Origin: an uncultured virus (IMG/VR IMGVR_UViG_3300035183_001031)
Lineage: Duplodnaviria; Heunggongvirae; Uroviricota; Caudoviricetes
Reading direction: 5' to 3' (one strand)
IMG/VR virus record: IMGVR_UViG_3300035183_001031
Length of the DNA: 20,000 nucleotides
Shown: positions 1 to 20,000 of the stretch, one piece after another
Position numbering within the stretch: position 1 is the stretch's first letter
How the letters are laid out: the number at the start of each line of letters is the position of its first letter
Translations under genes and position numbers: made by a program
The notes under the pieces: generated by a model
What the model was told of the DNA's origin: nothing
Database searches by the model: none
The model's input: the letters and a program-made list of their open reading frames with translations, nothing else

Positions 1-2
1 AG

Positions 3-920
3 GCCATAAAGGCAAGGCTCGGCGAGCCCAAAAAGACGGTTCCAAGGAAGAACGAGTACGGGTTTCTCTGCCCGAATCCGAAGTGTACAAGCGCAAAGCA
101 AGGTAAGGTCCGTCTCTGGGTGAATCCAGAGAAGGATACCTTTAACTGTTGGCACTGCGGCTTTAGCGGCAAGTCCTTGGCGGCCATCATGGTCCAGGGA
201 TCGAAGGAGCATAGGGAGTACCTGGAGTCTAAGCCGACCACAGAGAAGAGCATCTTTGCCAGACCCGTTGGGGTGCAGAAGCCACGGTGCGTCAGCCTTC
301 CTGTCGGATTCACGCCGATTCGTCTGAGCGGTGAGGCCAGAGAGGCCCCGTACGTCTCCTACCTGAGGCGGAGGGGTGTATCCGATGATACGACGGTGCT
401 CTATCGGATGGGCTATGTGGACTTCGGTCCCCTCTCCGGCCGTGTGGTGATTCCATCATTTGATGCGCTGGGTGCTCTTAACTTCTGGTCAGCACGGAGC
501 ATCTATCCGTGTGAGAAGACGTTCAGCTATCGGCTTCCAGATGCATCAAAAGATGTGGTGTCGAACGAGCACCTGGTCAATTGGACGGAACCGGTCTATC
601 TGGTCGAAGGGATATTTGATGAGGTGGCTATCGGTCCTCAAGCGATTAGTCTTTATGGAAAATTTTTGCAGCCTTTGCTTGCCAAGCGACTTGTGGAGCG
701 TCGCCCTCCCATTGTCTACGTCTGCCTCGATTCTGATGCTAGAAAAGAGGCACTCGAGCTGATGGAACAGCTGGTCGGATATGACATCACGTGTGCCTTG
801 GTTGACCTGCCAGGTAAGGATCCGGCAGAGTTGGGTTCTGCTGTCGTTCAGAAGGCTGCCAAGGAGTCTCGAATGGTCACCGGCTCGGTCGGACTACTCG
901 CTGTGGAGGGTCGACTGTGA
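3..920 (+). CDS. DNA primase (Zn-binding domain + TOPRIM), 5' end outside the window
   Basis: The frame of ORF 120..920 is open back to position 3 (AIKARLGEPKKTVPRKNEYGFLCPNPKCTSAKQGKVRLWVNPEKDTFNCWHC), completing a CPxxxC...CxxC zinc motif. It also has YLRRRGV, GRVVIPS, TOPRIM YLVEGIFD, DxD motif CLDSDA and GKDPAE. Confidence 0.85.
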   Translation, partial: AIKARLGEPKKTVPRKNEYGFLCPNPKCTSAKQGKVRLWVNPEKDTFNCWHCGFSGKSLAAIMVQGSKEHREYLESKPTTEKSIFARPVGVQKPRCVSLPVGFTPIRLSGEAREAPYVSYLRRRGVSDDTTVLYRMGYVDFGPLSGRVVIPSFDALGALNFWSARSIYPCEKTFSYRLPDASKDVVSNEHLVNWTEPVYLVEGIFDEVAIGPQAISLYGKFLQPLLAKRLVERRPPIVYVCLDSDARKEALELMEQLVGYDITCALVDLPGKDPAELGSAVVQKAAKESRMVTGSVGLLAVEGRL

Positions 921-3900
921 GGATCGCTCACATCTCCGACCTGCATATTCGAAACTTTAAGTATCGACGTGAGTACCGTGAGGCATTCCTCGACCTGTAC
1001 GACCAGCTACAGAAGTTAAAGCCAGATCTGGTCATCAATACAGGTGACACCGTTCACAGCAAGCTGGCGGTGTCTCCAGAGCTGTTCGATGACGTGGCCA
1101 ACCATTTTCTAGCTGTGACGGAGATTGCTCCGTACTGGTTGATCCTCGGAAACCATGACCTTAACCTGAAGAACATCGGTCGGACTGATGCCATCTCACC
1201 GATTGTGAGAGCCTTACAGGGGAGAACGAGGCATGAGCTCAGGATGGCAAAGAGTCATCCTGAGCGGATGCTTGATGGCAGGTTTCCGAACTTCGCCTTC
1301 TATCCGTATGACATCCGCCAGCCGGTCTGTGAAATCATCCCGCTTGAGGGCGATATCAACATCGGCCTATATCACGGATCGATCGCGGGGTGTGTCACCG
1401 ATCAGGGCTTCGTGATGGAGGAGGCCGAGTCTGAGGTCGACCAGTTCGGGCGGATGGATTTTGTCATGATGGGTGACATCCACAAGAGGCAGTCCTTCCG
1501 AGATGGAAGGATGCAATATCCGGGTTCGCTCATCCAACAGAACTACGGAGAGGAGCTTGTTAAGGGCTTCCTTATCTGGGATATCCAAGATCGGGACAGG
1601 TTTAACGTTGAGTTCTGCCCAGTGAGGGCACCGGGTCGGTTTTACACGATCCAGGTGCCCGCCAGCCTCGACCTATCAGGCATCGATGTCCCCAAGGGTT
1701 CACGCATCAGAGCAATGGTCCAGGGCGAACTCTCTCCCTCGAAGAGACTGCAGTTGGAGGAGGCCCTGAACAAGAAGTTCGAGCCGATCGAGGTTATCAC
1801 ACCGGACTTCTTCGGTGAGAAGGTCTCGATGGCGGCTTCTGATAACATCGATAGCCTGGTCGGATCTCGTGAACAGATGATGCGGGATCACCTGAAGGAG
1901 AAGGGGATCGATGGGACCGAGGCCGATGAGGTCATCAAGCTCTTTAATCATTTCGAGAAGGACTTGGAGCTCGATGGATCTGCCCGCGGAACGACCTGGA
2001 AGCTATTACGGGTGGCCTGGGATAACATGATGAACTATGGTGAAGGGAATGTCCTAGATTTCACGAAGTTGAGGGGCCTTGTCGGAGTGTTCGCCCCGAA
2101 TGCCTCAGGGAAGTCCTCCATCTTTGACATTGTCCTGCAGTCTCTTTTCGATAAGGTTACCAAGGATGTTCCACGAAACATTGATCTGATAAACGATAAC
2201 AAGGACTTTGGGAAGATGGTCGTGGAGTTTGAGGCGAATGGGAAGTCCTACTGCATCGAGCGTTCGATCGAACGTATTCACTACGGTCAGCGAAAGCTTG
2301 CAGAGACGAAGCAATGGGGTAAGACCAACCTCGATTTCTCAAGCGCCAATGATTCATTGAACGGAACCAGTAGGCCAGAGACCGAGCGTGCGATCAGGGC
2401 GATCGTTGGGAACTTTGACGATTTTGCTTTGACCACAATGGTGTCACAGAACCCAATTTTTGGGCTCCCTGGAGGCGGTGACATCATCAACTGTCGGGAG
2501 ACGGACCGGAGGAAGATCCTCTTCAGGTTCCTTGATCTCGATGTGTATGAGAAGGTCAATCAGGCGTGTAAGGATGAGCTGAAGACGATCGTTGGAAATC
2601 TCAAGGGACAGGATCGAGAGGCCCTTACGAGGCAGTTGGAGGAACTCGAGTCCGAGCTTCTGCATAAGCAGACTATGCTTGCGGCTGAGCGCGCTGATCT
2701 TGATAAAAACGAGGCGGCTCTCGCGATGAAGAGGCAGGAGCTGGCACGACTGGAGGCTGACGATAGGGCTCAAGATGCCTGTGATATCGCTAAGCTCGAC
2801 GACGCATCGGCGATGGCCTCTGTCAAGCTGAGAAAGGCCATCGTTGCCCATGAGAAACTCGAGAAAGCTCGAGTTGAGGCAGAAGAGATATACTCAAATC
2901 TGCTCAAAAACAAGCCCGAGAGGCCCTCGATCACGCTAGAAGAGCTGACTGAGAGGATGGAGAGGGTGCGGACCGAACGTGAGTCCGCCAAGGTTAATCT
3001 AGCAAAACAGAAAGATGCCCTAGCGAGAGGTAAGAAGGCTCTCGTTATTCTTGACGAGGTTCCCTGCGGGGGAAAATTTCCGACTTGTAAGTTCATCAAG
3101 GATGCAAGCGAGTTTTTGACACAGAGAGAGATCGTTGAGGCGGCGATGAGGTTGTATGAGACCGTTGTCAACGTCTCAAATTCTGAGATTTCAGCCCTTG
3201 AGGGTTTCGAGGTGATGCATGTTGAGGTCTCTCGTTGGGAACGTCAGGTCGTTGAGGCGAAGGCCAAGCTCGAGCGTCTGAGCATGGAGGCAAAAGCTGC
3301 ATGGGACGTCCGTTTAGCGGCCCTTGAAATGAGCCAGGAGGCCGATCGAGCCCTTGACGAGGCCTTGAAGAAGCTCGATCCGACGATTGGACAACAGATC
3401 AAGGACATGGAGGACAGCATTGAGCGCCTTGAAGATGCCGTCAATGACTGTGAGAAGAAGATCGAGCTGTGCCTGAGGCAGATCGGAGCCGCTGAGGCGA
3501 AGAAGACTGCGGTGGAGGCCGAGATCGCTAAGCTTGAAGAGATGAAGCGGAGGGTACGGGCCCATGAGCGTCTTGTCGAGCTTACTGGGAAGAACGGATT
3601 GCCATATCGGATCCTCACGCTTGTCCTTCCGATCATCAACGATGAGATCTCAAAGATCTTAACTGGGATCGTGAAGTTCAATGTCTTCTTCGAGGATGAT
3701 CCAGAAGAGCAGACCGTCAGCCTCTTCATCCGCTATGGGGATTATAAGAGTCGTCCACTTTCGCTAGGGTCTGGAGCTGAGAAGTTCATCGCCTCTTTGG
3801 CAATTCGGGTGGCCCTTCTCAGCGTCTCTTCACTTCCTAAGACGGATATTCTGATTATCGACGAGGGCTTCGGAAAGCTCGACCCGGAACACCTCGAGGC

Positions 3901-4042
3901 TCTACAGAAGATGTTTGAATACCTAAGAGAGGCGTTCGGAACGGTTTTCATCGTCTCACACGTTGATTCGATGAGAGACGTCGTCGACCATAGCCTTGAT
4001 ATCACAAGTCAGGACGGATATGCACACGTGGAGGCGATCTGA
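917..4042 (+). CDS. Fused SbcD/Mre11 nuclease - SbcC/Rad50 ATPase (T4 gp47-gp46-like), 1041 aa
   Basis: N-terminal metallophosphoesterase motifs HISDLH, TGDTVH, GNHD, YHG, GDIH. Then Walker A FAPNASGKSS, a long coiled coil with central CGGKFPTC, signature-like LGSGAEK, Walker B/D-loop ILIIDEGFGKLD and H-loop IVSH. GTG start overlaps the primase stop (GTGA); GGAGGG upstream. Confidence 0.9.
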   Translation: MRIAHISDLHIRNFKYRREYREAFLDLYDQLQKLKPDLVINTGDTVHSKLAVSPELFDDVANHFLAVTEIAPYWLILGNHDLNLKNIGRTDAISPIVRALQGRTRHELRMAKSHPERMLDGRFPNFAFYPYDIRQPVCEIIPLEGDINIGLYHGSIAGCVTDQGFVMEEAESEVDQFGRMDFVMMGDIHKRQSFRDGRMQYPGSLIQQNYGEELVKGFLIWDIQDRDRFNVEFCPVRAPGRFYTIQVPASLDLSGIDVPKGSRIRAMVQGELSPSKRLQLEEALNKKFEPIEVITPDFFGEKVSMAASDNIDSLVGSREQMMRDHLKEKGIDGTEADEVIKLFNHFEKDLELDGSARGTTWKLLRVAWDNMMNYGEGNVLDFTKLRGLVGVFAPNASGKSSIFDIVLQSLFDKVTKDVPRNIDLINDNKDFGKMVVEFEANGKSYCIERSIERIHYGQRKLAETKQWGKTNLDFSSANDSLNGTSRPETERAIRAIVGNFDDFALTTMVSQNPIFGLPGGGDIINCRETDRRKILFRFLDLDVYEKVNQACKDELKTIVGNLKGQDREALTRQLEELESELLHKQTMLAAERADLDKNEAALAMKRQELARLEADDRAQDACDIAKLDDASAMASVKLRKAIVAHEKLEKARVEAEEIYSNLLKNKPERPSITLEELTERMERVRTERESAKVNLAKQKDALARGKKALVILDEVPCGGKFPTCKFIKDASEFLTQREIVEAAMRLYETVVNVSNSEISALEGFEVMHVEVSRWERQVVEAKAKLERLSMEAKAAWDVRLAALEMSQEADRALDEALKKLDPTIGQQIKDMEDSIERLEDAVNDCEKKIELCLRQIGAAEAKKTAVEAEIAKLEEMKRRVRAHERLVELTGKNGLPYRILTLVLPIINDEISKILTGIVKFNVFFEDDPEEQTVSLFIRYGDYKSRPLSLGSGAEKFIASLAIRVALLSVSSLPKTDILIIDEGFGKLDPEHLEALQKMFEYLREAFGTVFIVSHVDSMRDVVDHSLDITSQDGYAHVEAI

Positions 4043-4306
4043 ATGTACATGAAGGACTCTGACGGTAAGAAGAGCTTCACCGTCACCATCTCTGTGATCA
4101 CCTTCGTGGTTGTGATGCTGAAGGTCCTATTTGGCGGCATCTCGTTCACCGTGGGTGACACATCAATCTCATTCGGCAATATTGGCTCAGATGAGATCGC
4201 AGCGTTATTGGCGCCGACCCTCATGGCGTACTCATTCCGCAGGTATACGGACACGAGGTACGCGGGTGTGAACACTGCTGATGCAGATCCGGGGTTGCCA
4301 GAATGA
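4043..4306 (+). CDS. Small membrane protein, holin candidate (87 aa)
   Basis: Hydrophobic segments FTVTISVITFVVVMLKVLFGGISF and IAALLAPTLMAYSF, charged C-terminus, GGAGG at 4030-4034. Holin function is inference only. Confidence 0.55.
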   Translation: MYMKDSDGKKSFTVTISVITFVVVMLKVLFGGISFTVGDTSISFGNIGSDEIAALLAPTLMAYSFRRYTDTRYAGVNTADADPGLPE

Positions 4307-5085
4307 AGTTGCTGAAGTACGTTGGATTGGTAATCATCTTCCTGATAGTCATTGCGATCGGCTTCAGGGCAGGCGACTGGTGGAGGGGACGTCAGGCGAA
4401 CGATGAGATCGCGGCCCTCAAGACAGAACTATCGAAGCACCTCGAGACAATCGAGGTCCAGAAGAGCGTTTACGTCGCCCAAACCATCAAGTATGCGACC
4501 TTGCAGGGTCTACTCGATGCCTCTCGGGCGGAGGTCAAGGCGCTGAAGAAGTATCTGGATGACGCAAGGGCGAAGCTTCTGGCTGCAGAGGAGATTTCCT
4601 TAAAGTGGAAGAAGGCCTACGAGGCCGTGCTTGCTGCCAACCAGGAAGAGAAGCCGTCTGAGGACCCGAACGGGGTTCCACGTAAGATGGTTACATTCGA
4701 GGGTGACCTTGGGCCGATTCGGGCCTCCGGGTATACCTTAACCGATCCACCCGAGGCATTCTTGAAGTTGGAGCAGATTGCCCCGTTGGTCATGACTGTC
4801 GCCGTGGCCCAGAATAGGGATGAGACGTGGTCGACCTTCGTAACGTCCTCAGACCCCAATGTCGATGTCAAGGTCAATCTCGCTGGGGTGAACCCGCTCT
4901 TGCTCAAACCTAAGTGGTATCAGAGGCTCTGGTTTGAGATCGGAGCCTCGGTCATCGGTGATCCATCTGGAGTTGCATCCGTCTCCTACCTGGGTGAGAG
5001 GTGGTCGCTCGGAACATACTGCTACACAGCTGCTGCGGGAATTAGTGGCTGTGGAGGAGCCCTGGGCATCAGGTTGTTTAAGTGA
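4303..5085 (+). CDS. Membrane-anchored coiled-coil protein with C-terminal beta-strand-like segments (spanin-like candidate), 260 aa
   Basis: N-terminal MKLLKYVGLVIIFLIVIAIGF signal/anchor, heptad-like region (IAALKTELSKHLE...VKALKKYLDDARAKL), C-terminal alternating hydrophobic segments ending GALGIRLFK. ATGA overlap with the previous gene. Confidence 0.6.
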   Translation: MKLLKYVGLVIIFLIVIAIGFRAGDWWRGRQANDEIAALKTELSKHLETIEVQKSVYVAQTIKYATLQGLLDASRAEVKALKKYLDDARAKLLAAEEISLKWKKAYEAVLAANQEEKPSEDPNGVPRKMVTFEGDLGPIRASGYTLTDPPEAFLKLEQIAPLVMTVAVAQNRDETWSTFVTSSDPNVDVKVNLAGVNPLLLKPKWYQRLWFEIGASVIGDPSGVASVSYLGERWSLGTYCYTAAAGISGCGGALGIRLFK

Positions 5086-5393
5086 AGCGAACGAGCAAGA
5101 GGATCGTCTCTCCCGTCTCTCTTCGGGAGGTCTATCACCTCCAGGGAGAGTTTTCCGCGAAGATGATCATCGATCCAGCTGTCTCACCGACCATCGAGAA
5201 GGTAGATGTCGAAATCCGAAACTCCGATGGGAAGATGATGGAGTTCACTGCACGACGGTGGGGGACCAAGCTCACCGTCTCATTCAAGATCGATCAATCG
5301 ACCCCGGACGGGGTTGCAGTTATCGACGTCTTACTCAGGCGGAAGGACGGGCCTCCAGTGAAGGAGCGCCTCGACTTCTGGATTGTGAAATGA
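5082..5393 (+). CDS. Hypothetical protein (103 aa, beta-rich)
   Basis: GTGA overlap with the previous stop; protein-like composition with alternating hydrophobic residues (VDVEIR, LTVSFKI, AVIDVLL). Confidence 0.65.
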   Translation: MKRTSKRIVSPVSLREVYHLQGEFSAKMIIDPAVSPTIEKVDVEIRNSDGKMMEFTARRWGTKLTVSFKIDQSTPDGVAVIDVLLRRKDGPPVKERLDFWIVK

Positions 5394-5461
5394 CGGTAGA
5401 CGGACGATGAGATTACTCTCGGTAAAAAGTCAGGACGGCTAGTCAATCGAAATCGGAGGGC

Positions 5462-5704
5462 ATGATGGCCTGGATCGATCGTGCTAAGGACCGTGAGTTG
5501 TCAGGTAGGACGCCGACATGGTGTCCCATCTGCAACCTTGTGATGAAGGGCGGTTCTGCAGGAGATGATAAAACCTATTTCAAATTCGGCTGTTGCAGGT
5601 ACTGTTACGTTGAATTCGTCGAGCATCGTGAGGAGAAGTGGCTCTCGGGATGGCGTCCGTCTCCAGAACAAGTTGCCAGAATGATTGAGAAGATGCGTGG
5701 CTGA
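5462..5704 (+). CDS. Small putative zinc-binding protein (80 aa)
   Basis: CPIC...CCRYC cysteine pattern; GGAGGG at 5455-5460 (second ATG at 5465 is better spaced). Confidence 0.7.
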   Translation: MMAWIDRAKDRELSGRTPTWCPICNLVMKGGSAGDDKTYFKFGCCRYCYVEFVEHREEKWLSGWRPSPEQVARMIEKMRG

Positions 5705-5722
5705 GGCTTCGGACGTCGTGGG

Positions 5723-5731
5723 CCTTACTTA
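5723..5731 (+). promoter_or_regulatory. Candidate phage late promoter motif CCTTACTTA
   Basis: Intergenic, 23 nt upstream of the ATG at 5755 that begins the run leading into terminase and portal. Identical 9-mer at 17950-17958; related TAGTTA at 9698-9703. Confidence 0.4.
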
Positions 5732-5754
5732 TTCCGAACCTAGGGAGAGGGCCC

Positions 5755-6177
5755 ATGCCGAAGCCAAAAGATCCACAGAGCTATGAAGTTGCTGGCACCG
5801 CCTACCGTCAGCACGATGATCCGATTGCCCTACTCGGGCAGGCGCTCGCGGACTATAACACTCCGAATCCTGCTAGGAACTATACTTGGCGGATTAACGG
5901 GAACCTGATCACGTTGTACTGCCATTGCCACGAGCGCGGTCTGGGTGACCCGGGCCGTCGTGCTGCACAGGTAGATGCCATGTCAAAGGCGATGGACGCC
6001 TTCGTCAAAGGTCTGAAGAGACGGTACCGCGAGATCGGTGGCGGGACCCTCTCCATGGAGGAGCAGAAGTCTGCCCGGGGGTACGACCTTCGAAAGATCT
6101 CAATGAACGATCGTTGGGAGATCATCTACCGTCGTACCTATTGGGTGGAGGGTCTGGTCCGTAACCCGGAGGACTGA
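5755..6177 (+). CDS. Hypothetical protein (140 aa) immediately upstream of terminase
   Basis: GGGAGAGG upstream; stop lies 2 nt before the terminase ATG; no recognised motif. Confidence 0.7.
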   Translation: MPKPKDPQSYEVAGTAYRQHDDPIALLGQALADYNTPNPARNYTWRINGNLITLYCHCHERGLGDPGRRAAQVDAMSKAMDAFVKGLKRRYREIGGGTLSMEEQKSARGYDLRKISMNDRWEIIYRRTYWVEGLVRNPED

Positions 6178-6179
6178 GG

Positions 6180-7853
6180 ATGAAGAAGTCCTCTGTCAGA
6201 GAGGAGATCCTTCGTTGCGCACGGGAACCTGACTACTTCATCAACAAGTACGTCAAGATTCGCCACCCGACTCGAGGTCTGGTTCCATTTAAGACCTTTG
6301 AGTATCAGAAGAGCGCCCTCGACTCCTTCCACAAGAAGAGGTTCAACGTGATTTTGAAGTCCCGCCAGATGGGCTTCACAGAGATTACGTCTGCCTTCAT
6401 CACGTGGTTAATCCTCTTCCATCCGAACGCATCCGTTCTCTGCCTTGCGACCAAAGCTGAGACGGCCAAGAACGTTATTAGAAGGGTCAGAACCGCCCTA
6501 AAGAACGTCCCAAAGTGGCTGCTGATCTCAGATGTCACGACCGACAACAAGACCTCGATCGAGCTCTCGAACGGATCTTGGGTCAAGTCGGTCGCCAAGT
6601 CAGCCGATGCCGGTCGCTCTGAGGCTCTTACGTTGTTGGTCATCGACGAGGCCGCTCACATCGAGGGATTCGATGAGATCTGGGCCGGTCTCAAGCCGAC
6701 TGTCTCGGCTGGCGGTCGTATCATCATGATGTCTACCCCTTTCGGCGTCGGAAACGTCTTTAATCGTATCTACGAGGATGCGGTTAAGGGGGTCAATGAC
6801 TTCAACCCGATCAAGGTTGAGTGGTGGAAGCATCCCGAACACATCTCGGATTTGACGATTGATCCTAAGACCGGGAAATACACCTCCTCCTGGTTTCGAA
6901 AGGAGACCAAGGGACTTAGTGCTCGAGAGATCGCGCAGGAGTACGAGTGTGAATTCCTTTCCTCCGGTGACACGTTTTTCACCGCTGAGCTCATTACTCT
7001 TGTTCGCGACGGGCTTCTGCCCAATTCTGGCTTTGAGAAGGGCTGGCAGGTGTATAAGGATCCAGTCAGAGGATCGCAGTATGTCATGGGCATCGACTCA
7101 GCGACCGGTAAGGGTGATGATAACTCAGCTGTGGTGATCTTCGAGGTCCAGACGATGGAGCAGGTCGCTGAGTTCAGCCAGAAGATCCTTCCGAATGAGT
7201 TTGCGGCTGAGATCTGCAAGTACGGGACGTTATTCAATAACGCTCTGATGGTGATTGAGAACAACGCTGTCGGTCTGGCGGTGATTGAGCACGTTAAGCT
7301 GGCAAACTATCCGAACTTCTTCTATTCCAAGAAGGGCGCGAAGGCCGGCGATAGGCTCGGTGATCCCGGCCATGCTGCCGAGGGATCGATGCCCTCTCAG
7401 TACGTTCATGGTGTCATGACCCTTGGTCCGAACCGTCCGTTTATGCTCTCGAAGTTGGATGAGCTCATCCGTCTTGGCGCTGTGAAGATGCACTCGGCGA
7501 GGTTCCTCGATGAGATGCAGACATTCATTTGGAACAATGGGCGTCCTGAGGCCCGTGCTGGAAAACACGATGATCTCATCATTGCCGCCGCATTGGCGGT
7601 ATTCGTTCGTGATAACCTCTGGGGCGGAGTCTATAACACTCTGGACCTTACTGCTGCGATGATCAAGTCGATGCATGTGGTCCGCCCTGTCAACACACAG
7701 ATCCATGGTGCATCAAAGAACCCGGATCATGTCCCGGTTCGGGCGCTAGGAGTCTTTAACACCCCTGCGCGACCCTACGTTATGCAGATGCCGAACGGTC
7801 GGTACATCGACCTGATGGCGGAGATGGGAATGTTCGTCCCCAGAAAGGGATAA
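6180..7853 (+). CDS. terL: Terminase large subunit (T4 gp17-like), 557 aa
   Basis: Adenine-binding YQ, Walker A KSRQMGFT, Walker B LLVIDEAAHI, motif III MSTP, QEYECEF, RNase H-like nuclease GIDSATGKGDDNS, IENN and HDDLIIAAALA. Confidence 0.95.
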   Translation: MKKSSVREEILRCAREPDYFINKYVKIRHPTRGLVPFKTFEYQKSALDSFHKKRFNVILKSRQMGFTEITSAFITWLILFHPNASVLCLATKAETAKNVIRRVRTALKNVPKWLLISDVTTDNKTSIELSNGSWVKSVAKSADAGRSEALTLLVIDEAAHIEGFDEIWAGLKPTVSAGGRIIMMSTPFGVGNVFNRIYEDAVKGVNDFNPIKVEWWKHPEHISDLTIDPKTGKYTSSWFRKETKGLSAREIAQEYECEFLSSGDTFFTAELITLVRDGLLPNSGFEKGWQVYKDPVRGSQYVMGIDSATGKGDDNSAVVIFEVQTMEQVAEFSQKILPNEFAAEICKYGTLFNNALMVIENNAVGLAVIEHVKLANYPNFFYSKKGAKAGDRLGDPGHAAEGSMPSQYVHGVMTLGPNRPFMLSKLDELIRLGAVKMHSARFLDEMQTFIWNNGRPEARAGKHDDLIIAAALAVFVRDNLWGGVYNTLDLTAAMIKSMHVVRPVNTQIHGASKNPDHVPVRALGVFNTPARPYVMQMPNGRYIDLMAEMGMFVPRKG

Positions 7854-7856
7854 TCG

Positions 7857-9692
7857 ATGGCCGATGAATCTGTCTGGAAGAGGCTTACGCGGCTCTTCAG
7901 GAGCGGACCGGTCGTCCGTCATAAGATCGCAGGTGGGGAGAGGCTGGTCCAGCCTCAGGGGACCGCAAGGGCCTTCAAGAAGGAGCTCTCCTCACTCTAT
8001 GTGCGAACCCTGGCGAGCTACGCCAGTTATGAGCGACTTAGTCGATACAGCGACTATAACGAGATGGAGTATACTCCAGAGCTCCACTCGGCGTTGGACA
8101 TCTACGCTGACGAGGCGACGGTAAAGAACGATGACGGCGATGTGATCGAGATCACCTCCAAGAACGCCGAGATCAAGGAGGTTCTCGAGGAGCTCTTTTT
8201 CGAGATCATCGACATCAACTTTAACGCCTGGTCATGGATGCGTCATTTCTGTAAGTTCGGTGACCTCGTGCTGTTCGTCGATGCGACGGAGGAGAACGGA
8301 ATCTTAAACCTTATTCCGATCCCGATCAATGAGATCGAGCGTGAGGAGGGACACGATCCAAAGGATCCGCTGGCCGTCCAGTTCCGTTGGCAGACCAGGG
8401 GCAACATGATCATCCAGAATTGGCAGGTGATCCACTTTAGGTTGCTTGGAAACGATGCCTATCTGCCCTATGGATCTTCAGTGCTTGAGCCAGCCCGTCG
8501 GATTTGGCGGCAGTTGATCCTGATCGAGGATGCGATGTTGGTCTATCGCATTGTTCGGTCTCCGGAGCGTCGTGTGTTCCACATCGAGATCGCAAATACG
8601 CCTCCGGAACAGGTGGACGCCTTCATCGAACAGGTGAAGACGCAGATGAAGCGGAACACGATCATTGATTCTACGACTGGTCGTGTTGATCTTCGCTATA
8701 ACCCACTCTCGGTGGAGGAGGATTACTTCCTTCCGAAACGCGGTGAGCAGAAGTCCCATATCGACACGCTGACCGGCGGTCAGTTTACCGGTGACATCGA
8801 GGACGTCCAGTACATCCAGTCTAAGATGTTTGCGGCTCTCAAGATCCCCCGTGCGTATCTCGGTTACGAGGACCAGCTCGGTTCTAAGGCCACCCTCGCC
8901 CAGGAGGACGTTCGTTTTGCCAAGACCATCGAGCGCATCCAGGCGCTCTTCGTGGCTGAGCTAAACAAGATCGCGATTATTCACCTGTATCTTCTAGGAT
9001 ATCGTGGGGACGATCTTGTCAACTTCAACATTGCGATGGGCTCTCCGTCGACGGTGGCGGAACAGCAGAAGTTGGAGCTCTGGAGGATGAAGCTTGAGAT
9101 CGCCGGCATGGCCCAAGAGGGCGTATTCGACCGTGGCTTCGTCTATCGAAAGATCTTCAATCTGAATGATAGGCAGATCGCCACCATCAAGGACGGAAAG
9201 AGGATCGACAAGCTGGAGGACATTCTCCTAGCCTCGATTGAGCAGTCCGCAACGTCTTCCGTCGAAGGTGAGGCACCGGCCGTTGAGCCGCCAGCCCCAG
9301 GCGCCGATGAGCTTCCTCAGACCCTTGGTGGGCCTCCCGGTGGAGCTCCGGATGTCTCTAAGGTCCAGCAGATTGCATCCCACGTCCGTACCGGCAAGAG
9401 CCTGGTTGAGAAGTTCAATCCTGGATCCGCAGGCAACGATGCCTTCATTGCCGTCGATAAGGGAAAGGACCTCTTCTCGACCGGAGAGAATCCTCTGAAG
9501 TTGACCTTTGGCACCGAGAAGCAGACCGCATCGGATCCGTTCGATCGTCGGGCACTACGACGGATGATCACCCGTCCGTTTGCCATGTGGGAGAACGATG
9601 AGGATCCGAAGATGCCGGGCGAGGACGAGATCGATCAGGTCGAGGAGATGCTTCTTAGAGTCTCTGAGACTATCAACGACCGCCGTGGATGA
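7857..9692 (+). CDS. Portal protein (T4 gp20-like), 611 aa
   Basis: gp20 motifs LIEDAMLVYRIVRSPERRVFHIE, EEDYFLPKRG, IDTLTGG, IEDVQY, ALKIP, EDVRFAK; follows terL. Confidence 0.95.
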   Translation: MADESVWKRLTRLFRSGPVVRHKIAGGERLVQPQGTARAFKKELSSLYVRTLASYASYERLSRYSDYNEMEYTPELHSALDIYADEATVKNDDGDVIEITSKNAEIKEVLEELFFEIIDINFNAWSWMRHFCKFGDLVLFVDATEENGILNLIPIPINEIEREEGHDPKDPLAVQFRWQTRGNMIIQNWQVIHFRLLGNDAYLPYGSSVLEPARRIWRQLILIEDAMLVYRIVRSPERRVFHIEIANTPPEQVDAFIEQVKTQMKRNTIIDSTTGRVDLRYNPLSVEEDYFLPKRGEQKSHIDTLTGGQFTGDIEDVQYIQSKMFAALKIPRAYLGYEDQLGSKATLAQEDVRFAKTIERIQALFVAELNKIAIIHLYLLGYRGDDLVNFNIAMGSPSTVAEQQKLELWRMKLEIAGMAQEGVFDRGFVYRKIFNLNDRQIATIKDGKRIDKLEDILLASIEQSATSSVEGEAPAVEPPAPGADELPQTLGGPPGGAPDVSKVQQIASHVRTGKSLVEKFNPGSAGNDAFIAVDKGKDLFSTGENPLKLTFGTEKQTASDPFDRRALRRMITRPFAMWENDEDPKMPGEDEIDQVEEMLLRVSETINDRRG

Positions 9693-9697
9693 CGACA

Positions 9698-9703
9698 TAG
9701 TTA
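9698..9703 (+). promoter_or_regulatory. Candidate late promoter variant TAGTTA
   Basis: Lies in the 26-nt gap after the portal stop, just upstream of GGAGG (9711-9715); one mismatch to TACTTA. Confidence 0.3.
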
Positions 9704-9718
9704 CAGCGTCGGAGGAAA

Positions 9719-10570
9719 ATGGCAATGCAGAAGCTGCGCCACAACAAAAAGAGGAACCTGGGGCTCATCTATGAGTTTTTGACCCGCGAGATCTCAAGCG
9801 CATTGGTTGCGGAGGATCGCAACCGTGCCGCGAAGGCCATGGAGGTCATCTCCAAACATCTTGCTCCCGGGACTGAGCTCTATGATGAGCTCTCTCTCCA
9901 TCGCAAGGTGATGGAGTCAAGGGGCGTCAGCGAGAGGTTAGCTCGACGGATCATCGATGAACTGAAGGCCGCCGGCATTCGTCTTACGGCAAATTCAGCT
10001 CGCCGTGAGGCCGCCAAGTCTGCCATCATCCACGAGATGAACAAGAAGTTTGGAAAGGATATCTTTGATCGGTACCGTATCGCGGACTATACGGCCCATG
10101 CTTCCGTCAATATTCTGATGAATCGTGGGGTCGATGCTAGGCTGGATGAGGCGGTCGACGTCGCTCGCGTTGAGGAATATCTCATAGAGTTTCTTACCAG
10201 CGTACCGGCAGCTCCGGCCAAGTTTGACCGTGACGCATCACTCTATGCCTATAAGACCGCCGTCACTCTTTTTGAAGAGGAGTTCGGCAAGGAGCTAACC
10301 GCTTCGCAGGCCGCCCTTTTGAAGGAATACGTTAGGGTCTCTCTTGGCGGTAATCCGGCGCCACTTCAACGGACGTTTGAGAAGCAGAAGAACGAGCTAA
10401 GGGAGGCTCTCAGGTCTCATCGTCTCGATGAGGTCTTCCAATCTGATCCAGAGATGGCCGCTCGTCTCGATGAGGCCATCGAAGGGCTGGAGAAGCTTGA
10501 CTCTGTGACAGAGGAGGCAGTGGAGAAGCTGATGCTCTATCACAACCTTAGGAAGGAGATCGAGTCGTGA
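9719..10570 (+). CDS. Helical hypothetical protein downstream of portal (283 aa; start may be 9725)
   Basis: GGAGG at 9711-9715 is better spaced to ATG 9725. Basic N-terminus RHNKKRNLGLIYEFL; helical-looking; position in the head cluster suggests a head-assembly role (inference). Confidence 0.8.
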   Translation: MAMQKLRHNKKRNLGLIYEFLTREISSALVAEDRNRAAKAMEVISKHLAPGTELYDELSLHRKVMESRGVSERLARRIIDELKAAGIRLTANSARREAAKSAIIHEMNKKFGKDIFDRYRIADYTAHASVNILMNRGVDARLDEAVDVARVEEYLIEFLTSVPAAPAKFDRDASLYAYKTAVTLFEEEFGKELTASQAALLKEYVRVSLGGNPAPLQRTFEKQKNELREALRSHRLDEVFQSDPEMAARLDEAIEGLEKLDSVTEEAVEKLMLYHNLRKEIES

Positions 10571-12249
10571 ATCCACGTAGGCCTCGCATCCCTGCATATA
10601 AAGACCTTAACGCTCCGTACGAGCGTCAGAGGAAAGATGCCTTTGCCGCTTTAGGAAGTAATCGCAATATTTCAAAGGCGCTTGCCGTTGGAGCCGCGAT
10701 GAAGAACAACGGGTTTAGCGACAAGGAGTTTGATGTTCCCCTTGATTTTGAGGGTATGGACTTTGATGTTAGTGACAGTCCGCAGGAGCCCATTCCTCCA
10801 AAGAGGAAGGGTCCACCGTCAGCTGTCCCTGTGAAGAGGGATCCGTCCCTTGCGAACCGTGGACACTCATATAACCCTGGCATGCCTCCTGAGAGGAGGA
10901 ATTCGGCTCTTGTGGATCGTGGGATGTCTCTTATGAAGAGAGAGGCAGGGGAAGCGCCTCCGCCGGGGGCATCCCGTCGCCGGCGCCCCTCCCAAACGAT
11001 GCCGATGATGCCGAAGGTACAGGTTCCGACCGGTCCATCTCCTTCGGGAAAGTGGGATGTTACTCTCCCGACCGGAGCAGTGGTCCGTGTCCCCGCGGGA
11101 TCCGCTGAAGAGGCGCAGAGGACAGCCGGAGAGTGGTTGAAGCAACAACCACGAAAGCAGGGTGCGTCGGTCGGCGGTATGACGGTTGGAGGTCAGGTTC
11201 CGATTGTCGATCCGAACGCAGAGGTAGTCTGGAAGAACTTTCCTGTCGTTCCTTCTAACGAGTCTAGCGTGGGCGGTTCCATCGGGTCCGGTCCGCAGAG
11301 GCCTCTCGGTGAGATTGGCCTCGAGGCATTCCGACAAATGGTGAACAACCGGATCCAAGAGATCGTCAGAAAGAAGCCGGGCGGCGGCGGCTATAACCTC
11401 TATGCTCCAAATACAGGCAAGAAGAAGAAGCCGAAGCTTGTCGGGGAATTTCCAACTCGTTTAGCGGCAAAGCGTGCGGAGCTGGCCCGGTTCCCACCTA
11501 AGGATCCTGAGCAGCTGAAGCGGGCCCGTAAGCGTCTTGAGAAGCTCGCCAAGGATCCAAAGAAGAGGATCGAGAAGGAGAAGGAGGAGATGGGCGTCAA
11601 GAAGCCACGCCGGGCTGGTAAGCCCGTCGGCGATAGGAAGAAGGCCAAGAAAGAGTCCTTCATCCGTAGCCTGGCAGATGCTCTGAGCGAGAGGCTCTTT
11701 CGGGAAGGAGGACTCCCAGGGTCTCCATGGGATGAGAGGATCTCAGACCTTCCCTTGGATGCTCTGAGCCAGGACAGGAAACTCCACAGGTACCTCCAGG
11801 GAATGGAGAAGGCTTCGTTCGAAGCACTCGGTGATGGCCACCGTGCTCTTGCTAAAGTCATGCGTGGGCTCGCCAAGGTCAATCCAGGGGACATCTCTCA
11901 CGACTCCAACCATGGCAAGATGTCCATGCCGATCACGTTGGACGTCGATGGGGATGAGATCGGTCCGATCCACCTCTACATCGATGGCGGGCACGTCTGC
12001 ATCGAGATCTCTCCGGAGGCACAGAAGTCGATCGCGAGCCTCGATCCGCCCCGCGCTAAGGATATCAGGGGCGGTCTCATGTCATTTCAAGAGGATTATC
12101 TTCCGAAGATTGATCGGGCGCGCTCGGCGTGGAGTGAGAGGGACAACTATCTTGATACCCTCCACAGGAAGTTGGAGAAGATCGTCGGAGGAATGTCTCC
12201 GGTTGAACTCCATCTGGTTCAGCAGCTGATGACCAAGAGGGGGCATTAA
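10567..12249 (+). CDS. Large Pro/Lys/Arg-rich hypothetical protein (560 aa), putative internal head protein
   Basis: GTGA overlap, AAGGAG upstream. Disordered Pro-rich N-half, basic module IVRKKPGGGGYNLY...VGEFPTRLAAKRAE, Lys-rich stretch, ordered-looking C-terminal domain. Confidence 0.75.
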   Translation: MNPRRPRIPAYKDLNAPYERQRKDAFAALGSNRNISKALAVGAAMKNNGFSDKEFDVPLDFEGMDFDVSDSPQEPIPPKRKGPPSAVPVKRDPSLANRGHSYNPGMPPERRNSALVDRGMSLMKREAGEAPPPGASRRRRPSQTMPMMPKVQVPTGPSPSGKWDVTLPTGAVVRVPAGSAEEAQRTAGEWLKQQPRKQGASVGGMTVGGQVPIVDPNAEVVWKNFPVVPSNESSVGGSIGSGPQRPLGEIGLEAFRQMVNNRIQEIVRKKPGGGGYNLYAPNTGKKKKPKLVGEFPTRLAAKRAELARFPPKDPEQLKRARKRLEKLAKDPKKRIEKEKEEMGVKKPRRAGKPVGDRKKAKKESFIRSLADALSERLFREGGLPGSPWDERISDLPLDALSQDRKLHRYLQGMEKASFEALGDGHRALAKVMRGLAKVNPGDISHDSNHGKMSMPITLDVDGDEIGPIHLYIDGGHVCIEISPEAQKSIASLDPPRAKDIRGGLMSFQEDYLPKIDRARSAWSERDNYLDTLHRKLEKIVGGMSPVELHLVQQLMTKRGH

Positions 12250-12251
12250 AG

Positions 12252-12863
12252 ATGGGTGAGCGTAAGATCCTGAGGGAGTGGCTTCCTCTTGAGAGGAAGG
12301 AGGGAGGCAAATTTCTCATTGAGGATGCCCGTGCTTCCGGCGGCAGGCTCGTCCTGAGCGGTCCGATGCAGCGAGCCGAGGCTCCCAACCAGAACAAGCG
12401 AATCTATCCACGTCGGATCCTCCAGCGGGAGTTCGAGAACTACATGAAGGTGGTTCGTGAGAATCGCGCCATGGGGGAGCTTGACCACCCCGAGACCTCC
12501 ACGGTCAGCCTTGAGAAGGTCTCGCACCTGGTACGTGAGATGTGGTGGGATGGCGACACTTGGATGGGGAGGATCGAGGTCCTTCCGACTCCGATGGGTA
12601 AGATCCTTGAGAGTCTTGTCGACAGCGGGGTGACCCTTGGTATCTCCAGCCGTGGCGTCGGCTCGACCATGGCCAACGAGTCTGGCCTGGACCTCGTCAA
12701 GGACGACTTCACTCTTATCTGCTTCGACATGGTCGCAGAACCCTCAACACATGGGGCCTATATGTTCGCCGAGTCAGTGGATAAGAACCGCGGTGCTGTC
12801 CTGTCCCGTCCGGATCGGATCGCTCGGGCTCTCAACGAGCTGAAAGCAAAGGGTGACAAGTGA
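12252..12863 (+). CDS. Prohead core protease (T4 gp21-like), 203 aa
   Basis: NQNKRIYP, AMGELDHP (catalytic His), VSH, TPMGKI, GISSRGVGS (catalytic Ser), FDMVAEPSTHGA. Confidence 0.95.
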   Translation: MGERKILREWLPLERKEGGKFLIEDARASGGRLVLSGPMQRAEAPNQNKRIYPRRILQREFENYMKVVRENRAMGELDHPETSTVSLEKVSHLVREMWWDGDTWMGRIEVLPTPMGKILESLVDSGVTLGISSRGVGSTMANESGLDLVKDDFTLICFDMVAEPSTHGAYMFAESVDKNRGAVLSRPDRIARALNELKAKGDK

Positions 12864-13504
12864 GTCAGAAGCTAAGAGAGACGATCGATCGGATGGTTGA
12901 GGATGCCATCCGGCGGATCTTACCGGAGGTGATGAACGAGGTTTTGCTCAGGACGATTGCGAATGCCGATGTCTTGCAGGAACGTAGTCGACGACAGTCC
13001 GTCCCGATGCCTGAGAAGCATAGGGTCAACCGATCTTCCGTGCAACATGTCGTGAAGAACGTCCAGGCTTCCCGGCGGCCAGCCTCGCTCAGCCAGCTTC
13101 TTGACCCAGAGGCGGGTGCTGATTTCTACCGTGATCCGCGGATGGTCGTGGCTGGGGATGTCCATGAGGAAGAGGCCCCGCAACCTCTTGCCCAGAGGAT
13201 CCAAAGCCTTCCTCCGGCCCTTCAAAGCCTAGCGGAGGGGGTGGATTTGGACGACGATGGCGGTGAGATGTGGGAGGGTGAGATCGGTGACTCGGCCATT
13301 ACGGTCACCGAGATGGGACCCCCTCTTGAGAGGGCGGCCCAGGTCGTCGGGCTCGACTTCTCTCGTATGCAGCGGGCCATCCAGCTGACCGAGAAGAAAG
13401 CTGCGAAGGTTGATCAGTCGGATGCAAGGGCCCGAGCGCAGTTCGAGGAACAGCGCATCAAGATGATGCGTGAGAGGCTAAACGACGGTAAACCGTTGGA
13501 TTGA
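12860..13504 (+). CDS. Hypothetical head-cluster protein (214 aa)
   Basis: GTGA overlap with the protease stop; N-terminal amphipathic helix KLRETIDRMVEDAIRRILPEVMNEVLL. Confidence 0.75.
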   Translation: MSQKLRETIDRMVEDAIRRILPEVMNEVLLRTIANADVLQERSRRQSVPMPEKHRVNRSSVQHVVKNVQASRRPASLSQLLDPEAGADFYRDPRMVVAGDVHEEEAPQPLAQRIQSLPPALQSLAEGVDLDDDGGEMWEGEIGDSAITVTEMGPPLERAAQVVGLDFSRMQRAIQLTEKKAAKVDQSDARARAQFEEQRIKMMRERLNDGKPLD

Positions 13505-13505
13505 G

Positions 13506-14093
13506 ATGAGACGAAGCCTTTTGGAGCTGATGGAGTTCACAGGTGGTCCTTCGGGCTATACGACTGCGTTTACCCGCCCGGATCCATTGGACCCAAACGA
13601 TATAGTCCGGCAGAAGACCCGATCTCGTGCTTCGCAGTTTCCTTACGATCGTCCGATAACTTACGGGAGGTCTAGTCATGCCTCATTTGATGGGGATGAG
13701 AGACAGGATGGGGCCAACGATGGCCCTCCCTTGGCAAGACAGTATCGTTCCGGAAGTCCTCTGTCGGTGTGGGATCGTCTGAGTGACTCGGTCGTGGGAC
13801 CCATCGGAAGTGGATATGAGTCTGAGGTCCAGCCTGGGATCGGCAACCACGGTAGGATCGGCGAGGAGGGCGGAGACATCGATGCCGTCGACCTTGAGAT
13901 CGATGCCATCCAGAGAGACTTTCGCTCATCCTATGAGGAGGATCTCGACTCGGCCGACCCTCCGAACCTGTTCACCCTTCTAACGAGGTTCGATCCAGGA
14001 TCTTCGGCAGAGACATCCCATCCCGGGGATGAAGATGAGACGTACGACATTTATTCTCTATGGGCTGACCGGATGCCCGACCTCGAGGGATAA
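13506..14093 (+). CDS. Acidic, probably disordered hypothetical protein (195 aa)
   Basis: Starts 1 nt after the previous stop and fills the gap to the next gene; rich in D/E/G/S/P. Confidence 0.7.
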   Translation: MRRSLLELMEFTGGPSGYTTAFTRPDPLDPNDIVRQKTRSRASQFPYDRPITYGRSSHASFDGDERQDGANDGPPLARQYRSGSPLSVWDRLSDSVVGPIGSGYESEVQPGIGNHGRIGEEGGDIDAVDLEIDAIQRDFRSSYEEDLDSADPPNLFTLLTRFDPGSSAETSHPGDEDETYDIYSLWADRMPDLEG

Positions 14094-14096
14094 GCA

Positions 14097-14459
14097 ATGA
14101 AGGTTTCGATCACTGAGCTTAGGGACATGGTCGCGGAAGCAGTCCGCCGTACGCTTGCCGAGGCTCCTAAGAAGGGAAGCAGGCGGCCTCCGAAGGACGT
14201 TCCGATGGTCTCGGATGAGGCTGAGGCGGAGGTACGCAGGCGGAGGGTCCGTGGCATTCCGGGCTATGTGCAGTCTGACGTCAATGACTTCTCTAAGCCG
14301 CTCGGCCCCCTGAACACCTACAAGCGTCAAGGGGCTGCAAACATGGGCGGCTGGACGGCCGAGGCGATTGTTAGGAAGAAGATCAAGGAGATGCAGCTTC
14401 GGAAGCTGATCAGGATGATCGTTAACGAGGAAGTGTTGGCACGTCGTGGCAAGCGTTAA
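14097..14459 (+). CDS. Hypothetical head-cluster protein (120 aa)
   Basis: GAGGGA upstream; N-terminal MKVSITELRDMVAEAV and C-terminal LRKLIRMIVNEE amphipathic motifs. Confidence 0.75.
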   Translation: MKVSITELRDMVAEAVRRTLAEAPKKGSRRPPKDVPMVSDEAEAEVRRRRVRGIPGYVQSDVNDFSKPLGPLNTYKRQGAANMGGWTAEAIVRKKIKEMQLRKLIRMIVNEEVLARRGKR

Positions 14460-14637
14460 GGGTTTTCGACCTCTTCAGGTCACTATTGAGGAGACCGACG
14501 GATCCTTTGATAGGATGTTTCGTCGGTTTGTCCGAAGGATCAGGAACGACGGGATCTTGGATGAGGTCCGCGAGCGTAGAGGTTTTAGGAAGCCATCTGA
14601 GCGCCGGCGCCGGTCGGTAAAACGTGCTCCGCGGTAA
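14446..14637 (+). CDS. rpsU: Phage-encoded ribosomal protein bS21 (63 aa)
   Basis: MASVKGFRPLQVTIEETDGSFDRMFRRFVRRIRNDGILDEVRERRGFRKPSERRRRSVKRAPR fits the bS21 pattern (beta strand, ..RRF.R....GIL.E.R.R..F/Y.KPS..RR) in size and basicity. GTG start overlaps the previous gene. Confidence 0.85.
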   Translation: MASVKGFRPLQVTIEETDGSFDRMFRRFVRRIRNDGILDEVRERRGFRKPSERRRRSVKRAPR

Positions 14638-14670
14638 AAAAATTTTCGAGGCAGCTTTTTAGGGGACAGA

Positions 14671-15696
14671 ATGAGCATCGTCAATCGAGCCGTCAAGGAG
14701 TCTAAGGAGGTCGCCCGCCTTGCGGTGGACGCCGCCAAGAAAGAGCTCATTGAGGAGCTCAACCCGGTGGTCCAGAGGATCATTGAGAAGAACCTCCGCG
14801 CCGGTACACTCGGCGAGGATCTCGACCGTATCCGTCGTCATGAGGACGGCTACGGAGATGATTTTGAAGAGGGCAAGGACAACATGAAGAAGGATGACAA
14901 GCTTGAGTCGGTCGCGGCCCTTTTCCCGGGCGTGAATGAGGTGGCAGAGATGGACGAGCAGGCGATTGATGAGGCCGAGGAGGTTACTGAGATGGCTGAT
15001 GCCGTCGATGGATCCGCCGACGAGATGGATGAGGAGCTTGAGATCTCCGAGTCGGAGCTTGAGGAGATGTACGCGGAGGCCCTCCAGCTGGAGGTTGACG
15101 TGTCGAAGGGCTTCAAGGAGATGGCCAAGCCGCATGAGCTTGGCGCCGGCGCGAAGTACAACTCGAATTCAGAGCCGGCCGCGGTCACCGACCTGAAGGC
15201 CGGTGAGCACGAGTGGGACGACGAGGTCCCTCCGGCGAAGAAGGATTGGATTCCGGAGTCGATCCGGTCCCTCATCAAGCAGGGCATGGCGGAGAACAAG
15301 GCGCTTGCCGCCCAGAACGCCAAGCTCCGTGAGATGGTGCAGAAGATGCACAAGTCTCTCTCGGAGAGCAACCTCTTGAACGCGAAGATTCTCCACGTTA
15401 ACAAGTTCTTGACCTCCCACAGGCTCACGAATGAGCAGAAGCGGACGGTCATCGAAAATATCGACAAGGGTAGCACGGTCAGCGAGGTCAAGAGGATCTA
15501 TGGCGTCCTTGAGAGCTCGTTTAAGGCAGCCGGCGCGGTCACCGAGTCCGCCGCCCGTAGGCCCCGTGGTGATTCCCAGAAGCGCCGTACGTCCGGTGCA
15601 CCCGACGCGAAGGTCCTCCGTGAGTCGGCGGACAGGGCTGAGGGTAATGGCTTCGGTCGCTGGCAGCAGCTGGCCGGCCTGGTCAACGGCAAGTAA
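14671..15696 (+). CDS. Prohead core scaffolding protein (T4 gp22-like), 341 aa
   Basis: Very acidic centre (DEQAIDEAEEVTEMADAVDGSADEMDEELEISESELEE), coiled coil, SNLLNAKILHVNKF, C-terminal RWQQLAGL; directly precedes the capsid gene. Confidence 0.8.
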   Translation: MSIVNRAVKESKEVARLAVDAAKKELIEELNPVVQRIIEKNLRAGTLGEDLDRIRRHEDGYGDDFEEGKDNMKKDDKLESVAALFPGVNEVAEMDEQAIDEAEEVTEMADAVDGSADEMDEELEISESELEEMYAEALQLEVDVSKGFKEMAKPHELGAGAKYNSNSEPAAVTDLKAGEHEWDDEVPPAKKDWIPESIRSLIKQGMAENKALAAQNAKLREMVQKMHKSLSESNLLNAKILHVNKFLTSHRLTNEQKRTVIENIDKGSTVSEVKRIYGVLESSFKAAGAVTESAARRPRGDSQKRRTSGAPDAKVLRESADRAEGNGFGRWQQLAGLVNGK

Positions 15697-15750
15697 GCCG
15701 ATACCTCTGCAAGGAACCGACACACAGAGACTCGAAGGGAGAACCGACAG

Positions 15751-17460
15751 ATGAGTGACATGATCAGGGAGATGTCCCGTGACGTTGTGGAGCAGAACCT
15801 TCTCAAGGAGGGGAAGCGCATCTACAACAAGTGGGCGAAGACGGGCCTTCTTGAGGGTCTGGACAAGCAGCGGGCGTACAACGTCGCTCGCCTCATGGAG
15901 AACCAGCTCAAGCAGTTCCTAAAGGAGGCGTCCTCGACGGCCGATATCATCGGCTTCCAGAACGTCGCCTTTCCGATCATCCGCCGTGTCTTCGCGGGTT
16001 TGATCGCGAACGAGCTTGTCTCGGTCCAGCCGATGAGCCTGCCCTCGGGCCTGCTCTTCTACATGGACTATCGCTATGATAGCGTTAAGGGCGGTAACCT
16101 GAACGCGGACTTCACCGCAGGTGGCTCGCTCTTCGGTGAGCGGAACTCGTTGCAGGATGCTAAGGGTGACGGTGGCCCATATAACCTTCAGGGTGTGAGC
16201 TACTCCCTCCGTGAGAGGGTCAGCACCTCGCTCTTCTCGGCGTCGTTTGCACCCCTGACGCTTGCGGATATCGAGTATGATCCTGAGATCTCGAGCTCGC
16301 TCTCGCTCTCGGCGACTGGTTGGAAGAAGCTCACGCTGACGAATGCCTACGCGGCGCTTCAGGCGTCGGGTGCCCTCTACAACCCGGCCGAGCTGAAGAT
16401 GGTCGTCCCGGTCTCGGGATCGTCGATCTCCTTCTCGTCGACGACGGACGGTACTCCGATCCAGATGGCGAAGGTCGCCGGTACCGGCGGCATCAAGGTC
16501 TTCCGTCGCTTTACGAAGTCATCGGGTAACGACCTGGTGTTCGTGGTCTCCGGCACCGCTGCGGACGTTGACGGCACGGCGTACGTCGCCGGCGTCAAGC
16601 TCAGCTATCCGGTTGCTCCGACCCTCACGGGCGGCACCTCCGGTACGCTGGTCCTCGATCCGCTCGAGTCTGATCTCGGTCAGCCGACGGCCATGCCGTC
16701 GATCCCCGAGCTCGATTTCCGCATCGAGTCGGTCGCCGTCACGGCCAAGAGCCGGAAGCTGAAGGCCCGCTGGACTCCTGAGCTCGCCCAGGACCTGGCG
16801 GCCTACCAGAACCTGGATGCTGAGGTCGAGCTCACCCAGGTCCTCTCGGAGCAGATCGCCCTCGAGATCGACCGTGAGATCCTCTCGGAGCTTCTGTTCC
16901 GTGCCACGGGGGCGAACTACTTCTGGTCGCGCGCTCCGGGCAAGTTCCTTGACAAGACGACCGGTAATACTGTCGCCGGCGGCTCCTTTACCGGTACCGT
17001 CCGTGAGTGGTACGAGACCCTGGTCGAGGTCATCATCGATGTGGGCAACGTCATCCAGCGTAAGACGCTGCGCGGCGCGGCCAACTTCCTGGTCACAAGC
17101 CCGGACGTGTCGACGATCCTCGAGGCATCGGTGCTCTATAAGCCGATGTTCGACGCGGCGGACACGATGCAGACCACGATGGGCATCGGTACCGAGAAGG
17201 TCGGTACGTTGTCGCAGCGCTACACGGTCTACAAGGACCCGTACTTCCCGCGGAATAAGATCCTCGTGGGTTACAAGGGATCGAGCTTCCTCGAGACCGG
17301 GTTCGTGTATGCCCCGTACGTGCCGCTCATCGTCACTCCGGTCATCTACAAGTACGATGATCTGACCCCGACCAAGGGCGTCATGACGAGGTATGCGAAG
17401 CAGCTCACCAGGAGCGACTTCTACGGCACGGTCACGGTCATGGATATGACCTTCCCGTGA
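15751..17460 (+). CDS. Major capsid protein (T4 gp23-like), 569 aa
   Basis: KWAKTGLLEGL, LMENQ, VSVQPMSLPSGLLFY, VTAKSRKLKARWTPELAQDL, EIDREI, GAANFLVTSP, YAPYVPL, GVMTRYA. AAGGGAGA upstream; strong C/G third-position bias. Confidence 0.97.
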   Translation: MSDMIREMSRDVVEQNLLKEGKRIYNKWAKTGLLEGLDKQRAYNVARLMENQLKQFLKEASSTADIIGFQNVAFPIIRRVFAGLIANELVSVQPMSLPSGLLFYMDYRYDSVKGGNLNADFTAGGSLFGERNSLQDAKGDGGPYNLQGVSYSLRERVSTSLFSASFAPLTLADIEYDPEISSSLSLSATGWKKLTLTNAYAALQASGALYNPAELKMVVPVSGSSISFSSTTDGTPIQMAKVAGTGGIKVFRRFTKSSGNDLVFVVSGTAADVDGTAYVAGVKLSYPVAPTLTGGTSGTLVLDPLESDLGQPTAMPSIPELDFRIESVAVTAKSRKLKARWTPELAQDLAAYQNLDAEVELTQVLSEQIALEIDREILSELLFRATGANYFWSRAPGKFLDKTTGNTVAGGSFTGTVREWYETLVEVIIDVGNVIQRKTLRGAANFLVTSPDVSTILEASVLYKPMFDAADTMQTTMGIGTEKVGTLSQRYTVYKDPYFPRNKILVGYKGSSFLETGFVYAPYVPLIVTPVIYKYDDLTPTKGVMTRYAKQLTRSDFYGTVTVMDMTFP

Positions 17461-17495
17461 TCCGCTGATCCGGCAGATGTAGCCGGATAATGATC

Positions 17496-17530
17496 AAGGC
17501 TCGGAATTCAATCCGGGCCTTTGTCGTTTT
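17496..17530 (+). terminator. Rho-independent terminator after the major capsid gene
   Basis: Stem AAGGCTCGGA (17496-17505) / TCCGGGCCTT (17512-17521) with one G-U pair, 6-nt loop, followed by TGTCGTTTT. A second hairpin ATCCGGC/GCCGGAT lies at 17468-17488. Confidence 0.75.
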
Positions 17531-17605
17531 ATCGCATGGACTGGCGTCTCACGCCTCATAGGCTGAGGTCAGCGGTGAGCAGCCGTGTCCGTCGTTCGAC
17601 CCTGA

Positions 17606-17923
17606 TCATCCAGATGCTGGCATCAGCTTGATGATCGCATCTAGACCGTGCTCTTTAAGGATGTTGATCCGTCTCGTCATCTCATCGATATGTTCTCGGA
17701 TCGCCCGCATGAAGAAGTCACGATCACGTTTATCACCGAGACAGGCGGTTTGGACATCAAATCGGTTGTCTCCCGGAACTATCTGGGAGAGGACGCTGAT
17801 TCCGCCATTAAAGTCTTGGATATAGCGGTTGTTATTCGACCAACATCCGCGCTCAACCTCGGAGAAGCCCATCTCAAGAAGGATGTTTCGCGTTTCCTCA
17901 TCTTCATACCATGGCTTCATCAT
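17606..17923 (-). CDS. Hypothetical protein (105 aa), the only convincing minus-strand gene
   Basis: Protein-like sequence (MKPWYEDEETRNILLEMGFSEVERGCW...) filling the gap after the capsid terminator; upstream AAGGTG and an extended -10-like TGaTAAGAT. Confidence 0.65.
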   Translation of the reverse strand: MMKPWYEDEETRNILLEMGFSEVERGCWSNNNRYIQDFNGGISVLSQIVPGDNRFDVQTACLGDKRDRDFFMRAIREHIDEMTRRINILKEHGLDAIIKLMPASG

Positions 17924-17926
17924 AAC

Positions 17927-17935
17927 ATCTTATCA
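17927..17935 (-). promoter_or_regulatory. Extended -10-like element TGaTAAGAT
   Basis: Minus strand reads ...caaggTGaTAAGATgttATGATG; the hexamer ends 6 nt before the ATG at 17920. No consensus -35. Confidence 0.35.
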
Positions 17936-17949
17936 CCTTGTCGGGCGGT

Positions 17950-17958
17950 CCTTACTTA
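17950..17958 (+). promoter_or_regulatory. Candidate late promoter motif CCTTACTTA
   Basis: Exact copy of 5723-5731; 4 nt upstream of GTG 17963, which begins the unit leading into the fibre gene. Confidence 0.4.
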
Positions 17959-17962
17959 CCTC

Positions 17963-18208
17963 GTGAGCATCGTTGACCTGATTCAATCTGCTTCGATCGG
18001 TGTGGTCTTCGTCCTCTCCCTGCGGTCTCTGATCATTTGCAGGAGGATGGCGGATGAACCAGACGAGCTATCGCAGAAGATCTCAAGGTTGAGGCTTGAC
18101 CGTCCGCTGGAGAAGACGCTTGCCGAGCTCCTCGAGAAGTCTCGGGCAGGTGGTGGACGGGTACACATCCATGACGTCGAGGAGGTCTTTCGGAGGAACC
18201 TCGAATGA
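17963..18208 (+). CDS. Small membrane-anchored hypothetical protein (81 aa)
   Basis: 3' part of track ORF 17648..18208 from in-frame GTG 17963 (MSIVDLIQSASIGVVFVLSLRSLIICRR...), which avoids overlapping the minus-strand gene. Its stop overlaps the next ATG (ATGA). Confidence 0.55.
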   Translation: MSIVDLIQSASIGVVFVLSLRSLIICRRMADEPDELSQKISRLRLDRPLEKTLAELLEKSRAGGGRVHIHDVEEVFRRNLE

Positions 18209-20000
18209 GTCACCTCGGCGATACCGTAGTCTTTCAGAAGCCCACGGGATCAATTGAGGAGGGGATTTACCAGGCGGGCCTGGTGTCATACCTTGCCCCT
18301 GACCCTCCGAGACCTGAACACTTTATCAACGTCCGTCTGACCAACGGTACAGCGTATTACAACGCCGGTGGAACGACCATCTCCGGAGGAGCCGCCCTGT
18401 CCGCAGACCAGGGTGCTCCGAACTTGCTTTCGGCCGCCTGGCCGGTCAAGGTCACGGACGGAACCTCCCTTTTTGGAACCGAGATCCTTCCTCAGGTCGT
18501 CAAGATCAGTACTGGGTCGTTGGGCAATTATAGCACTCCGCTGTGGATCACCGGTTCTGTCTTTGTCTTGAATCCGTCCAGCGGCAGCGGAGCAGGTGGA
18601 ACGGTTACTGGCTCTGTGAAGCTGACTGAGGCTGTCTCTGTCTCCGGGATCGTTTCTGTTACCGGCACGGTCGCCCTTGCTCGAGCTGTCGACATCGCCT
18701 CGATGCCGAGCGTCACGGTCGCCAATCCGGTCACCAGCGTCTCGATCACGGGTACCCCGACGATTACCGGTTCCGTCTCCATCTGGGGCGTCTCGGCTGT
18801 CACCGGCACGGTGGCACTCGCCCGTGGGGTGGACATTGCTTCGATGCCGAGCGTCACGGTCGCTAACCCGGTGACGTCGGTGACGACCCTCACCGGATCC
18901 GTCGTTGCGATCTTGAACGCAGGGAATCCGGTCGCAGCGTCAAACCCGTTACCGATCACCGGTTCCGTCTCGATCTGGGGAACGAGCGCCGTCACTGGGA
19001 CTGTGGCTCTCGCTCGAGCTGTTGACATTGCCTCGATGCCGGTGGTCACCGTCAACGCGCATAGCGTGACGCAGGGAACTGCGGCTGCACTTTCTGCGCC
19101 TTGGCCAGTCATCATGGTCTCCGGTTCCGACCCTGTCGGAACGGTGACTCATCCGATGTGGGTCACAGGGTCTGTCTATGTCTTGAACCAGGGGCCAGGG
19201 GGCGGTCCGAGCGAAAATGTTACGACGCTATCGGGATCGATCGTAGCCCTCCAGGTAGCTGGAACCGAGGTTACGGCTCTTAACCCCATTCCTATCACCG
19301 GCTCTGTCGTCCTCGCTCGAGGCGCTACCATCACCGGATCGGTCTCCATCTGGGGCGTGAGCGAGGTTACCGGTTCCGTTTCCATCTGGGGAACGAGTGC
19401 CGTCACCGGTACGGTTGCCCTCGCCCGAGCTGTCGACATCGCCTCGATGCCGAGCGTCACGGTCTCTAATACCGTCCAAGTCACCGGGGCCTTGAAGATC
19501 ACTGAGGCCGTGACGGTCGCTAATCCTGTCACCAGCGTTAGCGTCTCGGCCTTACCGGCAGTGACCGGCAATGTCGCTCTTACAGAGCCAGTTGTCGTCC
19601 GTGATACTGTCTCTATCACTGGAAGTGTTTCTCTCGCCGAGCGGGCGGTTGTTACGGGAACGGTTGCGCTGGCTCGTGGCGTCGACATCGCCTCGATGCC
19701 GGTGGTCACCGTCAACGCACATAGCGTGACGCAGGGAACTGCGGCTGCACTTTCCGCGCCCTGGCCAGTCATCATGGTCTCCGGTTCTGATCCTGTCGGG
19801 ACAGAGACCCACCCGATGTGGGTCACAGGATCTGTCTATGTCTTGAATCAGGGGCCGGGTGGTGGTCCGAGCGGAAATGTTACGACGCTATCGGGATCGA
19901 TCGTAGCCCTCCAGGTAGCTGGAACCGAAGTTACGGCTCTTAATCCTGTTCCTGTCACCGGCTCTGTCGTCCTTGCCCGAGTCGCTACCGTCACCGGATC
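18205..20000 (+). CDS. Repeat-rich fibre-like virion protein, at least 598 aa, runs off the window
   Basis: Manual translation from ATG 18205 (GGAGGA at 18192-18197) is stop-free to 20000: MSHLGDTVVFQKPTGSIEEG... then many (V/I)TG(S/T)V units, V/T/S/G/A-rich. Absent from the ORF track, presumably because it has no stop in the window. Confidence 0.85.
   Translation, partial: MSHLGDTVVFQKPTGSIEEGIYQAGLVSYLAPDPPRPEHFINVRLTNGTAYYNAGGTTISGGAALSADQGAPNLLSAAWPVKVTDGTSLFGTEILPQVVKISTGSLGNYSTPLWITGSVFVLNPSSGSGAGGTVTGSVKLTEAVSVSGIVSVTGTVALARAVDIASMPSVTVANPVTSVSITGTPTITGSVSIWGVSAVTGTVALARGVDIASMPSVTVANPVTSVTTLTGSVVAILNAGNPVAASNPLPITGSVSIWGTSAVTGTVALARAVDIASMPVVTVNAHSVTQGTAAALSAPWPVIMVSGSDPVGTVTHPMWVTGSVYVLNQGPGGGPSENVTTLSGSIVALQVAGTEVTALNPIPITGSVVLARGATITGSVSIWGVSEVTGSVSIWGTSAVTGTVALARAVDIASMPSVTVSNTVQVTGALKITEAVTVANPVTSVSVSALPAVTGNVALTEPVVVRDTVSITGSVSLAERAVVTGTVALARGVDIASMPVVTVNAHSVTQGTAAALSAPWPVIMVSGSDPVGTETHPMWVTGSVYVLNQGPGGGPSGNVTTLSGSIVALQVAGTEVTALNPVPVTGSVVLARVATVTG
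18658..19701 (+). repeat. Five copies of a 17-codon unit VTGTVALAR(A/G)VDIASMP
   Basis: Copies start at 18658, 18799, 18991, 19402 and 19651; near-identical in protein, with synonymous DNA differences. Confidence 0.9.
19021..20000 (+). repeat. Direct repeat of at least 320 bp, offset 660 bp (19021-19340 vs 19681-20000)
   Basis: Line-by-line comparison gives 27 mismatches in 320 nt (about 92% identity), mostly at third codon positions. Confidence 0.9.

Follow-up and report, generated by a model that had tools for sequence, protein, structure and literature searches.

The open reading frame (ORF) at positions 14446..14637 (+ strand) of the window, by which we mean the whole 20,000-nucleotide stretch of DNA analysed here from an uncultured virus of the Caudoviricetes (IMG/VR record IMGVR_UViG_3300035183_001031), is on sequence evidence a genuine phage-encoded homologue of the ribosomal protein bS21, and it stands within a T4-type head module, between the genes of the prohead protease and of the major capsid protein. 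Of the ribosomal protein genes that viruses carry, bS21 is the most frequent, and what it does for a phage is still unproven; within a large group of distant T4-like phages the head-block copy appears to be a fixed and vertically inherited gene. We lean towards a reading in which the protein is synthesised alongside the head proteins, joins the host 30S subunit and there sustains or biases initiation on the Shine-Dalgarno (SD)-led late mRNAs of the phage.

The bS21 gene and its neighbours in the head module

The gene starts with GTG and encodes a protein of 63 aa with a pI of 11.8, which has the make-up of a small basic protein of this family, with a length in the range of about 55-75 aa and the RRF, G and aromatic-x-KPS/T motifs. 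Both the Pfam model Ribosomal_S21 (PF01165; 40.2 bits against a cut-off of 27, residues 14-61) and the NCBIfam equivalog model TIGR00030 (S21p; 39.2 bits against a cut-off of 28.95) recognised the ORF, and it also matched PHROG 21469, annotated as 'ribosomal protein S21'. The bS21 identity put forward in the original prediction, including the expected match to the Pfam model, was thus confirmed. A profile in which the protein was combined with six close homologues detected 32 distinct S21 sequences in the PDB (E <= 0.01), and its positions 20-61 aligned to the bS21 chains of solved ribosomes with the RRF, G and F/Y-x-KPS motifs in register. When 60 homologues were aligned, F28, G36 and K49-P50-S51 proved to be near-invariant, and the residue ahead of KPS stays aromatic, either F or Y, across the bS21 homologues. 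The strings MFRRFVRR and GFRKPS, which had been singled out as departures from the usual consensus, are indeed present in the translation, but such departures are ordinary within the family. Among the six homologues, all of them metagenomic and 73-86% identical to the window protein, 38 of the 63 columns are invariant, indicating a real gene under constraint.

The AF2 model of the protein has a confident pLDDT of 83 and shows helices at residues 21-35, 37-44 and 50-60. A Foldseek search of the PDB with this model returned nothing significant, the single weak match being the bS21 chain of a B. subtilis ribosome (7qv1_b, E = 1.5, TM 0.47-0.51), a result that agrees with bS21 but does not establish it. 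Bacterial bS21 (rpsU) is of the same family, size and charge as the window protein, whose F47 is aligned with the tyrosine of FYEKPT in chains of proteobacterial type and whose C-terminus is short by comparison. For the proteobacterial-type chains, those with 7unr, 9hig and 8jsg at their head, the profile score was 33-34 bits, versus 24.5 bits for 7jil, the chain of Flavobacterium johnsoniae.

The genes of the window form a compact block, almost all of them on the + strand. The head genes, all on this strand, begin with the large terminase (6180..7853; Pfam Terminase_6N, 54.1 bits) and the T4-type, gp20-like portal (7857..9692; Portal_T4, 250.4 bits), and continue, past two ORFs at 9719-12249, with a T4-type, gp21-like prohead protease (12252..12863; Peptidase_S77, 96.1 bits; PHROG 207, head maturation protease). 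There follow two acidic ORFs of 214 and 195 aa (12860..14093), a basic ORF of 120 aa (14097..14459; pI 10.8), bS21 itself, a putative scaffolding protein of 341 aa (14671..15696) and the gp23-like major capsid protein (15751..17460; Gp23, 261.7 bits; PHROG 138). The order on one strand is therefore portal, protease, three small ORFs, bS21, scaffold and capsid, with bS21 as the fourth gene past the protease and the second ahead of the capsid gene; gp20 portal, gp21 (S77) protease and gp23 capsid stand in the order of a T4-type head module. The start of bS21 overlaps the basic ORF by 14 nt and 33 nt separate its stop from the start of the scaffold ORF at 14671, so that the arrangement originally claimed, an overlap with a head-cluster gene followed by scaffold and capsid, is what the sequence contains. 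The gene also lies within ten genes of both the protease and the major capsid protein, as do the head-region bS21 genes in the survey of Chen (2022; PMC9723584).

Several of the neighbouring ORFs have no known family. The two ORFs between portal and protease (283 aa and 560 aa, the latter with a pI of 9.9) matched no Pfam or PHROG family; homologues of them occupy the equivalent position in the related loci L013, L011 and L010, in the Microcystis phage Mel-JY01 and in the Flavobacterium immuto phage, and they count as genes of the head module. The two acidic ORFs past the protease, whose order is kept in L010 and L013, are presumed from their position to encode head-core or assembly proteins. 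The basic ORF that overlaps bS21 likewise lacks a known family, and its homologues directly precede bS21 in L010, L013 and L012.

The ORF at 14671-15696 matched no family and is read as a putative scaffold from its position and composition: it is acidic (pI 5.0) and helical, it ends in a C-terminal RWQQLAG, and 14 of the 15 loci compared have a homologue immediately ahead of the capsid gene, those of Mel-JY01 and of the Flavobacterium immuto phage included. The immuto counterpart, by position and by sequence (35% identity over 119 residues), is immuto35A_203 (8692-9933 of locus L005, MW353176.1), which directly precedes the immuto capsid gene and was deposited as 'DNA polymerase phi-like protein', a name that is probably wrong.

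Related phages and the inheritance of bS21

The only near relative at the level of DNA was the IMG/VR fragment G001, which has 93% of the sampled words in common with the window and a bS21 region identical over 316 shared columns. By capsid protein, the nearest entries of the phage collection were the Flavobacterium immuto phages (43.5% identity in an alignment that covers 75% of the query), LR756511.1 (41.4%, covering 65%), LR756508.1 (39.8%; an uncultured phage of 484 kb), Microcystis phage Mel-JY01 (35.5%) and Rhodothermus phage RM378 (34.4%). LR756508 has an S21 match 2 kb ahead of its capsid gene, and in LR756511 the match lies elsewhere in the genome.

Mel-JY01 (PP395634.1) is a cultured relative whose portal is 39.4% identical to that of the window. 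As in the window, its annotated RpsU (WWT39311.1) follows the prohead protease and precedes the capsid gene, all on one strand; two more genes separate S21 from the capsid gene, the protein is only 29% identical to the window bS21, the GC content of the locus is 35% and the host is a cyanobacterium. This S21 was detected solely through the Pfam model.

A pattern search of IMG/VR gave 600 matches, 598 of which encode a relative of the capsid protein, and the best 80 of these loci were analysed by scanning an S21 profile made from 157 sequences against all of their ORFs. We found an S21 ORF in 42 of the best 80 of the 598 loci, in all 42 on the strand of the capsid gene. In forty of the same 80 loci the sequence ahead of the capsid gene extends over 3500 nt or more, and in 35 of these S21 lies 929-3037 nt before that gene on the same strand, the corresponding distance in the window being 1113 nt; the five loci without S21 are L018, L019, L029, L048 and L086. 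The positive call for L017 comes from the custom profile at 28 bits, the Pfam model having found no S21 in that record. Capsid identity to the window across the relatives ranges from 38 to 79% and the GC content of the compared loci from 0.33 to 0.68. In the capsid tree, the window groups with L010 (GC 0.68, capsid identity 79%) and L013 (GC 0.64, capsid identity 77%) with a support of 100, followed by L011, L015 and L012, and in both L010 and L013 the order of protease, three ORFs, bS21, scaffold and capsid matches that of the window gene for gene.

The phylogeny of S21 agreed with that of the capsid. On a tree of the 42 locus proteins, the labels of four capsid clades require 4 changes where the minimum is 3, compared to a mean of 17.8 after shuffling, and none of 200 shuffles reached so low a number, a statistic that is inflated by near-identical loci with shared labels. 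The two capsid clades that the free S21 tree splits were not rejected in AU tests (p = 0.41 and 0.32), in which the 80 alignment columns resolve little. Since the S21 tree mirrors the capsid tree, the comparison of these sequences points to an old vertical inheritance of the head-module bS21, predating the diversification of the phage group, and the gene is not a recent capture from a host. The S21 of the Pelagibacter phage HTVC008M, in contrast, reportedly came from the SAR11 host of that phage (Mizuno, 2019; PMC6375957).

When each bacterial species was represented by one genome, a pattern scan gave no close cellular relative of this bS21, the sole match being a run of 20 residues in a metagenome-assembled genome (MAG) that is not a relative; the identity to a bacterial MAG S21 is 39% over 33 residues. 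All six homologues obtained by word search are metagenomic, as are the 10 nearest clusters, each of them a singleton. An exhaustive profile search collected 731 proteins with E <= 0.001, no more than 8 of them reaching E <= 1e-10, which indicates that the sub-family to which the window protein belongs is small. Its neighbours in the protein atlas are S21 clusters only, bacterial as well as viral, with scores below 0.9. A tblastn search of 50,697 phage records gave no match at E <= 1e-3 with this query, which is too short and too diverged, and a pattern scan of viral contigs with the bS21 protein alone gave 38 stretches, none of which was confirmed.

Translation signals and comparison with described S21 phages

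SD use was measured crudely, as the presence of a GGAG, GAGG or AGGA core at -18..-4, with curated starts for the window and automatically called ORFs for the comparison phages. In the window, 12 of 19 genes have such a core, compared to 4.08 +/- 1.80 at random positions (maximum 10 in 2000 draws). By the same measure only 2/18 genes were positive in the Rhodothermus phage RM378 and 1/18 in a Flavobacterium phage, both with Bacteroidota hosts, so that the measure, crude as it is, discriminates SD-using from SD-poor phages. The six SD-like sites named in the original prediction were all found, ahead of the starts at 917, 4043, 5462, 9719, 10567 and 18205. Most of the related loci also use SD sites, with a core in 40-100% of their ORFs against a background of 4-21%. 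The supposed novelty of an SD-using phage with bS21 in its head module is therefore not upheld, the same arrangement being present in those 35 of 40 relatives, most of which are SD-rich.

The cultured, Bacteroidota-infecting phages RM378 (L004) and immuto (L005) lack SD enrichment and have no S21 recognised by the Pfam model anywhere in their genomes; the SD-poor LR756508 (L002) does carry bS21 before the capsid gene. The presence of S21 does not simply track SD use in these three genomes, which are too few for a test.

The sole SD-like stretch ahead of the bS21 start is GAGGAAG (14427..14433, + strand), which lies within the upstream ORF, 12 nt before the start codon, a long spacing, with a predicted anti-SD duplex of -6.5 kcal/mol. 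Together with the 14-nt overlap, this position inside the upstream ORF suggests that translation of bS21 is coupled, and its output may be low, given the GTG start and the poorly spaced SD.

From the portal to the capsid gene we found no convincing terminator on the + strand, the single consensus match being one of 5 pairs (12742-12756) inside the protease gene. A stronger terminator-like hairpin with a T-run lies 36 nt past the capsid stop (17496..17521, + strand; 10 pairs, 6 of them G-C), read as a match to the consensus only, as the terminator scan as a whole was unenriched (7 against 6.7 expected). The lack of a convincing internal terminator and the stronger hairpin past the capsid gene argue for a single unit from portal to capsid. 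This hairpin falls in the longest intergenic stretch of the window, a non-coding gap of 187 nt (17461-17647). Promoter scans of the window gave 1 match with one mismatch to the T4 late-promoter motif TATAAATA, against 2.0 expected, and 1 sigma-70 promoter, against 3.3 expected; a late promoter of the T4 type was thus not recognised.

The placement of a phage S21 in the head region and its occurrence in a non-Bacteroidetes setting are already in print. Chen (2022; PMC9723584) surveyed 900 published S21 phages, in which the prohead protease (310 genomes) and the capsid protein (154) are typically 2-4 genes from bS21, and the window resembles them in that its S21 is a few genes from both. The predicted hosts of the survey include Proteobacteria, Bacteroidetes and Firmicutes, and table S11, whose VOG columns were assigned to gene names here by column sums only, adds Aquificae, Spirochaetes, Chloroflexi and others. 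According to the same paper, phage bS21 is transcribed with structural genes in lakes, and a role in late translation was proposed. The head region of those phages is described there as not being one operon. A full-text literature search for phage bS21 together with Shine-Dalgarno and capsid yielded nothing beyond this work.

Among the closest described counterparts are the freshwater Bacteroidetes phages of clades a-e of Chen (2022), which are, like the window, of the large myovirus type, with bS21 within a region of TerL, portal, protease and capsid. They differ from it in several respects: their S21 is on the reverse strand, whereas in the window and in all 42 positive relatives it shares the strand of the capsid gene; their GC content is 31-34%, with Bacteroidetes hosts, against 0.52-0.63 per kb and an SD core in 12 of 19 genes in the window; and their genomes measure 293-331 kb, versus 185 kb for the nearest near-complete relative of the window (G003, 91% complete). 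The original prediction of a lineage apart from the Bacteroidetes type thus stands as far as strand, GC and SD use are concerned, but not as a new kind of host setting, the predicted hosts listed by Chen (2022) for S21 genes near protease or capsid genes being already mostly non-Bacteroidetes. The description of the window as GC-rich needs a similar qualification: at 56% it is fairly so, yet the range per kb is only moderately high.

What is new in this lineage is modest, and it concerns base composition. The top GC value of table S9 of Chen (2022), which lists the 900 genomes, is 0.5101, whereas the values are 0.56 for the window and 0.57-0.68 for its nearest relatives, placing the lineage, at 56-68% GC, above the 51% ceiling of that list. 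A word search of the table found no value of 0.52-0.69 and only four of at least 0.49, a search that an exact '0.5' or another number format would escape. The identifiers of five IMG/VR relatives and of LR756508 were not found in the supplement of that paper.

Possible roles of the phage bS21

In the reading that we favour, bS21 would be produced along with the head proteins, its translation probably being coupled to that of the upstream ORF with which it overlaps, and would enter host 30S subunits at the bS21 site, close to the 16S rRNA 3' end, where it would top up or replace the exchangeable host bS21, and initiation would be kept on, or biased to, the SD-led late mRNAs of the phage at the time when capsid proteins are needed in bulk. 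Late co-expression, incorporation into ribosomes and selectivity for phage mRNAs are proposed here from what is known of the family and by analogy with the work of Mizuno (2019) and Chen (2022). Substitution for the host protein was also proposed for phage S21 by Al-Shayeb (2020; PMC7162821).

The analogy has limits. Mizuno (2019; PMC6375957) reported that bS21 makes up 88% of the viral ribosomal-protein detections and is present in 1310 genomes and contigs, with repeated exchange across phyla, and that the bS21 of HTVC008M, the sole phage bS21 tested for ribosome entry, was incorporated in E. coli ribosomes, translation then being at about 5% of the wild-type level. A simple boost of translation is thus not demonstrated for any phage bS21. 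Like the phage of the window, HTVC008M is T4-like and carries S21, but its gene lies beside CobS, Hsp20 and replication genes and not in the head module, and the protein has 21% identity over 47 residues to the window bS21.

The bS21 of Flavobacterium johnsoniae (PDB 7JIL) sequesters the anti-SD sequence of the ribosome. Such sequestration is an unlikely job for the window protein, because this phage and most of its relatives depend on SD sites. Ordinary Shine-Dalgarno sites serve most phages of the group, that of the window included, and for this reason the Bacteroidetes model, with its masking of the anti-SD by S21, cannot be a general explanation of phage bS21. If its host were found, the lineage could usefully be set against the Bacteroidetes phages, to learn how bS21 acts on a ribosome that reads SD sites.

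An action before or apart from late translation is conceivable if bS21 is packaged, entering the prohead along with the core proteins and being injected with the DNA, to act early on the ribosome or as a DNA-condensing internal protein. The gene lies among others placed like the T4 head-core genes, from protease to scaffold, the pI of the protein is 11.8, and encapsidation was raised as a possibility in the Discussion of Chen (2022; PMC9723584). We nevertheless consider packaging unlikely, as no capsid-targeting leader or tag could be recognised on bS21: the RWxxLAG motif occurs once in the window, at the C-terminus of the scaffold (15658-15678), and a leader shared by the N-termini of the neighbouring ORFs was not significant (E = 0.39). 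The I-E-E of the protein, a possible mimic of a T4 protease site, varies among the close homologues, with I, L, A or S at its first position, and the residues that are conserved are those of ribosomal bS21.

Another conceivable role is that of a regulator working off the ribosome, in which bS21 binds phage mRNA leaders or a phage RNA and tunes the synthesis of scaffold and capsid instead of entering the 30S subunit. The gap to the scaffold gene is just 33 nt and the junction is no better folded than its shuffles (z = +1.19; 181/200 shuffles fold at least equally well), and we judge this role to be decidedly unlikely.

The original prediction had also raised the supply of bS21 to a host that lacks rpsU, the phage adding a 30S protein that its host never makes. 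In this case the GC-rich sub-lineage (the window, L010 and L013) would infect a mat bacterium without bS21, for example of the Deinococcota or Actinomycetota, and the outcome would be a phage-specific ribosome and not a like-for-like swap. Such bacteria exist, PF01165 being present in 6 of 14 control genomes and absent from Thermus, Deinococcus, Thermotoga and Corynebacterium, and GC-rich bacteria without bS21 fit the GC content of the lineage; two DNA runs that contain the stretch are labelled microbial mat metagenome and may be the source sample, and the gene itself is a phage heirloom matched to no host. On the other side, the gene dates back to the ancestor of phages that span 33-68% GC and include at least one cultured member with the same arrangement that infects Microcystis, and a cyanobacterial control genome has bS21, so that the trait is not tied to hosts without bS21. 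A supply of this kind is, in our estimate, very unlikely. The cyanophage marker psbA was found in none of five related records.

That bS21 is a neutral passenger, captured from a host and of no use to the phage, is the least credible reading and a highly improbable one: nothing specific speaks for it, weak start signals being compatible with low expression, and against it stand the same position in 35/40 relatives (from the best 80 of 598 loci) at capsid identities down to 38%, the agreement with the capsid tree, the retention of the family-defining residues, and the purifying selection on viral ribosomal-protein genes reported by Mizuno (2019; PMC6375957).

Two further observations concern other genes. 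Dense arrays of tRNA genes are present in the closest large relatives, G003 (36 Rfam matches, C1:155134-165554) and G004 (26 matches, C1:21939-27903), and the 36 matches of G003 indicate a lineage that invests heavily in translation; G005 and G006, which are less closely related, have 4 and 3 Rfam tRNA matches, respectively, and the window itself has none. At the beginning of the window, Pfam and PHROGs identified a DNA primase (3-920) and, at 917-4042 (+ strand), an ORF of 1041 aa that combines a Mre11/SbcD-like phosphoesterase with a Rad50/SbcC-like ATPase, seemingly as a fusion, with Metallophos at residues 1-225 followed by AAA_23, SMC_N and the SbcC Walker B. In T4, the Mre11- and Rad50-like functions are encoded by two genes, gp47 and gp46.
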